Part shown: piece by piece, positions 1 through 64,000 of the stretch | Numbering within the stretch: the stretch's first letter is position 1 | Layout of the letters: each line of letters begins with the position of its first letter | Source of the DNA: Alphaproteobacteria bacterium | GTDB taxonomy: Bacteria; Pseudomonadota; Alphaproteobacteria; UBA8366; GCA-2717185 | Direction: 5' to 3' | Assembly: GCA_047517345.1 (NCBI GenBank) | Contig: JAKZTB010000036.1 | Coordinates: 1,503 to 65,502, forward strand | Length of the DNA: 64,000 bases | The notes under the pieces: generated by a model | Databases searched by the model: none | What the model saw: only the letters and a program-made list of their open reading frames with translations | Told to the model about the DNA's origin: nothing | Position numbers and translations under genes: made by a program

Positions 1-538
1 CGTTCTCGAGGACGAGGTCAACCGCACTGTCGTGCTGATCGACCGGCTGCTGAACGAGCTTAGCGAGGATGTGTCGCGGCAGACCACTTATGTGGGGAAC
101 GAACGCCGCAACCTGACGACCATGTCGCTCGCGGTGAAGAATGGCGAGCTATACGGCACCAGCTTGGTCAACCGGGCCTTCGCGCAAAGCCAGGCACTGG
201 CGAGTGCGACGGCGCAATCGACGGGACCGGCGGTTGGCGAGCGGCCGCTCGTGGTGATCCGGTTCGATCGGCCCAACATCCAGTACCAGCAGGCGCTGTA
301 CAATGCGGTAAGCCGTGCGCTGGAACGCAAGCCGAATGCCTCGTTCGATCTGGTCGCCGTTAGCCCGAAACGGGGCAGTCCGGCACAGGCCGCGCTGAAC
401 AGCACGCAAAGCAAACGGAACGCGGAAAGCGTACTGCGCACCCTCGCCGATATGGGGCTGCCGGCGAACCGCGTGAAGCTTTCGTCGCGCGCCAGCCAGG
501 ATGTGGAATCCAACGAAGTCCAGATATACGTCCGATAA
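1..538 (+). CDS. hypothetical protein, 5'-partial (frame stays open to the window edge)
   Basis: ORF 32..538. The same frame has no stop back to position 2, so the gene probably starts upstream of the window. No family recognised. Confidence 0.5.
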   Translation, partial: VLEDEVNRTVVLIDRLLNELSEDVSRQTTYVGNERRNLTTMSLAVKNGELYGTSLVNRAFAQSQALASATAQSTGPAVGERPLVVIRFDRPNIQYQQALYNAVSRALERKPNASFDLVAVSPKRGSPAQAALNSTQSKRNAESVLRTLADMGLPANRVKLSSRASQDVESNEVQIYVR

Positions 539-560
539 CGTTGCGATAGAGGACCGGCCG

Positions 561-977
561 ATGCGGGTGAAATTCATTACCCTCGGTTTGGCGATTTTCC
601 TTCCGGTGTTCCCGGTGCAGGCCGAAGACGCCCGGCGTGCGGGTGTCTTCGACGTCATCGGCGCGCAGCTAGAGGCGTTTCAGCGGGATGATGCGCCTGC
701 GGCATTCGCCATTGCCAGTCCTGAAATTCAGGCGATGTTCGGAACGCCGGCGAATTTCCTGCGGATGGTCGCGGAAGCCTATGCGCCGGTCTACCGGCCG
801 CGCGACGTCACGTATCTCGATCTGTTAGAAAAGGACGGGCGCCTGGTGCAGCGCGTGTTGTTCACGGGACCCGACGGCAAGCAGGTGCTGGCACTCTATA
901 TGATGGCACGGCAACCGGACGGGAGCTGGCGCATCGCCGGCTGCGTACTGGTCGAGCCGACGGGGCAATCGGCATGA
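561..977 (+). CDS. DUF4864 domain-containing secreted protein
   Basis: ORF 501..977. The internal ATG at 561 gives a signal-peptide-like N-terminus ([21 protein letters not shown]). The rest resembles DUF4864 (..[18 protein letters not shown]...WRIAG). Confidence 0.7.
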
Positions 978-1444
978 CGTCGCCGAAGGATTTTCCGGTT
1001 TCGTGGGAGGAGCTGCATCGCAACGCGCGGGCGCTCGCCTGGCGGTTGCTCGATATCGGGCCGTTCGAAGGTATCGTCGCGGTGACTCGCGGCGGTCTCG
1101 TGCCGGCGGCGATCGTGGCCCGCGAACTCGACGTCCGATTGGTGGATACGGTGTGCATCGCATCCTACGAGCACAAGGACCATGGCAACGTCAAAATCCT
1201 CAAGCCGGTCGATGGCGACGGGACGGGCTGGTTGATCGTCGACGATCTGGTCGATACGGGCCGCACGGCGCGGGAGGTGCGCAATATGCTGCCGCAAGCG
1301 CATTTCGCCACGATTTACGCCAAGCCGGCGGGCCGGCCGCTGGTCGATACTTTCGTGACCGAGGTCAGCCAGGACACGTGGATCCTGTTTCCGTGGGACG
1401 TCGAACTCGCGTACGCGGCGCCGATTTCCGGCACCCGCGGCTAA
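974..1444 (+). CDS. gpt: xanthine-guanine phosphoribosyltransferase
   Basis: The 156-aa product is collinear with E. coli Gpt ([21 protein letters not shown] loop [22 protein letters not shown]). Its ATGA overlaps the previous stop. Confidence 0.93.
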
Positions 1445-1474
1445 CGCTGTAAGTTATATCGACCCTCGTTGGTA

Positions 1475-2356
1475 TTATCCCGCGGCGACGTTGTCGATCA
1501 GGCGGGTGCGCCCCAGATACGCGGCGGCCAACACCCGGGCCGGCCGGTCGGCATGGTCGAGCGGCTCCAGCGAGACAGCATCGCACACCGCGATATAGTC
1601 AATCGGACCAAACCCGGCATCCTGCAACCTTGTCAGTCCTTGCGCGATCGCCGGCGCACTGGCTTCGCCTTTCTCCAGCTTGGCCGCGATGCCGCAAATG
1701 ACTTTGTACAAGGTCGGTGCGATGGCGCGTTCCTCCGGTGAGAGGTACCAGTTGCGTGATGCCATCGCCAAACCATCCGCCTCGCGTATGGTCGGAACGC
1801 CGACGATTTCCACGGGAATGTCGAGATCGCGCGCCATGCGGGTGACGACTTGAAGCTGCTGATAATCCTTCTCGCCGAAATAGGCGCGATCGGGCAGCGC
1901 CTGGAGCAGCAGTTTGCTCACCACCGTCGCGACGCCGCCGAAGAAATGCGGGCGGCTGGCGCCGCACAGCCCTTCCGTCAAGCCGGAAACTGCGACGCTT
2001 GTCGAGAAACCGCCGGCATACATCTCGTTGACCGGCGGCACGAATGCGAGATCGGCGGACAACGCCTCCAACTTTGCGAGATCGTCACCCTCGTCCCGCG
2101 GATAGGCCTCGAAATCTTCGTTCGGCGCGAATTGGGTCGGGTTGACGAAGATGGTCGTCACCGCATGGTTGCAGTCCCGCAGCGCGGCCTCGACCAGCGC
2201 CAGATGCCCTTCATGCAACGCCCCCATCGTCGGGATGAGACCGACAGTTTCGTCCCGCCGGCGCCATTCCCGGACCTTGGTGCGCAGACTCGCGACGTCT
2301 CGGACAACCTCTAATGTTTTCGCCTTGCTTTTCTCAGCGGTCCGCATGGTCATCAT
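1475..2356 (-). CDS. panC: pantoate--beta-alanine ligase
   Basis: ORF 1475..2452. Carries PanC motifs (PTMGALHEGHLALV, FVNPTQF). The start was trimmed to the internal Met (MMTMRTAEK) to give a typical length of about 290 aa. Confidence 0.9.
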   Translation of the reverse strand: MMTMRTAEKSKAKTLEVVRDVASLRTKVREWRRRDETVGLIPTMGALHEGHLALVEAALRDCNHAVTTIFVNPTQFAPNEDFEAYPRDEGDDLAKLEALSADLAFVPPVNEMYAGGFSTSVAVSGLTEGLCGASRPHFFGGVATVVSKLLLQALPDRAYFGEKDYQQLQVVTRMARDLDIPVEIVGVPTIREADGLAMASRNWYLSPEERAIAPTLYKVICGIAAKLEKGEASAPAIAQGLTRLQDAGFGPIDYIAVCDAVSLEPLDHADRPARVLAAAYLGRTRLIDNVAAG

Positions 2357-2515
2357 CCATGATTTATCATCTACCAGGACGCAAGCCGTTCCAGCTATTG
2401 AACTTTGCCCGGAACGGGCGGCGGGCACAATACCTCGAATGCTGCAGAGCACAATGAAATTTGGTTTCGGCAGATTGCGGTGGGCGTTTGCGGTCTACTC
2501 CCGTAATCTCGCCCC

Positions 2516-3697
2516 ATGAATCCGATCGTCAAACTCCTGCCGGGGCGGCACAAACGCCTGAAATCCGGCCACCCTTGGATATTCTCGAACGAAGTGGCGA
2601 AGCGCGACGATGCGCCGCCTTTAGAACCGGGTGCGGCGGTCACCATCGTCGGCGACAATGGCGAGACGTATGGAACGGCGCTGTTCAATCAGCATTCGCT
2701 GGTCGCCGGCCGGCTCCTCGACGCCGCGGGCGACGCGAAAGTTGATGCGGCCTTTTTTACCGATCAAATTCGCCGTGCCGTTGCGCTGCGCGACCGGCTC
2801 TTTTCGGCGCCGTATTATCGCCTCGTTCATGCGGAATCCGACGGTCTGCCCGGCCTCGTTATCGATCGATACGGCGATGCCGTGGTCGTGCAGTGCAATA
2901 CCGCGGGAATGGATGTTCGACGGGACGCGATATTCGAAGCGCTCGACGGGATCGTCTCGCCGCGGACCATTGTGCTCCGCAACGACTCGCAAAGCCGGTT
3001 GCAGGAAAATTTAGGTCTGGAGGTCGTGACGGTACGCGGCGAGAGCGGCGTTCCGGCGACATTGCGCGAAAACGATGCCGCCTTCGTGGCAAATCTCACG
3101 CACGGTCAGAAGACCGGGTGGTTCTACGATCAACGGGAAAACCGGGCGTTCGTCGCCTCGCTGTCGCGCGGTGCCAGGTTGATCGACTTCTACGCTTACG
3201 GCGGTGGTTTTGCGATCCAGGCGCTGTTGGCGGGCGCCGCGCAGGCATTTCTCGTCGACCGCTCGGCGGCTGCCCTGGAAAGCGCTGCGCAATCGGCGAC
3301 GTTGAACGGAGTCGCCGAGCGGTGCCGCTTCGTGAAGCAGGATGCCTTTACGGAAATGGAGCGGATGCATACGGAAGAGGCGCGTTTCGATGTAGTCGTC
3401 GCCGATCCGCCGGCCTTCGTGAAGTCGAAGAAGGACCTTCACCGCGGCAGCCGCGCCTACCGCAAGATGACGCGACTCGCCGCGCGGTTGGTTGCGCCGG
3501 AGGGTATTTTGTTCGTCGCATCGTGCTCGCACAATGTCGCGGCAGGTGCGTTTGGCGATTTGGTGCGACAGGGATTGGCGGATGCCGGCCGGTCGGGCCG
3601 CATATTGCGGGCCGCCGGGGCCGGACCGGACCACCCGGTGCACCCCGCGCTGCCGGAAACGGCTTACCTGAAAAGCATTACGCTGCAACTCAATTAA
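2516..3697 (+). CDS. rlmI: class I SAM-dependent 23S rRNA (cytosine-C5) methyltransferase, RlmI-like with PUA domain
   Basis: 393 aa. N-terminus (KLLPGRHKRLKSGHPWIFSNEV) and the SAM-methyltransferase core (DFYAYGGGFA .. VVADPPAF) are typical of the RlmI/RlmK family. Confidence 0.8.
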   Translation: MNPIVKLLPGRHKRLKSGHPWIFSNEVAKRDDAPPLEPGAAVTIVGDNGETYGTALFNQHSLVAGRLLDAAGDAKVDAAFFTDQIRRAVALRDRLFSAPYYRLVHAESDGLPGLVIDRYGDAVVVQCNTAGMDVRRDAIFEALDGIVSPRTIVLRNDSQSRLQENLGLEVVTVRGESGVPATLRENDAAFVANLTHGQKTGWFYDQRENRAFVASLSRGARLIDFYAYGGGFAIQALLAGAAQAFLVDRSAAALESAAQSATLNGVAERCRFVKQDAFTEMERMHTEEARFDVVVADPPAFVKSKKDLHRGSRAYRKMTRLAARLVAPEGILFVASCSHNVAAGAFGDLVRQGLADAGRSGRILRAAGAGPDHPVHPALPETAYLKSITLQLN

Positions 3698-3797
3698 TAC
3701 GCAAACGATGCGGACGGCCGCTTGCACTCGGAAGGGTGTTCCTCGTGCCGGCGACCGTCCGCGGCCGTTCGGGGGGTGCCCTTAATGTAGGAAACGC

Positions 3798-3820
3798 GAC
3801 CGCCGGAAGGGCGGTTTTTC
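3798..3820 (+). terminator. rho-independent terminator candidate downstream of rlmI
   Basis: The accgcc / ggcggt stem has a 5-nt loop and is followed by TTTTT. It lies in the convergent gap between rlmI and the histidine kinase. Confidence 0.55.
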
Positions 3821-3850
3821 ACCGCGATGTGAACAGCTGTGTACGTTGGC

Positions 3851-5206
3851 TCACGAGGCGGGCAATGTCAGCCGGAACTCCGTTCCGCTTTCGCCGGAGT
3901 CGACAAGCGCTAAATCGCCGCCATGGTTGCGTGCCAGTTCGCGCGCGATCGCCAAACCAAGGCCCGTACCGCCCGCGCGGACGGAGCCTTCGAAGGGCTG
4001 AAAGAGTTTTTCGCGCGCCCGGGGCGGCAAGCCGGGCCCGTCGTCGCGAATTGCGATTTCGACCATGTCGCCGCACTTCTCTGCGCTGACGCTTATGTGA
4101 CCAGCGCCCGCCTCGGCGGCGTTGCGCGTCAGATTCGTCAGGACTCGAAACAATTGATCCCGGTCGACATCGACTTCCAGTCCGTTATTGACCTGGTTTT
4201 GGATCTCCGTTTCGGTCCCGGTGGTCGCGGCTATTCCTTCGGCGATATCCGCAACAAGTGGCGCGAGGGCGACCCTATCCCGCTTAAAGGCGGATTGTTC
4301 GTGCCGGACGTAGTCGAGTGTGTCACTGCAAAGCCCGACCGCACGATCGATTGCCGAAATCAAGGTTGGCGTGACCCGCCGTACATCCGGATCCTCGCTG
4401 CCTTCGAGCCGATCGGACACCACGAGCGCGGACGATAGGATACCTCGCAAATCGTGATTGATCTTCGCGACGGCTGTTCCCAATGCCGCAAGATGCGCTT
4501 TTTGTTGCAGCGCGGCGCGTAGCGCACCCTGCATGTTGGTGAGTTCCCGCTGCGCCACGCCGATTTCATCAGCCCGTTCGGACGGCACAAAGATGCGTTT
4601 CGCATCTTCGGGATCCTCGCGGAACGACGTCATGCTGTCGGTAATTTTCCGCATCGGCCGGACCAGCATCCATTGCAGCGTCAGAAACACCAGCGTGGCG
4701 GTGATCAGCGAAATGACCAGGGAGAGGGCGAGAATTCGCCATGCGAAATCGACGATGGCGATCCGGAGCGGCCGTTCTTCCGTAACCACTTCGATGACGA
4801 TGTTGGGATCCTTGGGAGAGGGGCCGGTCACCCGTAGGACCCGATCCTCGGTTCGCGTCAGGACGGCCATCGCGTCCATGACGAGTTTGGGCAACGACTG
4901 GTCGCCCAAATCGACAGTGCCCTGGACCGGTGGCGGCGCTTCGCGCGACAAGATCAGTTTCGCACCGCCGCGGCGTACATTGATGCCATAGACGCCGACA
5001 TGCGCGAGCAATTCCTCGCGAAGGCGGTCGCTGACCAAGTCCTTCGGCGCGACGTCGAGGGTCAAAATAGCCAGATGACCAGCGCTCAGTTTCTCGTTCA
5101 GCCAGGAGACTCGGAACCGCGCGACCGACGGCACGAAAATCAGGACTTCGGCAAGCATGACGAAGAAGATGGTAAGCACGAGAAGGCGCGCCGAAAGGCT
5201 CTGCAT
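3851..5206 (-). CDS. membrane sensor histidine kinase (HAMP-HisKA-HATPase_c), orphan
   Basis: 451 aa. It has an N-terminal TM segment, an H-box (AKINHDLRGIL), and N/G boxes (LTNLTRNAAEA, DDGPGLP, GGTGLGLAIA). No response regulator is adjacent. Confidence 0.88.
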   Translation of the reverse strand: MQSLSARLLVLTIFFVMLAEVLIFVPSVARFRVSWLNEKLSAGHLAILTLDVAPKDLVSDRLREELLAHVGVYGINVRRGGAKLILSREAPPPVQGTVDLGDQSLPKLVMDAMAVLTRTEDRVLRVTGPSPKDPNIVIEVVTEERPLRIAIVDFAWRILALSLVISLITATLVFLTLQWMLVRPMRKITDSMTSFREDPEDAKRIFVPSERADEIGVAQRELTNMQGALRAALQQKAHLAALGTAVAKINHDLRGILSSALVVSDRLEGSEDPDVRRVTPTLISAIDRAVGLCSDTLDYVRHEQSAFKRDRVALAPLVADIAEGIAATTGTETEIQNQVNNGLEVDVDRDQLFRVLTNLTRNAAEAGAGHISVSAEKCGDMVEIAIRDDGPGLPPRAREKLFQPFEGSVRAGGTGLGLAIARELARNHGGDLALVDSGESGTEFRLTLPAS

Positions 5207-5299
5207 CGCAACGCTACCGCGATGGCCGCTGTTTGTCCGGGAGTTCGACGCTAAGGAGCGAGGTCATCATCGGTCTCCAGAGCACGTTTGCCGAAGGAT

Positions 5300-6094
5300 T
5301 TACGAACGCCTGTTTCCCTTGAGTTTCTTATACAGGATCGGGAGTAGCGACAATATTGCCAGACCGACGAGCGCAAGAACAATATCGGTCGTAAATACGC
5401 TGGCCGGTGTAAACGTTTCACCGCTTTCAAAAATGCTTCCGAGCCCGGCACCAACCTGGACAAAAACAAAAGTTCCCGGGACGATGCCGAGCACGGTTGC
5501 GAAGAAATAGGTTTTCAGCCGAACGCCAAGGAACGCGGGCACGAGATTGACGACAAAGAAAGGGAATATCGGGATCAGCCGCATCACCAAAAGGTAGTTG
5601 AACGCGTTCTCCTGAAATCCTTTTTCCATTTTCTTCAGCCATGGCCCCATGCGCGCCTCCAACGCGTCGCCTAGGGTCGTCTTCGCGATGAGGAAAAGGG
5701 CGGTTGCGCCGATCGTTGCGGCAAACACGACATAGGTTACACCGAGAACCTGGCCGAACAGGAAGCCTCCGATGATGGTCAGAATTGCGCCACCGGGTAG
5801 CGAGAAGGCGACAGAGACAATGTAAATCAACACATAAGCGGCAACGGTCGTCGCAGCATGGTACTCGACTTGCTCCAGCAGCCAGGCCCTGTGTTCGCGT
5901 AGTGCCTCGAAGCTGAAATATTGGTCGAGACCGGTTAGGAAAAAAAGCGTGAAGCCGACAACCAAAACGGCAAGTGGCCATAGACGCTTCAAGCTGAACG
6001 GCCGTCCGTCGCCCGCCGATTGTTCCGATTGTTCCTCGCTCACGCCGTCCTCATTTTTACTGGGCGACCGTTTATTCTGCGGCACCCGCCTCAT
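5300..6094 (-). CDS. TVP38/TMEM64 (DedA-related) family membrane protein
   Basis: 264-aa polytopic membrane protein with family-typical segments (LIPIFPFFVVNLVPAF, VLGIVPGTFVFV). Confidence 0.8.
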   Translation of the reverse strand: MRRVPQNKRSPSKNEDGVSEEQSEQSAGDGRPFSLKRLWPLAVLVVGFTLFFLTGLDQYFSFEALREHRAWLLEQVEYHAATTVAAYVLIYIVSVAFSLPGGAILTIIGGFLFGQVLGVTYVVFAATIGATALFLIAKTTLGDALEARMGPWLKKMEKGFQENAFNYLLVMRLIPIFPFFVVNLVPAFLGVRLKTYFFATVLGIVPGTFVFVQVGAGLGSIFESGETFTPASVFTTDIVLALVGLAILSLLPILYKKLKGNRRS

Positions 6095-6194
6095 GTGCCA
6101 TTTATTACAGGATCGCTGCAGGCGCCAGTCACCATAGCGTGACTCTCATGCTACCGTAACGCACGAAACATGTGAAACCGGTTGCGCAGGCCGA

Positions 6195-6223
6195 TTGACT
6201 TGCCGCAATTCAGCTTTTATACA
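6195..6223 (+). promoter_or_regulatory. sigma70-type promoter candidate for rpmH-rnpA
   Basis: TTGACT (6195-6200), a 17-nt spacer, then TATACA (6218-6223), about 40 nt upstream of the rpmH GTG. Confidence 0.45.
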
Positions 6224-6260
6224 GCGCCATCCTTACGAAATCCGTAACCGGAGAGTCGTC

Positions 6261-6395
6261 GTGAAACGTACATTTCAGCCCAGCCGTATCGTCAGAAAGC
6301 GGCGTCACGGGTTTCGCAGCCGCATGGCGACAAAAGCCGGCCGCAGAGTACTGGCGCGCCGTCGCGCGCGCGGTCGCAAGCGGTTGTCCGCTTAA
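6261..6395 (+). CDS. rpmH: 50S ribosomal protein L34
   Basis: The GTG at 6261 gives the 44-aa product (M)[43 protein letters not shown], the canonical L34 sequence. The longer ORF from 6195 is an artefact. Confidence 0.95.
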
Positions 6396-6412
6396 TTTTA
6401 CTGTTTTAGGCA

Positions 6413-6766
6413 ATGCGAACGGCATTCGAGCGCCTCACCCGGCGTGCTGAATTCCGTCGTCTGACCCGGTCACGTCAGCGTTGTGCCACGCCGGGGCTCG
6501 TTCTCCAGACCATCGCCCAACCCGGCAGCGACGGCGAAGCGCGGGTCGGTTTGACGGCAAGCCGCCGCGTCGGCAACGCCGTTCGGCGAAATCGCGCAAG
6601 GCGGCGCTTGCGTGCGCTGGCGGAGAGCGTTATCCCTCTCCATGCCAAGCGCGGTCGCGACTATGTCCTCATCGCACGCTCGGCAACGGTGGACAGGCCC
6701 TACGCGGCACTTGTCGAAGATCTTGAAACCGCGATGAAGCGGCTCGACGTATGGCGGGACAACTGA
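6413..6766 (+). CDS. rnpA: ribonuclease P protein component
   Basis: 117-aa basic protein directly after rpmH. It carries the RnpA motif region (SRRVGNAVRRNRARRRLR). Confidence 0.9.
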   Translation: MRTAFERLTRRAEFRRLTRSRQRCATPGLVLQTIAQPGSDGEARVGLTASRRVGNAVRRNRARRRLRALAESVIPLHAKRGRDYVLIARSATVDRPYAALVEDLETAMKRLDVWRDN

Positions 6767-6767
6767 A

Positions 6768-7026
6768 ACCAACGAGCGCTGATAATGACCCCTGGAGACG
6801 GCTTGGCAAGGTTTTCCGCAAGGCGCGCGCGGCAAAGCGATGCGGTGTATCGTGAGGCGTGCGCGACGCTGTCCGAAAGCCTTGCCACGCCGCCCTTCGG
6901 GTCGCGCATGCGGCCCGGCGGAGCGTGTCGGAACGGCTTGACGATGCCCCACATCGCCGGCGCCGTCCCTCCTGCCCGACGAACCGCTTACGCGATCTCC
7001 ATGGGTCGTTATCAGCGCTCGTTGGT
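6768..7026. repeat. structured intergenic element of about 259 nt (copy 1), MITE-like or ncRNA-like, inverted relative to the copy at 15737-15992
   Basis: 30-nt terminal inverted repeat (6768-6797 vs 6997-7026, 2 mismatches). The internal cores match the reverse complement of 15737-15992. It fills the whole rnpA stop to yidD ATG spacer. Confidence 0.7.
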
Positions 7027-7329
7027 ATGAGAGTGCGTTCGATGTCTCCGGCGGTTGCCGCACTGCGGCTCACAATTCGCATCTATCAGGTCGCGATTTC
7101 GCCGTTTTTTCCGGCGCATTGCCGCTATTGGCCGAGCTGCTCGGCCTATGCGGGTCAGGCAATTGGGAAGCACGGGGCCGTGTCCGGCGGATGGCTGGCA
7201 ATCCGACGGATTGCCCGGTGCCATCCGTGGGGCGGATCGGGTTATGACCCGGTTCCAGGGGACAGTTGCGCGAACGGGCGTACGCAAAATGAGGTGACGG
7301 TGACCGAAGAAATGGAACAGCGCGTATGA
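7027..7329 (+). CDS. yidD: membrane protein insertion efficiency factor YidD
   Basis: ORF 6859..7329. The conserved YidD core ([46 protein letters not shown]) begins after the ATG at 7027 (alternative ATG at 7042). The stop overlaps the yidC ATG. Confidence 0.85.
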
Positions 7330-9185
7330 TCGAACAAAAAAACGTGATGGTCGCGATCGTCATCTCCATCGTCATTTTGTTTGGATGGCAGTATTTCATT
7401 GAAGGTCCGCGGATAGATAAGCAACAAGCGTTGATCGAACAGCAACGTTTGGAGGAAGAGGCACGGCAGCAGGCGGCGGGGGGCTCGCCCGCCGTGCCGG
7501 GTTCGCCTGCCGCGCCAGGCGCGACCGACGCCCCGCAAGCCTCACCGAAAACCGGTTCGGATCTTGGACCCAATTTGGGCGCTGCGGGACTGTCGGCCGG
7601 CAAGACGGCTTCGGAGACTCGCGAAGCGGCGCTTGCCAAGGCGCCCCGTGTCCGAATTCAGTCGGACCGCATCGACGGGTCGATTTCCTTGATCGGTGGC
7701 CGCGTGGACGACATCGTTCTGCGCGATTACACCGAAGAGCTCGATCCTGAGAGCGACAAGATCATCTTGCTGCACCCGGTCCAGGTAGAGCGCCCCTACT
7801 ACGCGGAATTCGGTTGGATCGGCAAAGACGTGATACTGCCGACGGCGGAAACGCTCTGGCAAGCGAACGGCGTCGTTCTTACGCCCGGCAAACCGGTGAC
7901 CCTGTCATGGGACAATGGCGAAGGGCTGATCTTCGAGCAGACATTTTCGCTCGACGAAAACTTCATGATCGCATTGACGCAGCGGGTGAAGAACCAGACT
8001 GGTTCGAACCTGACGCTGACGCCGTATGGCCTGCTGTCGCGCACCGGCACACCGGATATTCTCGGGTTCTACATCCTGCATGAGGGTCTGATCGGCGTCT
8101 TGAACGATGTCTTGGAGGAAGTCGACTACGATGACGTCCGCGAAGGCGAAAAGTACGATTACACCACGACAGGCGGTTGGCTCGGCATTACCGACAAATA
8201 CTGGCTCGCAGCGCTGATCCCCGATCAGAAGGAATCCTTCAAGGCGCGCTTTATTGCCGGCAAGCGGGGCGCGCTCGATCTTTACCAATCCGACTATCTC
8301 GCGCAGCCGCGGAACGTTCCGGCGGGCGGTGCGGCGAACTACACGACGCACCTTTTCGCTGGCGCGAAGGAAGTAAAACTGCTCGATACATATCAGGAGG
8401 CGTACAGCATACCGCTTTTCGACAAGGCGGTCGATTTCGGCTGGTTCTACTTCCTGACCAAACCGATTTTCTACGCTCTCGACTGGCTGTACGACTTCCT
8501 CGGCAATTTCGGTCTCGCAATCCTTGCGCTCACGGTCGGCATCAAACTGGTGTTCTTCCCGCTGGCGAACAAATCCTACAAGTCGATGAGCAAGATGAAG
8601 CTGCTGCAGCCCAAAATGGTCGAGCTGCGCGACAAGTACGGCGAAGACAAGCAGCGCCTCAATCAGGAGATGATGGCGCTATACAAGAAAGAAGGCGCCA
8701 ATCCGGCTGCCGGCTGTCTGCCGATCGTGATTCAAATTCCGGTGTTTTTCGCGCTTTACAAGGTGCTGTTCGTCAATATCGAAATGCGTCAGGCGCCGTT
8801 CTATGGCTGGATCCACGACCTTTCGGCGCCCGATCCGCTGGGCTTGTTGACCGCGTTCGGTTTGATTAGCTGGAACGTCCCGGAGAGCCTCGCCATCGTC
8901 AATATCGGTATCTGGCCGCTGATCATGGGCATCACCATGTTCCTGCAGCAGAAGCTCAACCCGACACCGACGGACCCGGTCCAGGCCAAGATTTTCATGT
9001 TTATGCCGATCATCTTCACCTTCCTGCTGGCCCGGTTCCCGGCCGGTCTGGTGATCTATTGGGCCTGGAACAACATTCTGTCGATCTCGCAGCAATGGGT
9101 CATCATGCGGCGGCAAGGCGTCAGCGTGGGCGGCGGGCCGGCGGGGGGCACTGCGAGCGGGTCGAGCGGGGGAAAAACGATCTGA
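7326..9185 (+). CDS. yidC: membrane protein insertase YidC
   Basis: 619 aa with a large periplasmic domain and the conserved C-terminal 60-kDa insertase core (..[28 protein letters not shown]..). It follows rnpA-yidD. Confidence 0.95.
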
Positions 9186-9832
9186 CCGGGGAATTCACGC
9201 CCGAGGAAATTGAAGCGGGACGCCACTTGTTCGCCCAGCAATGCGAATTCGTCATGGGCGTGGCAAACCTGTCAGGAATGCCGCCGGACGATCTGCCGGA
9301 AATTGCGTTTGCCGGCCGGTCCAACGTCGGAAAGTCGAGTCTCGTCAACGCGCTTACCGGTAGAAAGACCCTCGCCCGCACGAGCCACACGCCGGGCCGA
9401 ACGCAGCAACTCAACTTCTTCAACCTAGGCAGCCGGCTTATGCTGGTCGACCTGCCGGGATACGGTTACGCGCGCGCTTCTAAGAAAGATGTGAACGCCT
9501 GGTCCGCCGTGGTACGGGACTATCTTCGCGGCCGTGTCGGATTGCGCCGGATCTGCCTTCTGCTCGACAGCCGGCGCGGCGCCACGCGCAACGATCTGGA
9601 GATCATGGATCTTCTCGACAAGGCCGCCGTCGTATACCAGGTCGTGTTGACCAAGGGGGATAAGACGAAACAGGCGGCGCTTGAAACCTGCTTGTCGGAC
9701 CTCGGCGCGACCTTGAAATCCCGCGCGGCGGCGTTGCCGGAAATTGTCGTCACGAGTGCGCGCAAAGGACGCGGCGTGCCCGAACTGCGCGCGACGCTGC
9801 ACGCGCTGGCGAACCCCCGACCTTTGAGCTAG
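9182..9832 (+). CDS. engB: ribosome biogenesis GTP-binding protein YihA/EngB (start codon uncertain, probably CTG 9182)
   Basis: G1 motif AGRSNVGKSS, then DLPGYGY and TKGDK. The conserved N-terminal EAGRHLFAQQCEF lies upstream of the first post-yidC ATG (9254). The only in-frame options are CTG 9182 (GGGGGA 8 nt upstream) or ATG 9095 inside yidC. Confidence 0.85.
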   Translation: MTGEFTPEEIEAGRHLFAQQCEFVMGVANLSGMPPDDLPEIAFAGRSNVGKSSLVNALTGRKTLARTSHTPGRTQQLNFFNLGSRLMLVDLPGYGYARASKKDVNAWSAVVRDYLRGRVGLRRICLLLDSRRGATRNDLEIMDLLDKAAVVYQVVLTKGDKTKQAALETCLSDLGATLKSRAAALPEIVVTSARKGRGVPELRATLHALANPRPLS

Positions 9833-9880
9833 TGGACACAAACTAACGTATGGGTACCATATGTTAGTTTGTGTCCACTA
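9830..9880. repeat. 51-nt near-perfect palindrome (18-bp perfect arms, extendable to about 24 bp) between engB and argB
   Basis: tagtggacacaaactaac (9830-9847) and gttagtttgtgtccacta (9863-9880) are exact reverse complements. The centre gtatgggtaccatat is largely self-complementary. GC content is low for this genome. Confidence 0.85.
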
Positions 9881-9916
9881 GAGTCGCCCGCCCGCCCGCC
9901 GGACGAGGACTGTGAG

Positions 9917-10828
9917 ATGAGCGACAATACGCACGACCAGCGCGCGGAGTGGCTGGCCAAGGCCGATATCTTGACGGAAGCGTTGCCCTACATGCGCAAG
10001 CATGCGGGCAAGGTGATCGTCGTCAAGTATGGCGGTCATGCGATGGGGGATTCGGCGCTGTCGGACGCGTTCGCCCGCGACGTCGTGTTGTTGAAACAGG
10101 TCGGGCTGAACCCCGTGGTCGTGCATGGCGGCGGGCCGCAGATCGGATCGATGCTGAAACGGCTGTCGATCGAAAGCGAATTCGTCGACGGCTTGCGGGT
10201 TACCGACGAAGCCACGGTCGAGATCGTCGAAATGGTCCTGTCCGGCAGGATCAACAAAGGTATCGTCGCCGCCATTACCGCGGCGGGTGGCAGGGCGGTC
10301 GGTTTGTCCGGCAAGGATGGCGGCCTTATCGAGGCGCGTAAACTGACGCGCGTCAAAAGGGATCCGGACTCGAACATCGAACGCATCCTGGATCTCGGGT
10401 TCGTCGGCGAGCCGACACGGGTCAATCCGCAGGTATTGGAGATTTTTGCGCAATCGGATTTTATTCCGGTCATCGCGCCAATCGGTCTGGGCGCGGATGG
10501 CGAAACTTTCAACATCAACGCGGACACCGTCGCCGGTGCGGTTGCCGTGGCGGCAAAAGCGTCACGTTTGCTCCTGTTGACGGACGTCGAAGGCGTACTC
10601 GACAAGGATGGCGCCTTGATCAAGGAGATGACGGTCGCCGAGGCGCGGGCCCGCATGGCGGACGGGACGCTCACCGGGGGTATGATCCCGAAAGTCGAAA
10701 CCTGTATCCAGGCCATCGAAGAAGGTGTTGGGGCCGCGGTGATCGTTGACGGTCGCGCGCTTCATGCGACCTTACTTGAGATTTTCACGGCGCACGGGTC
10801 GGGAACGATGATCCGCCAATCGTCGTAA
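9917..10828 (+). CDS. argB: acetylglutamate kinase
   Basis: ORF 9869..10828. The ATG at 9917 gives [13 protein letters not shown]..; ArgB motifs are present ([24 protein letters not shown]). Confidence 0.93.
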
Positions 10829-10830
10829 AA

Positions 10831-10902
10831 TGCATGACTCGGGCTGGCTCCAGGAGCCTCTCCGGTCGGTGCGGTTCATAGGTATTGCTTGGACAGGCTC
10901 CT
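10831..10902. repeat. short intergenic repeat, copy A (X-Y-X' arrangement, 51-nt core at 10852-10902)
   Basis: The 51-nt core is 42/51 identical to 17717-17767. The extra upstream segment 10831-10851 resembles the 3' half of copy B. The aggagcct / aggctcct ends can pair. Confidence 0.7.
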
Positions 10903-12192
10903 AAGTGTCGAAGAATTCGATCTGCCAGTGCAGCTCTTTTTCGCTTAACGGGAAGTTCGCGTTGCCATCCGACGCCAGTATTGCGCCCGGCGCTATCGCC
11001 CCAATCGTGATTTGCAGGCTGTAGGCCAATTCCATGCTCATTCCGGATTTCCAGCAGATTGCAACAATGCCTTTGCTGGCGCGCATCTCGAAAATATTGT
11101 TGACCGAAGCGCAGCTCAGCCCCGAACAAGCCGCGAGCGATGCAATGACTGTTTCCCGGTCGCCCGCGGCGGCGGCATTGTGGATCAGAGTTTCCGTAAG
11201 GCGGCCTTCGGTTTTCAGGATTAAGGCCCGCTCGTATGCGTCGTCCTTCTCGTCCCCTTCCGGACGCGCCATCCCTGATATTCCAGATGCTTTTTGGTCT
11301 TTCGGCTCATTTTCGCCATCGATTTTCAACCGCTCGTTAACGGCTATTTCAATCGCATCGACCACCTGTTCTGTCAAATCCGTCCGTCGCCGAAGCGTAT
11401 CGAGCAGCGAGTCCGCGACGAAGCCTGCGATGCGCTGCGCGGCGTTGGCGGGAAGCTCGGGTCGGTCGACGAGCGGGGCGTGCCAGGACGTCACCGAGGC
11501 CGCGTTATCGACCAGTCTGTCGAGTGTTTCTTCGCGAATTTGCGCACTCGGGTTGGCCAGGAGTTCGGCGATCGCACAATTGTCGTCGCTGGTCGCGATG
11601 GCGTGCGACACCGTTTCGACGACGTTCGTGCGCCGCGAAATTGCGCTGAGCGCGCCCTGCACGGGGGCGCTTGTGATGATTTCGAGCAGATCTTCTTCCG
11701 TCAGGACCGGTGAATTTTCCAAGACTGGTCCACAAACGGCAGATAGGGGTCCGTCGCGAGTTGCCGGACGACGTGCAAGGGAACGTCCGGGAAGTCCTTA
11801 ATCGCGTCGCTGAGGAGTTCGCGGACCCGCTTTGTCTGATCCGCGGCGAGCACTTCCGTAATGTCGAGCACGGCACGCCGCATCACGTTGCGTTCGGTCG
11901 CGGATGTTTGGGGGAAGAGGTTGCCGATTTTTTTCGCGAGGACACAGCGTACTTCGTCGCTGTTGTCGCGCGCGAGCCGCAGGTTTGCCTGGCGCGGCGT
12001 TTGGGCGTTCTCGGCGATGCAGCGTCTGACCTCGTCGTCAGGGTCTTCCGCCAGATAGTAGAGAATTTCCGGCTGTGTTTCGGTGTCCGAGGCGAGAGCG
12101 CAACGTGTCTTCGAATCGCCACTGCGGGCGATGGAGCCGATATCACGAAGGCCGTGCTCCGTCGTCGATAGGCCGGGCGTCGACTGGTTCAA
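10901..12192 (-). pseudogene. DUF2336 domain protein, split by a frameshift into two overlapping ORFs (11701..12192 and 10901..11722)
   Basis: The two ORFs together make one DUF2336-like protein of about 430 aa. The third frame reads ..SAVCGPVLENSPVLTEEDLLEII across the junction. One extra base in the G4 run at 11746-11749 would restore a single ORF. Confidence 0.65.
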
Positions 12193-12193
12193 T

Positions 12194-14017
12194 TTACAAC
12201 TCCGCGTCGCGCAAGCCCTTGTCCCGGGCCAGCGACAAATGTTGTTTGCGGGTATGTTTCGCGCGGTACATGGCGGTGTCGGCGCGTTTCAACAGTCCAT
12301 CGGAACCTTCATCGGAGCCCGACCTGAACATTGCGATGCCGATCGAGAGGCCCAATCGCTTATCCGGCGAACCGCTGAACGCGTCAAGATGGTAGCAACT
12401 TCGCAATAGCTCAAGGCCGCGCCGTCGTGCCGCGGCCTTGTCGATATTTTCGAACCAAAGGGCAAATTCATCACCGCCCAACCGGGCAGCGAAATCGTAG
12501 TTGCGCGTCGCGGTTTTTAAGACCTGCGCGACATTTTTGAGAACGCTGTCGCCCACGTCGTGGCCTCGCACGTCATTAACGGCCTTGAAATTGTTCAGGT
12601 CGACAAAAAATACCGCGCCCGGTTGGCCGTTTCGCCGCGACCTTTCGAGCGCGCGCTCAAGCTCCTCCATATAGGCGCGGCGATTGTATAGGCCGGTCAA
12701 TGCGTCCGTACGCGACAGGCGCTCCAGTTCGGACTGGTTTTCGATCTGCCTTAACGCGATGCCAAGCTGACCGGCGACCGCATCGAGTAGCGATCGGTCA
12801 TGCTCGCTCCACACAGCGGCGGATTGCCGGCTGAGCAAGATCGCGCCGTTTCTGTCGTCGCGGTATCGGGTCGCGGTCAGCAAAGCGTGCTGCCCGGAGA
12901 TTATCGCTTCATGCGCGGAGAAATCAGTACAGATGCGATTTACAGAGTCGACCAGGTCGACGCTTTCGGGGAGATGCCCATATTCGGCGACCATAGTGAA
13001 GTTGCCGGACCCTTCCCTTTGGTACACGGCACACGCCGTATCGGGCAATGCTTTGCCGATGGAAGCGACCGCCGTGCTCAGCATGTCCTGCGGGTCGGCT
13101 TCGTTGCGGACGGCGTCGACGATAAAGGCAATAACCTGTTCGCGAATTTTCAGCTTGGCGAGGTCGCTTTCCCGAAGCTGCTCGGCGGTCACGTCACGGC
13201 ATACGCCGCGGGCGCCGGTCCGCTTGCCGTCCTTGTCCAGGATTGGCCGGGCGCTGGCGAGGACGCAAACCGCTTCGCCATCCGCATTTCTAAGCCATTG
13301 TTCCGTCCGCTCGACGATGTCACGCGCTTCAAAGGCGAAACGGCTCGGTATCGCGGACCGGTGATAGAGGAGATCGCGCGCACTCATGCCGACAAGTGCC
13401 TCGGCCGAATAGCCGAGCGCGCCAGACGGCGATACGAACGTAAACGCTCCCGGCAGATCGGTTTCCCACGCGAAGTCACTGAAAATTTCGACGAGGTCTT
13501 TAAAGCGCTGACGGGAGTCGACAAGCGCCATGCGCATCGTTACTTCGAGGGTCGAATCGCGGCAGATAACGGCGGCGCCATGACGAGCCGTCGGAATGGC
13601 TGTTACCGCCATCCAACGATCCTGCTGTTTCGACGACCATGCGATCGGCTGGGTGCAAGCCGCGCCCGTTTGCCGAATGTTTTTCGCCAACGCACGAATG
13701 CAGTCGAGTACGGCGCCGTCGTCAGAAACATCGATTTCGGCCAATAGCCGTTTTCCCGGCGCGTTTAGCGCATCGAATTCGCCTTCTGCGCTGACGTACA
13801 GGACAGCATCGGGCAGCAATGCGTAGGCTCTGTGATCTTCCGGTGAAAGGCTGGTGAAATTCTCAAACCGCGGCACGTTATTTGGCGCCGATGAACCGGT
13901 TTCGGGTGCCAGGCCGATTGCTGTAGACGTTCGTTTCATCGCATGTCTGTCGGAGTCGAGGGTTTTCGGTTCGTCGGATTTAATCTCGGCTAACGCTACG
14001 CGAGAACCGTTAACCAA
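12194..14017 (-). CDS. PAS/GAF-containing diguanylate cyclase (GGDEF)
   Basis: C-terminal GGDEF domain (DALTGLYNRRAY .. RLGGDEFALW) preceded by PAS- and GAF-like regions. The start is uncertain (TTG 14017 or ATG 13939). Confidence 0.88.
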   Translation of the reverse strand: MVNGSRVALAEIKSDEPKTLDSDRHAMKRTSTAIGLAPETGSSAPNNVPRFENFTSLSPEDHRAYALLPDAVLYVSAEGEFDALNAPGKRLLAEIDVSDDGAVLDCIRALAKNIRQTGAACTQPIAWSSKQQDRWMAVTAIPTARHGAAVICRDSTLEVTMRMALVDSRQRFKDLVEIFSDFAWETDLPGAFTFVSPSGALGYSAEALVGMSARDLLYHRSAIPSRFAFEARDIVERTEQWLRNADGEAVCVLASARPILDKDGKRTGARGVCRDVTAEQLRESDLAKLKIREQVIAFIVDAVRNEADPQDMLSTAVASIGKALPDTACAVYQREGSGNFTMVAEYGHLPESVDLVDSVNRICTDFSAHEAIISGQHALLTATRYRDDRNGAILLSRQSAAVWSEHDRSLLDAVAGQLGIALRQIENQSELERLSRTDALTGLYNRRAYMEELERALERSRRNGQPGAVFFVDLNNFKAVNDVRGHDVGDSVLKNVAQVLKTATRNYDFAARLGGDEFALWFENIDKAAARRRGLELLRSCYHLDAFSGSPDKRLGLSIGIAMFRSGSDEGSDGLLKRADTAMYRAKHTRKQHLSLARDKGLRDAEL

Positions 14018-14089
14018 CCGTTAGGATATTCGTTAAGTTGCGCGGCGATGCTTGCCTGATTGGCCGCTGTGGCGCACTGTCTTCGCGCC

Positions 14090-14773
14090 ATGAACAAGAG
14101 ACTTGCCCCGCTTTCAGAAGAAACCGAATTCTGGGTTTTCGACCTGGACAACACGCTGTACCCGGCGGATTGCGACTTGTTCAGCCAAATCGACGTTAAG
14201 ATGGGCGCGTTCATTTCCGCACATTGCGGTATCGACCGTATCGATGCGCGCAAACTGCAGAAACGTTACTACCAAGAGCACGGCACGACGCTGGCCGGTC
14301 TGATGGCGAATGACGGCGTGCATCCGGAAGACTTTCTCGAATTCGTTCACGATATCGACGTCTCCCCGGTGCCGCCGAGCCCGGAGTTGCGCGACGCGCT
14401 GGGACGCTTGCCGGGCCGTCGATTCGTTTACACAAACGGTTCCGTGAAACATGCGGAGAACGTGATGGACCGTCTCGGCGTCACAGACATGTTCGACGGC
14501 ATCTACGATATAACCGCGGCAGGCTACCGGCCGAAACCGGACCCGGAGCCTTATAGCGATTTCGTGCAGCGGTTTGATATTGAACCGCGCCGGGCGGTCA
14601 TGGTCGAGGACATCGCCCGTAATCTGGAACCGGCTCACGCGATGGGAATGAGCACGGTTCTGATCCGCACGTCACGTTATGCCGAGACGCCGGACGACGA
14701 CCATATCCATCACGTCGCCGACGATTTGTTGGGCTGGTTGCGCGCGATTCTGGGTGATCCCGGCGCGTCATAG
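14090..14773 (+). CDS. pyrimidine 5'-nucleotidase (HAD superfamily, YjjG/SDT1-like)
   Basis: ORF 14060..14773, with the ATG at 14090. HAD motif I (WVFDLDNTLY) and the rest of the protein are typical of the pyrimidine 5'-nucleotidase subfamily. Confidence 0.8.
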   Translation: MNKRLAPLSEETEFWVFDLDNTLYPADCDLFSQIDVKMGAFISAHCGIDRIDARKLQKRYYQEHGTTLAGLMANDGVHPEDFLEFVHDIDVSPVPPSPELRDALGRLPGRRFVYTNGSVKHAENVMDRLGVTDMFDGIYDITAAGYRPKPDPEPYSDFVQRFDIEPRRAVMVEDIARNLEPAHAMGMSTVLIRTSRYAETPDDDHIHHVADDLLGWLRAILGDPGAS

Positions 14774-14886
14774 ACCCCTGAAAATGGAGCGTTTGGGGGT
14801 CGTACGCCCGGGTTGACTCCTACCGGCAAGTCGACCAAAGTCCCGCCTTCCCGTCACGAAGAATTCCGCGAAAGGTTACGCCTAAA

Positions 14887-15732
14887 ATGAGCCATGCCGA
14901 ACTGCAAAGCACGATCGACGAAGCCTGGGATGCTCGGGAAACCGTTTCCAGCGAAACCCATGGCGACGTTCGCGCGGCGGTGAATGTTGCGCTCGGTCTG
15001 ATGGATTCCGGCGAAGTGCGTGTCGCCGAAAAAACCGGCGGCAACTGGCACGTCAATCAGTGGCTCAAAAAGGCGGTTTTGCTGTCCTTTCGCCTCAACG
15101 AAATGACGACGATCGCGGGTGGACCCGGCGCGAACACGACCTGGTGGGACAAGGTCCCGTCCAAATTCGATGGCTGGACGGCAAGCGAGTTCGGCGATGC
15201 CGGGTTTCGGGCGGTACCCAGTTGCATCGTGCGCCATTCCGCCTATATCGCGCCCAACGTGGTGCTGATGCCGAGTTTCGTCAATCTCGGCGCCTATGTC
15301 GACGAAGGCACCATGGTCGACACCTGGGCGACGGTCGGATCCTGTGCCCAGATCGGCAAGAACTGCCATCTGTCCGGCGGTGTCGGGATCGGCGGCGTGC
15401 TCGAGCCGCTGCAGGCCGACCCCGTGATCATCGAGGACAATTGCTTCATTGGCGCGCGCTCGGAAGTGGTCGAAGGCGTCATCGTGGAAGAGGGCGCGGT
15501 ACTTGCAATGGGCTGTTTCATCAGCTCGTCGACCAAGATCGTCGACCGACAGACCGGTGAGATCCACCGCGGCCGCGTACCGGCCTATTCCGTAGTCGTG
15601 CCCGGTGCGTTGCCGGGAGCGCAAAGCCCGGACGGCGCGCCGACGCCGAGCCTCGCCTGTGTCGTCATCGTCAAGACGGTCGATGCGCAGACCCGGTCGA
15701 AGACTTCGATCAACGAACTTCTAAGGGATTAG
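14887..15732 (+). CDS. dapD: 2,3,4,5-tetrahydropyridine-2,6-dicarboxylate N-succinyltransferase
   Basis: 281 aa with the DapD N-terminal domain and hexapeptide-repeat core ([40 protein letters not shown]). Confidence 0.95.
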
Positions 15733-15736
15733 CACC

Positions 15737-15992
15737 CTCTACCGGGAATAGGAGATACGTATGATCGCTTGTCGCATTTTCTGGGTAGGAGGCGTCGCGC
15801 TGGCGATGCGGGGACATCGTCAAGCGTCGCCGACGCCCGCCAGAGGATGTGACAAGCGACCCGCAGGGCGTGCTCCCAGGTCCTTCGGATCGCGTCGCGA
15901 ACTCCTTGTGATGCTTCCAGCATCACGGCGGAACCCGCTCCTAACCGAAGGGCCTGAGAGCGCGTCATTCGCATCTCCTATTCCCGGTAGAG
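15737..15992. repeat. structured intergenic element of about 256 nt (copy 2), MITE-like or ncRNA-like
   Basis: Perfect 20-bp terminal inverted repeat (15737-15756 vs 15973-15992) that extends imperfectly to about 31 bp. It has several internal hairpins and is homologous to the reverse complement of 6768-7026. It fills the dapD-dapE spacer. Confidence 0.75.
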
Positions 15993-15993
15993 A

Positions 15994-17148
15994 ATGCTAA
16001 CCGTGCTCGATCCGGTCGCGTATGCGCGGGATCTGATCCGCTGCCCCAGCGTGACGCCGGAAGAAGGCGGCGCTCTTGAACTCCTGCAATCCACCTTGGA
16101 GGGCCTGGGGTTCAAGTGCCAGCGCCTGCTTTTCACCGAGGACGGCACGCCCGACGTCGACAATCTTTATGCGCGATTGGGCAATAGCGAGCCCAATTTC
16201 TGTTTCGCGGGCCATACCGACGTCGTGCCGGTCGGGGCGAAGGACGAATGGTCGGTCGACCCGTTCGCGGCGGAAATCAAAGACGGTGTGTTGTTCGGCC
16301 GCGGCGCCAGTGACATGAAGGGCGCCATCGCGGCGTTTGCCGCGGCGGTCCAGCGATTTCTCGAGGACGGTCCGCCGGACGGTTCGATCAGTTTCCTGAT
16401 CACCGGTGATGAAGAGGGTCCGTCGGTCAACGGCACGAAGAAGATGCTGCAGTGGATGGTCGAAAACGGCGAGAAGATGGATGTCTGCGTTGTCGGCGAG
16501 CCAACCAACCCGATGGCGTTGGGCGAGATGATGAAGATCGGCCGGCGTGGCAGCCTGAACGGCTGGCTCACCGTCAAGGGCGAGCAGGGCCACACCGCCT
16601 ATCCGCATTTGGCGGATAACCCGGCGCATCGTATCGTCTCCTTGCTGGAGGCTATTACGGCAAAATCGATAGACGACGGATCGGACTTTTTCCAACCGTC
16701 GACATTGCAGATTTCGACGATCGATATCGGCAATCCGACGACCAACGTCATCCCGGGCGAGGCGCGTGCGACCTTCAACATCCGCTTCAACGATTTGCAT
16801 TCTTCGGCAAGCTTGACCGAATGGTTGCACAAGACCTTCGATGCGGCCATCGGCGAGGGCGGACGCTACGAATTGGATGTCGTGGTCAGCGGCGAATCCT
16901 TCCTGATACCGCCAGGGCCGCTCAGCGATCTCGTCTCCGATGCTTGCGAGAAAGTTCTCGGTCAACGGCCGGAATTGAGTACCACGGGCGGGACGTCGGA
17001 TGCCCGATTTATAAAAGACTATTGTCCCGTCGCTGAATTCGGCCTGATCAGCCAGACGATGCATAAGGTCGACGAGCGCGCGGTCGTCGACGATATCGCC
17101 AAACTGTCTGAAATCTACGAGGCGGTCCTGCGCGGCTATTTCCAATGA
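15994..17148 (+). CDS. dapE: succinyl-diaminopimelate desuccinylase
   Basis: 384-aa M20 peptidase with DapE motifs ([33 protein letters not shown]). Confidence 0.95.
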
Positions 17149-17711
17149 TTGCCCGCCACGAAGTCCTGCTGTCGCTCTACGGCGCGTGGCGCTTGTTCAT
17201 TCGGGACCCGAAGGGATTCGAATGGCTCGACGATTCTATCGAAGGGTATTGGAAATCGTTTTTCTGCGCCGTCGTGGTTCTGCCGGCTTATGTGTTTTGG
17301 TTTTTCCTGAGGGACGGCGATTCGAGCGATGCGGGCGTCGTCCGGACAATTACAGTCGAGGGAATCGCCTACGTAATTTCGTGGGTCGCCTGGCCGCTCA
17401 TTATGGCCTACATCGCGCCGGCCATCGACCGCGACAAAAACTATATCCGCTACATCGTCGCGTATAACTGGTCCGCCGGTATCCAGGTCGCCATTCTCAT
17501 GCTCGTCCTGACGGTCGAGCTGACCGGCCTCGCACCCGGCGGTATACTCGTCATCCTCACCTTGATCATGACCGTCGTGATATTTTTCTATCACTGGTAC
17601 GTGTTGCGAATTGGGCTCGAAATCTCCAGCCTGCCGGCAGCCGCGCTGGTGGTCGGCGATTTCGTCCTCGCCCGTGTCATCCACGGCGTCAGCCAAGGCA
17701 TTCTACATTAA
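17145..17711 (+). CDS. hypothetical integral membrane protein
   Basis: 188 aa with about 5 predicted TM segments. Its ATGA overlaps the dapE stop. No family recognised. Confidence 0.6.
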
Positions 17712-17716
17712 GGACG

Positions 17717-17767
17717 AGGAGCCTCTCCGGTCGATGCAGTTCATAAGCATGACTCGTACAAGCTCCT
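17717..17767. repeat. short intergenic repeat, copy B (51-nt core)
   Basis: aggagcctctccggtcgatgcagttcataagcatgactcgtacaagctcct matches 10852-10902 at 42/51 positions. It starts 6 nt after the stop of the upstream gene. Confidence 0.7.
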
Positions 17768-17777
17768 AGCGCCGGCG

Positions 17778-17960
17778 ATGGCATCGCTCTTCAAAAACCT
17801 CTTGCTCACGGCCGCCGCGTTGGGCGTATTGGTGGTGGTCGAGCAGTGGTTCGGGATGACCGCCGCGTTCGTCGGGGCCGGAATCTGTTTCCTCGCCTAT
17901 GTGTTGCTGGTTACGTTGCGTCAGATGCGCGACGAAGAGAACGACGACAACGTAGACTAA
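17778..17960 (+). CDS. small hypothetical membrane protein (60 aa)
   Basis: Two hydrophobic helices followed by an acidic tail (RDEENDDNVD). Coding status is not verified. Confidence 0.4.
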   Translation: MASLFKNLLLTAAALGVLVVVEQWFGMTAAFVGAGICFLAYVLLVTLRQMRDEENDDNVD

Positions 17961-17964
17961 CCGG

Positions 17965-18702
17965 TCAATAGACGACCTGCGTCAGATAAAGCCCGTCGGG
18001 CGGCGCCGTCGGACCGCCGGCGGACCGGTCTTTGGCTTCCAGCGCCGCGCGGACTTGGGCTTCCGTCCAGGCGCCTTCACCGACCAATTTCAAAGTGCCG
18101 GTCAAAATGCGCACCTGGTTATGCAGGAAGGATCTCGCCTGGGCGGTGATGTGGATCTCGTCGCCGGCGCGCGAAACAGCAAGTTCATCGAGAGTCTTAA
18201 CCGGCGACTTCGCTTGGCAGCGGAGCGCGCGGAACGAACTGAAGTCATGCTTGCCGACGAGAAGTTGCGCCGCGCGGTGCATTGCCTCCGCATCGAGCAG
18301 CCGGGCCACGTGCCAAACGCGGCCCCTTTCCAGGGCGCTCGCTGAGCGCCGGTTCAGGATGCGGTACAGATAATCGCGCCGTACGGCCGAAAATCGGGAG
18401 TGAAAGTCTTGCGGAACGGCCTCCGCCACCAACACCGAGGCCGCCTTCGACTCCAGGTGATGGTTGAGCGCGTCGCGCACGGTGTCGGCATCCGTATCTT
18501 TCGCCAAATCGAAATGCGCGACCTGTGCAAACGCATGCACACCCGAATCGGTGCGGCCCGCGCCATGCAGCGTTACTTGCTCGCCGGAAAACCCTGCGAT
18601 GGCGGATTCGAGCGCCTCCTGGACGGAGAGACCGTTCGCCTGGCGTTGCCACCCGACGAACCCGCTACCGTCGTACTCGACGGTGATTCTCCAGCGGTTC
18701 AC
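17965..18702 (-). CDS. truA: tRNA pseudouridine(38-40) synthase
   Basis: ORF 17965..18813. The GTG at 18702 (GTGA overlap with the fmt stop) gives (M)[20 protein letters not shown], and the catalytic [11 protein letters not shown] motif is present. Confidence 0.9.
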
Positions 18703-19661
18703 GATAACACCGTTCCGGCGGGAAATTTGTAGCCACGCAAAAAAGACGCGCTGTCGACGGGGCCCTTGCCGCTTCGTTGTACGATTAGAAGACGTAGCGC
18801 GCCCTCGCTGCACGCGATGGTCAGCCGGTCGTCGAGTACGGTGCCGGGCTCCGCCGAGCCGTCGGCCTGGCGTGCTTCCAAAACTTTTATGCGGGCGCCG
18901 TCATGTTCGAACCAGGCGCCCGGCCAAGGTGAGAACGCCCGAACGGTGCGGGCTAGATAGGCGGACGGTTGCGTCCAATCGAGGTTTCCTTCACCGCGGG
19001 TCAATTTTTCCGCATAGCACGTACCCGATTCCGACTGCGGCGTCGCGTCGAGTGAACCGGCGTACAGACCGTCCAACGCCTCGACGATCAGCGACGCACC
19101 AAGTGTCGCCAGCGCGTCGTGCAGATCGCGCGCGGTCGTCGTTTCCGTGATCGGCATGGTCCGCGACGACAGGATGGCCCCAGTATCGAGACCCGCATCC
19201 ATTTGCGTGATCGTAATGCCGGTCTCGTCGTCGCCGGCCAAGATGGCGCGCTGAATCGGTGCCGCGCCCCGCCAGCGCGGCAACAATGAGGCGTGAATGT
19301 TGAGACAACCGAACCGTGGCACGTCGAGGATCGCTTGCGGCAGGATCAGCCCGTACGCGGTCACCACCGCCGCGTCCGCATCGAGCGCCGCGAATGCGGT
19401 CTGCTCCGCCTCGTCGCGCAATGACGTCGGCGTGCGCACCTCGATGCCGTGTGCGGCGGCGAATTCATGGACCGGGGTCGGTCGTTCCTTCTGCCCGCGG
19501 CCGGCGCGGCGTGGTGGTTGGCTATAGACGCACACGACCGAATGGCCGGCCTCGATCAGCGCCGCCAAAGCCGGAACGGCGAAGTCGGGCGTTCCCATGA
19601 AGACGAGCCGCGAAGGCGGCCGCTGTCCGCCGATCGCCCGATCAGTCGGCGGCGGCGTCAT
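18699..19661 (-). CDS. fmt: methionyl-tRNA formyltransferase
   Basis: Motifs [31 protein letters not shown]. It lies downstream of def as usual. The exact start is uncertain. Confidence 0.92.
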
Positions 19662-20172
19662 GCGCCTTCAGCTTCTTTGATTTGACGAGTTTGCGCAGGA
19701 TCATGTTGCGCTTGAGGGCCGAGATGTGGTCGACGAACAGCATGCCCTCGAGGTGATCCATCTCATGCTGGACACAGGTCGCAAGAATTTCGTCGGCTTC
19801 GAGTTCCTGGCGTTCGTTGTTCTCGTCGAGATAGCGGACTTTGATCTTTGCCGGCCGTTCGACCTCGGCGTAGTGATCCGGCAGCGAGAGACAGCCTTCC
19901 TCGTAGGTCCACAATTCTTCGGAAACATAGAGAAGCTCCGGATTGGCCATCTTGACCGGTGCCGAATCCTCGTCCTTGCCCGACGAGTCGATGACGATCA
20001 CCCGTTTCGTGACGCCGACCTGGGGTGCGGCCAATCCGATACCGGGCGCCAGATACATCGTCTCCAGCATATCCGCCATCAGCTTTGCGACGGCCTCGTC
20101 GACCTTGTCGACCGGCGCGCACTTCTTTTTCAGACGCGGATCGGGTGCGATGATGATGGGAAGTGTGGCCAT
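19642..20172 (-). CDS. def: peptide deformylase
   Basis: 176 aa with [15 protein letters not shown] and QHEMDHL motifs. Confidence 0.95.
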
Positions 20173-20275
20173 GTGTTTCTCAAACGTTCTGCCGCACTTA
20201 CCTATTGTCCAAGCGGTGCGGCGTCAAGGCAGGCGCCCGAATCGATGCTATGTTAGGCGGTACGGATTTGGAGAA

Positions 20276-21721
20276 ATGCCCATGGATTTGCTGATTCCCG
20301 GACTTGCCGTGGCGGCGGCGCTTGCGATCGCGATGTACTTCGCGTTTTCGCGTGCGCGCGGCCTCAACGAGCAGGGTGCGCAGTTGCGCGAAGAACTCAC
20401 GAGTGAACGCGGCCGGGCCGCGGCGGCGGAAGCGAATGCGAGCGAGGCCGGCGCCCGTATCGGCGAAATCGGCGCGCAATTGGCCGAAAGCAAGGAAGTC
20501 AGGGAGAAACTGGCCGCGGATTTGGAGGAGGCGAAGGATGCGCGCCGCGAGGCGGAAAAGAACACGGCGCTGGCGCAGCAGAAAATCGAAGAAATGCAGA
20601 CGAAGATGGCGGATTGGGGCAAGACCAAGGACGAGGCCATGGCCGCAGCCCGTGCGGCCATGCTGTCCACCGCGACCGAGCTTTCGAACAAACTTCTCGA
20701 AGACCACAAGCGCGAGGCGAAATCCGCGAAGGAAGACGGCGAGAAGCGCGTCCAGGAGGCGAGCGGCAAGCTGCTGACCCAATTCGAGACCCTGTCCAAG
20801 ACGGTGTCGTCCCTGAACGACCAGGTCACCGTGAACCGCGATGCGGTGGATGTGATCGAACGCGCCCTGTCAAACCCGGCGAGCGCCGGTTTCGCCGCCG
20901 AAACCGTGCTGGAGAACACGCTTAAGTCCTTTGGCCTCACCGCCGGCACCGATTTCGTGCTGCAACGGACTTTCGGATCGGAAGATGGCGGACGGCTGCG
21001 GCCTGATGCCATCGTGTTCATGCCGGCCGACGCGGTTCTGGTCATCGACAGCAAGGCGTCGAAATACCTGATGGCATTGGCGCAGGCCGATGACGACGAG
21101 GCCGAAACCGCGATTTACGCCAAGCTGGCGGAAACGATGAATCAGCATTTAAGGGATCTTGCCGGGAAGAATTATCGCGCCGCCGTTCAAGCCGATTACA
21201 AGGCGGCCGGTCGCGGCGACGAGGTGCGCCAGTTGATCAGCATCATGTGGTTGCCGAACGATGCTGCGGTCGAAAAGGTGCGGAATGCCGATCCCGATTT
21301 TCATCAGAAGGCGTCCCGGCACGGGATATTCGTGGTCGGCCCCACCGGCCTGTGGACCGCCATTGGGATTGCGGGAATGCATGTCAATCTCGGCCGTCAG
21401 GCGGAAAATCGGGACAAAATCGTCGAGTCGGTTCATGCGTTGATCGAAAGCCTGACGGTGATGCTCGAACACGCGGGCGGAGTCGGGCGCGGCCTCAGGT
21501 CGGCGGCCAATTTCTATGTGAAACTGTCCGGTTCTATAAATTCGCGAATTCTGCCGCGCGCGCGCAAACTGGTCGAACAAGGTATCGAGGCGCCGACGAG
21601 GGGGTTGCCGAAAACGATACCGTCTTATCAGGTCGTCGACACCGAGATGGCGGACGTCATCGATTCCGAAGCGGAGATCGTCGACAATGTCAGGGAATTG
21701 CCGTTGCCGGCCGGCGAGTGA
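20276..21721 (+). CDS. rmuC: DNA recombination protein RmuC
   Basis: The long ORF 19943..21721 was trimmed to the ATG at 20276 (MPMDLLIPGLAV.. TM anchor). It has a long coiled-coil and a RmuC C-terminal nuclease-like domain. Confidence 0.85.
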   Translation: MPMDLLIPGLAVAAALAIAMYFAFSRARGLNEQGAQLREELTSERGRAAAAEANASEAGARIGEIGAQLAESKEVREKLAADLEEAKDARREAEKNTALAQQKIEEMQTKMADWGKTKDEAMAAARAAMLSTATELSNKLLEDHKREAKSAKEDGEKRVQEASGKLLTQFETLSKTVSSLNDQVTVNRDAVDVIERALSNPASAGFAAETVLENTLKSFGLTAGTDFVLQRTFGSEDGGRLRPDAIVFMPADAVLVIDSKASKYLMALAQADDDEAETAIYAKLAETMNQHLRDLAGKNYRAAVQADYKAAGRGDEVRQLISIMWLPNDAAVEKVRNADPDFHQKASRHGIFVVGPTGLWTAIGIAGMHVNLGRQAENRDKIVESVHALIESLTVMLEHAGGVGRGLRSAANFYVKLSGSINSRILPRARKLVEQGIEAPTRGLPKTIPSYQVVDTEMADVIDSEAEIVDNVRELPLPAGE

Positions 21722-23040
21722 TGTTCGCCACGGTCCGAAAGGCGCGGAAACTTCCCGCCGATGGGGCGAAAAACGGCTGGTATGAGACATTGCCGGAGCC
21801 GCCGCCGGCACATCCTGTTCAAGAGTCGATAGCCGTCGACTGGGCGGTCATCGGAGCCGGTGTATGCGGCCTTACGGTTGCACGACGGCTCGCCGAGTTG
21901 CGGCCTTCAGACAGTGTCGCGCTTATCGATGCGGAACGGGTCGGTTACGGAACTTCCGGCCGCAACGCCGGGTTCCTGCTCAAGGGCCACAGCCATGGCG
22001 GCGAGAAAGATTTCGAGGTCGGGCGGCGCAACGACCGGCTGTGCGCGGCGGGCCTCGAACAAATTCGCGACATCGTCATGCGGTATCAGATCCAGTGCGA
22101 CTGGAGCGATTGGGGCCGTATCTATGTCGCGTCGGGTGCGCCGGGCGAGACCCACCTCAAGCATCTCGCGACAGGCCTCGACGGTATCGGTACGGAATTC
22201 AGCACGGTCGACCGCGACGGCATGGAGCGGGTCACTGGGACGCGGTTCTATTCGTGCGGCATCCGGACCGGCGACGGGGCCCTGGTGCAGCCGGCAGCGC
22301 TCATGCGCGGGCTCGGCGCGACCCTGCCGGCCAACGTCACCCTGTACGAGGAAAGTCCGGTCGCGGAGATACACCGGGACGACGGCTATCGCCTGATCTG
22401 CCCCAAGGGCGAGATACGGGCGCGCCAAATCGTTCTGGCCAACCATGTCTTCGCCGAGGAGCTCGGCATCGCGCGGAACCGGGTCGTGCCGATCGCATTG
22501 TTCGCCAGCCTCACCCGGCCCTTGAACGATGGCGAATTAACGTTGGTCGGCGGCGGGGCGGAATTCGGATTGCTGCCGGCGAGCCCGAATGGCAGCACCG
22601 TGCGGCTGACCCAGGACGGCCGCATCCTGATGCGTAACACCATGGCCTATGCCCGCGCCAAGCGCTACGACGACCGGCAGATGGACGAGGCGCGTACCAA
22701 CCACCGCGAGGGCATCCTGCGCCGTTGGCCGGAATTGGCCGGAATCGAATTCGACGGCACCTGGGGCGGAATGCTCGGCTTCACCCGCAACGGCGGCGTC
22801 GTGTTCGGCGAGATGGCGCCGGGCCTGCATGCGGTAATGACGACCGACGCCGCGCCGCTGACCCGCGGGGCGACGGCCGGCAAGCTTCTCGCCGAACAAA
22901 TTTGCGGCGTCGACAGCGCTTTGTTGCAAGACATGCGCGCCTTGCCGAAAGCGGCGCTACTGCCGCCCGACCCCTTCCTGCAATTCATCGTCAACCGCCG
23001 GCTTCACAAAAACGAAACCGATGAAGCCGGCGAGCTGTAA
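21721..23040 (+). CDS. FAD-dependent oxidoreductase (DAO family)
   Basis: The ATG at 21721 overlaps the rmuC TGA (TGATG). It has a Rossmann dinucleotide motif (VIGAGVCGLTVARRLA) followed by GTSGRNAG. Confidence 0.8.
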   Translation: MFATVRKARKLPADGAKNGWYETLPEPPPAHPVQESIAVDWAVIGAGVCGLTVARRLAELRPSDSVALIDAERVGYGTSGRNAGFLLKGHSHGGEKDFEVGRRNDRLCAAGLEQIRDIVMRYQIQCDWSDWGRIYVASGAPGETHLKHLATGLDGIGTEFSTVDRDGMERVTGTRFYSCGIRTGDGALVQPAALMRGLGATLPANVTLYEESPVAEIHRDDGYRLICPKGEIRARQIVLANHVFAEELGIARNRVVPIALFASLTRPLNDGELTLVGGGAEFGLLPASPNGSTVRLTQDGRILMRNTMAYARAKRYDDRQMDEARTNHREGILRRWPELAGIEFDGTWGGMLGFTRNGGVVFGEMAPGLHAVMTTDAAPLTRGATAGKLLAEQICGVDSALLQDMRALPKAALLPPDPFLQFIVNRRLHKNETDEAGEL

Positions 23041-23066
23041 GAACTTAAAAATCTAATCTCTGCCAA

Positions 23067-23975
23067 TCAGTTAGTGCAGCACCATTGGCCGAATTCCATT
23101 CCTAATTGGGAGGACAATGCGCGCATCAGTGCGTTGCGGCGGATCGGCTTTTCGGAGAGGGCATCGTTCACACCGTCTGCCGTCTGTTTTACGAGTGCGC
23201 TAATCGCCTTCTGCAGAATAGCGAAGTCATCGACGACCCGCAGCCTACTCATCCCGTTGTCGGGATGGCGCCGCAACTCGTCGGACGGCCCCGCATTCTC
23301 ATCGCTCAATTCGTCCCAACGCAGCGTCAGACTTTCGAATGCCTGTCCATTTGTCAGCCGCGCATGGATGCCGCCAATCGGTTCCTCAAGACCGAATTCG
23401 ATCTCTCCGCCTCCATCGCCGTTGGCGATTACCGGGCCGGACATCTTAAGTTTGATCAGCCTTTCGGACTCGCCGATCAACAACCTTTCAATCGTTCCAC
23501 GGGTCGCCTCCCCGCGTTTGATGTAAAATTGCCCGTCAAGGCGGAATTGATCCCCAACGCGGTCCCCGCAGCTAAAGCGAACCTGTATAGCCCAATCGCC
23601 GAGGTTGGTCTTGGTGAACGCGCAAGCGGATTCCAGGAGGCGGCGTGCGGTATTTGCGGTTTGGCTAACCTTGAAGAGGTAATTATCCAAAGCCCGGATA
23701 TCGGGTTCCGCCAGGAATTCCGAAAGGCCCGCTATCACGCTGTCGGCGGCGTCCCGGTCCGAGGGTCTTTGGGAGATAGCGTGCGGTCTTGGCGCAAGCG
23801 GATCCAAATCCCCGGTCACGCTAGACGAGGCATCCAGGGGATCTCGATGGGGAATGCGAGGACTCGGAATTTGCATGCCATCAGGCCAATGGTCGCGCCA
23901 ACCGGCTGAAAAGGTTTCTTCAATGCCGTTCGAATATCGCTCATAACCGCGTTCGCCACTCAGGCGGTATTGCAA
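23067..23975 (-). CDS. hypothetical protein (orphan, lower-GC islet)
   Basis: 302-aa ORF with a TTG start (the first ATG is at 23876). No recognisable domain. Local GC is clearly below the flanks. Confidence 0.5.
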   Translation of the reverse strand: MQYRLSGERGYERYSNGIEETFSAGWRDHWPDGMQIPSPRIPHRDPLDASSSVTGDLDPLAPRPHAISQRPSDRDAADSVIAGLSEFLAEPDIRALDNYLFKVSQTANTARRLLESACAFTKTNLGDWAIQVRFSCGDRVGDQFRLDGQFYIKRGEATRGTIERLLIGESERLIKLKMSGPVIANGDGGGEIEFGLEEPIGGIHARLTNGQAFESLTLRWDELSDENAGPSDELRRHPDNGMSRLRVVDDFAILQKAISALVKQTADGVNDALSEKPIRRNALMRALSSQLGMEFGQWCCTN

Positions 23976-24062
23976 TATTGCGGTGAAAAGGTCCCCGCAA
24001 CAGCGCGCGGAAACGGCACAAGCCTTTTGCCAGAGTAACTTGTGAAATTCAAAAAGACCGGC

Positions 24063-24809
24063 TCAATTTATCGAGCTCCCGATGCGAAACGCGGGCAGCG
24101 TCCCTCTTGCCGAAAGGTTGGCCGGCACGCCATGGAAGCTGCTGCGCTGCTCGAGCAGAAGTTTCGCGATTTTCGGATTGCTATTTGTTTCCGCCCAAGG
24201 TGGCTCGGACCAAATGGGGCCACCATTTTGATGGCACCCCATGCAAAGCATGCGGCTCGCGGGGGATACCGTCGGCGTAAGGCCGGGCCCGTAATCATCC
24301 ACCCGCTGGAATTCAAAACGCCCGGCACTCTCATTGTAGCTGATCACTTCAATCGCATTGGCCTTTTCCTGGTACCCAAGGAACAAGCGATCCCTGAGCA
24401 GGAATCCCGCATGATCCGGTGACGTCGCCGGCTCCGCATCGACTGCGACGATCACTCTTGGGTACCGGAAATACTCCGGCTCCGCCGCGTAGCGCTGCAG
24501 GGAACGTCCGAGTGGGATCAGCACTTGGAGAAGAGACGGAGCCCCTTTTTCACCGACCGCTAAATTCGCCGCAATCCGTTCCATGAGCGCGGTGAACGGA
24601 TATGGCACGTCGTAAGTGACGGTGCCGCCGCTCTGCTGTCTGAACAGTTTATTGAACAGCGTTCCTGTCGATCCCGTAACTTCAGCCTGTTCAATAGTTG
24701 TGCTGGGAATTGCCGGCGCGACACTTTCAGCAGAGACGAGCGTCACCATGGCCGGGAGAGCGGCACAAAACGCCAAAGCGGACCAAAAATTCCTTGCGCG
24801 CGCATTCAT
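24063..24809 (-). CDS. secreted hypothetical protein with a single CXXCH haem-c motif
   Basis: Signal peptide (MNARARNFWSALAFCAALPAMVTLVSA) and one CMGCH motif near residue 190. No well-characterised cytochrome family recognised. Confidence 0.6.
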   Translation of the reverse strand: MNARARNFWSALAFCAALPAMVTLVSAESVAPAIPSTTIEQAEVTGSTGTLFNKLFRQQSGGTVTYDVPYPFTALMERIAANLAVGEKGAPSLLQVLIPLGRSLQRYAAEPEYFRYPRVIVAVDAEPATSPDHAGFLLRDRLFLGYQEKANAIEVISYNESAGRFEFQRVDDYGPGLTPTVSPASRMLCMGCHQNGGPIWSEPPWAETNSNPKIAKLLLEQRSSFHGVPANLSARGTLPAFRIGSSIN

Positions 24810-24988
24810 CCGACTATTCCCGGATATGCTTCAAGTTCGCGGAAATCGTACCTTGGAATCAATTTCGTTACACTATCGAACCCTGTTTCGATAAGAAGAA
24901 CGCGGATTAAGCAAACATAAGGCTAGGCCTTGGTAATTGCCCATGGATGGAACGTTGCCGTGCCGCTCGCTTAGCCAGGGAGGCCGCC

Positions 24989-26371
24989 ATGCGACCGAAT
25001 GAGCCAAATCTCGACCTGCGTAGCTTCCTCGGCGATCTGGAAGAAGCCGATCCGGACAGCATTCTGCGCATTCCGGAACCGGTCGGCATCGATTTCGATG
25101 TGACCGCCATTGCCATGGAATTGGAGCGGCAGGGCCGCGCGCCGGTCCTGTGGTTCGAGAAGGTCGGCCAATCGCCGTTTCCGGTTGTCACCAACCTGTT
25201 CGGAGACCGTAGGCGCTATGCCCAGGCGCTCGGCGTCGCCGAAGAGGATCTGATCGAGACCTGGGCCGGGCTCGGCGACGCGGTGATCGAACCGGTGGTC
25301 CGCGACACCGGTCCGATCCTCGATGTCGTTTTAACCGGCGACGCGGTCGATCTCGCCTATCTGCCGATCCTGAATCATTTCGCGGAAGATGGCGGGCGCT
25401 ATGTGACCAACGGGATCGTCGTCGCCAAGGACCCGGATATGGGTATGCGCAACGCCAGCTATCACCGGCTCCAGGTCATGGGCAAGACCCGCTTCGGCAC
25501 CAGCCTGCACAGCCGACGCCACCTGTGGAACTATGCCGGGCGCGCCGCGGAACGCAACGAGCCGATCCCGGTTTCCATCGTGATCGGGCACCATCCGCTG
25601 TTCGCGTTCGGCAGCGGCTTGTGGAAAGGGCCGATCGATGCCGACGAATACGCCGTCGCCGGCGGTTTCATGAGCCAGCCGCTGGAACTGGTCGAAGGCG
25701 TGACCGTGCCGGTCGAAGCACCGGCGAATGCGGAGTTCGTTCTCGAAGGCCATATCGTGCCGGGAGAACAAGTGGACGAAGGGCCGTTCGCCGAGTTCAC
25801 CGGCTACGCCTCGGCGCGCTCGACGCAGCACGTTATCGAGGTCAGCGCTATCCTGCACCGCAAGGACGCGATCTACCAGGACATCGTCTCCGGAATCTCC
25901 GACGAGCATACCGGCTTATTGGCAGTACCGATGGAGGCGCGGCTGCTCAAGGTGCTGCGGCAGAACTATCCCAACGTGACCGGTGTGGCGATGCCGAAAT
26001 CCGGCACCTGCCGGATGCATGCCTATATCGCCATGAAGGACCCGGCGCCGGGCCAGGCCAAGAACGCCGCCGCGACCGCGCTGGGCGAAGACCTCAGCCT
26101 GAAGCTGGTAGTGGTCGTCGACAGCGATGTGGATATCACGAGCGACCAGGACGTGATGTGGGCGATCTGCACCCGCATGCAGGCCGACACCGACGTCGAC
26201 ATCCTGAAGAACTGCATGGGCGCGATCCTCGACCCGTCGAACCATGACGGGCTGACCGCCAAGATGATCATCGACGCGACCAAACCCGGCGGCGACTTTC
26301 CCGCCCGCCACACGATTCCGGCGGACGCGGCGGCGCGGGCGCGGGCGCTGATCGGGAAGGATTCGGCGTAG
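24989..26371 (+). CDS. UbiD-family (prFMN-dependent) decarboxylase
   Basis: ORF 24947..26371, with the ATG at 24989. It is collinear with UbiD-family proteins (..NLFGDRRRYA.., ..NASYHRLQV.., ..EGPFAEFTGYA..). No ubiX is present in the window. Confidence 0.85.
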   Translation: MRPNEPNLDLRSFLGDLEEADPDSILRIPEPVGIDFDVTAIAMELERQGRAPVLWFEKVGQSPFPVVTNLFGDRRRYAQALGVAEEDLIETWAGLGDAVIEPVVRDTGPILDVVLTGDAVDLAYLPILNHFAEDGGRYVTNGIVVAKDPDMGMRNASYHRLQVMGKTRFGTSLHSRRHLWNYAGRAAERNEPIPVSIVIGHHPLFAFGSGLWKGPIDADEYAVAGGFMSQPLELVEGVTVPVEAPANAEFVLEGHIVPGEQVDEGPFAEFTGYASARSTQHVIEVSAILHRKDAIYQDIVSGISDEHTGLLAVPMEARLLKVLRQNYPNVTGVAMPKSGTCRMHAYIAMKDPAPGQAKNAAATALGEDLSLKLVVVVDSDVDITSDQDVMWAICTRMQADTDVDILKNCMGAILDPSNHDGLTAKMIIDATKPGGDFPARHTIPADAAARARALIGKDSA

Positions 26372-26381
26372 CGAATTAAAT

Positions 26382-28718
26382 TTACGATCCGGCCTGTACC
26401 TCCCGAAGCGCCCGCACCACCTTTTCCGGTGTGATCGGCAGGTCGAAGACACGGGTGCCGATGGCGTCGGCGACGGCGTTGGCGATGGCGGGGGCAACCG
26501 GGGTCAGGCTCGGTTCGCCGATGCCCTTGGCGCCGAACGGGCCGAGACCGCTGCGCGATTCGAGAATGATGCACTTGATCTCCGGCATATCCATCGAGGT
26601 CGGGATCAGGTACTCGCTGAAGCTGGGACTGACCAGCTTGCCCTCCTCATAGATCAGCTCCTCGCTCAGCGCGTAGCCTTGCCCCATCAGGGCGCCGCCC
26701 TCGATCTGGCCTTCCACCGCCTGCGGGTTGATGGCCTGGCCGATATCGTGTGCGCCGACGCTTTTCAGCACCGTGACCTCGCCGGTTTCGGTGTCGACCG
26801 CGACTTCGACCGCATGGCAGCCATAGGTGAAGTCGGGGAAGACCGGGCCCTGTCCCGTATCCGCGTCGATCGGGTCGGTGAAGGGCGCCCGGAACATGGC
26901 CAGTTCGGACCGTGCGACCCCTTCCGAGGCGCCGCGCGCCGCGAGATCCTTCAGCGATATTGATATCGACGGCTCGTCGATCACGAAAGCCTGCCCGTTC
27001 GCCAGGTCGACCTCTTCCGGCTGCGCGCCGAGTTCCTGTGCGGCGAAGGCGACGAGGCGCTCTCGGAGGATCGTGCTCGCCTTGTGCACGGCGCTGCCGG
27101 TCATGTAGAGCGCGCGCGTCGCGGTGGTCGTTCCGGCCAGCGGGGTGACGGCGGAATCGCTGTTGTAGATCACCACATCGTCGAGTCCGACGCCGAGTAG
27201 CTCGGCCGCGATTTGTCCCAGCGCCGAGGCCTGCCCGGCGCCGATGTCGGTCACGCCGGAACGCACGATGACGGTGCCGTCGACTTCGACGCCGACCCAG
27301 GCTTCCGAGGTGTCGTGGAACCAGGTGATCCGGCCGTAACTCTGCTGATAGGTCGCGACGCCGCGGCCGATTTTGACCGGTCCCTCGTCCGTGGTCTTCT
27401 CGCCGAGCGCATCCCAGGCCTGGGTCATGCATTCGTCGCTCCAGATCGCGCTCTCCACGGTCTGTCCCGTGGCGGTCTTGTCGCCGGTGCGCATGAAGTT
27501 CCGGCGGCGCAGTTCGAGCCGGTCGATGCCCAGTACCTTGGCGACTTCGTCCATCTGCGCCTCGTAGGCGACGCAGGCTTGCGCCGCCCCGAAGCCGCGG
27601 AAAGCGCTGGTGTACATATTGTTGGTGGCGACTGCGGCGGAATCGATGCTGACATTGTCGATCCGGTAGGGGCCGGGCGCGGCGACGGCGGAATAGAGCA
27701 GTACGTAGGGGCTGAGGAAGACATAGGCGCCGGAATCGGCGCGGATATTAACCTCCAATGCTGTGATTTTGCCGTCCTTTTTTACTCCGGTCTTGTGCGC
27801 GATCACGAAGGGGTGGCGCTTGCCGTGGCCGAGGAAGGAGTCCTCGCGCGTATAGGCGAGACGCACCGGCTTGCGCGTCGCCTGCGCCAGCAGCGCCAAG
27901 TACAACTCGACCGTGATGTCTTCCTTGCCGCCGAAGCCGCCGCCGACCATGGCGCCGAGAATTCGTACCTTATTGTGCGGCACGCCCAGCGCGTCGGCGA
28001 TGAAGCGGAAATGCTCGATGACCTGCGTCGACATGCGGATGTTGATGACGCCGTTCTGGTCGACCCAGGCCAGCCCCACTTCGGGCTCCAGGAAGGCGTG
28101 CTCGATGAACTGGGTCTCGAACGTGTTTTCGACGATGTGGTCGGCCTCGGCGAAGCCCTTCGCGGTATCGCCCTTGCGGATCGTGTGCCGGCCGACGACG
28201 TTATCGGGCTCGGTGACGATGGGGGCGCCCGCTTCGAGGGCCGCCACCATGTCGTAGACGCCGGGCACGGGCTCGATCTCGTAGTCGATCAGGTCGAGCG
28301 CCTTGTCCGCGATGGCCGGTGTCTCGGCCGCAATCAGCGCCAAGGGCTCGCCGTGATGGCGGATGATCTCACGGACCAGAATCTGACGGTCGGTGGCCGC
28401 CCGTTTTTGCCCGGTCTGCCCCGGCATATCGGTCGCCGCCAGCCGGTCCGGCAGTTCCTCCGTCGTCAGCACGCAATGCACGCCGGGCAGGGCTCGCGCC
28501 TTCGACGCATCGAGACGCTTGAGCCGGCCGCTGGCGATCTCGCTGCGCAGCACGCGCGCGTGCAGCATGCCGGGCATGACGTAGTCGCCGGCAAAAAGCG
28601 TGCGCCCGGTTGCCTTGCCTTCGGCGTCGGTGCGCTCCAGCGGTTTGCCGACCTGGCGCAGGACAACGTTGGCTTCGGCCTGCCGTTGTGGCGATCGATC
28701 AGTCATCGCCGCCGCCAT
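26382..28718 (-). CDS. xanthine dehydrogenase/aldehyde oxidase-family molybdopterin-binding large subunit
   Basis: 778 aa with a/b-hammerhead and MoCo-binding domains (GGGFGGK, ..FRGFG.., ..GEPSL..). It is the last gene of a CoxM/S/L-like trio. Confidence 0.9.
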   Translation of the reverse strand: MAAAMTDRSPQRQAEANVVLRQVGKPLERTDAEGKATGRTLFAGDYVMPGMLHARVLRSEIASGRLKRLDASKARALPGVHCVLTTEELPDRLAATDMPGQTGQKRAATDRQILVREIIRHHGEPLALIAAETPAIADKALDLIDYEIEPVPGVYDMVAALEAGAPIVTEPDNVVGRHTIRKGDTAKGFAEADHIVENTFETQFIEHAFLEPEVGLAWVDQNGVINIRMSTQVIEHFRFIADALGVPHNKVRILGAMVGGGFGGKEDITVELYLALLAQATRKPVRLAYTREDSFLGHGKRHPFVIAHKTGVKKDGKITALEVNIRADSGAYVFLSPYVLLYSAVAAPGPYRIDNVSIDSAAVATNNMYTSAFRGFGAAQACVAYEAQMDEVAKVLGIDRLELRRRNFMRTGDKTATGQTVESAIWSDECMTQAWDALGEKTTDEGPVKIGRGVATYQQSYGRITWFHDTSEAWVGVEVDGTVIVRSGVTDIGAGQASALGQIAAELLGVGLDDVVIYNSDSAVTPLAGTTTATRALYMTGSAVHKASTILRERLVAFAAQELGAQPEEVDLANGQAFVIDEPSISISLKDLAARGASEGVARSELAMFRAPFTDPIDADTGQGPVFPDFTYGCHAVEVAVDTETGEVTVLKSVGAHDIGQAINPQAVEGQIEGGALMGQGYALSEELIYEEGKLVSPSFSEYLIPTSMDMPEIKCIILESRSGLGPFGAKGIGEPSLTPVAPAIANAVADAIGTRVFDLPITPEKVVRALREVQAGS

Positions 28719-29187
28719 CGCGCAACGCCGCGGCGGCCTGCTTCACGGCCGCGAAGATCTTCGTGTAGCCGGTGCAGCGGCACAGATTGCCGCTCAGGGC
28801 GAGCGCGATGTCCTCGTCGGTCGGGTCCGGAGTCTCGCGCAGCATCGCCTCGGCCGCGATGATCACGCCCGGCGTGCAGTAGCCGCACTGCACGGCGCCC
28901 TGCTCGAGAAACGCTTTGATGAGCGGGTGGGCATCGTCGGCTCCGGTCAGGCCTTCCAAGGTCGTGATCGAGCGTCCCTCGACGGTCCAGGCCAGGGTCA
29001 GGCAACTGTCGACCGCTTCGCCGTCGATCTGTACGGCGCAGGCGCCGCAATCCCCTTTTTCGCAGCCGCTCTTGACCTCGAAGTGGCCGTGCCGTCGCAG
29101 GCAATCGAGCAGGGTTTCGTTGGCCGGCGCCGTCAGTTCGCGGGCGGCGCCGTTGATCTCGACGGAAATCGCTTTGTCGACGGTCAT
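28699..29187 (-). CDS. (2Fe-2S)-binding small subunit of the Mo-hydroxylase
   Basis: 162 aa with both cluster motifs ([10 protein letters not shown] and CGYCTPG .. NLCRCTGY). Confidence 0.92.
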
Positions 29188-30053
29188 TGTTCAGGCCTCG
29201 TTTCCACCAGTGATGTCCAGGCCTGCGCTATCAAACGCCGCGTCAGCACGTGAACCGAATGGCGCCGGTAGCCCGCCGATGCCCGCAAATCGTTGATCGG
29301 GCTCGACTCTTCCATCGCCTTGCGGGCCGCTCGGTCGATCAATTCGTCGGTGAGCGTTTCACCGGCGAGCATGGCTTCGGCTTCCTTGGCGCGGAACACG
29401 GTGGGGGCGACCGCGCCCAGTGCGATGCGCGCCTCGGTGCAACGGTCGCCCTCGCGGGTCACCGTCACCGCCAGACCGACGACCGTAATCGCGTCGCCCT
29501 TGCGGCGGGCCAGCTTGTAGAACCGGTTTGCGGTGTTCGGACCAGGTGCGGACCAGGAAATGCCCGTGATAAGTTCGTCCCGGTTTCGTTTGTTCTTTTT
29601 GAAACCCGAATAGAATTCGTCGATCGGAACGGTCCGCACGCTGGACGTGCTGGCCAGGCAAATCTCGGCATCGAGCGACAACAGCGGCGGCACGGCGTCC
29701 GCGGCGGGCGAGCCGGAGCAGACATTGCCGGCAATCGTCGCCTGATTGCGCACCATTTGCCCGCCGAAGACTCGTGCGCAGTCGATGAGCGACGGAGCCG
29801 CGGTGGGCAAATCGGCGTGCCGCAGGATATCGCCCACGGTCGTTCCCCCACCGATATTGACCCGGCCGTCTTCGATTTTGATGTTGCGGAACGCGTCGAT
29901 GTTGCCGAGCCAGACGAGCCGATCCGCCGATTCGCGCCGCGCGCGTAGATCGACCAGCAGGTTGGTGCCGCCGGCGAGCGGCGTTCCGCCCGGCAGGCAC
30001 GCCAAGGTCTCCTGCAAATCCTTCGGCCGATCCAGCTCGAACTCGCGCAACAT
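29184..30053 (-). CDS. FAD-binding medium subunit (CoxM/XdhB-like) of the Mo-hydroxylase
   Basis: 289 aa with an FAD_binding_5-type domain (LAGGTNLLVDL, ATIAGNV). Its ATGA overlaps the small-subunit start. Confidence 0.88.
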   Translation of the reverse strand: MLREFELDRPKDLQETLACLPGGTPLAGGTNLLVDLRARRESADRLVWLGNIDAFRNIKIEDGRVNIGGGTTVGDILRHADLPTAAPSLIDCARVFGGQMVRNQATIAGNVCSGSPAADAVPPLLSLDAEICLASTSSVRTVPIDEFYSGFKKNKRNRDELITGISWSAPGPNTANRFYKLARRKGDAITVVGLAVTVTREGDRCTEARIALGAVAPTVFRAKEAEAMLAGETLTDELIDRAARKAMEESSPINDLRASAGYRRHSVHVLTRRLIAQAWTSLVETRPEQ

Positions 30054-30073
30054 GGCGCTGCCTCCCTTTACTC

Positions 30074-30856
30074 CTAAACGTCCCAGCCGCCGTCGACGGA
30101 AATTTTTTGGCCCGTCATGTTACGGCTTTCGTCGCTGGCGCAGTAGAGCACGGCGTCGGCAACATCCTCAGGTTCGGTGACGCGGCCGAGACACATCTCC
30201 TCGACATATTCCTGGTAGACTTGCTCGAAGGTCCAGCCGCGAACCTTGGCTTTTTCTTCGCACAGCTTGTCCATGCGCGGCGTGTGGACGATGCCCGGCA
30301 TGACGATGTTGACGTTCACGTTGTGCGGCCCGGCTTCCAGCGCGATGGTGCGCGTCAGGCCGCGCAGCGCCCATTTCGAGGCGCTGTAGGCGGTACGGTA
30401 TTTGTAGCCGCGCAGGCCCGACGAGCCGCCGATATTGACGATCTTGCCGTACTTCTGCGCGATCATGACCGGCAGGGTGTATTTGATCGGCAGGAACGTG
30501 CCGCGGACATTGATGTCGAGGACTTCGAGAAAATCGTCCGGATCGATGTCTTGTACCGGCGTTTCGATCGGTCCGGTGGTGCCGGCAACATTGACCAGGA
30601 TATCGATACGGCCGCCGAAGGCTTGCTTGGTGCGTTCGACCATCGCCGCGACTTGATTCGGGTCCGTAACGTCCGCCGATATCGTTTCGACGCGCCGCCC
30701 CATGGCGCGGACCTCCTCGGCGATTTCTTCGAGCGGTTCCAAATCGCGGGCGGCCAGCATCATGTCCGCGCCTTCGCGGCCGAGCGTGCGCGTGATCGCG
30801 CTGCCCATGCCTTTCGCCGCACCGGTAACGATGGCGATCCTGTTTTCGAGCCTCAT
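30074..30856 (-). CDS. SDR-family oxidoreductase
   Basis: TGAAKGMG cofactor motif and YSASK catalytic motif, 260 aa. Confidence 0.88.
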   Translation of the reverse strand: MRLENRIAIVTGAAKGMGSAITRTLGREGADMMLAARDLEPLEEIAEEVRAMGRRVETISADVTDPNQVAAMVERTKQAFGGRIDILVNVAGTTGPIETPVQDIDPDDFLEVLDINVRGTFLPIKYTLPVMIAQKYGKIVNIGGSSGLRGYKYRTAYSASKWALRGLTRTIALEAGPHNVNVNIVMPGIVHTPRMDKLCEEKAKVRGWTFEQVYQEYVEEMCLGRVTEPEDVADAVLYCASDESRNMTGQKISVDGGWDV

Positions 30857-30872
30857 GGTCTGCCTCCCTTAT

Positions 30873-32462
30873 TCAAGCCGTGCCGGCGGGTGGCGCCCCG
30901 TAACCGCCCCCGCCGCTGCTTTCGATGACGACGGTATCGCCCTGTTTCAAACGAACGTTGATCTTGCCCGGCAGTTCACGGCGCTCGCCGTTCTTGCCGA
31001 TCACTTCGACGTGGAACGGCGCGCCGTCTTCGCCCCCCTGCAAGCCGTAGGGGGGGATGATCCGCCGCTCGAACATCGTCGTCAACGACATCTCTTCCGC
31101 CAGCACGTGGTATTCGCGATGCAGCCCTTCGCCGCCGCGGTGCGCGCCCGCGCCGCCGGAGCCGCGCCGCAGCCGCTGGCACTCGATTCGGATCGGGTAC
31201 TCAGCCTCGATGATTTCCGCGGGGGTGTTCATCACGTTCGATAGGTGTACCCGGATGACCGGCGCGCCGTCGCGGTCGATCCGCGCGCCCTCGCCGCCGC
31301 CATGGGTTTCGTAGAGCGTCGTCCAGGCGCCGTCCGCGCGTTTGCCGCCGAACAGCAACAGGCCCGACGTCGTCGCGCCGCCGGCCGTCAACCGCTCCGG
31401 CACGACAGGCTCCAGCGCGCGGAAGATGGCGTCCACGACCCGTTGCGAGGTTTCGTGATTGCCGCCGACGACCGGAAGCTCGATCCCCGGCTCGAGGATC
31501 GAGCCGGGCCGGGTAATCACGGTCAGCGGCCGGTAACAGCCGCCGTTCGGCTGAATGTCCGGACCGGCGAGCGCCTTCATCGCGTAGAACGCCGCGGCGG
31601 ATGCGATGAAGGGCGTGGTATTGACCGGTCCGCGCGCCGCATCGTCGGACTCCGAGAAATCGAATACCGCGCGATCTTCTCGCAGCGTAATGTGAACCCG
31701 AACGGCGATGCGCCGGTCCACGACGCCGTCATCGTCGAGCCAGTCCTCGCCGCGGTACTCGCCCGGCGGCAAATCGGCGATCGCGGCGCGCATCTGCGCT
31801 TCCGCCCGGTCGTGCAGCGCGACGACGGCATCGTCGATCGTAGCAATTCCGTGTCGCGCGTAGAGATTCTGCATGCGCAGGTCGGCGGACCGCGTCGCCG
31901 CCATCTGGGCCAGGATATCGCCCTCGCGTTCCTCCGCACCGCGCACGTTTGCCAGCACGAAGTCGAGTTTCTCGCGGTCCGGGCCTTCGGCGGTGAACAG
32001 CCGGACCGGCGGGATCCGCAAGCCTTCCTGCCAGGCGTCGGTCGCCGAAGCGACGTAGCTGCCGGGGACCGCGCCGCCGATATCGGCCCAATGCGCCAGG
32101 CTGACGGCGAAACCCTGTAGCGTTCGGTCGGCGAAGACCGGCCGGATCGCCTTGACGTCCGGCAGATGGTTGCCGCCGACTTCGGGCAGGTTCAGGAACC
32201 ACACGTCGCCGGGTGCGAGTCGTTCGGCCGGAACGCGCTTGAGGAACTCCTTCACCGTGAAGCACATGACGCCGAGATGCATTGGAATGTCGCGGCCTTG
32301 CGCGATCATGTTGCCTTGCGCATCGGTCAGGGCGGATGACAAGTCGCCGGCTTCGCGCAGGAGCGGCGAGCGTGCCGAACGCATCACGACGAGCGACATC
32401 TCCTCCGCGATCGCCGTCAGCGCGTGGCGGATGACTTCCAAAGTGAACGGGTCGACCGTCAT
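30873..32462 (-). CDS. hyuB: hydantoinase B/oxoprolinase family protein
   Basis: ORF 30873..32648 trimmed to Met63 (MTVDPFTLEVIRHALTAIAEEM, the canonical HyuB N-terminus). The ATG overlaps the TGA of the extended hyuA frame. Confidence 0.88.
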   Translation of the reverse strand: MTVDPFTLEVIRHALTAIAEEMSLVVMRSARSPLLREAGDLSSALTDAQGNMIAQGRDIPMHLGVMCFTVKEFLKRVPAERLAPGDVWFLNLPEVGGNHLPDVKAIRPVFADRTLQGFAVSLAHWADIGGAVPGSYVASATDAWQEGLRIPPVRLFTAEGPDREKLDFVLANVRGAEEREGDILAQMAATRSADLRMQNLYARHGIATIDDAVVALHDRAEAQMRAAIADLPPGEYRGEDWLDDDGVVDRRIAVRVHITLREDRAVFDFSESDDAARGPVNTTPFIASAAAFYAMKALAGPDIQPNGGCYRPLTVITRPGSILEPGIELPVVGGNHETSQRVVDAIFRALEPVVPERLTAGGATTSGLLLFGGKRADGAWTTLYETHGGGEGARIDRDGAPVIRVHLSNVMNTPAEIIEAEYPIRIECQRLRRGSGGAGAHRGGEGLHREYHVLAEEMSLTTMFERRIIPPYGLQGGEDGAPFHVEVIGKNGERRELPGKINVRLKQGDTVVIESSGGGGYGAPPAGTA

Positions 32463-32569
32463 GCCGGTTCTCCGACATCGATGTGCAGATGGTCGAGGCG
32501 GTCGGCGGCGACCGAGGCGCCGGGCGGCACGACAATTGTGGACCAGGCATCCTCGATGATTGCCGGACC

Positions 32570-34465
32570 TTAAATTCTCTGTTCGGGTGCAATCATGGCG
32601 CGGCTGTAACGCGGCGTGTCCACGGCGTCGCGGCCGCCGAACCAGCATGGTCCGAATTTTTCCGGTCGCCCGGGTGATATGTCGGCAATCGGCGCGGCCG
32701 CCGCCGTGTCGCGTGGCACGGAAACCGTGCAGCGCAATGCGGACAGTTCCCAGGGCTCGTCGGTCGCGAACCCGTACAGCCGTGCATGAATCTCACGGAA
32801 CTGTTCGCCTAATTTTCCGGGGTCGTCCAACAACGGGTCCGCGATTTCCGTCGCATAGCTCTGGCCGCTATAGCGGACGCTCGCAACATATTCGATGGCG
32901 ATGGATTTTCGGCCGTACCCGTCCGCATGGATCGGCGCGGCAAGTTGTTCGACGAGGCGGTCCTGGATCATCGCAAGATGGGTCCGGTCCCATGCGGCGC
33001 TCGCCATTCGCAGGGTTTGCTGCTGGGCGTAACGCATCTCCGCCCCGACGCAACCGACGGCGGAAAATGCGCTGGAGGCGGCGGGAACGATCACGCGCCC
33101 GATCCCGAAAGCGCGCGCCAGTTCCACCGCATGCATCGGACCGGCACCGCCGAACGCCAGAAGATCGCAGGCGCGGCCGTCGACCCCACGCTCCACCGTA
33201 ACCCGGTTGAGCGCCCGCACCATCGAGGCGTTCGCGACCCTGACGATGCCATAGGCGGCCTCGGTGACGCTGACGCCGGCGGCTTCGGCTAGCGGTGCAA
33301 GCGCTAGGCGGGCCGCGTCCGGGTCGAGGCGTATGGACTCGCCCAGGCGATGATCGGCTTCGAGATAGCCCAATACCAGGTTGGCGTCGGTGACCGTCGC
33401 CGCGATACCGCCCTGGCCGTAACAAGCCGGACCGGGATCGGCGCCGGCGCTGTCGGGACCGACTTCGACGGCACCGAGATTCAGGCGTGCGATCGACCCG
33501 CCTCCCGCGCCGATGGACTCGATGGCGACCATGGGCTGTCGCAAGGGGTGATCGCCGAGGCTTCGGTTGACAGATATCTCCGCGCGGCCGCCGGTGATCA
33601 AGCAGACATCGGTCGTCGTCCCGCCCATATCCAGGCTGATCGCGCTTTCTAAATCGAGCTCGGACGCAATCTTGCAGGCCGCGGCGACCCCCGCCGCCGG
33701 TCCCGATAGCGCCAGCCCCAGGGGCAGGTCGCGCAACGCCGCCGGCGACGCCATCCCGCCGCTCGAGTGGAACAGGTGCAACCGGCTGCCGGCCGGTGTC
33801 GCGTCTTCGAGCTGTTCGAGATAGGCGGCGGCGCGCGGCATCACGCTGGCGCTCAGCACGGTTGTCGCGGTGCGTTCGTACTCCCGCGCTTCCGGATTGA
33901 TCCGATAGGAAAGCGCGGTCGGAACGTCGGTATTTTGCAGCGCGGCGGCCACCAGCTCCTCGTGCGCCGGATTGGCGTAGGCGTGCAGCAAGGCAACCGC
34001 GATTGCGTCGGCGCCGGTCGCCAACGCCTGCTCGACGGCTTCTTCGAGCGCGCTGTCGGTGATTGCACGGCGTACGGAACCGTCGGCATCGAGGCGCTCG
34101 CGCAATTCGATCCGGCGGTCTTCCGGTACTTGCGGTGTCGCCTTTGGCGGAAGGTCGAGGCGGTAGAGATATCGCCGGTTCTGTCGACCGATGGCGAGGG
34201 TGTCGCCAAACCCTTCGGTCGTGATCAGGGCGACTTTGGCCAAGCGGCCTTCGACGATCGCGTTCGTGATCAGCGTCGTACCGTGCACCAAATCGGCGAC
34301 GTCTTTCCATTCGAGCCCGACCGCGGCGAGCGCCGCCCGCAGGCCCTCCCGCGGGTCCGTGGCGCGGCTTTGTACCTTGGCGGTCCGAAAATCCTGTTGC
34401 TCGGGATGCAGCGCCACGACATCGGTGAACGTACCACCGACATCGATGCCGACCTGCCACGTCAT
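32570..34465 (-). CDS. hyuA: hydantoinase/oxoprolinase A subunit, ended prematurely by an in-frame TAA (the frame continues to 32459)
   Basis: The N-terminus WQVGIDVGGTFTDVV is typical. After the TAA at 32570-32572 the same frame reads GPAIIEDAWSTIVVPPGASV..VGEPA* and ends in an ATGA overlap with hyuB. Confidence 0.85.
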   Translation of the reverse strand: MTWQVGIDVGGTFTDVVALHPEQQDFRTAKVQSRATDPREGLRAALAAVGLEWKDVADLVHGTTLITNAIVEGRLAKVALITTEGFGDTLAIGRQNRRYLYRLDLPPKATPQVPEDRRIELRERLDADGSVRRAITDSALEEAVEQALATGADAIAVALLHAYANPAHEELVAAALQNTDVPTALSYRINPEAREYERTATTVLSASVMPRAAAYLEQLEDATPAGSRLHLFHSSGGMASPAALRDLPLGLALSGPAAGVAAACKIASELDLESAISLDMGGTTTDVCLITGGRAEISVNRSLGDHPLRQPMVAIESIGAGGGSIARLNLGAVEVGPDSAGADPGPACYGQGGIAATVTDANLVLGYLEADHRLGESIRLDPDAARLALAPLAEAAGVSVTEAAYGIVRVANASMVRALNRVTVERGVDGRACDLLAFGGAGPMHAVELARAFGIGRVIVPAASSAFSAVGCVGAEMRYAQQQTLRMASAAWDRTHLAMIQDRLVEQLAAPIHADGYGRKSIAIEYVASVRYSGQSYATEIADPLLDDPGKLGEQFREIHARLYGFATDEPWELSALRCTVSVPRDTAAAAPIADISPGRPEKFGPCWFGGRDAVDTPRYSRAMIAPEQRI

Positions 34466-34733
34466 AATTGACCTGGCCGGAAGATTGGAACGTCACTGGC
34501 TATCGAGCGTTGGCGGGCGTTTGATTTATCCATACTGAACGGACTTAGAGCGCTGTGTCAGAGGCACCACAATAGTAATTTAGCGTGCGTCATCTACTTA
34601 AAATATTCGGACTAAACCAATTAACATCTGCACCGTACGCAAATTCGGCAACGCCATCGATAGCGACAAGGATTGACGCCGCGCCGCGCGCCTTTAGAGT
34701 CTGGCGACAACGAGAACCTTCTGGGGATGGGCG

Positions 34734-35678
34734 ATGGGCGTCGGCGTCGGCTTGGGCATTGCGGAGTTTCCTTTTGCGGCCGCGAAAGGATTCTGGGATT
34801 GGATCGCGTTGTGCGAAGAGGGCGGCGTCGACTCGATTTGGCAGATCGACCGGATGGTGTCGCGCGAACCCTTCCTGGAATGCATGAGCACCATGGCGGC
34901 CATCGCCGGCGCGACCAAGAAGCTCAAATTCGGCATGAATGTGGCCTCTGTCGGACTGCGCGACCCGCTTCTGCTGGCCAAGGAATGCGCGACGATCGAC
35001 TTTCTGAGCGACGGCCGATTGCTGCCGGCCTTCGGCATCGGCAATGCGGCGGCGCCGGTCTGGAAGGCGACGGGACGGCCGACCAAGGCCCGCGGCAAGC
35101 GCACGAACGAGGCGCTCGAGCTTATCCAACGCCTGTGGAGCGAAGACAGCGTTACCTTCGAAGGCGAATTCTACCAGTACACGGAGGCCTGCATCGCCCC
35201 CAAACCGGTGCAACGGAAGATTCCGTTCTGGCTGGGCGGATCGAGCGAGGCGGCAATCCGGCGTACCGCGCGGTTTGGCACCGGCTGGCTGGCCGGGCTG
35301 GAAACGCCGCAGATCGTCGGACCGGTCATCGAAGGTATCAAACAGGCGGCACGGGAAGCCGGCCGGCCGATCGACGAGGATCATTTCGGCGCGGCGTTTC
35401 CCTATCGCTTCGGTGACGGGAACGACGATGCGACGCGCCGTCAAATCGATGCGTTCCAGAAGCGTACCAAGCGCGATGCGCGGGACTATTTTGCGATCGG
35501 CGGGACCGAAGAGGTTATCGCGAAACTGCGTGAATTCGTCGCCGCCGGCGCGTACAAGTTCGTCCTCCGGCCGATCGGCAACAACGATGCGGAGATGATG
35601 GAACACACGAAGATACTGATCGATGAGGTGCTGCCGGAAGTCTACGCCGATGGGTTTGAGGCTTCGGCACAGTCGTAG
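34734..35678 (+). CDS. LLM-class (luciferase-like) flavin/F420-dependent oxidoreductase
   Basis: 314 aa with bacterial luciferase-like family features (..VDSIWQIDR.., ..LDFLSDGRLLPAFGIG..). Confidence 0.8.
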   Translation: MGVGVGLGIAEFPFAAAKGFWDWIALCEEGGVDSIWQIDRMVSREPFLECMSTMAAIAGATKKLKFGMNVASVGLRDPLLLAKECATIDFLSDGRLLPAFGIGNAAAPVWKATGRPTKARGKRTNEALELIQRLWSEDSVTFEGEFYQYTEACIAPKPVQRKIPFWLGGSSEAAIRRTARFGTGWLAGLETPQIVGPVIEGIKQAAREAGRPIDEDHFGAAFPYRFGDGNDDATRRQIDAFQKRTKRDARDYFAIGGTEEVIAKLREFVAAGAYKFVLRPIGNNDAEMMEHTKILIDEVLPEVYADGFEASAQS

Positions 35679-37339
35679 ACGATCGCGCCACCGGTCAGCA
35701 CCATTTCGGCGGTGATATCCGCGATGCGATCTTCGTCGACGGTCAACGGGTCGTCGGACAGGACGGCGATATCGGCGAATTTACCAGGCTCAAGCGTGCC
35801 TTTGAGGTCTTCCTCGAAGGTCAGATAAGCGCCCTCACGGCTGGCGCAGGCGAGCGCCTCTTCCCGGCTGAGGCATTGTTCGGGCGCGATCGGCGCGCCC
35901 GTCTCCTCAGCGATGCGCGTCACGGCATGCCATACCGGATGGAACATGGACGGCGGCACGTTGTCGGTCGCCAGCGAGACATGGACGCCCGCGTCGAGCA
36001 GCGATCGCAGCGGCGCGATATGGCCGGCATCGGCGCCCAGTTGCCGGGCGAGCCTGGCGCCGTCCTGATAGACGTAGCGGCCCGTATAGACCGTCAGCAC
36101 GAGTCCGAGATCGCGGATCCGGGCGATCTCCTCCGGCGACAAGACGCCGATATGTTCGATGATCCAGCGCTTATCCCCGATGGGCACCGCGCGGTCGACC
36201 TTTTCGTACAGGTCCAGGATGTTCGGCGTGAAGCTGCCGATGCGGATGTCGTGCCGGGCGGCGTCGATCATCATCTCGACCATCACGTCTTCCGGCAGGC
36301 AGGCGTCGTAATTGAACCCCGCCCAGCCGGAGTAGGGCGAGGTGCTTGCCCGCAGCAGATTCTCCTTGGAATAGTCGGATTCGGTATACAAGCCGCCGAC
36401 CCGGAGATACGCGTCGCCCAATCCGCGGCCCGACAGCCACGTCCCCCAGGAGTCGAGCAGTCCGCCGACGACATCGCTGTCCGGTGCCGGCCAGGAGGGG
36501 CTGAACATCAGATGCACGCGGACGGAAGTCGGGCCTTCGTCGCGCAGCGCCTGATAGGCGGCGAGGACTTCGGCGGCAATCCCGTGCCCCTCGAACACGC
36601 TGGTCGTGCCGACGGCGTTGTACAGGCGCATCGACTTGCGCAGGCCGGCGATCCGGTCTTCCAGCGTGAAACGCGGTATGACCGACATCAGGGTGTGCTC
36701 GACGAGCGGCTTGTAATTGAACTCGTGCAGGACGCCGGTCGGCTCGCCGGTCGCGTGATCCTTGTCGATCTGGATCGTCGCCGCCGGCGGTATCGTGTCG
36801 CGGGTGATGCCCGCGAGGCGCAGCGCAGAGCTGTTGGCGATCGAGACCAGGGGCAAGGTGTTGCGCCAATGACCCCAGATGGCGCGGATATAGACGGGGT
36901 TGTCCGGCGCGACCTTGTCGAGTTCCCCGCGCGTCGGCACACGCCCCTCGCGCAGATTGCCCGGCACGCCGGAATAGTAGGGCGGGTCGCCGATCGGCAT
37001 GGTCACGATCCATTCGCCCGGCGCGGCGTCGCGCGCCAGCGCGGCGATGCGCTCCAGAACGTCGTCGATGCTGGTGGCGCCCTCGAGCGAGGGCAGCTGC
37101 AGCTTCAACCCTTCCCGGTCCATATGGGCGTGACCGTCGATCAGCCCCGGGATCGCCGTGCGTCCGGCCAAGTCGATAACCGTTGCGTCGGGACCGGCGG
37201 CTGCCGACACACTGCCGGTATCGCCGATTGCCAGGATGCGGTCCCCGGATACCGCGATGGCTTCGGCGACGGTCGACTGCGGGTCGAGCGTCACGACCTT
37301 GCCGCCGCTCAGGATAAGATTGTTCGCCTTTTCAGCCAT
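35642..37339 (-). CDS. amidohydrolase family protein (Amidohydro_3 / YtcJ-like)
   Basis: 565 aa with metal-ligand motifs (GLIDGHAHM near the N-terminus, ..SLATDNVP.. near the C-terminus). Confidence 0.82.
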   Translation of the reverse strand: MAEKANNLILSGGKVVTLDPQSTVAEAIAVSGDRILAIGDTGSVSAAAGPDATVIDLAGRTAIPGLIDGHAHMDREGLKLQLPSLEGATSIDDVLERIAALARDAAPGEWIVTMPIGDPPYYSGVPGNLREGRVPTRGELDKVAPDNPVYIRAIWGHWRNTLPLVSIANSSALRLAGITRDTIPPAATIQIDKDHATGEPTGVLHEFNYKPLVEHTLMSVIPRFTLEDRIAGLRKSMRLYNAVGTTSVFEGHGIAAEVLAAYQALRDEGPTSVRVHLMFSPSWPAPDSDVVGGLLDSWGTWLSGRGLGDAYLRVGGLYTESDYSKENLLRASTSPYSGWAGFNYDACLPEDVMVEMMIDAARHDIRIGSFTPNILDLYEKVDRAVPIGDKRWIIEHIGVLSPEEIARIRDLGLVLTVYTGRYVYQDGARLARQLGADAGHIAPLRSLLDAGVHVSLATDNVPPSMFHPVWHAVTRIAEETGAPIAPEQCLSREEALACASREGAYLTFEEDLKGTLEPGKFADIAVLSDDPLTVDEDRIADITAEMVLTGGAIVYDCAEASNPSA

Positions 37340-37407
37340 CGCCCATACGTTCCGTTTTTCAGGGTTTCGGTATCAGACGGCACGGCGCCGAATCTTGTCA
37401 ATGCCGC

Positions 37408-38643
37408 TCAGTCGGCGGACCTGTCACCGGCGAGGTCTTTGGGCCGCAGCACGATCACCGCCAGCAACCCCAGCGCCATAACCGCCGCGATATGGGCGAA
37501 GGCTATACCCCAGGCAAAGGCGCTTTCGCCGCCGGCAAGATCGAGGATCGCCCCCATCATCAACGGTCCGACGAATCCGCCGGCATAGCCCAGGGTCGAA
37601 TGCACGGCCATTGTCGCACCACGCTGGCCGGGCCGGGCACTGCCCACGGTTCCCGCGGTCAGCGACGAGGAATCGGCCCAGATCAGAATTCCGTAAACGA
37701 TGCACAGCCCGGCCGCGAGTTCATAGGAAACCGCCGAGGTAAACCCGATCACGGCGGCAACCGCCATCGACGCCAGCATGACGCAGACGATGAAGCGCCG
37801 CCGGCCGATCCGGCGCGCCACCTCGTTGCCGGAGACGCTGGCCCAAACGCCCGCCAGGCTCAATACCGTGACGATCGCGGCCGGCGCCAGAAGGATCGCT
37901 TCGCCACCGGCCGTCGCCAGGGCGAACGTGAGAAAAGTGATGACCCAGGCGCGCAGCGCGTTCATTTCCCAGATGTGGAAACAGTAGCCGAGCGAATAGG
38001 CGAGCGCCGACCGGTTGCGCAGCACCGGCCGAAAGTCGAGCAGGCCCGTTTGTTCGCCTTCCGCGGCCCTCGGCTCTCGGCCGGGCAGCACGAACGCCAT
38101 GATCAGGAAGGCGAGAACGGCGCAGACGCCGCCGAACTCGATGCCCCATCGCCAGCCGTACCAGCTGGCGATGGTGCTGGCGACGATGAACGACGCGGCG
38201 CCGCTGACGCCGACGCTGCCGGCGTGCATCGCGACGCCGCGCGATTGTTGCGGGCCTTCGACGAAATCGCTCAGGGCTTTCAGGCCCGGCATGTAGGTGC
38301 CCGCCCAGCCGACCCCGGCGATCAGGCGGAAGGCGAAGGCCGACCAGAACCCGTCCGCGAAGGCGGCGAAGCCCAGCGCCGCGATCGCCGTCAGGATAAC
38401 GGCGCCGAGATAGATTCGTTTCGGATCGATGCGGTCGGTCAGCGATACGAGAACCGGGACCGTCAATGTGTAGCTGGCGTAGAACGCGCCGATGATCCAG
38501 CCCGCGTCGGTACCGCTAAGGTTCCATGTGTCGATGAAGGTCGGCAGCAGCGCCGGCACGGCGAACGCGCCGATCTGGGCGAAGACCTGCGCTGTGCAAA
38601 CGATGGCGATGATGCGGATGGCTGACATGATGGCGCCGGACAA
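37408..38643 (-). CDS. MFS transporter
   Basis: 411 aa with about 12 TM helices and an MFS loop motif (LTDRIDPKR). Confidence 0.85.
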   Translation of the reverse strand: MSGAIMSAIRIIAIVCTAQVFAQIGAFAVPALLPTFIDTWNLSGTDAGWIIGAFYASYTLTVPVLVSLTDRIDPKRIYLGAVILTAIAALGFAAFADGFWSAFAFRLIAGVGWAGTYMPGLKALSDFVEGPQQSRGVAMHAGSVGVSGAASFIVASTIASWYGWRWGIEFGGVCAVLAFLIMAFVLPGREPRAAEGEQTGLLDFRPVLRNRSALAYSLGYCFHIWEMNALRAWVITFLTFALATAGGEAILLAPAAIVTVLSLAGVWASVSGNEVARRIGRRRFIVCVMLASMAVAAVIGFTSAVSYELAAGLCIVYGILIWADSSSLTAGTVGSARPGQRGATMAVHSTLGYAGGFVGPLMMGAILDLAGGESAFAWGIAFAHIAAVMALGLLAVIVLRPKDLAGDRSAD

Positions 38644-38675
38644 TGCCGACCGCGCGCGATTTGCTCAAGAAAATG

Positions 38676-39821
38676 TTAGATTGTGTCCACTAAATCGAGT
38701 GCCGTACCGATTTTCTCGACCGCCTTCAGCCCCGACCCTGTCAGGATGACGGCGACAGATTCGCCGGGCCGTATCGCACCTTCGTTCAACAGGCGGGTCA
38801 ATCCGGCCCCGGCGGCGCCTGTGGTCGGTTCGACGAAGAAACCCAGCCGCGCCGACTGCGCCAGCCCTTGGACAATCTCGTCCTCCGATACCGCCTGGAT
38901 CGCGCCGCCGGACTCGCGTACCGCGGCGAGCACCTCGCGCAGCCGAACCGGCGTCGCCGACGCGATACCGTCGGCGATCGTCGGCCGTGCGGCAAACGTC
39001 TTCGGCGATGGGTCGCCCGATTGGAAGGCGGCGTGATAGGGCGCGCAGTTCGCCGCCTGGACGGCATATATCCGCGGCAATCTGTCGATTTGCCCCGCGA
39101 CCAGCAACTCGGCGAACCCGATATGGCAGCCCATGATGTTGCTGCCCTGTCCAAGCGGCGACACGACGCAATCCGGCGCGCGGAAACCGAGCTGCTCCCA
39201 AAGTTCGAAGGCCAATGTCTTGGTCCCTTCGAGAAAATACGGCTGATGGTTGTGACTGGCGTAGAAGGTGCGGCCAGACTCGGCGAGGGCGGCGTCGGCG
39301 ACGTCGTCCCGGCTGCCGTCGATGGCGACGACTTCGGCGCCCATCGCCGCCATCTGGATTTTCTTCGCCGCCGGTGCCGCCGCCGGAACCATGATCCGGC
39401 ATTCCAATCCCAGGGCCGCCGCATAGGTCGCAGCGGACGCCCCGGCATTGCCCGAGGAATCTTCCAGGATCGCGGTCACGCCGACCTGTTTCAAATAGTT
39501 CAGCATGACGGCCGTTCCGCGGTCCTTGAAGGACCCCGACGTCATCAGATAGTCCGCTTTCATCTGCACGGGCACACCATTCCAGTCGGCCGGCAGCAGC
39601 GGCGTCCAACCCGCACCGAGTGTGATTTCCGGTTCCTTCGGCAGGCGTACCGCCGCGCGATAGCGCCAAAGAGAATGCTCGCGGCTGTCGATATCGTCCG
39701 GTGAAAGGCCAGGACCCGGCGTCAGGTTGACGTAGCCGCCATCGTCCGGCGCTTTCCACAGCGGTTCGCTCGTCGGCCAGGTCGCGCCGGTGCGCGGATT
39801 GATATAGGCGGGCTTGCTCAT
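38676..39821 (-). CDS. threonine synthase-like PLP-dependent enzyme
   Basis: 381 aa with a PLP-lysine motif (SGSFKDRG) and the glycine loop of fold-type II enzymes. The specific function cannot be assigned from sequence alone. Confidence 0.75.
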   Translation of the reverse strand: MSKPAYINPRTGATWPTSEPLWKAPDDGGYVNLTPGPGLSPDDIDSREHSLWRYRAAVRLPKEPEITLGAGWTPLLPADWNGVPVQMKADYLMTSGSFKDRGTAVMLNYLKQVGVTAILEDSSGNAGASAATYAAALGLECRIMVPAAAPAAKKIQMAAMGAEVVAIDGSRDDVADAALAESGRTFYASHNHQPYFLEGTKTLAFELWEQLGFRAPDCVVSPLGQGSNIMGCHIGFAELLVAGQIDRLPRIYAVQAANCAPYHAAFQSGDPSPKTFAARPTIADGIASATPVRLREVLAAVRESGGAIQAVSEDEIVQGLAQSARLGFFVEPTTGAAGAGLTRLLNEGAIRPGESVAVILTGSGLKAVEKIGTALDLVDTI

Positions 39822-40051
39822 CGCATCAGCCCTTTCGACTCGATCCAGTCCTGGACCAAAGCGGCGAACTCATCGGAATTATCGTCCATCATGAGAAAAT
39901 GGGAATTGCCAGGGATGCCCAGAGACGGCAGGTCGATAGCGCGGGCCGGCCCGCCCGGCGTCAGCACTTCCTCGCGCAACGGGATATCGCTCACGCCAAC
40001 GGTGCGGCCGGGGACGTGGAAGCTTCCGATCCGGTGGATTTCAATCGCCAT
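39818..40051 (-). pseudogene. alpha/beta-hydrolase remnant (in-frame internal deletion, 77 aa left)
   Basis: The N-terminus (IHRIGSFHVPGRTV) and C-terminus (LGIPGNSHFLMMDDNSDEFAALVQDWI) look like the two ends of a hydrolase of about 330 aa. The nucleophile elbow and core are absent. Confidence 0.4.
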
Positions 40052-40124
40052 GGCAACGGGATTCTACAACCAGCGGCAGAGACCCTGCGCCCAACGTCTC
40101 AAAATATCGATTGGTAATTTGCGG

Positions 40125-40451
40125 CTACTTCGACGCGCAGGAGATACACTGCGCCGCGTGCAGAATGGCCTCCAGGCGTTTTTCGCCGACAGGCTCGCCG
40201 CATGTCGCACATTCGCCATAAGTCTCCTCTTCGATGCGCGCCAGTGCGGCATTGATCTGCGAAATTTCCAGCAGGCCCGCGGTCTCGAGGCCTTCCAGAA
40301 CTTCATCGGCTTCGGCTTCGGTCGCCTGTTCCGCGAAGTCCGGATTGGCTGGTTCGCGCAGGTCTCCTTCGATTTCCTCGACCTTCGCGCTCAAGAACTG
40401 CCGCCTTTCCTCCAGCAGTTTCTTGATTTTCTCGACGTCTGTCATGGTCAT
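40125..40451 (-). CDS. TraR/DksA-family C4 zinc-finger protein
   Basis: 108 aa with a coiled-coil and a C-terminal CATCGEP..(16 aa)..CISC zinc finger. Confidence 0.8.
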   Translation of the reverse strand: MTMTDVEKIKKLLEERRQFLSAKVEEIEGDLREPANPDFAEQATEAEADEVLEGLETAGLLEISQINAALARIEEETYGECATCGEPVGEKRLEAILHAAQCISCASK

Positions 40452-40653
40452 GCACCTTACGTTCGATTCACAGGCAAAAGTTGTCGCGTTGGGGTAGCCC
40501 GCCGCGCAACTGTAACAAATATTTGTCCGAGGGTCCGCTGATTTTCTTTTTGGTCATTCTTTCGGTATAGCGGAGGGCTTCAATAGGGCGCTGGATTTGG
40601 CACGCGATTTGAGGCAGTTTCCGCCGCGGTAACCCGCGAGTCAGAATCTGCCG

Positions 40654-41799
40654 ATGAAAATCCTGTACCATCATAGGACCGTCTCGAAGGATGGTCAGGA
40701 CGTCCATATTACCGAACTGATCAACGCCTTTCGCGAAAAGGGGCACGAGGTCATCATTGTGTCGCCGCCGACACAGGATGACGCCGCGTTCGGCGCCGGC
40801 GGCGGCCGGTTCGACCTGATCAAAAAGCTCATTCCGCCCGCGCTGTACGAGGTTCTGGAACTCGGCTACTCGATCGTTGCCTACCGTCGCCTGCGCGAAG
40901 CTTATATCCGGCACCAACCCGATATTCTTTACGAACGCTACAGTTTGTTTCTGATGGCGGGGAAATGGCTTAAGGCGCGCTATGGCGTTCGATACATTCT
41001 GGAAGTCAATGCGCCGCTGGTGGACGAACGGATCGCGCATGACGGGCTGACGCTGCACCGTTTCGGCCGCTGGGCGGAAGGCAGGGTCTGGCGCGCCGCG
41101 GATCGGGTGCTGCCGGTAACCGATAAGCTGGCCGATTACGTGCGGCTTGCCGGTGTGCCCGACACGCGGATCAAGGTCATCCCCAATGGGATCAACACGG
41201 CCATGTTCTCTTCGAACGCAAGCGGCGAGGCGGCGCGTCGCGAGTTGGGTCTCGACGGTAAAGTTATACTTGGATTCACCGGCTTCATCCGGTCCTGGCA
41301 CGGCTTGACCCGGGTCGTGGATGCTATGGCGGCGATGCCGGAGCGCGACGATCTGCATTTTGTCGTTGTCGGCGACGGCCCGGCGCGCGCGGAGATAGAG
41401 GAATACGCGGCGGAGGAAGGGCTTCGCGACCGTGTGACGACGCTTGGCCTCGTGCCGCGCGATCGTATCAGCCACTACGTGTCGACCTTCGATATCGCGC
41501 TGCAACCGAGCGTCGTCGAATATGCGTCCCCATTGAAACTGTTCGAATACATGGCCCTCGGACGCGCCATCGTTGCACCCGATCAGGATAATATCCGGGA
41601 GGTTCTGACCGACGGCGAAGATGCGGTTCTGTTCGATCCCGACGACGCGAACGCCTTCACCGATGCGATCGTCCGGATGTGCGGGGACGATGAACTGCGC
41701 AAACGTCTAGGTCACGCGGCTGCAACACTCATCGAGAAAAAGGAATACACCTGGACCGCCAACGCGCGCCGTGTCGAGGAGATGGCGCGCGCGGAATAG
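40654..41799 (+). CDS. glycosyltransferase family 4 (GT-B, GT1 domain)
   Basis: 381 aa with a C-terminal Glycos_transf_1 signature (..EYASPLKLFEYMALGRAIVAP..). Confidence 0.85.
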   Translation: MKILYHHRTVSKDGQDVHITELINAFREKGHEVIIVSPPTQDDAAFGAGGGRFDLIKKLIPPALYEVLELGYSIVAYRRLREAYIRHQPDILYERYSLFLMAGKWLKARYGVRYILEVNAPLVDERIAHDGLTLHRFGRWAEGRVWRAADRVLPVTDKLADYVRLAGVPDTRIKVIPNGINTAMFSSNASGEAARRELGLDGKVILGFTGFIRSWHGLTRVVDAMAAMPERDDLHFVVVGDGPARAEIEEYAAEEGLRDRVTTLGLVPRDRISHYVSTFDIALQPSVVEYASPLKLFEYMALGRAIVAPDQDNIREVLTDGEDAVLFDPDDANAFTDAIVRMCGDDELRKRLGHAAATLIEKKEYTWTANARRVEEMARAE

Positions 41800-41851
41800 C
41801 GGCCGCAACCAGCTCTAGTGGGTCATCAAGACCGGCGCGGCGCGGGTGGCG

Positions 41852-42394
41852 TCAGTTCGCGGCTTTGGTTAGTTTCGCGCGGGCGGTGCGGACGGGTTCG
41901 CCGTCCCGGATACGCGAAAACACCAGATCCATGCCATAGCCGGACAAAGTCCTCGCATAGCTTTGCATGCTGTACGCCCCGCCGGCGCTGATGTTCAGGA
42001 TGAAGACGGTCATCGTGTTGCCTTCGATCTTTGCCCAGACATAAGGGTTGCCGGCCAGCGGGTCGCCCGATGGGGCGCCACGGAATACATTCGCGTGTTC
42101 CGTGAGCGAGAAAGTCGCGGTCTGTGTTTTGCGGCGGACATTGGGTTTCGAAGGATCGCCGCCGCCCCGGATGATCGTCGTCCAGGTAACGTTGAATCCT
42201 CCGCCGCTGGGCGCGATGATGACGTCGAGGTCGCGAACGGTGGTGCCGAAATAGATGCTGTCATTGTCCTCGGCGAAACCGCTGCCCTGGAAGGTGCCGA
42301 AGAAATGAGCCGGGGTCAGGTCCTGCGCCTGCGCCGCGCCGAAGGCCACAAGCAGGAAAAAAACGGCCGCTCCAACAAATCTTAAAAGAAACAT
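41852..42394 (-). CDS. hypothetical secreted protein
   Basis: 180 aa with a signal peptide (..LLVAFGAAQAQ). No family recognised. Confidence 0.6.
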   Translation of the reverse strand: MFLLRFVGAAVFFLLVAFGAAQAQDLTPAHFFGTFQGSGFAEDNDSIYFGTTVRDLDVIIAPSGGGFNVTWTTIIRGGGDPSKPNVRRKTQTATFSLTEHANVFRGAPSGDPLAGNPYVWAKIEGNTMTVFILNISAGGAYSMQSYARTLSGYGMDLVFSRIRDGEPVRTARAKLTKAAN

Positions 42395-42409
42395 GGTTTT
42401 CTTTCTCCG

Positions 42410-43276
42410 TTAGGGCCATCGCGCTTCGGGCGGGAGGGACATCAGAATTGCCTCCGGGTTGCCGCCGGTCATGATGCCGAACCGGGTCCCCCTGTCGAAC
42501 AGCAAGTTGAATTCTACGTATCGGCCGCGCCGCACGAGCTGGTGCGCGCGTTCCGCTTCCGTCCAGGCCTCTCCCATCCGGCGCCGGACGATCGCGGCAT
42601 AGGTTTCCAGGTAGGAGGTCCCAACGTCACGGACGAAGGCGAAGTCCGCATCCCAATCGCCGCTGTCGAGAGAGTCGAAAAAAATGCCCCCGACGCCGCG
42701 CGATTCCGCGCGGTGTTTGAGGTAGAAATACTCGTCGCACCATTTCTTGAATTTCGGGTAGTAGGTCTCGTCGTGCCTGTCGCAGGCGTCGCGCATGCCG
42801 GTGTGAAAGGCTTCCGTATCTTCATCGACAGGGGTCATCGGGGTGAGATCGGCGCCGCCGCCGAACCAGTGCTTCGACGTGACGATAAACCGCGTATTCA
42901 TATGGACCGCAGGGACGCGCGGCGAACGCATATGGGCGACGAGCGAAACGCCCGAGGCCCAGAAACCGCCGTCCTCGTCCGCACCCTGTATCTCTTTGCG
43001 GAATTGTTCCGAGAAGGTGCCGGTCACGGTGGAGATCTTGACGCCGACTTTCTCGAAAACCCGGCCGCGCATGACCGACATTTCGCCGCCGCCACCGTCG
43101 CTTCCGTCTTCCGTCGGACGCTGCCATTGTTTTCGCTCGAAGCGCCCCGCTTCGGCGTCACCTGTGCCGGCATCCTCTATCGCTTCGAAGTCGGCGCATA
43201 TCCGGTAGCGCAGTTCCCGGAACCAAGTCTGCGCTTGTTCTTTTCTACTTTCGATACGCATCGCTAATTCATTCAT
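42410..43276 (-). CDS. hemF: oxygen-dependent coproporphyrinogen III oxidase
   Basis: ORF 42410..43354 trimmed to MNELAMRIE... HemF motifs are present ([42 protein letters not shown]). Confidence 0.92.
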
Positions 43277-43736
43277 CTCGTGGCGGGTTCGCTGGAAATC
43301 CTTCGGTCTGACGCAACGCTTCACCCAACACCATCGCTGCGGCGAGCGCAACATTGAGCGAACGGGCGCCGGACGCCATGGGAATCAGAATACGGGCTGC
43401 TGCTTCGTCGTGGATTTCACGCGGCACGCCGGCACTTTCACGGCCGAGCAGCAACGTGTCGCCGGCCTCGAAAGCGAAAGCGGTAAAAGGTGTTTCCGCT
43501 TGGGTCGTCAGCAGAACGAGCCTTTTCGGCCGTGTCTCCCTGAAGGTTTGCCACGATACATGCCGGGTGACGGCGGCGAGTTCGATGTAATCCATACCGG
43601 CGCGGCGCATGCGGGGCTCGGACCACACGAAACCGCAAGGTTCGATAATGTCGACCCCGACACCGGTGCCCGCCGCGAGGCGCAATATCGCGCCGGTATT
43701 CTGGGGAATATCGGGCTGATAGAGAGCTAAGCGCAT
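43269..43736 (-). CDS. trmL: tRNA (cytidine/uridine(34)-2'-O)-methyltransferase
   Basis: SpoU/TrmL family ([20 protein letters not shown] .. GRESAGVP .. IPM..GARSLNV). The start was trimmed to Met13 of the ORF. Confidence 0.88.
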
Positions 43737-44001
43737 GAATCGCCTGTAATATTCCCTGAAATTCACGTTCACGGCTTTGCAAGCCGCCCGAATCGCATTA
43801 TACGATAAAGGGCCGACCGGTCACGTTTAGGCGACAGCAGGGACGGCATTTTCCGGGCTTTCTCGCGACGAATTGTCGCGTTGTACGGGGTGGCGGGGCA
43901 GGAACGCCTTGCGTAAGGTTTTTGCTTCGGGAGACGGCTGGGTTATGATGCGTTGGCAGCCTCGTTACGGTGAGGCCCTACGCGACGGAGGGGGTTTAAG
44001 A

Positions 44002-44553
44002 ATGGCAGATACTGCGACGTCGCCCGACCCGGGTGACGAAGATGCCGGGCGGCGTGATTTTCTAGTTCTCGCGGCTACCGGAATGGGCGTTTTGGGCGCG
44101 GCGAGCTTCGTCTGGCCGCTTGTCCATTCAATGAACCCCTCCGCGGAAGTGCTGGCGCTGTCGACAATCGAAGTCGATCTCGAACCGATTGCCGAAGGGC
44201 AGTCGATTACGGTCGTCTGGCAAGGCAAGCCGGTGTTCATCCGCCAGCGGACCCAAAAGGAAATCGCCGAAGCGGTGAAAGACGACGGCGCAGACCTTCG
44301 CGATCCGCAGAAGGATGGCGAGCGCGCCCAAAAACCCGAATGGCTGGTCATGATCGGTCTTTGCACCCATCTGGGCTGCATTCCGTTGGGCCAGAAAGCA
44401 ACCGATCCGCATGGCGATTTCGGCGGTTGGTTCTGCCCGTGCCACGGGTCGCACTACGACACGTCGGGCCGAATTCGGAAGGGGCCGGCACCAACGAATT
44501 TACCGGTGCCGCCGTACAAGTTCGTCGATGACAAAACAATTCTTATTGGGTAG
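44002..44553 (+). CDS. petA: ubiquinol-cytochrome c reductase Rieske iron-sulfur subunit
   Basis: Tat-like RRDFL motif and Rieske boxes (CTHLGC, CPCHGS). The ATG at 44002 is preceded by GGAGGGGG. Confidence 0.93.
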
Positions 44554-44562
44554 GGGGCGTCG

Positions 44563-45846
44563 ATGAATACTGCGCCGCAGTGGAAGAATCCGGTGATCCA
44601 GTGGGTCGATGAACGCCTGCCGGTCTTTACCTACATGGACCACGAGTACGGTCAGTTCCCGATGCCGAAGAACCTGAACTATTTCTGGAATTTCGGGGCG
44701 CTGGCGTCGATCGTTCTGGTCGTCATGGTGGTGACGGGCATCATGCTGGCGATGCAATACACGCCGCATGTCGATCACGCGTTCGACAGCGTGGAACGCA
44801 TCATGCGGGACGTGAATTACGGCTGGCTGCTGCGATACATTCACATGAACGGCGGGTCGATGTTCTTCATCGTCGTCTATATCCACATGTTCCGCGGCCT
44901 TTATTACGGGTCCTACAAATCGCCGCGCGAATTGCTATGGATGTTCGGCGTCGTGATCCTGCTGCTGATGATGGCGACCGCCTTCATGGGTTACGTTCTG
45001 CCATGGGGACAGATGAGCTACTGGGGCGCCACGGTTATCACCAACCTGTTCTCCGCGATCCCCTATATCGGCAACTGGATCGTAACGCTCCTGTGGGGCG
45101 GTTTTGCCGTCGACAACGCGACCTTGAACCGCTTCTTTTCGCTGCACTATCTGATGCCGTTCGTTCTCTTCGCGGTGGTCGGCGCGCATGTCATCGCGCT
45201 GCACGTTACGAAGTCGAGCAACCCGGACGGGATCGAGATGAAGGGCCCGCAAGACTCGGTGCCGTTCCATCCGTATTTCACGGCCAAGGACGCGGTCGGG
45301 ACGGGCTTTTTCCTGCTCTTCTTCGCCTTCTTCGTCTTCTTCGCGCCGAACTTTTTCGGCGAACCGGACAATTATATCGAAGCGAACCCGTTGGTGACCC
45401 CGGCGCATATCGTGCCGGAATGGTACTTCCTGCCGTATTACGCGATCTTGCGGTCGATCACCTTCGATGTCCTGTTCATTCCGGCGAAACTGATGGGCGT
45501 GATCCTGATGTTCGGGTCGATCATGATCCTGTTCATTCTGCCCTGGCTGGATACCGCCAAGGTGCGCAGCGCGAAGTACCGGCCGATCTACAAATACGTC
45601 TTCTGGATTTTCTTCATCGACTGTATTGCGCTGGGCTGGGTCGGATCGCAGCCGCCGGAAGGAATTGCCCTGATCGTCGGCCAGATTGGGACGTTCTACT
45701 ACTTCGTTCACTTCCTGGTCGTGATGCCGGTTCTCGGGAAAATCGAAACGCCTTTGCCATTACCGGCGAGTATCGCTGAGACGGTTACCGGCGGCGGGGG
45801 AGGCGCCTCCGCCGGGGCGGCAGCTGCCAAGATGGAGAAGCCGTAA
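44563..45846 (+). CDS. petB: cytochrome b
   Basis: 427 aa with canonical cytochrome b segments ([25 protein letters not shown]). Confidence 0.95.
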
Positions 45847-46604
45847 TGCGTAAAGCGATGATAAGCGCGGCGGCAGCCGTCATGATGGCGCTGACGGGCC
45901 CGGCCTTGGCAGCCGTTGGCATAGAGCTTCCCAAGCGCGATTGGTCTTTCGAGGGGCCCTTTGGAACCTATGACCGGGCGGCGATGCAGCGCGGATTGCA
46001 AATCTATAAGGAAGTCTGCTCGGGCTGTCACAGCTTGAATTTGATCTACTACCGGAACCTGGGCGATTTGGGCTACTCCGAAGCGCAGATCAAAGGCTTC
46101 GCGGCCGAAGAAGAAGTCGAAGACGGACCGGACAGCGAAGGCGAGATGTATATGCGACCGGCGCTGGCGTCAGACCGTTTCGTCAAACCGTTTCCGAACG
46201 ACAATGCCGCGCGTGCCGGCAACAACGGCGCGTTGCCGCCCGATCTATCGCTGATGGTCGAGGCGCGGGTTGGCGGCCCGAACTATCTTTACGCGCTGTT
46301 GACCGGATATGCCGACGCGCCGGAAGGCGTCACGGTGATGGAAGGCATGAACTACAACAAAGTTTTCCCCGGGCATCAGATCGCGATGGCGTCGCCGCTT
46401 TCCGATGAAGGTGTCGAATTTACCGACGGCACCAAGGCGACGGTCGCGCAACAGGCGGAAGATCTCGTGACCTTCCTCGCCTGGACGTCCGAACCGAACA
46501 TGGAAGCGCGCAAGAAGCTGGGCGTGAAAGTCATGATCTTCCTGGTCGTCTTCACCGGCCTGCTGATCGCGGTCAAGAAACGCGTCTGGGCCGACGTTCA
46601 CTGA
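45846..46604 (+). CDS. petC: cytochrome c1
   Basis: Signal peptide, CSGCHS haem motif and a C-terminal TM anchor. It completes the petABC operon. Confidence 0.93.
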   Translation: MRKAMISAAAAVMMALTGPALAAVGIELPKRDWSFEGPFGTYDRAAMQRGLQIYKEVCSGCHSLNLIYYRNLGDLGYSEAQIKGFAAEEEVEDGPDSEGEMYMRPALASDRFVKPFPNDNAARAGNNGALPPDLSLMVEARVGGPNYLYALLTGYADAPEGVTVMEGMNYNKVFPGHQIAMASPLSDEGVEFTDGTKATVAQQAEDLVTFLAWTSEPNMEARKKLGVKVMIFLVVFTGLLIAVKKRVWADVH

Positions 46605-46627
46605 CCGGACCAATAGGGTTTGAAATG

Positions 46628-46656
46628 CCGGGCCGCAGCATCCGCTGCGGCCCAGT
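46628..46656 (+). terminator. terminator-like hairpin after petC
   Basis: gggccgcagc / gctgcggccc form a 10-bp GC stem with a 4-nt loop, followed by aGTTTcgt (a weak U-tract). Confidence 0.45.
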
Positions 46657-46698
46657 TTCGTCTGGGCCTGCCGGTCGCTGAGAAACGGAAGGATCCCC

Positions 46699-47643
46699 AT
46701 GAGAACGCATCTCTATCGCATTCTCGAAGGTGCGCACCCTGTTTCTTCTTTGGGGCGCGCCATGGATGTATTCTTGATCGCGCTGATATCCTTGAATGTC
46801 GTCGCGGCGGTCGTCGAGACGGTCGGTCCGGTGTACGCCCAATACGAGCATTTGTTCGATTGGTTCGAAGTCGTGTCGATCACGATTTTTTCGGTCGAGT
46901 ATCTGACACGCATATGGGTCTGTGTCGACGACCCGGATTTACAGAGTCCCGCGTCCCTGCGGGCGCGGTTGCGCTACATGGCGTCGCCTCTGGCGCTGAT
47001 CGACTTGATCGCCATCGCGCCCGCCTTTCTGGGGCTGTTGTTCACTGTCGATCTGCGTTGGCTGCGGCTGTTCCGGCTGCTCAGGCTCTTCAAGCTGACG
47101 CGGAATTGGTCGGCGCTGAATCTGCTGTACCGCGTGATGCGCGACGAGGCGCAGATCATCGGCGCGGCCCTGTTCCTGCTATGCATCATCATGGTGTTGG
47201 CCTCGGGGGGCATGTACGTCGTCGAGCACCGCGCGCAGCCGGAGGATTTCGGCAGCGTCCCGGCGGCCATGTGGTGGACGATAGCGACATTGACCACGGT
47301 GGGCTATGGCGACGTGGTCCCGGTGACGGGGTGGGGCAAGGTGCTCGGCGGCTTCATATCGCTGATCGGCATCGGCATGGTGGCGTTTCCCGCCGGCATC
47401 CTGGCTGCCGGGTTTGCGGAGCAAATTCGACGTAGCCGCCGCTTGTATCGGGAACGGGTGGACGAGGCGATGGCGGAAGGCCCGGTGACCGGCGAAGCGG
47501 CCGCCGAGCTTGAGGAAGCGCGGACCGAACTGGGACTCAGCGAAAACATCGCGTCCGACATCGTGCGCTCAACGGCCGCCCGGCAGGACGATCGCGCCCG
47601 CTGCCCCCATTGTGGGGAGTTGTTACCGCCGATATCCACCTGA
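46699..47643 (+). CDS. ion-transport-family potassium channel
   Basis: It has an S4-like segment (RWLRLFRLLRLFKL), a pore helix and the K+ selectivity filter TTVGYGD. Confidence 0.88.
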   Translation: MRTHLYRILEGAHPVSSLGRAMDVFLIALISLNVVAAVVETVGPVYAQYEHLFDWFEVVSITIFSVEYLTRIWVCVDDPDLQSPASLRARLRYMASPLALIDLIAIAPAFLGLLFTVDLRWLRLFRLLRLFKLTRNWSALNLLYRVMRDEAQIIGAALFLLCIIMVLASGGMYVVEHRAQPEDFGSVPAAMWWTIATLTTVGYGDVVPVTGWGKVLGGFISLIGIGMVAFPAGILAAGFAEQIRRSRRLYRERVDEAMAEGPVTGEAAAELEEARTELGLSENIASDIVRSTAARQDDRARCPHCGELLPPIST

Positions 47644-47756
47644 CGCGGTAAATCGTCAGCAGGTGCATTTCACGCACGGGCGTTTGGCGCTAGTGTCCTG
47701 ATCGTGAAATTCAAGGGATTGAAATTCGCGTGAATCAGCACACCAACTATTTGATT

Positions 47757-47822
47757 CTAGTGTGATTCAGATCCTAAAATTCGTCGCATTCAATGCGACG
47801 AACTTCTGAATCATCACACTAG
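47757..47822. repeat. nested imperfect inverted repeat in the convergent K-channel / rpoD gap
   Basis: Inner perfect 10-bp hairpin (47780-47789 / 47793-47802) lies inside outer arms ctagtgtgattcaga / tctgaatcatcacactag. A related third copy of the arm is at 47689-47703. There is no U-tract. Confidence 0.6.
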
Positions 47823-47983
47823 GATCAAGCGAGATTCGCCCTATGGCGCGCGCCGGGAAGTTTCGAAAAGAGGCTTGGATTGCGCGCTCAGCTGCACGAG
47901 ATCCTGAGCAACGAGGTTTTCGATCGCGCCGATAACGGGCCTTGGTTCGGATCCGGATTGCCCGCGATGTGGCCCCAGGAAAC

Positions 47984-50005
<2,022 letters not shown>

Positions 50006-50091
50006 AAAGTCTCGTCTCCGGTGTTTTCCGACGCGCAATCGCCCACGCGACGGCAAATTAGAGCAAATATTCTTTAAAAAGGGTAACCTTA

Positions 50092-51897
50092 TTATTCGTC
50101 AATATCCGCCAGCAGCCGGTCGCTCTCGATCGCGTCTTGCTTTGCCGCCAAGGCCCTGGCCAGTCCCGCTTCGTCCGCGGACGCCGCCGCCGACCGTCCG
50201 AGCGCCGCGACTTCCTGCCTCAATCGTTCCTGTACGCGCCGGCCGATCAAATGTTCCAAGCCACGCCGTGCATCCTCGACCGGTGTCTTCTGATCCGCAA
50301 ACGGCGCCAATACCATGACCTGCTTTTCAAGCACGCCGTCCAAAAGCGCGTCGTCGCCGCTGTTGGAAAAGTGGGCCCGAATGGCCTCAAGATCAAGGTC
50401 TGCGCTCCCCGCGAACAGGTTTTGGAGTTGCTGGCGAACTTTGTCAAGGTCGGGCTCGAAGGCAATATCCGCCAGCCTTTCGTCGAATTCGTCGCGCAGC
50501 GGCGGGTGATTGATCAGGGCGGCGAGAATGGCCTGCTGCTCGCGGCGGACCTGCTGCCGCATTCTGTTGCGGATATGGGCGCCGCTGTTGCCGCGGGATG
50601 CCACCGTCCCGTGCCGGCGGCCGCCGTCCGAACGAAATGTCGAACGCAAGCGCTCGCGAACGGCGTCGCGATAATGCTCGCGTACCGTTCCGTCGGCTAT
50701 TTCGCCGACCCGGCGTTCCAACCGCGCCTGCAGGTCGGCGCGCCGTTCGGGCGTATCGATGGGTCCGGCGCCCGCTTCAAGACGCCAGAGCACATCCGAC
50801 AACGGTTGCGCGGCCGCCAGCAATTGGCGCATCGCGGCGGCACCTTGCCGGGCGATGAGGCTGTCCGGGTCCTCGCCCGCCGGCAACAAAGCGAAGCGCA
50901 GGGATTTGCCCGGCTGCAGCAAGGGCAGGACGCGTTCCGCCGCCCGGCCCGCCGCGCGCTGGCCCGCCGTATCGCCGTCGAAACATAGAATCGGTTCGGG
51001 CGCGAGGCGCCACAGGGCGCGGATCTGGTCTTCGGTCAGCGCGGTCCCCAGCGGCGCGACGGCGGCGCCGATCCCGGCCTGCGACAGGGCGATGACGTCC
51101 ATATAGCCTTCCGCCACGACGAGCTGGCCCGACTCGAAACTGGCTTGCCGCGCGGCGCCGAAATTGTACAGGGTGCGGCCCTTGTCGAAGAGCGGCGTAT
51201 CCGGCGAGTTGACGTATTTCGCCGCCTTCGCTTCGCCCATCAGCCGGCCGCCGAACGCGATCACGCGGCCGCGCCGGTCGGCGATCGGGAACATGACGCG
51301 GTCGCGGAAGAACGGGTAGGCCGCCCGGCCGTCGTCCGGGCGGCGCAACAGACCCGCCTCGACGATCTGCGCCTCCGTCGCGCCCTTCGCTTTCAGCGTG
51401 ACAGGCAGACCCGCGCCGCCGTCGGGCGCGTAGCCGAGCCGGAACTGTGCGATCGTCTCGTCGCGCAAGCCGCGCCCGCGCAGGTAATCGAGCGCCGGTT
51501 GTCCGGCCGGTTCGCGGAGCTGCGCCTCGAACCAAGCGGCCGCCGCTTCGACGACGTCATATAGATCGGCGCGGCGTTGCGCTTCGGCGCGGGCTTCGGG
51601 CGTCTCCACGGGCACCTCGAGTCCGGCGTCGGCGGCCAGCCGCTCCACCGCTTCGGGAAAGGACAGGCCTTCGGTGTTGATGACGAACGAAATCACGTCG
51701 CCATGCGCGCCGCAGCCGAAACAATGATAGAAGCCCTTGTCCTCGCTGACCGTGAAGGACGGCGTCTTTTCGTTGTGGAACGGGCACAGCCCAGTATGTT
51801 CGCGCCCCTTGCGCGTCAGCCTGACCCGTTTGCCGACCACGTCCGCCAATGCGATCCGCGCACGGATATCTTCCAGGAGCCTGTTCGGGAACGCCAC
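50092..51897 (-). CDS. dnaG: DNA primase
   Basis: Zinc-finger motif ([22 protein letters not shown]) and a TOPRIM core ([10 protein letters not shown]). It lies upstream of rpoD as usual. Confidence 0.95.
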
Positions 51898-51953
51898 CGG
51901 GCCCGCCTCACCACCGTAATTTACCGTTCAGCCGGGACAGTCCGTCGTCGCAG

Positions 51954-52409
51954 TCAGGACAGACGCTGCTTCGCGATCCCGCCCGCCTTGCCGAAATCCA
52001 TCTGTCCAGCATAGTTCCGGCGCAACACCGCCATCACCTTGCCCATCTGCTTTAAACCGTCCGCCCCCACCTCGGCAATCGCCGCGGCGACCGCCTCATC
52101 AATCTCCGCTTCGTCGAGCTGCTTGGGCAGGAACCGTTCGATGATCGCGATTTCTTCGCGCTCCTGCTCGGCCAGTTCCGGCCGGCCGCCCTTATCGTAC
52201 ATCTTAATGCTCTCGCGCCGCTGCTTGACCATCGTCTCCAGCATCGAGAGGATTTCGGCATCGCCGAGATCGGACACCTCGCCATCGGTGCGTGCCGCGA
52301 TATCGCGATCCTTGAGCGCAGCCAGCACGAGCCGCAAGGTCGATACGGCGCGCTTTTCCTGCGCCCGCATGGCTTCTTTCAGCGACTCGCTTAACGCGCT
52401 TCGCAGCAT
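51954..52409 (-). CDS. GatB/YqeY domain-containing protein
   Basis: ORF trimmed to MLRSALSESLKEAMRAQEKR..; YqeY-like along its whole length. Confidence 0.85.
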   Translation of the reverse strand: MLRSALSESLKEAMRAQEKRAVSTLRLVLAALKDRDIAARTDGEVSDLGDAEILSMLETMVKQRRESIKMYDKGGRPELAEQEREEIAIIERFLPKQLDEAEIDEAVAAAIAEVGADGLKQMGKVMAVLRRNYAGQMDFGKAGGIAKQRLS

Positions 52410-52534
52410 TTTCGCCCTCGCGGTTGCTTCGATCGGATGGATCGAAGCAAACGGTACCTGATCCAATGCGCGAGTGCAACTTTGCGGAATTTTATAACTT
52501 ATTGAAAACAAATCACAAATTTAGATAATTTTAC

Positions 52535-52563
52535 TTGACCATGGCACGTGATTTGCTTAGAAA
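52535..52563 (+). promoter_or_regulatory. promoter candidate for carAB in an AT-rich divergent region
   Basis: TTGACC (52535-52540), a 17-nt spacer, then TAGAAA (52558-52563). It is flanked by an 8-bp inverted repeat, caaatcac (52509-52516) / gtgatttg (52548-52555). Confidence 0.35.
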
Positions 52564-52671
52564 TCCGGCGAATTACCGATGATCGATTGACCCCTGTACG
52601 CACGGTTCGGCAAATTGTCTTGGCGAATCAGTGTGGTGCGCGCTACCAACACTCCGGACTGCGATCCCTAT

Positions 52672-53836
52672 ATGCCGAATCCGACGCTGACGCCCGCCAC
52701 GCCGCCCGAAGGCAGCACGGCGGCGCTGATTCTGGCCGACGGGTCCGTATTTTGGGGCCACGGCATCGGCGCAACCGGCCAGGCGGTCGGCGAAGTCTGT
52801 TTCAACACCTCGATCACCGGTTATCAGGAAATCCTGACCGATCCGTCCTACGCTGGCCAGATCATCACCTTCACCTTCCCGCATATCGGCAATGTCGGCA
52901 CCAATCCGGAAGACATCGAAACCGTCACACCGGCGGTACGCGGCTGCGTCCTGCGCGCGAACATCACCGACCCGTCCAACTTCCGCGCCGTCCAGCATCT
53001 CGACGCCTGGTTGAAGGGGCACAATTTGGTCGGCGTCACCGGTATCGACACGCGCCGGGTGACCCGCCGGATTCGCGATCTGGGCGCACCGAACGGCGTG
53101 GTGACCCACGAACCCGATGCCGCGTTCGACATCGCCGCGCACCGCGCCGAAGCCGCGGCCTGGCCCGGCCTCGAGGGCATGGATTTGGCCAAGCAGGTCA
53201 GCTGCACCCAATCCTACGCCTGGGCGGAAACCGCCTGGGCCTTGGGCCAAGGGTATGGCGAGCTCGAAACGCCGCGCTTCCATGTCGTGGCGGTGGATTT
53301 CGGCGCCAAGCGGAACATCCTGCGCTGTCTCGCCGATCTCGGCTGCGCGGTGACGGTGGTCCCGGCAACGGCCACGGCGGACGACATCCTGCGCCACAAA
53401 CCAGACGGCGTGTTCCTGTCGAACGGCCCCGGCGACCCGGCGGCAACCGGCGAATACGCGATTCCCGCGGTGCAGGCCGTCATCGAGGCGGGCATCCCCA
53501 CTTTCGGCATCTGCCTCGGCTATCAGATCATGGCGCTGGCGCTCGGCGCGCGGACCGAGAAGATGCACCACGGTCATCGCGGCGCAAATCATCCGGTGAA
53601 GGACCTGGAAACCGGTAGGGTCGAGATCACCAGCCAGAACCATGGCTTCATGGTCGATCCCGGCAGCTTGCCGGAGAGTGTGGTACTGACCCACCAATCG
53701 CTGTTCGACGGCACGCCGGAAGGGCTGAAGGTCACCGGCAAACCGGTCTTCGGCGTGCAACACCACCCGGAAGCCTCCCCCGGCCCCCAGGACAGCCACT
53801 ACCTGTTCGAGCGCTTCATCGCGCTGATGGAAGCCC

Positions 53837-53844
<8 letters not shown>
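52672..53844 (+). CDS. carA: carbamoyl-phosphate synthase small (glutaminase) subunit
   Basis: The ATG at 52672 gives MPNPTLTP... CarA motifs are present ([37 protein letters not shown]). Confidence 0.95.
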
Positions 53845-57088
<3,244 letters not shown>

Positions 57089-57218
57089 TTTTCGGGTCGT
57101 TTACAAGGTTTCTTATCGAGTTTCTCGGATATTGACGGAATAACGAATCGGGCGGACGATACGCCAGGTGGCGCTCCCCGCGACAGGGCAGTTGTTTGTA
57201 GAATGTTGAGTGAATGCG

Positions 57219-57692
57219 ATGGATAAAGTTCCCATGACAACAGGCGGTTTCGACGGCCTGAAGTCCGAATTGCAGACCCTGAAGGCGAATGACCGGCCGG
57301 CGGTGATCAAGGCAATTGCCGAAGCACGCGAGCACGGCGACCTGTCGGAAAACGCCGAATACCACGCGGCGCGGGACCGGCAGAGCTTCATTGAAGGTCG
57401 AATCGCGGAAATCGAAGACAAAATCAGCCGCGCCGACGTGATCGATGTCGCGAAGCTGACCGGCAAGACGGTGCGGTTCGGGGCCACAGTTACGATCGCG
57501 GACGAAGAAACCGACGAGGAAACGACCTATCAGATTGTCGGCGAACACGAAGCCGATATCGCGGGTGGCCGGCTTTCCGTCGCCGCCCCGATCGCGCGTG
57601 CGCTGATCGGTAAATCGGTCGGCGAATCGGTGGAGGTCGTGACACCGCGTGGCCAGAAGGACTATGAAATCGTCAAGGTGCGATTCAAGTAA
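57219..57692 (+). CDS. greA: transcription elongation factor GreA
   Basis: MDKVPMTTGGFDGLKSELQTLK.. plus the conserved acidic finger (GDLSENAEYHAA). Confidence 0.93.
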   Translation: MDKVPMTTGGFDGLKSELQTLKANDRPAVIKAIAEAREHGDLSENAEYHAARDRQSFIEGRIAEIEDKISRADVIDVAKLTGKTVRFGATVTIADEETDEETTYQIVGEHEADIAGGRLSVAAPIARALIGKSVGESVEVVTPRGQKDYEIVKVRFK

Positions 57693-57883
57693 CGCGCCGT
57701 TTCAGGCGTATTCCACACAGCACCAACTTGATGTCGCCGTGCGGCGCTAGAGCAGATCGGGGTTAGTTGGAATCGCTTTTGGCGATCCAACAACCGCGTG
57801 AATTTGCTCTATATTATTGAAATAGATCGGATTCACAGTCTTATCCGAACCCATATAATGGGTTCGACTAAACTTGATCCGTT

Positions 57884-58372
57884 CTAGACCGACGTACCGT
57901 CGACGTCGATCGGGACGCCGAAATTCTGCTTCGACAGGCGAATCGCCAAGGCCGATTTCACATGACTGACGTTCGGCGCCGCCGTCAATTGCGACGTGAG
58001 GAACCGGTTATAGGTATCCCAGTCATGGGCCACTATTTTCAGCAGGAAATCGGTTTCGCCGGCAAGCATGTGGCATTCGCGCACTTCTGGCCAATCCGCC
58101 ACCAGCGTCTCGAAAGCGACCAGATCCGATTCCGCCTGGCTGCTGAGACCGACCTGGGCAAAAACCAAAACGCCGAATCCCAGCTGTTCCGGATCGACGT
58201 CGGCATGGTATCCGCGGATGTATCCCGCATCTTCCAACGCCCGCACCCGGCGCAAACACGGTGGCGCGGAGATACCGGCCCGGCTCGCCAACTCGACATT
58301 CGTGATCCGACCGTTTTCCTGCAGGTCGCGCAGAATACGGCGGTCGATACGATCCAGCTTTACGCGGCGCAT
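57884..58372 (-). CDS. Lrp/AsnC-family transcriptional regulator
   Basis: ORF trimmed to MRRVKLDRIDRRILRDLQENGRITNVELA.. (HTH_AsnC plus a RAM domain). An alternative start is at 58384. Confidence 0.88.
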   Translation of the reverse strand: MRRVKLDRIDRRILRDLQENGRITNVELASRAGISAPPCLRRVRALEDAGYIRGYHADVDPEQLGFGVLVFAQVGLSSQAESDLVAFETLVADWPEVRECHMLAGETDFLLKIVAHDWDTYNRFLTSQLTAAPNVSHVKSALAIRLSKQNFGVPIDVDGTSV

Positions 58373-58509
58373 GGGAACTCCCATCGGGGTTGGGCGGGTA
58401 ATTATATTACAAGGATGTGATTTGCTTGCAAGAGCCGGTATTCGCCTTGCCCCACACCACGCATGCCGCCATAGTCCGATTTTCACGATCTCCATTCCGC
58501 GAACCACTA

Positions 58510-59469
58510 ATGGCAAGTAGCGTCGCCTGGGTCCTGACCGAAGGCATGGCCGGCATGGTCACACAGGCCGTAGGGCTGGCGGAAGCCGTCGGCCTGCCCT
58601 TCGAAGGCAAGACAGTAACGCTGCGGGCGCCCTGGCGCTGGCTGCCGCCGCGCTATTGGCCGTCCGGCGTCATGGGATTGCATGCGGCGAGCGACCCGCT
58701 AACGCCCCCCTGGCCCCGGCTTGTCATATCCTGCGGCCGGAAATCGGTTGGCCCGGCGCTCGCGATAAAGCGGCTGAGCGGCGGCCAGAGTTTTTGCGTC
58801 CACATTCAAAACCCTCATGTCCCCTTACGGTCGTTCGATCTCGTCGTTGCGGGAGCTCATGACGATCTTTCCGGTGAAAATGTCGTCGTGACAAAGGGCG
58901 CGATACACCGCGCCACGCGCGAACGCCTACAGGCCGCGGCAAAGGAGTACGCCATTGCCCTGGCGGACCTGCCGCGGCCTTTGACCGCCGTTCTCGTCGG
59001 CGGGCCGAACCGGGTGTACCGCATGACACCGGAAATCGTCGCGGACTTCGCCGCCAAGCTCGCAGCGTATGGCGCGGCGACCGGCGGGACCCTACTGGTC
59101 ACCCCGTCGCGGCGGACCGGGGCTCGAAACATCGTCGCGCTGCAGCGCGGTCTCGAAAAATCGGCCGCCGTGATCTGGAACGGGACCGGCGACAATCCCT
59201 ATTTCGGGTATCTGTCGCACGCGGACCAGATCGTCGCGACCTGCGATTCGGTCAACATGGTGTCGGAAGCCTGCGCCACTGGAAAACCGGTCTATGTCTT
59301 CGATCTGCCGGGCGGCAGCGCCAAATTCAAGCGGTTTCACGAAACGCTTCGAAGCGAAGACATAACGCGCGCATTTACCGGAAACCCGGAAGACTGGCGT
59401 TACGAGCCATTCGACGATACGGCGCGGGTGGCCGCCGAAATTCACAAGCGGATGGCGCACCCGTCGTAG
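58510..59469 (+). CDS. ELM1/GtrOC1-family (DUF1022) putative glycosyltransferase
   Basis: The ATG at 58510 gives MASSVAWVLTEGMAGMVTQAVGLAEAVG.., which resembles the 'mitochondrial fission ELM1' family found in alphaproteobacteria. Confidence 0.7.
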   Translation: MASSVAWVLTEGMAGMVTQAVGLAEAVGLPFEGKTVTLRAPWRWLPPRYWPSGVMGLHAASDPLTPPWPRLVISCGRKSVGPALAIKRLSGGQSFCVHIQNPHVPLRSFDLVVAGAHDDLSGENVVVTKGAIHRATRERLQAAAKEYAIALADLPRPLTAVLVGGPNRVYRMTPEIVADFAAKLAAYGAATGGTLLVTPSRRTGARNIVALQRGLEKSAAVIWNGTGDNPYFGYLSHADQIVATCDSVNMVSEACATGKPVYVFDLPGGSAKFKRFHETLRSEDITRAFTGNPEDWRYEPFDDTARVAAEIHKRMAHPS

Positions 59470-59574
59470 AGCCCGTTGCGAGGTTCCGGCGAATCCCTAT
59501 ATCTTGCTGTTCCGGGCTCCGGCCAAAATAAGTAAATCAGCGGCGCGCCTCGCGCGCGTACGCCGGGAAGGAAA

Positions 59575-61485
59575 ATGGCGCTCGACATCGATACATTCAG
59601 CAACGTGTCCGGCGGATTCAGCTTTTTCAAGGCTGTCGGGCATCCGCTTGCCGCGCCGAAAATCCGCAGCTTGTTGGAGCGGCTCGAAGGACCTGTCGCG
59701 GTATACGATCCGGCGGGCCATGCCACGGCTTTCGCCGCGCTGCACGACATGGCGGCGCTACAGATTGCCGGAGTCTTCGTGCAGGATTTGAGCGCGATCG
59801 GCGCGCCGGTGCTGGGGCACGCCGCGCAGCCTGTTACGGCGTTGCCGGACGCCGGCGCCGGCAACGTGCTGGTGCTCGCCTTCGACGCCGAACGGCTCGT
59901 CATGCACATCCGCCACCTTGTCCCCGACGGGGTGGAAATCGCCAGCCTGGACGATGTGCGCCTGGACGACGCAATGATCACCAATCGCAGACACTATTTG
60001 GATCCGGTCAATTTCGCGACCAACTTCGCCTTCTTCCGCGATACCGAAACCGACCACACGCGGTTGGTGACAGCCAATTATTGGGCCGGCTACGGCGCGC
60101 AGAACACGCGGATCCGGTTCCTTTTGTTCGACGAAAACGGTTCGTCTATCGCCGATTGGTCGCAGGATCTTCCGCCCGGCGTCGGCACGGTGACGGTCGA
60201 CAGCCGCGCGGTGCGCGCGAGGTTCGGTTTGCCCGCCTTTACCGGCCAGCTGTTCATGCACGTCATCAACGGTGCGGGACACGACGTCGTCAAGTACGCG
60301 CTCGACACTTTTGGTGATGCGGCTACCGTGTTGTCCTGCACGCACGACGCCAACGCCTGGCCCGCCGACCTCTACGCCGGACTGCCCGCACCGGAAGAGG
60401 GTGGACAGGTCGTCCTTTGGGTCCAGAACAGCCATCCCTGCCCGATACCGGCCGGCGCTATCGGGCTGAACCAGATGGGCCGCGACGATGTCGCGACTCT
60501 GGACCGTGAAATTCCGCCTTTTGGAAGCTACGCCCTCGATATGGCGGAACTGCTGCCGGATCTCAAATGGCCGGCGCAGGTGGAGATTCGGGCCGGCAAG
60601 CATTTCGTGCGGCCCCGCTACGAAGTGCGGTCGCCGACCGGGCGGCAACGTATCTCCCACCCGAACGTACAGCGTACCGACCTCAAACCCGATCCGGCTA
60701 TAGCGGGAATCGGGAATTTTTTGGGCAAGGGCTTTCTTTTACCCGCGCCGGTACTGCCGATCGACCGGTTCCGGACAACCGTGTTGCCGACACCGATGTC
60801 GACGGCACAGGACACGTTGCCCGTTGCAGGGCTGCTGTATGACGCCGACGGCCGCAAGGTCGCGGAGCATGCTTTCGGCAATCTCGCACGCGATCATTGC
60901 GAACTTCTGGAAATCGATGCCCTGTTGAACGGGACGGCGAACGCGGCGCTGGAACGGGGTTACGGCCATATCGAGCTGGTCTACGATTTTACGCAAGGCG
61001 GCGAAGCGGACGGCTGGCTGCACGGATTGTTTCGTTACGAAGACAGAACGAACGGCCATGGCGCGGACACCAGTTTCGGCGCGCATATCTTCAACACCGT
61101 CCTGACCTACCGCAGCGAGCCGCAATCCTATTCCGGACCCGCACCCGGCCTCACTACGCGCCTGTTCCTGCGTCTCGGCACGGCGCCGCTGGAAACGATG
61201 TGCCACCTCATCTATCCGGCCTCCATGCCTTGGAATACAAAATCCGATACCCATCTTCTCCTGTATGATGGCGGCGGCAACGAAATTGCCGACCATAAGG
61301 TAGCAATACCTTGCGGGGGTTCTCTATATTGGCGTTATGGTGATCTGTTCGGCGCAACGGATAAGGCGGCTGCCGGTGACGACGGATATGTCATAATTCG
61401 AGATCAAACCTGCCGGCTTTTCGGCTATCATGGACTGCAGAACGGGGTAGAGAGCTTCAGCTTGGATCATATGTTCGGCTTCTAG
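59575..61485 (+). CDS. large conserved-looking hypothetical protein (636 aa), no recognisable domain
   Basis: Uninterrupted ORF with genome-typical codon and GC pattern. It has no TM segment or signal peptide and ends ..FSLDHMFGF. Confidence 0.65.
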   Translation: MALDIDTFSNVSGGFSFFKAVGHPLAAPKIRSLLERLEGPVAVYDPAGHATAFAALHDMAALQIAGVFVQDLSAIGAPVLGHAAQPVTALPDAGAGNVLVLAFDAERLVMHIRHLVPDGVEIASLDDVRLDDAMITNRRHYLDPVNFATNFAFFRDTETDHTRLVTANYWAGYGAQNTRIRFLLFDENGSSIADWSQDLPPGVGTVTVDSRAVRARFGLPAFTGQLFMHVINGAGHDVVKYALDTFGDAATVLSCTHDANAWPADLYAGLPAPEEGGQVVLWVQNSHPCPIPAGAIGLNQMGRDDVATLDREIPPFGSYALDMAELLPDLKWPAQVEIRAGKHFVRPRYEVRSPTGRQRISHPNVQRTDLKPDPAIAGIGNFLGKGFLLPAPVLPIDRFRTTVLPTPMSTAQDTLPVAGLLYDADGRKVAEHAFGNLARDHCELLEIDALLNGTANAALERGYGHIELVYDFTQGGEADGWLHGLFRYEDRTNGHGADTSFGAHIFNTVLTYRSEPQSYSGPAPGLTTRLFLRLGTAPLETMCHLIYPASMPWNTKSDTHLLLYDGGGNEIADHKVAIPCGGSLYWRYGDLFGATDKAAAGDDGYVIIRDQTCRLFGYHGLQNGVESFSLDHMFGF

Positions 61486-61545
61486 ACGCGCCGGACCAAT
61501 TCCCGCTAAAGGGCATGACCTCGCTAGGCTAAAGTAAGTTTCGCT

Positions 61546-62436
61546 ATGGACTGGGACAGACTACGCATTTTTCACGATGTCGCCGATGCCGGCAGCTTCA
61601 CGCATGCGGGCGCGACATTGAATCTGAGCCAGTCGGCCGTCAGCCGGCAGGTCAGTGCGCTGGAAGACAGTTTGAGCATCAAGCTGTTCCACCGCCATGC
61701 GCGCGGCTTGATCCTGACCGAACAGGGCGAGCTGCTGTACCAGACGGTGAAGGACGTGTTCCACAAACTCGCGGTGGTCGAATCGCAATTGAGCGAGACC
61801 CGGGAAAGCCCGTCCGGTCCGCTGAAAGTGACGACGACGGTTTCGTTCGGCTCCACCTGGCTGACGCCGCGTATCAAGGAATTCGTCGAGACGTATCCGG
61901 AGGTCGATTTTCATCTGATTCTGACCGACACGGAACTCGATTTGGGGATGCGGCAGGCCGATATCGGCATCCGTTTGACGCCGCCGCGGCAACCGGACCT
62001 GATCCAGCGGCATCTGCTCGCGGTCAGCACGCATATCTACGGCTCGCGGCAATATCTCGAAGCCCACGGCGTGCCCAAAAAACCGAAAGACCTGAACGAC
62101 CACAAACTGATCGTCTACGGGCAAGACGTGCCGCCGCCGGTGCCGTCGGTCAATTGGCTGCTCGAAGCCGGTGCAGAGGCGAATGCGCCGCGGCGGCCGG
62201 CCTTGCGCGTCAACAACATATACGGGATCTACCGCGCGGTGCGCAGCGGGCTCGGCCTCGCGAGCCTGCCGGACTACATGATCCCCGACGACGTGAACCT
62301 CGTGAAAGTGCTTCCGGACCTCGCCGGACCCTCGATCCAGGCCTATTTCGTCTATCCGGAGGAGCTGCGGCACTCCAAGAGAATCGCTGTGTTTCGCGAC
62401 TTCCTTTTGCAAAAGATAGCTGAATCAAAGATTTAG
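61546..62436 (+). CDS. LysR-family transcriptional regulator
   Basis: N-terminal HTH (FTHAGATLNLSQSAVSRQVSALE) and a LysR substrate-binding domain. Confidence 0.9.
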   Translation: MDWDRLRIFHDVADAGSFTHAGATLNLSQSAVSRQVSALEDSLSIKLFHRHARGLILTEQGELLYQTVKDVFHKLAVVESQLSETRESPSGPLKVTTTVSFGSTWLTPRIKEFVETYPEVDFHLILTDTELDLGMRQADIGIRLTPPRQPDLIQRHLLAVSTHIYGSRQYLEAHGVPKKPKDLNDHKLIVYGQDVPPPVPSVNWLLEAGAEANAPRRPALRVNNIYGIYRAVRSGLGLASLPDYMIPDDVNLVKVLPDLAGPSIQAYFVYPEELRHSKRIAVFRDFLLQKIAESKI

Positions 62437-62643
62437 GCGGTTTTCTGGAACAAATCTCGGGTATGCATTTTCCGCATAGCTGAATTGCCAAATTCCCAAT
62501 GGCGAAGTCCGGTCCGAGACTTTATCTATCTGTCACCTCGTTGTTGCAATGCAACAACACACGCTTCTGCTTCCAGGCGCATAGCTTGGTTTCAAGAATC
62601 GCAAGATTCTTCGTCTCCCAGACGTGAAGCCTCCCTGTTCAAA

Positions 62644-62677
62644 CTGGCCGGAACCCTTTGGTTCCGGCCAGTTTTTT
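62644..62677 (+). terminator. strong rho-independent terminator
   Basis: ctggccggaacc / ggttccggccag form a perfect 12-bp stem with loop cttt, followed by TTTTTT. An A-rich tract lies on the other side, so it may act bidirectionally. Confidence 0.8.
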
Positions 62678-62687
62678 GGCTGATTGA

Positions 62688-63797
62688 TCAGCTCAGCGTC
62701 TGCAACGTTTTCGCCGCGATCATGTCGAAATCGATCTGCGCGCCCAGCCCCGGTTCCATCGGCGCGTGCACCAGCCCGTTCGAATCGACGGTGATATCCT
62801 CCACCAGCCCGTATTTCTGCGCGCCGTCGGGCAGCAGCACTTCGAAGAACTCGCAATTGGCGATGGCCAGCGAGACGTGCAGGTTGGCGACATTGTTGAG
62901 CGAATTGCCGCCGTGGTGGATTTCGAAATTCATGCCGAACGCCTCGGCGAGATGCGCGGTCTTCACGCAGGCGGTGATGCCGCCCTTCACCGCCACGTCG
63001 CCGCGCAGGAAGTCCGTCGCCTGCTGCATGATCCATGGCGCATAGCCGAGGAACCCACCCGGCGAATATTCGGTCGCAAGAATCGGGATGCGTAAGAGAT
63101 TGCGGAGCTTGACGTAGTTGTAGAGGTCCTGCTCGGCGAGCGGGTCCTCATACCAGTAGTAGCCCATTTCCTGAATCGCCTTACCGACGCGCAGCGCCTG
63201 CGGAAAGTCGTACGCCCAAGTCGAATCGAGCATCAGCGTGAAATCGTCGCCGACCGCCGCGCGGACCGCCGCGCACACTGCGATATCGGTCTTCCAAAGG
63301 GTGGGCGGATGGATCTTGTACGCCGCCCAGCCGGCATCTTTGAAGCTGAGCGCTTCCTCGACATAGGCGTCGGCGGAGCCCAGGGTCGGCGAACTAGCGT
63401 AGGCGGGAAGATTTCTTCGCGCGCTGCCGAGCAGCTGATGGATCGGCAATCCGGCGATCTTGCCGGCGATATCCCACAGCGCGATATCCATCGCCCCGAT
63501 CGCACGCAAGGTCGTCGCGCGCGACCGCTTGTGCATTTCACGGTTCAACCGTTCGCGGTCGAGCGGGTCCTGCCCCATCAATTGCGGCTTGAGATGATCG
63601 ATCAGCGAACCGGCGTCGAGATGCCCGCCGCGGCTCGACGCGCCGAGGAAGGCGTGCCCGTCGACGCCCCCGTCGGTGCGGATGGTCAGCAGGCCGAGCT
63701 GGCTCCGGCCGGAGAATTTTCCGGTGTGCTGGCCGTATTGGGTGGCCGGGATCCCGTCCCAGGCGAACAGCGTCAGCGTGATGTCGTCGATCTTCAT
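62688..63797 (-). CDS. enolase-superfamily enzyme (mandelate racemase/muconate lactonizing family, acid-sugar dehydratase-like)
   Basis: 369 aa with an N-terminal capping domain and a TIM-barrel bearing metal-ligand regions (..MLDSTWAY.., ..YWYEDPL..). Confidence 0.85.
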   Translation of the reverse strand: MKIDDITLTLFAWDGIPATQYGQHTGKFSGRSQLGLLTIRTDGGVDGHAFLGASSRGGHLDAGSLIDHLKPQLMGQDPLDRERLNREMHKRSRATTLRAIGAMDIALWDIAGKIAGLPIHQLLGSARRNLPAYASSPTLGSADAYVEEALSFKDAGWAAYKIHPPTLWKTDIAVCAAVRAAVGDDFTLMLDSTWAYDFPQALRVGKAIQEMGYYWYEDPLAEQDLYNYVKLRNLLRIPILATEYSPGGFLGYAPWIMQQATDFLRGDVAVKGGITACVKTAHLAEAFGMNFEIHHGGNSLNNVANLHVSLAIANCEFFEVLLPDGAQKYGLVEDITVDSNGLVHAPMEPGLGAQIDFDMIAAKTLQTLS

Positions 63798-63907
63798 CGT
63801 ATATTCCCCTTCTTCGTGCGGCGATCGATTAGCAAATCACAATCGACCAACACGGTCCAACCGGCCGCGATTGTTCCCGCTGCCGGACACTGGTATAGAG
63901 GCGTCGC

Positions 63908-63984
63908 GGGCCCGTAGTTCAGTTGGTTAGAACGAACCGCTCATAACGGTTATGTCGCAGGTTCGAGTCCTGCCGGGCCCACCA
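63908..63984 (+). tRNA. tRNA with CAT anticodon (elongator Met or lysidine-modified Ile2), CCA encoded
   Basis: 77-nt cloverleaf: acceptor GGGCCCG/CGGGCCC, D arm GTTC-AGTTGGTTA-GAAC, anticodon arm AACCG-CTCATAA-CGGTT, T arm GCAGG-TTCGAGT-CCTGC, then ACCA. The G1-C72 pair excludes an initiator tRNA. Confidence 0.9.
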
Positions 63985-64000
63985 CCCTCCGCTCTTCGGG

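Follow-up and report, generated by a model that had tools for sequence, protein, structure and literature searches.

Nonautonomous DNA transposons (MITEs) of bacteria have been reviewed together with the Correia elements, which were originally described as 204 bp long, and transcripts that carry Correia or ERIC elements are cleaved by RNase III or RNase E (PMC10969869). Among DNA transposons that duplicate short targets, canonical Harbinger elements make 3-bp duplications and their relatives duplications of 0, 2, or 3 bp, and the prokaryotic IS5 family groups with the Harbinger transposons (PMC12730594). The repeat family described here resembles bacterial MITEs in being small and noncoding, with terminal repeats, a short target duplication, and many mostly intergenic copies, and like them it shows nested insertions and breaks assemblies. 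It differs from them in an interior that is better conserved than its ends, in two long covarying hairpins, and in that no parent IS was found. Ordinary MITEs show the reverse pattern, with ends better conserved than interiors.

With the Correia/NEMIS elements of Neisseria the family shares the condition of an orphan MITE, having no known transposase, as well as insertion at gene junctions, cotranscription, terminal repeats of ~26 to 33 bp, and a long terminal stem that is an expected RNase III substrate; reported inversion variants of Correia are comparable to arm flips seen in two of our loci (L020 and L115). Correia elements are 100 to 155 bp long and duplicate TA. Unlike them, our type A copies duplicate 3 bp (T-N-A), and the family appears distinct in its sequence and differs in its host range, which is marine Alphaproteobacteria, and in its two-hairpin body. 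The ERIC/IRU and RUP/BOX repeats of enterobacteria and streptococci are also imperfect palindromes in transcribed intergenic regions and can alter mRNA stability, but they have no sequence relationship to the family, differ from it in size and target, and lack class-swapped terminal repeats.

The locus analyzed here lies in a 64,000-nucleotide stretch of DNA, called the window throughout, from an uncultured marine alphaproteobacterium; ENA metagenome contigs and the MAG GCA_047514495.1 carry genes for an identical YidC. Between rnpA and yidD the window carries a 261-bp element, e1, and between dapD and dapE a second copy, e2 (Table 1). We hold with considerable confidence that the rnpA-yidD spacer is an old and probably immobile copy of a MITE from an uncatalogued family: it is small and noncoding, it has conserved terminal repeats and a target duplication, it belongs to a dispersed multicopy set, and the orthologous sites of relatives are empty.

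Table 1. Coordinates of the elements and flanking genes in the window
Feature	Position	Strand	Description
rnpA (RNase P protein)	6413..6766	+	ORF; tblastn to 70+ relatives
Left target-site duplication	6764..6766		TGA; flanks ACAACTGA / AACCAA...TTGGTA / TGAGAGTG
e1, rnpA-yidD element	6767..7027	+ (by family HMM)	261 bp
Left terminal inverted repeat, type A	6767..6798		AACCAACGAGCGCTGATAATGACCCCTGGAGA; first base mutated T>A relative to family consensus TACC...
Hairpin arm Ua (unit U, + sense)	6799..6892	+	tip GCGATGCGGTGTATCG, 3' motif GCGCGACGCTGTCCGAAAG; folds; nhmmer
Central mini-hairpin linking both arms	6893..6901		CCCTTCGGG; folds; helix 5
Hairpin arm Ub (unit U, - sense)	6902..6995	-	contains CTTGACGATGCCCCACATCGCC and CCTCCTGCCC
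Right terminal inverted repeat, type A	6996..7027		...TCTCCATGGGTCGTTATCAGCGCTCGTTGGTA
Right target-site duplication	7028..7030		TGA; perfect match to left TGA
yidD	7042..7329	+	conserved start ATG 7042 (MSPAVAAL...); NCBI MAG call; L006 homologue; tblastn
Body-less type C terminal-repeat pair	9829..9881		53 nt, between engB and argB; overlaps engB stop TAG 9830-9832
e2, dapD-dapE element	15729..16000	-	Ua-junction-Ub body in opposite orientation; type B repeat (AGCACCCTCTACCGGGAATAGGAGATACGTATGA); TA on both flanks

The boundaries of e1 were set by aligning the window both to the junctions of relatives and to dispersed copies of the family. The junction reads ...GACAAC TGA / AACCAACG...(261 bp)...CGTTGGTA / TGA GAGTGCGTTCG ATG, with the rnpA stop codon forming the left copy of the target-site duplication. 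A preliminary description had correctly recognized an element of ~260 nt at this place and had put its limits at 6768 and 7026 (259 nt); the TGA/TGA flanks extend these to 6767 and 7027. The terminal arms it reported, 6768-6797 and 6997-7026, do pair over 30 nt when read directly, with one T-G and one C-T position. The insertion point is the rnpA stop codon itself, and both reading frames and the native 11-nt spacer were left intact. The end of RnpA (...VWRDN*) aligns with ...VWRE*, ...VWRNEK*, and ...VWRDD* in L006, L005, and L007, respectively.

Comparison with relatives was based on 80 loci whose YidC proteins are 51 to 77% identical to that of the window. rnpA and yidD are neighbors in every locus that spans the junction, and the distance from the rnpA stop to the YidD core has a median of 41 nt and a maximum of 111 nt in 73 relatives, versus 308 nt here; the excess over the median is close to 264 nt, the combined length of the 261-bp element and the 3-bp duplication. 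In L006, which is among the closest relatives, the junction reads ...GTATGGCGGGAATAA-TAACTGTGCGTTCTTTTCT-ATG, with L005 and L007 alike, and stems and core are both absent from the rnpA-yidD junction sequences of these three. The earlier expectation that this junction is normally short is thereby confirmed, and the long spacer is not shared by relatives.

These boundaries change the reading of the downstream gene. The conserved yidD start lies 15 nt past the end of e1; it is the start used in the NCBI annotation of the MAG, where YidD (L004, 3082-3369; 95 aa; PF01809) maps to 7042-7329, and the YidD homologue of L006 begins at the equivalent Met (MTPAAVVL). The in-frame ATG at 7027-7029, on which the element had been thought to end and yidD to begin, is fortuitous, being composed of the terminal A of e1 (A7027) and the TG of the right TGA. 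Sequestration by the 3' arm of the nucleotides preceding the yidD start had been proposed with this ATG in mind, and it is not supported, as the start is 15 nt beyond the element. That no Shine-Dalgarno sequence is evident for yidD was correctly observed, and this is true of L006 as well.

The element has no coding capacity, and only spurious high-GC ORFs cross its 261 bp. Three ENA metagenome contigs have gene calls for neither rnpA nor yidD; annotated instead is a spurious ORF of 197 aa that runs antisense over rnpA and e1 (L001:9145-9738; 6470-7063 of the window on the minus strand), an artifact caused by the e1 insertion.

The anatomy of e1 is best described by reference to its family. The 261-bp unit has a 32-nt repeat at each end and, between the repeats, two imperfect hairpins of ~94 nt, Ua and Ub, separated by a mini-hairpin of 9 nt; Ub is a diverged inverted copy of Ua. 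Each arm was recognized by eye as a version of one ~94-nt hairpin unit, U, which in the (+) sense runs stem, yCGG-kTAGGAGs, GCGATGyGGnGCATCG tip, yCGCGACGnnnTCCGAmrG, stem. Searched with nhmmer, Ua matches the U HMM with an E value of 2e-18 and shows covariation in helices 2 to 4, and Ub, with helices 6 and 7, matches it on the minus strand with an E value of 1.4e-16. The two arms are distinct and conserved subtypes, Ua starting with CGGC and Ub starting with TCGC and carrying TTGACGATG, which gives the quasi-palindromic element a defined polarity; family copies score 100 to 146 bits on their best strand versus 20 to 40 bits on the opposite strand. Either strand of e1 folds into a terminal stem with the two ~94-nt hairpins and the 9-nt mini-hairpin, with energies of -163 and -160 kcal/mol on the two strands (z = -9 and -10) that no shuffle matched. 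An inverted-repeat search returned 6763-6798 and 6996-7031 as arms of 36 nt that are 89% complementary.

The unit is dispersed beyond the window. A search with an HMM built on the core of e1 and e2 brought up a third copy, in L020, a locus whose YidC is only 56% identical, and this copy has the terminal stem sequence of e1. A pattern derived from U matches e1, e2, and both arms of the L020 copy and nothing else locally; within the 64-kb window, blastn, nhmmer, and inverted-repeat scans returned only e1, e2, and the body-less pair. One exact-motif scan of a 185,579-species genome collection gave at least 118 stretches. All but one of the matches listed come from MAGs labeled as Rhodospirillales, Rhodospirillaceae, Kiloniellales and Kiloniellaceae, Thalassospiraceae, Magnetovibrio, Denitrobaculum, and, once, Rhizobiaceae, with further listed matches in MAGs labeled unclassified Alphaproteobacteria or "Proteobacteria." The one exception among the matches listed, L088, is labeled a delta proteobacterium and has no match to the hairpin-unit HMM; it may be a chance match to the pattern. 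Also among the matches listed, tens occur in single MAGs (such as B35T3L14, B18D1T1, and B1T1B11), many at contig ends, and copies inside high-copy MAGs are 94 to 95% identical to one another, as expected of bursts. A literature search of partial coverage returned no MITE described from these taxa or with these features, and this abundant family is apparently undescribed.

Copies across the family follow one plan. Among 142 clusters of U found by nhmmer in the 118 listed stretches, the order is "+-" in 72 and "-+" in none, and direct arrangement, which represents an arm flip as in L020 and L115, is rare. The length of copies has its mode at 261 bp (36 pairs) and ranges from 249 to 378 bp, and the canonical 261-bp copy is bounded by the 32-nt terminal inverted repeat TACCAAGGAGCGCTGATAATGACCCATAGAGA ... 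TCTCTATGGGTCATTATCAGCGCTCCTTGGTA, present at both ends of ~48 copies. The identity of e1 to the family consensus is 83%, and against an HMM of 38 family members e1 scores 238.8 bits on the plus strand (E = 2e-71) and 66.5 bits on the minus strand. Its mutated first base and mismatched arms count against the MITE reading as far as the mobility of e1 is concerned.

Several copies depart from the canonical form. In L020:3118-3378 and L115:4118-4378, one arm is inverted relative to the canonical arrangement and the units are direct, which recalls the flip/flop of palindromic arms. Variants of 315 to 378 bp (L137:4383-4697, L192:5117-5431, L175:973-1290, and L174:4110-4487) carry a nested 54- to 57-nt insert (CCGGGGCCACGGGGTGTCCCCGTTTTTTTATAACGGGGGGCGCCCCCGCAACCCCCGG) in a hairpin arm, and L174 carries it in both arms; the insert looks like a second, smaller repeat, with two GC hairpins flanking a T-run. 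A 159-bp single-arm variant, L145:3998-4156, has type A terminal repeats around the Ua hairpin alone.

The flanks of these copies speak to how they arrived. Identical 3-nt flanks are present in 29 of 48 type A copies (TTA, 16; TAA, 10; TCA, 2; TGA, 1), and identical 4-nt or 5-nt flanks in 0 of the 48. Such a pattern is characteristic of transposition, by cutting or by copying, in which 3 bp of a T-N-A target are duplicated. A TA duplication of the IS630/mariner type was considered for type A and rejected, as the identical flanks are 3 nt long. A transposase acting in trans would insert the element at T-N-A, mostly TTA or TAA, and duplicate 3 bp. e1 landed on the rnpA TGA, with the duplication rebuilding the stop codon on the left and leaving the native 11-nt spacer and the start at 7042 on the right. 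The DNA-level mobile or insertional origin put forward in the preliminary description is supported by the TGA/TGA duplication, the dispersal of the family, and the empty junctions of relatives. That description was also right that orientation relative to the host operon is not fixed: e1 is on the plus strand and e2 on the minus strand, and copies occupying stop codons are oriented one way relative to the gene whose stop is occupied in 8 cases and the other way in 5.

Targeting of stop codons was also considered. Of 49 copies, 15 occupy the stop codon of an ORF 80 or more codons long, versus 18% of all TTA/TAA sites, and we rejected stop-codon targeting since this enrichment is too weak in high-GC DNA with its spurious ORFs. 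All three elements of the window (e1, e2, and the 9829-9881 palindrome) are placed precisely at the stop codon of the gene that precedes them.

The second copy brings out what is unusual about the family. By blastn in the window, e1 and e2 align on opposite strands at 69% identity over 124 nt (E = 6e-7), and e2 scores 89.8 bits on the minus strand and 28.5 on the plus strand against the 38-member family HMM; the similarity to 15737-15992 first noted in the preliminary description is significant and is on the opposite strand. In a relative, L008, the dapD-dapE junction reads GACTGA-CCCG-ATG, about 4 to 11 nt, which makes e2 a lineage-specific insertion at a stop codon as well. The ATG called as the dapE start, 15994, falls within the right terminal repeat of e2, and the L008 homologue has its start aligned to GTG 16003 (window 15994-16005); from this alignment, the annotated N terminus of dapE (MLT-) was probably contributed by e2.

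The body of e2 is 69% identical to the type A consensus, and its terminal repeat is 44% identical to the type A repeat, versus ~52% for shuffled sequence, in line with the earlier statement that the outer stems are unrelated between copies. The type B repeat and body recur in L089, L113, L097, and L144, and other repeat classes are found in L122 and L017 (type C), in L195 (type D), and in L106, L167, L188, and L139. At least eight types of terminal repeat, all about 34 nt, are joined to one common body; all start with AGTnc or ATACC and end with TAyrGA, and bodies are 68 to 75% identical across classes whose terminal repeats are unrelated. Outside type A, TA was read on both sides of 5 of 11 copies, e2 included, a pattern in which the length of the duplication is ambiguous; the sister classes possibly duplicate a 2-bp TA. 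Conservation of the interior over unrelated classes of terminal repeat, together with the covarying hairpins discussed below, is what makes this family unusual, and the better conservation of body than of terminal repeats across classes counts against the MITE reading.

The palindrome at 9829-9881 bears directly on this point. It is near perfect, with 25-nt arms and TA on both flanks, it matches the outer type C stems of L017:643-817 and L122:258-525, and its center is GGTACC, a palindromic 6-mer also present in both arms of the full type C copy of L017. A deletion between two GGTACC sites would remove the inner stem and the body. The palindrome had been taken for a vacant target; as it matches the outer repeat of another class, it is more simply interpreted as a body-less deletion derivative. 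Insertion of the core into preexisting host palindromes, as had been suggested, is not supported either, since the 32-nt repeat travels with the body in ~48 copies from many genomes and relatives lack both the stems and the core; with the target duplication lying outside the stems, this makes the stems part of the mobile unit. Elsewhere in the window, at 47770-47812, there is a short AT-rich palindrome (GATCCTAAAATTCGTCGCATT a AATGCGACGAACTTCTGAATC) with 21-nt arms that are 81% complementary; its sequence is unrelated to the element.

Nested insertion can be recast by moving it from host palindromes to mobile ones. A unit of ~215 bp, comprising the inner stem and the two hairpins, would then be a mobile or functional module inserted into, or captured by, palindromic repeat-only elements such as 9829-9881. 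The contrast between the bodies and the outer ~22 to 25 bp, which are at shuffle level, would be explained in this way, as would the variety of terminal repeats around a common body and the fact that 9829-9881 ends almost exactly at the limit of the class-specific part of the stem. Yet no copy of the body without terminal repeats occurs among the copies examined, and no direct repeat surrounds the body inside the stems, where the junctions are inverted (GA...TC). Moreover, the presence of GGTACC in both full type C arms allows a simple deletion to explain 9829-9881, and the first and last bases common to all classes are those of diverged homologues. We consider such a module improbable and retain the MITE insertion as the explanation of e1.

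Whether the hairpins are themselves under constraint was addressed with 38 oriented type A copies, a set in which relatedness among copies inflates such statistics. Pairing cells are 96.2% paired in these copies, compared to 87.9% in shuffles and 34 to 42% when partners are slid, and pairs changed on both sides number 52 of 98, against 25 +/- 2.6 in shuffles and 14 to 23 when slid. The covariation score is 0.253, versus 0.10 and 0.05 in the two controls, and covariation is not confined to the terminal stem: in the arms it involves 10 of 20 pairs of helix 2 and 18 of 26 pairs of helix 6. Between e1 and e2, 38 predicted pairs stay paired despite changes on both sides. Covariation above controls counts against the MITE reading, and it suggests a structural constraint, which would not be expected if a deleted IS had simply decayed. 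Even without selection, however, template switching can maintain the symmetry of long DNA palindromes.

These observations raise the idea that the two-hairpin body is a structure-constrained module shared by at least eight unrelated classes of terminal repeat, presumably with one transposase each, an idea that we consider rather unlikely. If it were true, the hairpins would be needed in cis for mobilization, for example as folded single-stranded DNA or as subterminal binding sites around the GCGATGC-N3-GCATCGC tips, or would act at the RNA level as an "insulator" that eases insertion at operon junctions. The family would then be a modular MITE superfamily, conserved in its interior and not at its ends.

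As the preliminary description proposed, e1 could instead function mainly as RNA, either as a structured cis-acting regulator or as a small RNA with its own transcription, and so gate the translation or processing of yidD, and in the case of e2 of dapE. The folds of e1 and e2 are very stable (z = -9 to -14), covariation is strong, motifs predicted to be unpaired are conserved (TAGGAG, CGCGACG..TCCGAAAG, and TTGACGATG), and Correia and ERIC transcripts offer a precedent in being cut by RNase III or RNase E (PMC10969869). The sole promoter-like match (TTGCCA-16-CATTAT, 6809-6782) is weak; it lies on the minus strand, antisense, and is directed outward from the Ua end. Against this, the element occurs in either orientation relative to flanking genes, and the split of 8 versus 5 on stop codons argues against RNA-level selection. 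Mismatches of the wobble type are G-T in 197 cases and A-C in 168; this lack of strand bias is expected of a DNA palindrome, or of folding on either strand, more than of an RNA made from one strand, and no signature of such an RNA was found in these counts. Target duplications flank the element, 73 relatives lack it at the junction, and the structure ends 15 nt short of the conserved yidD start. With Rfam 15, only a tRNA in the window reaches the gathering threshold and nothing over e1 does so, and a permissive search over e1 gave plant miRNA-precursor models as the best matches, at 20 to 23 bits compared to gathering thresholds of 168 to 268. A dedicated RNA is thus highly unlikely, and any effect at the RNA level would be a by-product of the insertion rather than the reason the sequence exists.

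An architecture composed wholly of hairpins, in which both strands fold equally well and for which the search returned no DDE parent, could also recall palindromes of the REP/REPIN or IS200/IS605 type, which a tyrosine (HUH) transposase mobilizes in single-stranded form without duplicating the target. REP/REPIN sequences are characterized by the absence of a target duplication, by short REP hairpins with a conserved 5' tetranucleotide, and by a linked RAYT gene. In the present family, 29 of 48 copies are flanked by direct duplications of 3 bp, the terminal inverted repeats are long (32 nt) and conserved, and neither a RAYT nor a TnpA gene lies beside any of the copies examined. We regard this origin as extremely improbable.

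From the duplication alone, we infer mobilization by a DDE transposase related to those of the IS5 family and PIF/Harbinger. Type A copies share the 3-bp TTA/TAA duplication with the PIF/Harbinger "Tourist" MITEs and with the IS5 family (IS1031, IS427, and ISL2 groups), of which the IS1031 group, according to ISfinder, prefers T-N-A targets. The TACC.../AGTAC... termini found here, none of which has a linked transposase, are unlike the GAG.../GG... ends of the IS5-family element seen in this species and unlike those of family members in ISfinder.

The search for a parent did not yield one, which counts against the MITE reading. No autonomous element with matching terminal repeats was found in ~750 kb of element-rich loci, in PLSDB plasmids searched with the consensus, or in IMG/VR viral contigs searched with the terminal-repeat pattern; no pair of type A repeats more than 400 bp apart encloses a parent in 118 loci; and the ORFs beside the half-elements of L117, L121, and L148 are ordinary housekeeping genes. 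In one strain variant of the same species, just upstream of the region of the window, L002:300-1400 is an IS5-family IS (DUF4096 plus DDE_Tnp_1) with ends GAGTCCGTCCGG... and TTA on both sides; part of its right end is repeated ahead of it, so that the two are in tandem or nested. As the only IS5-family IS seen in the species and the only candidate for terminal repeats matching a known member of the IS5 family or PIF/Harbinger, it was rejected as the parent because its ends are unrelated to the type A termini, and this too counts against the MITE reading.

What e1 does to its host can be considered in light of its position. It would now lie within an rpmH-rnpA-yidD-yidC transcript as a long double-stranded hairpin of the RNase III type, and by analogy with Correia its 32-bp stem is a plausible substrate of that enzyme. 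In sequence, e1 puts the yidD start 275 nt from the rnpA stop, and the terminal stem would keep the two spatially close. yidD probably depends on proximity to the rnpA stop, and for the host e1 is most likely neutral or mildly polar in its consequences, not an evolved regulatory gate.

The odd 260-nt spacer in one of the most conserved bacterial junctions is thus, in our reading, a transposon scar and not a leader or riboswitch. The yidD start is corrected to 7042, and the dapE start is probably to be corrected likewise. In marine Rhodospirillales and Kiloniellales, the same repeat family breaks up MAG assemblies. Should the conserved two-hairpin body turn out to be needed for the element to move, or for its insertions between operon genes to be tolerated, the family would be useful for studying the persistence of MITEs within transcribed operons.

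Follow-up and report, generated by a model that had tools for sequence, protein, structure and literature searches.

Two copies of a mobile repeat lie in the 64,000-nucleotide stretch of alphaproteobacterial DNA analysed here (the window). They belong to an undescribed MITE family that targets TA or TNA. A DDE transposase of the kind found in the PIF/Harbinger-IS5 group probably mobilises it in trans, and its fold plausibly averts polarity. The element shows every testable feature of a MITE: it is short, at less than about 600 bp, and non-coding, has terminal inverted repeats, is flanked by TA or TNA duplications, occurs in many copies, and has empty counterpart sites. A sequence-only reading of the window had preferred a structured RNA, or a structured single-stranded DNA transposition intermediate, to an ordinary MITE. 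By the terms that it set for itself this preference does not hold, since we found dispersed copies, termini conserved within subfamilies, target duplications and an empty site. The family provides an unusually clean case of a bacterial MITE that is under strong structural constraint and sits on stop codons within essential, coupled operons while the host survives.

The two insertions in the window

The limits of the first copy were obtained by comparison with relatives. At five orthologous loci, whose DapD proteins are 90-92% identical to that of the window, the dapD-dapE junction lacks the element, and dapD and dapE are 2 nt apart or overlapping. The junction in these relatives reads ...gac TGA cc GTG ctc gat ccg..., with TGA-cc/gc-GTG across the five loci. 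In the window it reads ...gat TA/G CACC CTCTACC...GGTAGAG AATGC/TA A cc GTG ctc gat ccg, where the slashes after the first TA and before the second mark the ends of the insertion. This comparison places copy 1 at 15732-15997 (266 bp, + strand, CTCTAYCG end type, in the orientation of dapD-dapE transcription), with its TA duplicated from an ancestral TAA stop. The left target TA (15730-15731, +) forms the present dapD stop TAG together with G15732, and the right target TA (15998-15999, +) is followed by A-CC-GTG, that is, by the rest of the ancestral TAA stop and the dapE GTG at 16003. With these bounds, element sequence includes the last base of the dapD TAG as well as the ATG listed as the start of dapE (15994). 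The upstream gene, dapD, encodes tetrahydrodipicolinate N-succinyltransferase and occupies 14887-15732 (+). The dapE ORF (M20 peptidase) is listed at 15994-17148 (+), and, judging from the aligned junctions, its ancestral start was probably the GTG at 16003. The ATG inside the element is in frame and 9 nt upstream of this GTG (15994-16005); its use would lengthen DapE by three residues (M-L-T). The local annotation is thus corrected: element sequence makes up part of the dapD stop and the apparent dapE ATG, and in the ancestor 2 nt lay between the two genes. A 188-aa gene with no Pfam family (17112-17708, +) directly follows dapE in all of the relatives.

Copy 2 lies at 6767-7027 on the - strand (261 bp), has the main TACCAAGG end type, and carries a mutation of its first base to A. 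Its 3-bp target duplication consists of a TGA at 6764-6766 (+), which is the stop codon of rnpA (RNase P protein, PF00825; 6413-6766, +), and a TGA at 7028-7030 (+), with the yidD ATG at 7042, 11 nt further on. Matched to the family profile with nhmmer, copy 2 scores 236 bits on the - strand versus 70 on the +, and so runs opposite to rnpA-yidD-yidC transcription; copy 1 scores 107.8 bits forward versus 30.5 reverse. Copy 1 and the reverse complement of copy 2 align over their whole length at 55% identity. The inverted homologue that had been described at about 6768-7027 is thus real, and its three conserved blocks are exactly as reported. An element of about 256 nt in the dapD-dapE spacer had likewise been correctly recognised, including its perfect 20-bp inverted repeat (15737-15756 with 15973-15992), but the empty site and the flanks move the bounds to 15732-15997 and 6767-7027. 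A metagenome contig (L004:816-1423) contains the same rnpA and copy 2 but departs from the window about 4 nt past the end of the element (7031), which reflects either a contig assembled as a chimera across the repeat or recombination of one copy with another.

Copies, hosts and target duplications

Further copies were sought with a core pattern of two conserved blocks, GCGACCCGNAGGGCG and, after a gap, TTCGGA. This pattern occurs in at least 120 stretches of metagenome contigs, and 91 among the matches listed have the family spacing and clearly homologous flanks. A stricter form of the pattern gave 45 stretches in 13 genome assemblies. All 13 are uncultured MAGs, labelled Rhodospirillaceae, Rhodospirillales, Inquilinaceae or Alphaproteobacteria, with one Hyphomicrobiales; the assembly MH-Pat is probably that of a bacterium living in symbiosis with the sponge Mycale hentscheli. 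The homology search that the sequence-only reading had proposed, run as an nhmmer profile search of the fetched sequences, found about 158 distinct places (from the matches listed), and the dapD-dapE comparison that it had also proposed yielded the five junctions without the element. Among the fetched sequences, 71 full-length copies are tightly grouped at 261 bp, the typical length (266 bp is that of the copy 1 subtype), and about 30 contigs terminate within a copy, which is typical of a repeat at which assemblies break. Copies are found in both orientations relative to host genes. Searches of the literature for a described family returned nothing specific, and BLAST found no match to either copy or to five end types among plasmids. 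BLAST of copy 2 against phages and a search of viral contigs with the core pattern were equally negative. The family is previously undescribed and is alphaproteobacterial, with uncultured hosts; as a repeat it breaks the assemblies of little-known marine, sponge-associated and soil alphaproteobacteria.

The same core stands behind at least five unrelated end sequences. The main type has the form TNA-TACCAAGG...CCTTGGTA-TNA, also written TNA-TACCAAGGAGCGYTGATAGTGACCC...GGGTCACTATCARCGCTCCTTGGTA-TNA. Other end types with the same interior begin GTACCC, CTCTAYCG, GAGCGTTTTCC (inside a CTAG) or GGTCATGGAC, and all are flanked by TA or TNA. The CTCTAYCG type of copy 1 also occurs at L027 and L154, from a sponge-symbiont MAG. 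The terminal stems of the two window copies had been called completely different. Their sequences do differ; the difference is, however, not one of local compensation but of end-type subfamilies, since each type is conserved in other genomes (that of copy 1 at L027 and L154, that of copy 2 as the main TACCAAGG type).

In 32 of 63 independent insertions the 3-mers on the two sides match exactly, where chance would give 19.7 (permutation, p = 1.5e-4), and these identical flanks include TCA/TCA and TGA/TGA pairs. Ten TAA...TTA cases are better read as a 2-bp TA duplication, so that the duplication length is mixed. At L154, the second copy of the copy 1 subtype, there is no clean duplication. The TCA...TCA and TGA...TGA pairs flank TACC...GGTA and GTAC...GTAC ends (L041, L156, L111, L142, L035 and copy 2 of the window), and a strict TA duplication is impossible for these insertions. 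A MITE derived from IS630/Tc1-mariner was rejected on this ground, as its strict TA duplication is incompatible with the TCA and TGA duplications. Copies that stand back to back or 1-1.5 kb apart were seen at L057:1036-1325, L098:470-760, L041:2617-4568 and L163:3773-4925; in the back-to-back cases the second copy begins in the TAA duplication of the first, which suggests that a further copy can insert into the TNA that an earlier one has duplicated.

Two kinds of variant were also observed. At L077:2189-2496 and L111:1087-1393 part of the left arm is swapped for an unrelated G+C-rich hairpin (ggtgtccccccgacacc...), with core and right arm intact. At L150:1597-1633 a 31-bp mini-palindrome, TAA-TACCAAAGGTCA-CTGATAA-TGACCTTTGGTA-TAA, consists of the outer terminal repeats only. 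It retains an intact TAA duplication, lies on the stop codon of an upstream ORF (988-1599), and looks like the remnant of a full copy after internal deletion.

Insertions are concentrated on the ends of genes. In 26 of the 63 elements the stop codon of a long ORF (at least 100 codons) falls exactly in the duplicated triplet; 27 long-ORF stops occur at the offset of the duplication versus at most 5 at any other offset. Beyond the element a co-directional ORF starts within 150 nt for 20 of these 27 stops and within 9 nt for 10 of them, and these ten are former stop/start-overlap junctions of the TAATG kind. TAA and TGA are stop codons and the duplication restores the stop, so that surviving copies accumulate there. 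Selection may also have contributed, by purging insertions elsewhere in a gene-dense genome of 62% G+C. In the terminal repeat one frame contains TGA-TAG-TGA and another TAG, and translation that reads through into the element is therefore halted at once. Essential genes lie downstream in both window operons, and the insertions are thus evidently non-polar.

Conserved fold and its symmetry

The copy 1 segment has a minimum free energy of -162.6 kcal/mol, whereas its dinucleotide shuffles average -99.5 +/- 5.4 (z = -11.7), and its opposite strand folds equally far from expectation (z = -12.8). All of the internal pairings that had been listed from the sequence alone occur in this minimum-free-energy fold. 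The outer helix, P1, is formed by the terminal inverted repeats at 15732-15764 and 15965-15997 (both +), which pair through 3 bp, 2 mismatches, 20 perfect base pairs (15737-15756) and an imperfect inner part; the 3' strand includes the in-frame ATG at 15994-15996. Within P1 lie two arms separated by a small hairpin. The left arm (15765-15859, +) has a covarying basal stem, an internal loop GGGTAGGAGG / CGACGCC and an apical hairpin GGCGATG-CGGGG-CATCGTC. The central mini-hairpin CCC-GCA-GGG (15860-15868, +) stands at the four-way junction within the invariant core GCGACCCGNAGGGCG. The right arm (15869-15964, +) has a covarying basal stem, the conserved segments TTCGGA / CGTCGCG / CGCTCCT / CCGAA, and a hairpin GTGATGCT-TCC-AGCATCAC.

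This cloverleaf-like architecture is shared by the family. An alignment of 60 copies from all subfamilies (A2, 271 columns), folded with RNAalifold, gave a consensus of four helices, namely P1, the left arm, a 3-bp hairpin CCC-NNN-GGG (columns 134-142) and the right arm, with no unpaired bases at the junction. P1 corresponds to the inverted repeats, of about 32 bp, and is closed at the last base beside the duplication; columns 2-32 pair with columns 240-270, and 96.4% of the cells in this helix are paired. Compensatory changes were found in 66 of the 94 pairs. Over the whole fold 96.6% of cells are paired, versus 83.6% in shuffled alignments and 34-45% when the partners are slid, and the covariation score is 0.363 versus 0.121 for shuffles; none of 500 shuffles reached the observed values. 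Double changes affect 15 of 21 basal pairs in the left arm (helices 2-5) and 12 of 18 in the right arm (helices 7-9), and the basal stems of both arms are nearly fully replaced between subfamilies with complementarity kept. The claim that stems differing between the two window copies still pair within each copy thus extends to 60 copies, beyond both shuffled and slid controls, and the covariation pattern bears out the related argument that simple decay of a MITE would not produce such pairing. A single long hairpin, in which the left half would pair with the right, was rejected because the basal stems of the arms are not mutually complementary and each covaries locally.

The nucleotides of loops and junction are near-invariant. 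Among them are GATCG, GGGTAGGAGG, CGATG...CATCG, CGACGCC, GCGACCCGNAGGGCG, TTCGGA, CGTCGCG, CGCTCCT and GCCGAAAAC. Conservation is therefore reversed relative to an ordinary MITE, with loops and junction near-invariant across subfamilies and terminal repeats almost completely different. The pattern suggests that the cis-determinant under conservation is a folded single strand and not the ends of the duplex.

The fold has a pronounced symmetry. The family profile matches both strands of each copy, at about 280 bits forward and about 100 reverse, and the folding energies of the alignment are -289 and -293 kcal/mol for the two strands. Whichever of the two strands is folded, its 5' arm is where G-U pairs are concentrated (151 G-U versus 28 A-C forward, 166 versus 26 reverse); the 3' arm holds the mirror A-C mismatches, and P1 is symmetric. 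The equal strand energies and the mirrored wobble bias indicate that the element is an inverted duplication of one arm module, and each arm module is constrained on the strand running inward from its nearer end. The same two observations led us to reject a one-strand RNA gene or any overall strand preference. The symmetry fits transcripts entering from either side, and equally an end-specific single-strand transposition step. Two Shine-Dalgarno-like strings are conserved, AAGGAG in the 5' terminal repeat (TAGGAG in copy 1; A2 columns 4-9, window 15750-15755) and GGGTAGGAGG in the internal loop of the arm (A2 columns 55-62, window 15787-15796). Both are mirrored on the other strand, and no conserved ORF follows either of them.

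Mobilisation, tolerance and known systems

A mixture of 3-bp TNA and 2-bp TA duplications suggests the PIF/Harbinger-IS5 group, which makes both. The duplication lengths of IS5 subgroups are consistent with 3-bp TNA or 2-bp TA. Harbinger elements make 3-bp duplications and their relatives duplications of 0, 2 (TA) or 3 bp, and Harbinger and related superfamilies have been placed in joint trees with the prokaryotic IS5 family (PMC12730594). The mobilising enzyme would be a DDE transposase of this type, encoded elsewhere in the genome. As the sequence-only reading had stated for the window, neither a transposase nor a reverse transcriptase was found by Pfam among its 40 large ORFs, which are housekeeping genes (panC, argB, fmt, rmuC, ubiD, cytochrome bc1 genes, rpoD, dnaG, carAB and greA among them). 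Neither the window nor the fetched flanks, about 1 Mb in all, contained an autonomous element or a transposase with the same termini, and a fuzzy search for solo or distant terminal repeats likewise revealed none. A search for inverted repeats 0.6-3 kb apart, covering all loci and the window, returned only pairs of neighbouring copies, the 31-bp remnant and one unrelated element, and an all-against-all BLASTP for repeated ORFs near copies returned only orthologous housekeeping genes. The unrelated element is 980 bp long, with 21-bp terminal inverted repeats (TAGGAGTTTTATCCGCAGATG), and lies at L038:3890-4870, a locus that had matched the search pattern by chance. A 649-aa ORF at 59536-61482 (+) of the window has a high third-position G+C and no Pfam family.

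Under the MITE reading, the fold, with P1 closed at the duplication and a four-way junction within, would have been kept because the element is read through in operon mRNAs in either orientation. An untranslated spacer of 260 nt would invite Rho. An RNA that is compact, fully paired and free of terminators would escape polarity, and P1 would bring the upstream stop and an embedded ribosome-binding site back beside the downstream start, the pseudo-dyad symmetry making this bridging independent of orientation. A precedent exists in gene 38 of phage T4, where a hairpin bridges the ribosome-binding site and the start codon. On this model, insertions within operons plausibly do no harm because the element folds compactly. 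If the fold both prevents polarity and keeps coupling, it would explain the tolerance of operon-internal repeats and offer a compact genetic part.

Two explanations that tie the structure to an RNA or protein product of the element were weighed. A locus-specific structured RNA, whether it regulates dapD-dapE in cis or is a small-RNA gene of its own, would account for a highly structured element that fills an operon spacer, but is refuted by the empty junction in close relatives, and the family occurs at about 158 unrelated places in either orientation to host genes. Terminator-like sites are lacking from both copies, and the one promoter-like match is a weak one (9/12) on the - strand in copy 2. 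As had been supposed, the element is not a known non-coding RNA: at the gathering threshold the sole Rfam match in the whole window is a tRNA gene (63908-63981, +; 72.6 bits), and around copy 1 nothing relevant appears at E up to 10. We consider this explanation highly improbable. The chance that the element encodes a small protein is close to negligible. ORFs of 79-81 aa do span both copies on either strand, but the two 81-aa products are unrelated (E = 0.22), variability across the three codon positions (0.63, 0.59 and 0.59) has no 3-nt periodicity, and at 62% G+C it is no surprise that all six frames are open. Moreover, the modal length of 261 nt is not kept in 17 of 60 copies; 13 of these are off by 1-2 nt, differences that break any reading frame.

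The remaining alternatives concern why pairing is preserved. Covariation could be a by-product, if the arms of the palindrome are homogenised by hairpin-templated repair or replication slippage and the element is otherwise an ordinary selfish MITE. Private substitution rates per column are indeed alike in paired and unpaired columns (0.33 and 0.40), as in neutral decay, many of the private changes are nonetheless doubly compensated, and the 31-bp hairpin remnant with its intact TAA duplication (L150) shows hairpin-driven deletion. Homogenisation leaves unexplained, however, why loops and junction are far more conserved than stems across subfamilies, and why the 5' arm of each strand accepts G-U and not A-C. 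Both features argue against it as the whole story, and we regard it as unlikely. To about the same degree we doubt that junction and loops are the real cis-determinant, whether through an as yet undescribed structure-specific machinery that mobilises a folded single strand or as a mobile RNA "splint" that rejoins the stop and ribosome-binding site to the start and lets operons survive an insertion of either orientation; if the splint reading were true, the elements would be natural, portable, orientation-independent intercistronic insulators. Structure-dependent mobility as such would have the folded strand, DNA or an RNA copy, recognised by an HUH/Y1 transposase as for IS200/IS605 or REPIN-RAYT, a recombinase or another hairpin- or junction-specific enzyme. 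It would fit the invariance of the junction and loop nucleotides while all stems, the terminal one included, vary and still pair, the sharing of one core by at least five unrelated ends, the strand-specific wobble pairs of each arm, the compensation of 32 of 72 changes private to one copy in paired columns, and the want of a DDE partner in the window or its flanks of about 1 Mb. The fixed, statistically supported TA/TNA duplications speak against it in its known Y1/HUH forms, as Y1/HUH single-strand transposition is not known to leave a target duplication. In addition, there is no conserved GTAG-type cleavage tetranucleotide, no gene for such an enzyme stands beside any copy in the flanks of about 1 Mb, and no Rfam ribozyme family matches. 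Structure-dependent mobility is, on this balance, quite improbable.

Among the closest known systems are the Tourist-type PIF/Harbinger MITEs and the bacterial IS5-family MITEs (IS1031/IS427/ISL2), which like the present element are short, non-coding and multicopy, and have terminal inverted repeats. They also share its 3-bp T-N-A or 2-bp TA duplications (PMC12730594 for Harbinger and relatives). They differ in combining conserved ends with a free interior, whereas here a conserved four-way-junction interior is combined with unrelated terminal repeats, and neither the window nor about 1 Mb of flanking sequence yielded an autonomous relative of the present element with the same ends.

Retron non-coding RNAs were rejected as a match, as the window has no reverse transcriptase and the element is multicopy with target duplications. 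Several palindromic repeats of other bacteria are alike in part. The Correia/NEMIS elements of Neisseria have a TA duplication and terminal inverted repeats, lie beside or between genes, and are co-transcribed to give long-hairpin transcripts; they are about 100-155 bp long and form a single hairpin, with an IHF site and RNase III processing. The element resembles them in its TA duplication, terminal inverted repeats and gene-adjacent sites, but is 261-266 bp long, has a four-way junction, belongs to another host clade and shows no sequence similarity. ERIC/IRU-type MITEs of enterobacteria, 127 bp long and folding as a simple hairpin, are imperfect palindromes conserved across genera that occur within operons, in both orientations, and presumably exert their effects through the mRNA; we know of no stop-codon preference described for them. 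The element is also palindromic, operon-internal and found in either orientation, without sequence similarity to them.

REPINs, which are mobilised by RAYTs, and IS200/IS605-derived elements consist of dyad-symmetric hairpin pairs with compensatory arms, and the single-strand fold is thought to be the substrate. They have no target duplication and no long terminal repeats, carry a GTAG-type motif, and coexist with a RAYT or TnpA gene. Dyad-symmetric hairpin modules and compensatory evolution of the arms are shared with our element, but an origin from either group was rejected, given the target duplication, the lack of a shared GTAG-type motif and the lack of a repeated ORF by the copies. Rickettsia palindromic elements insert in frame within coding sequences and are translated. 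Both they and the present family are alphaproteobacterial palindromic mobile repeats that survive where gene function is spared; the present element differs in that it halts translation, through TGA-TAG-TGA, TAG and the duplicated stop, and sits at the ends of genes.
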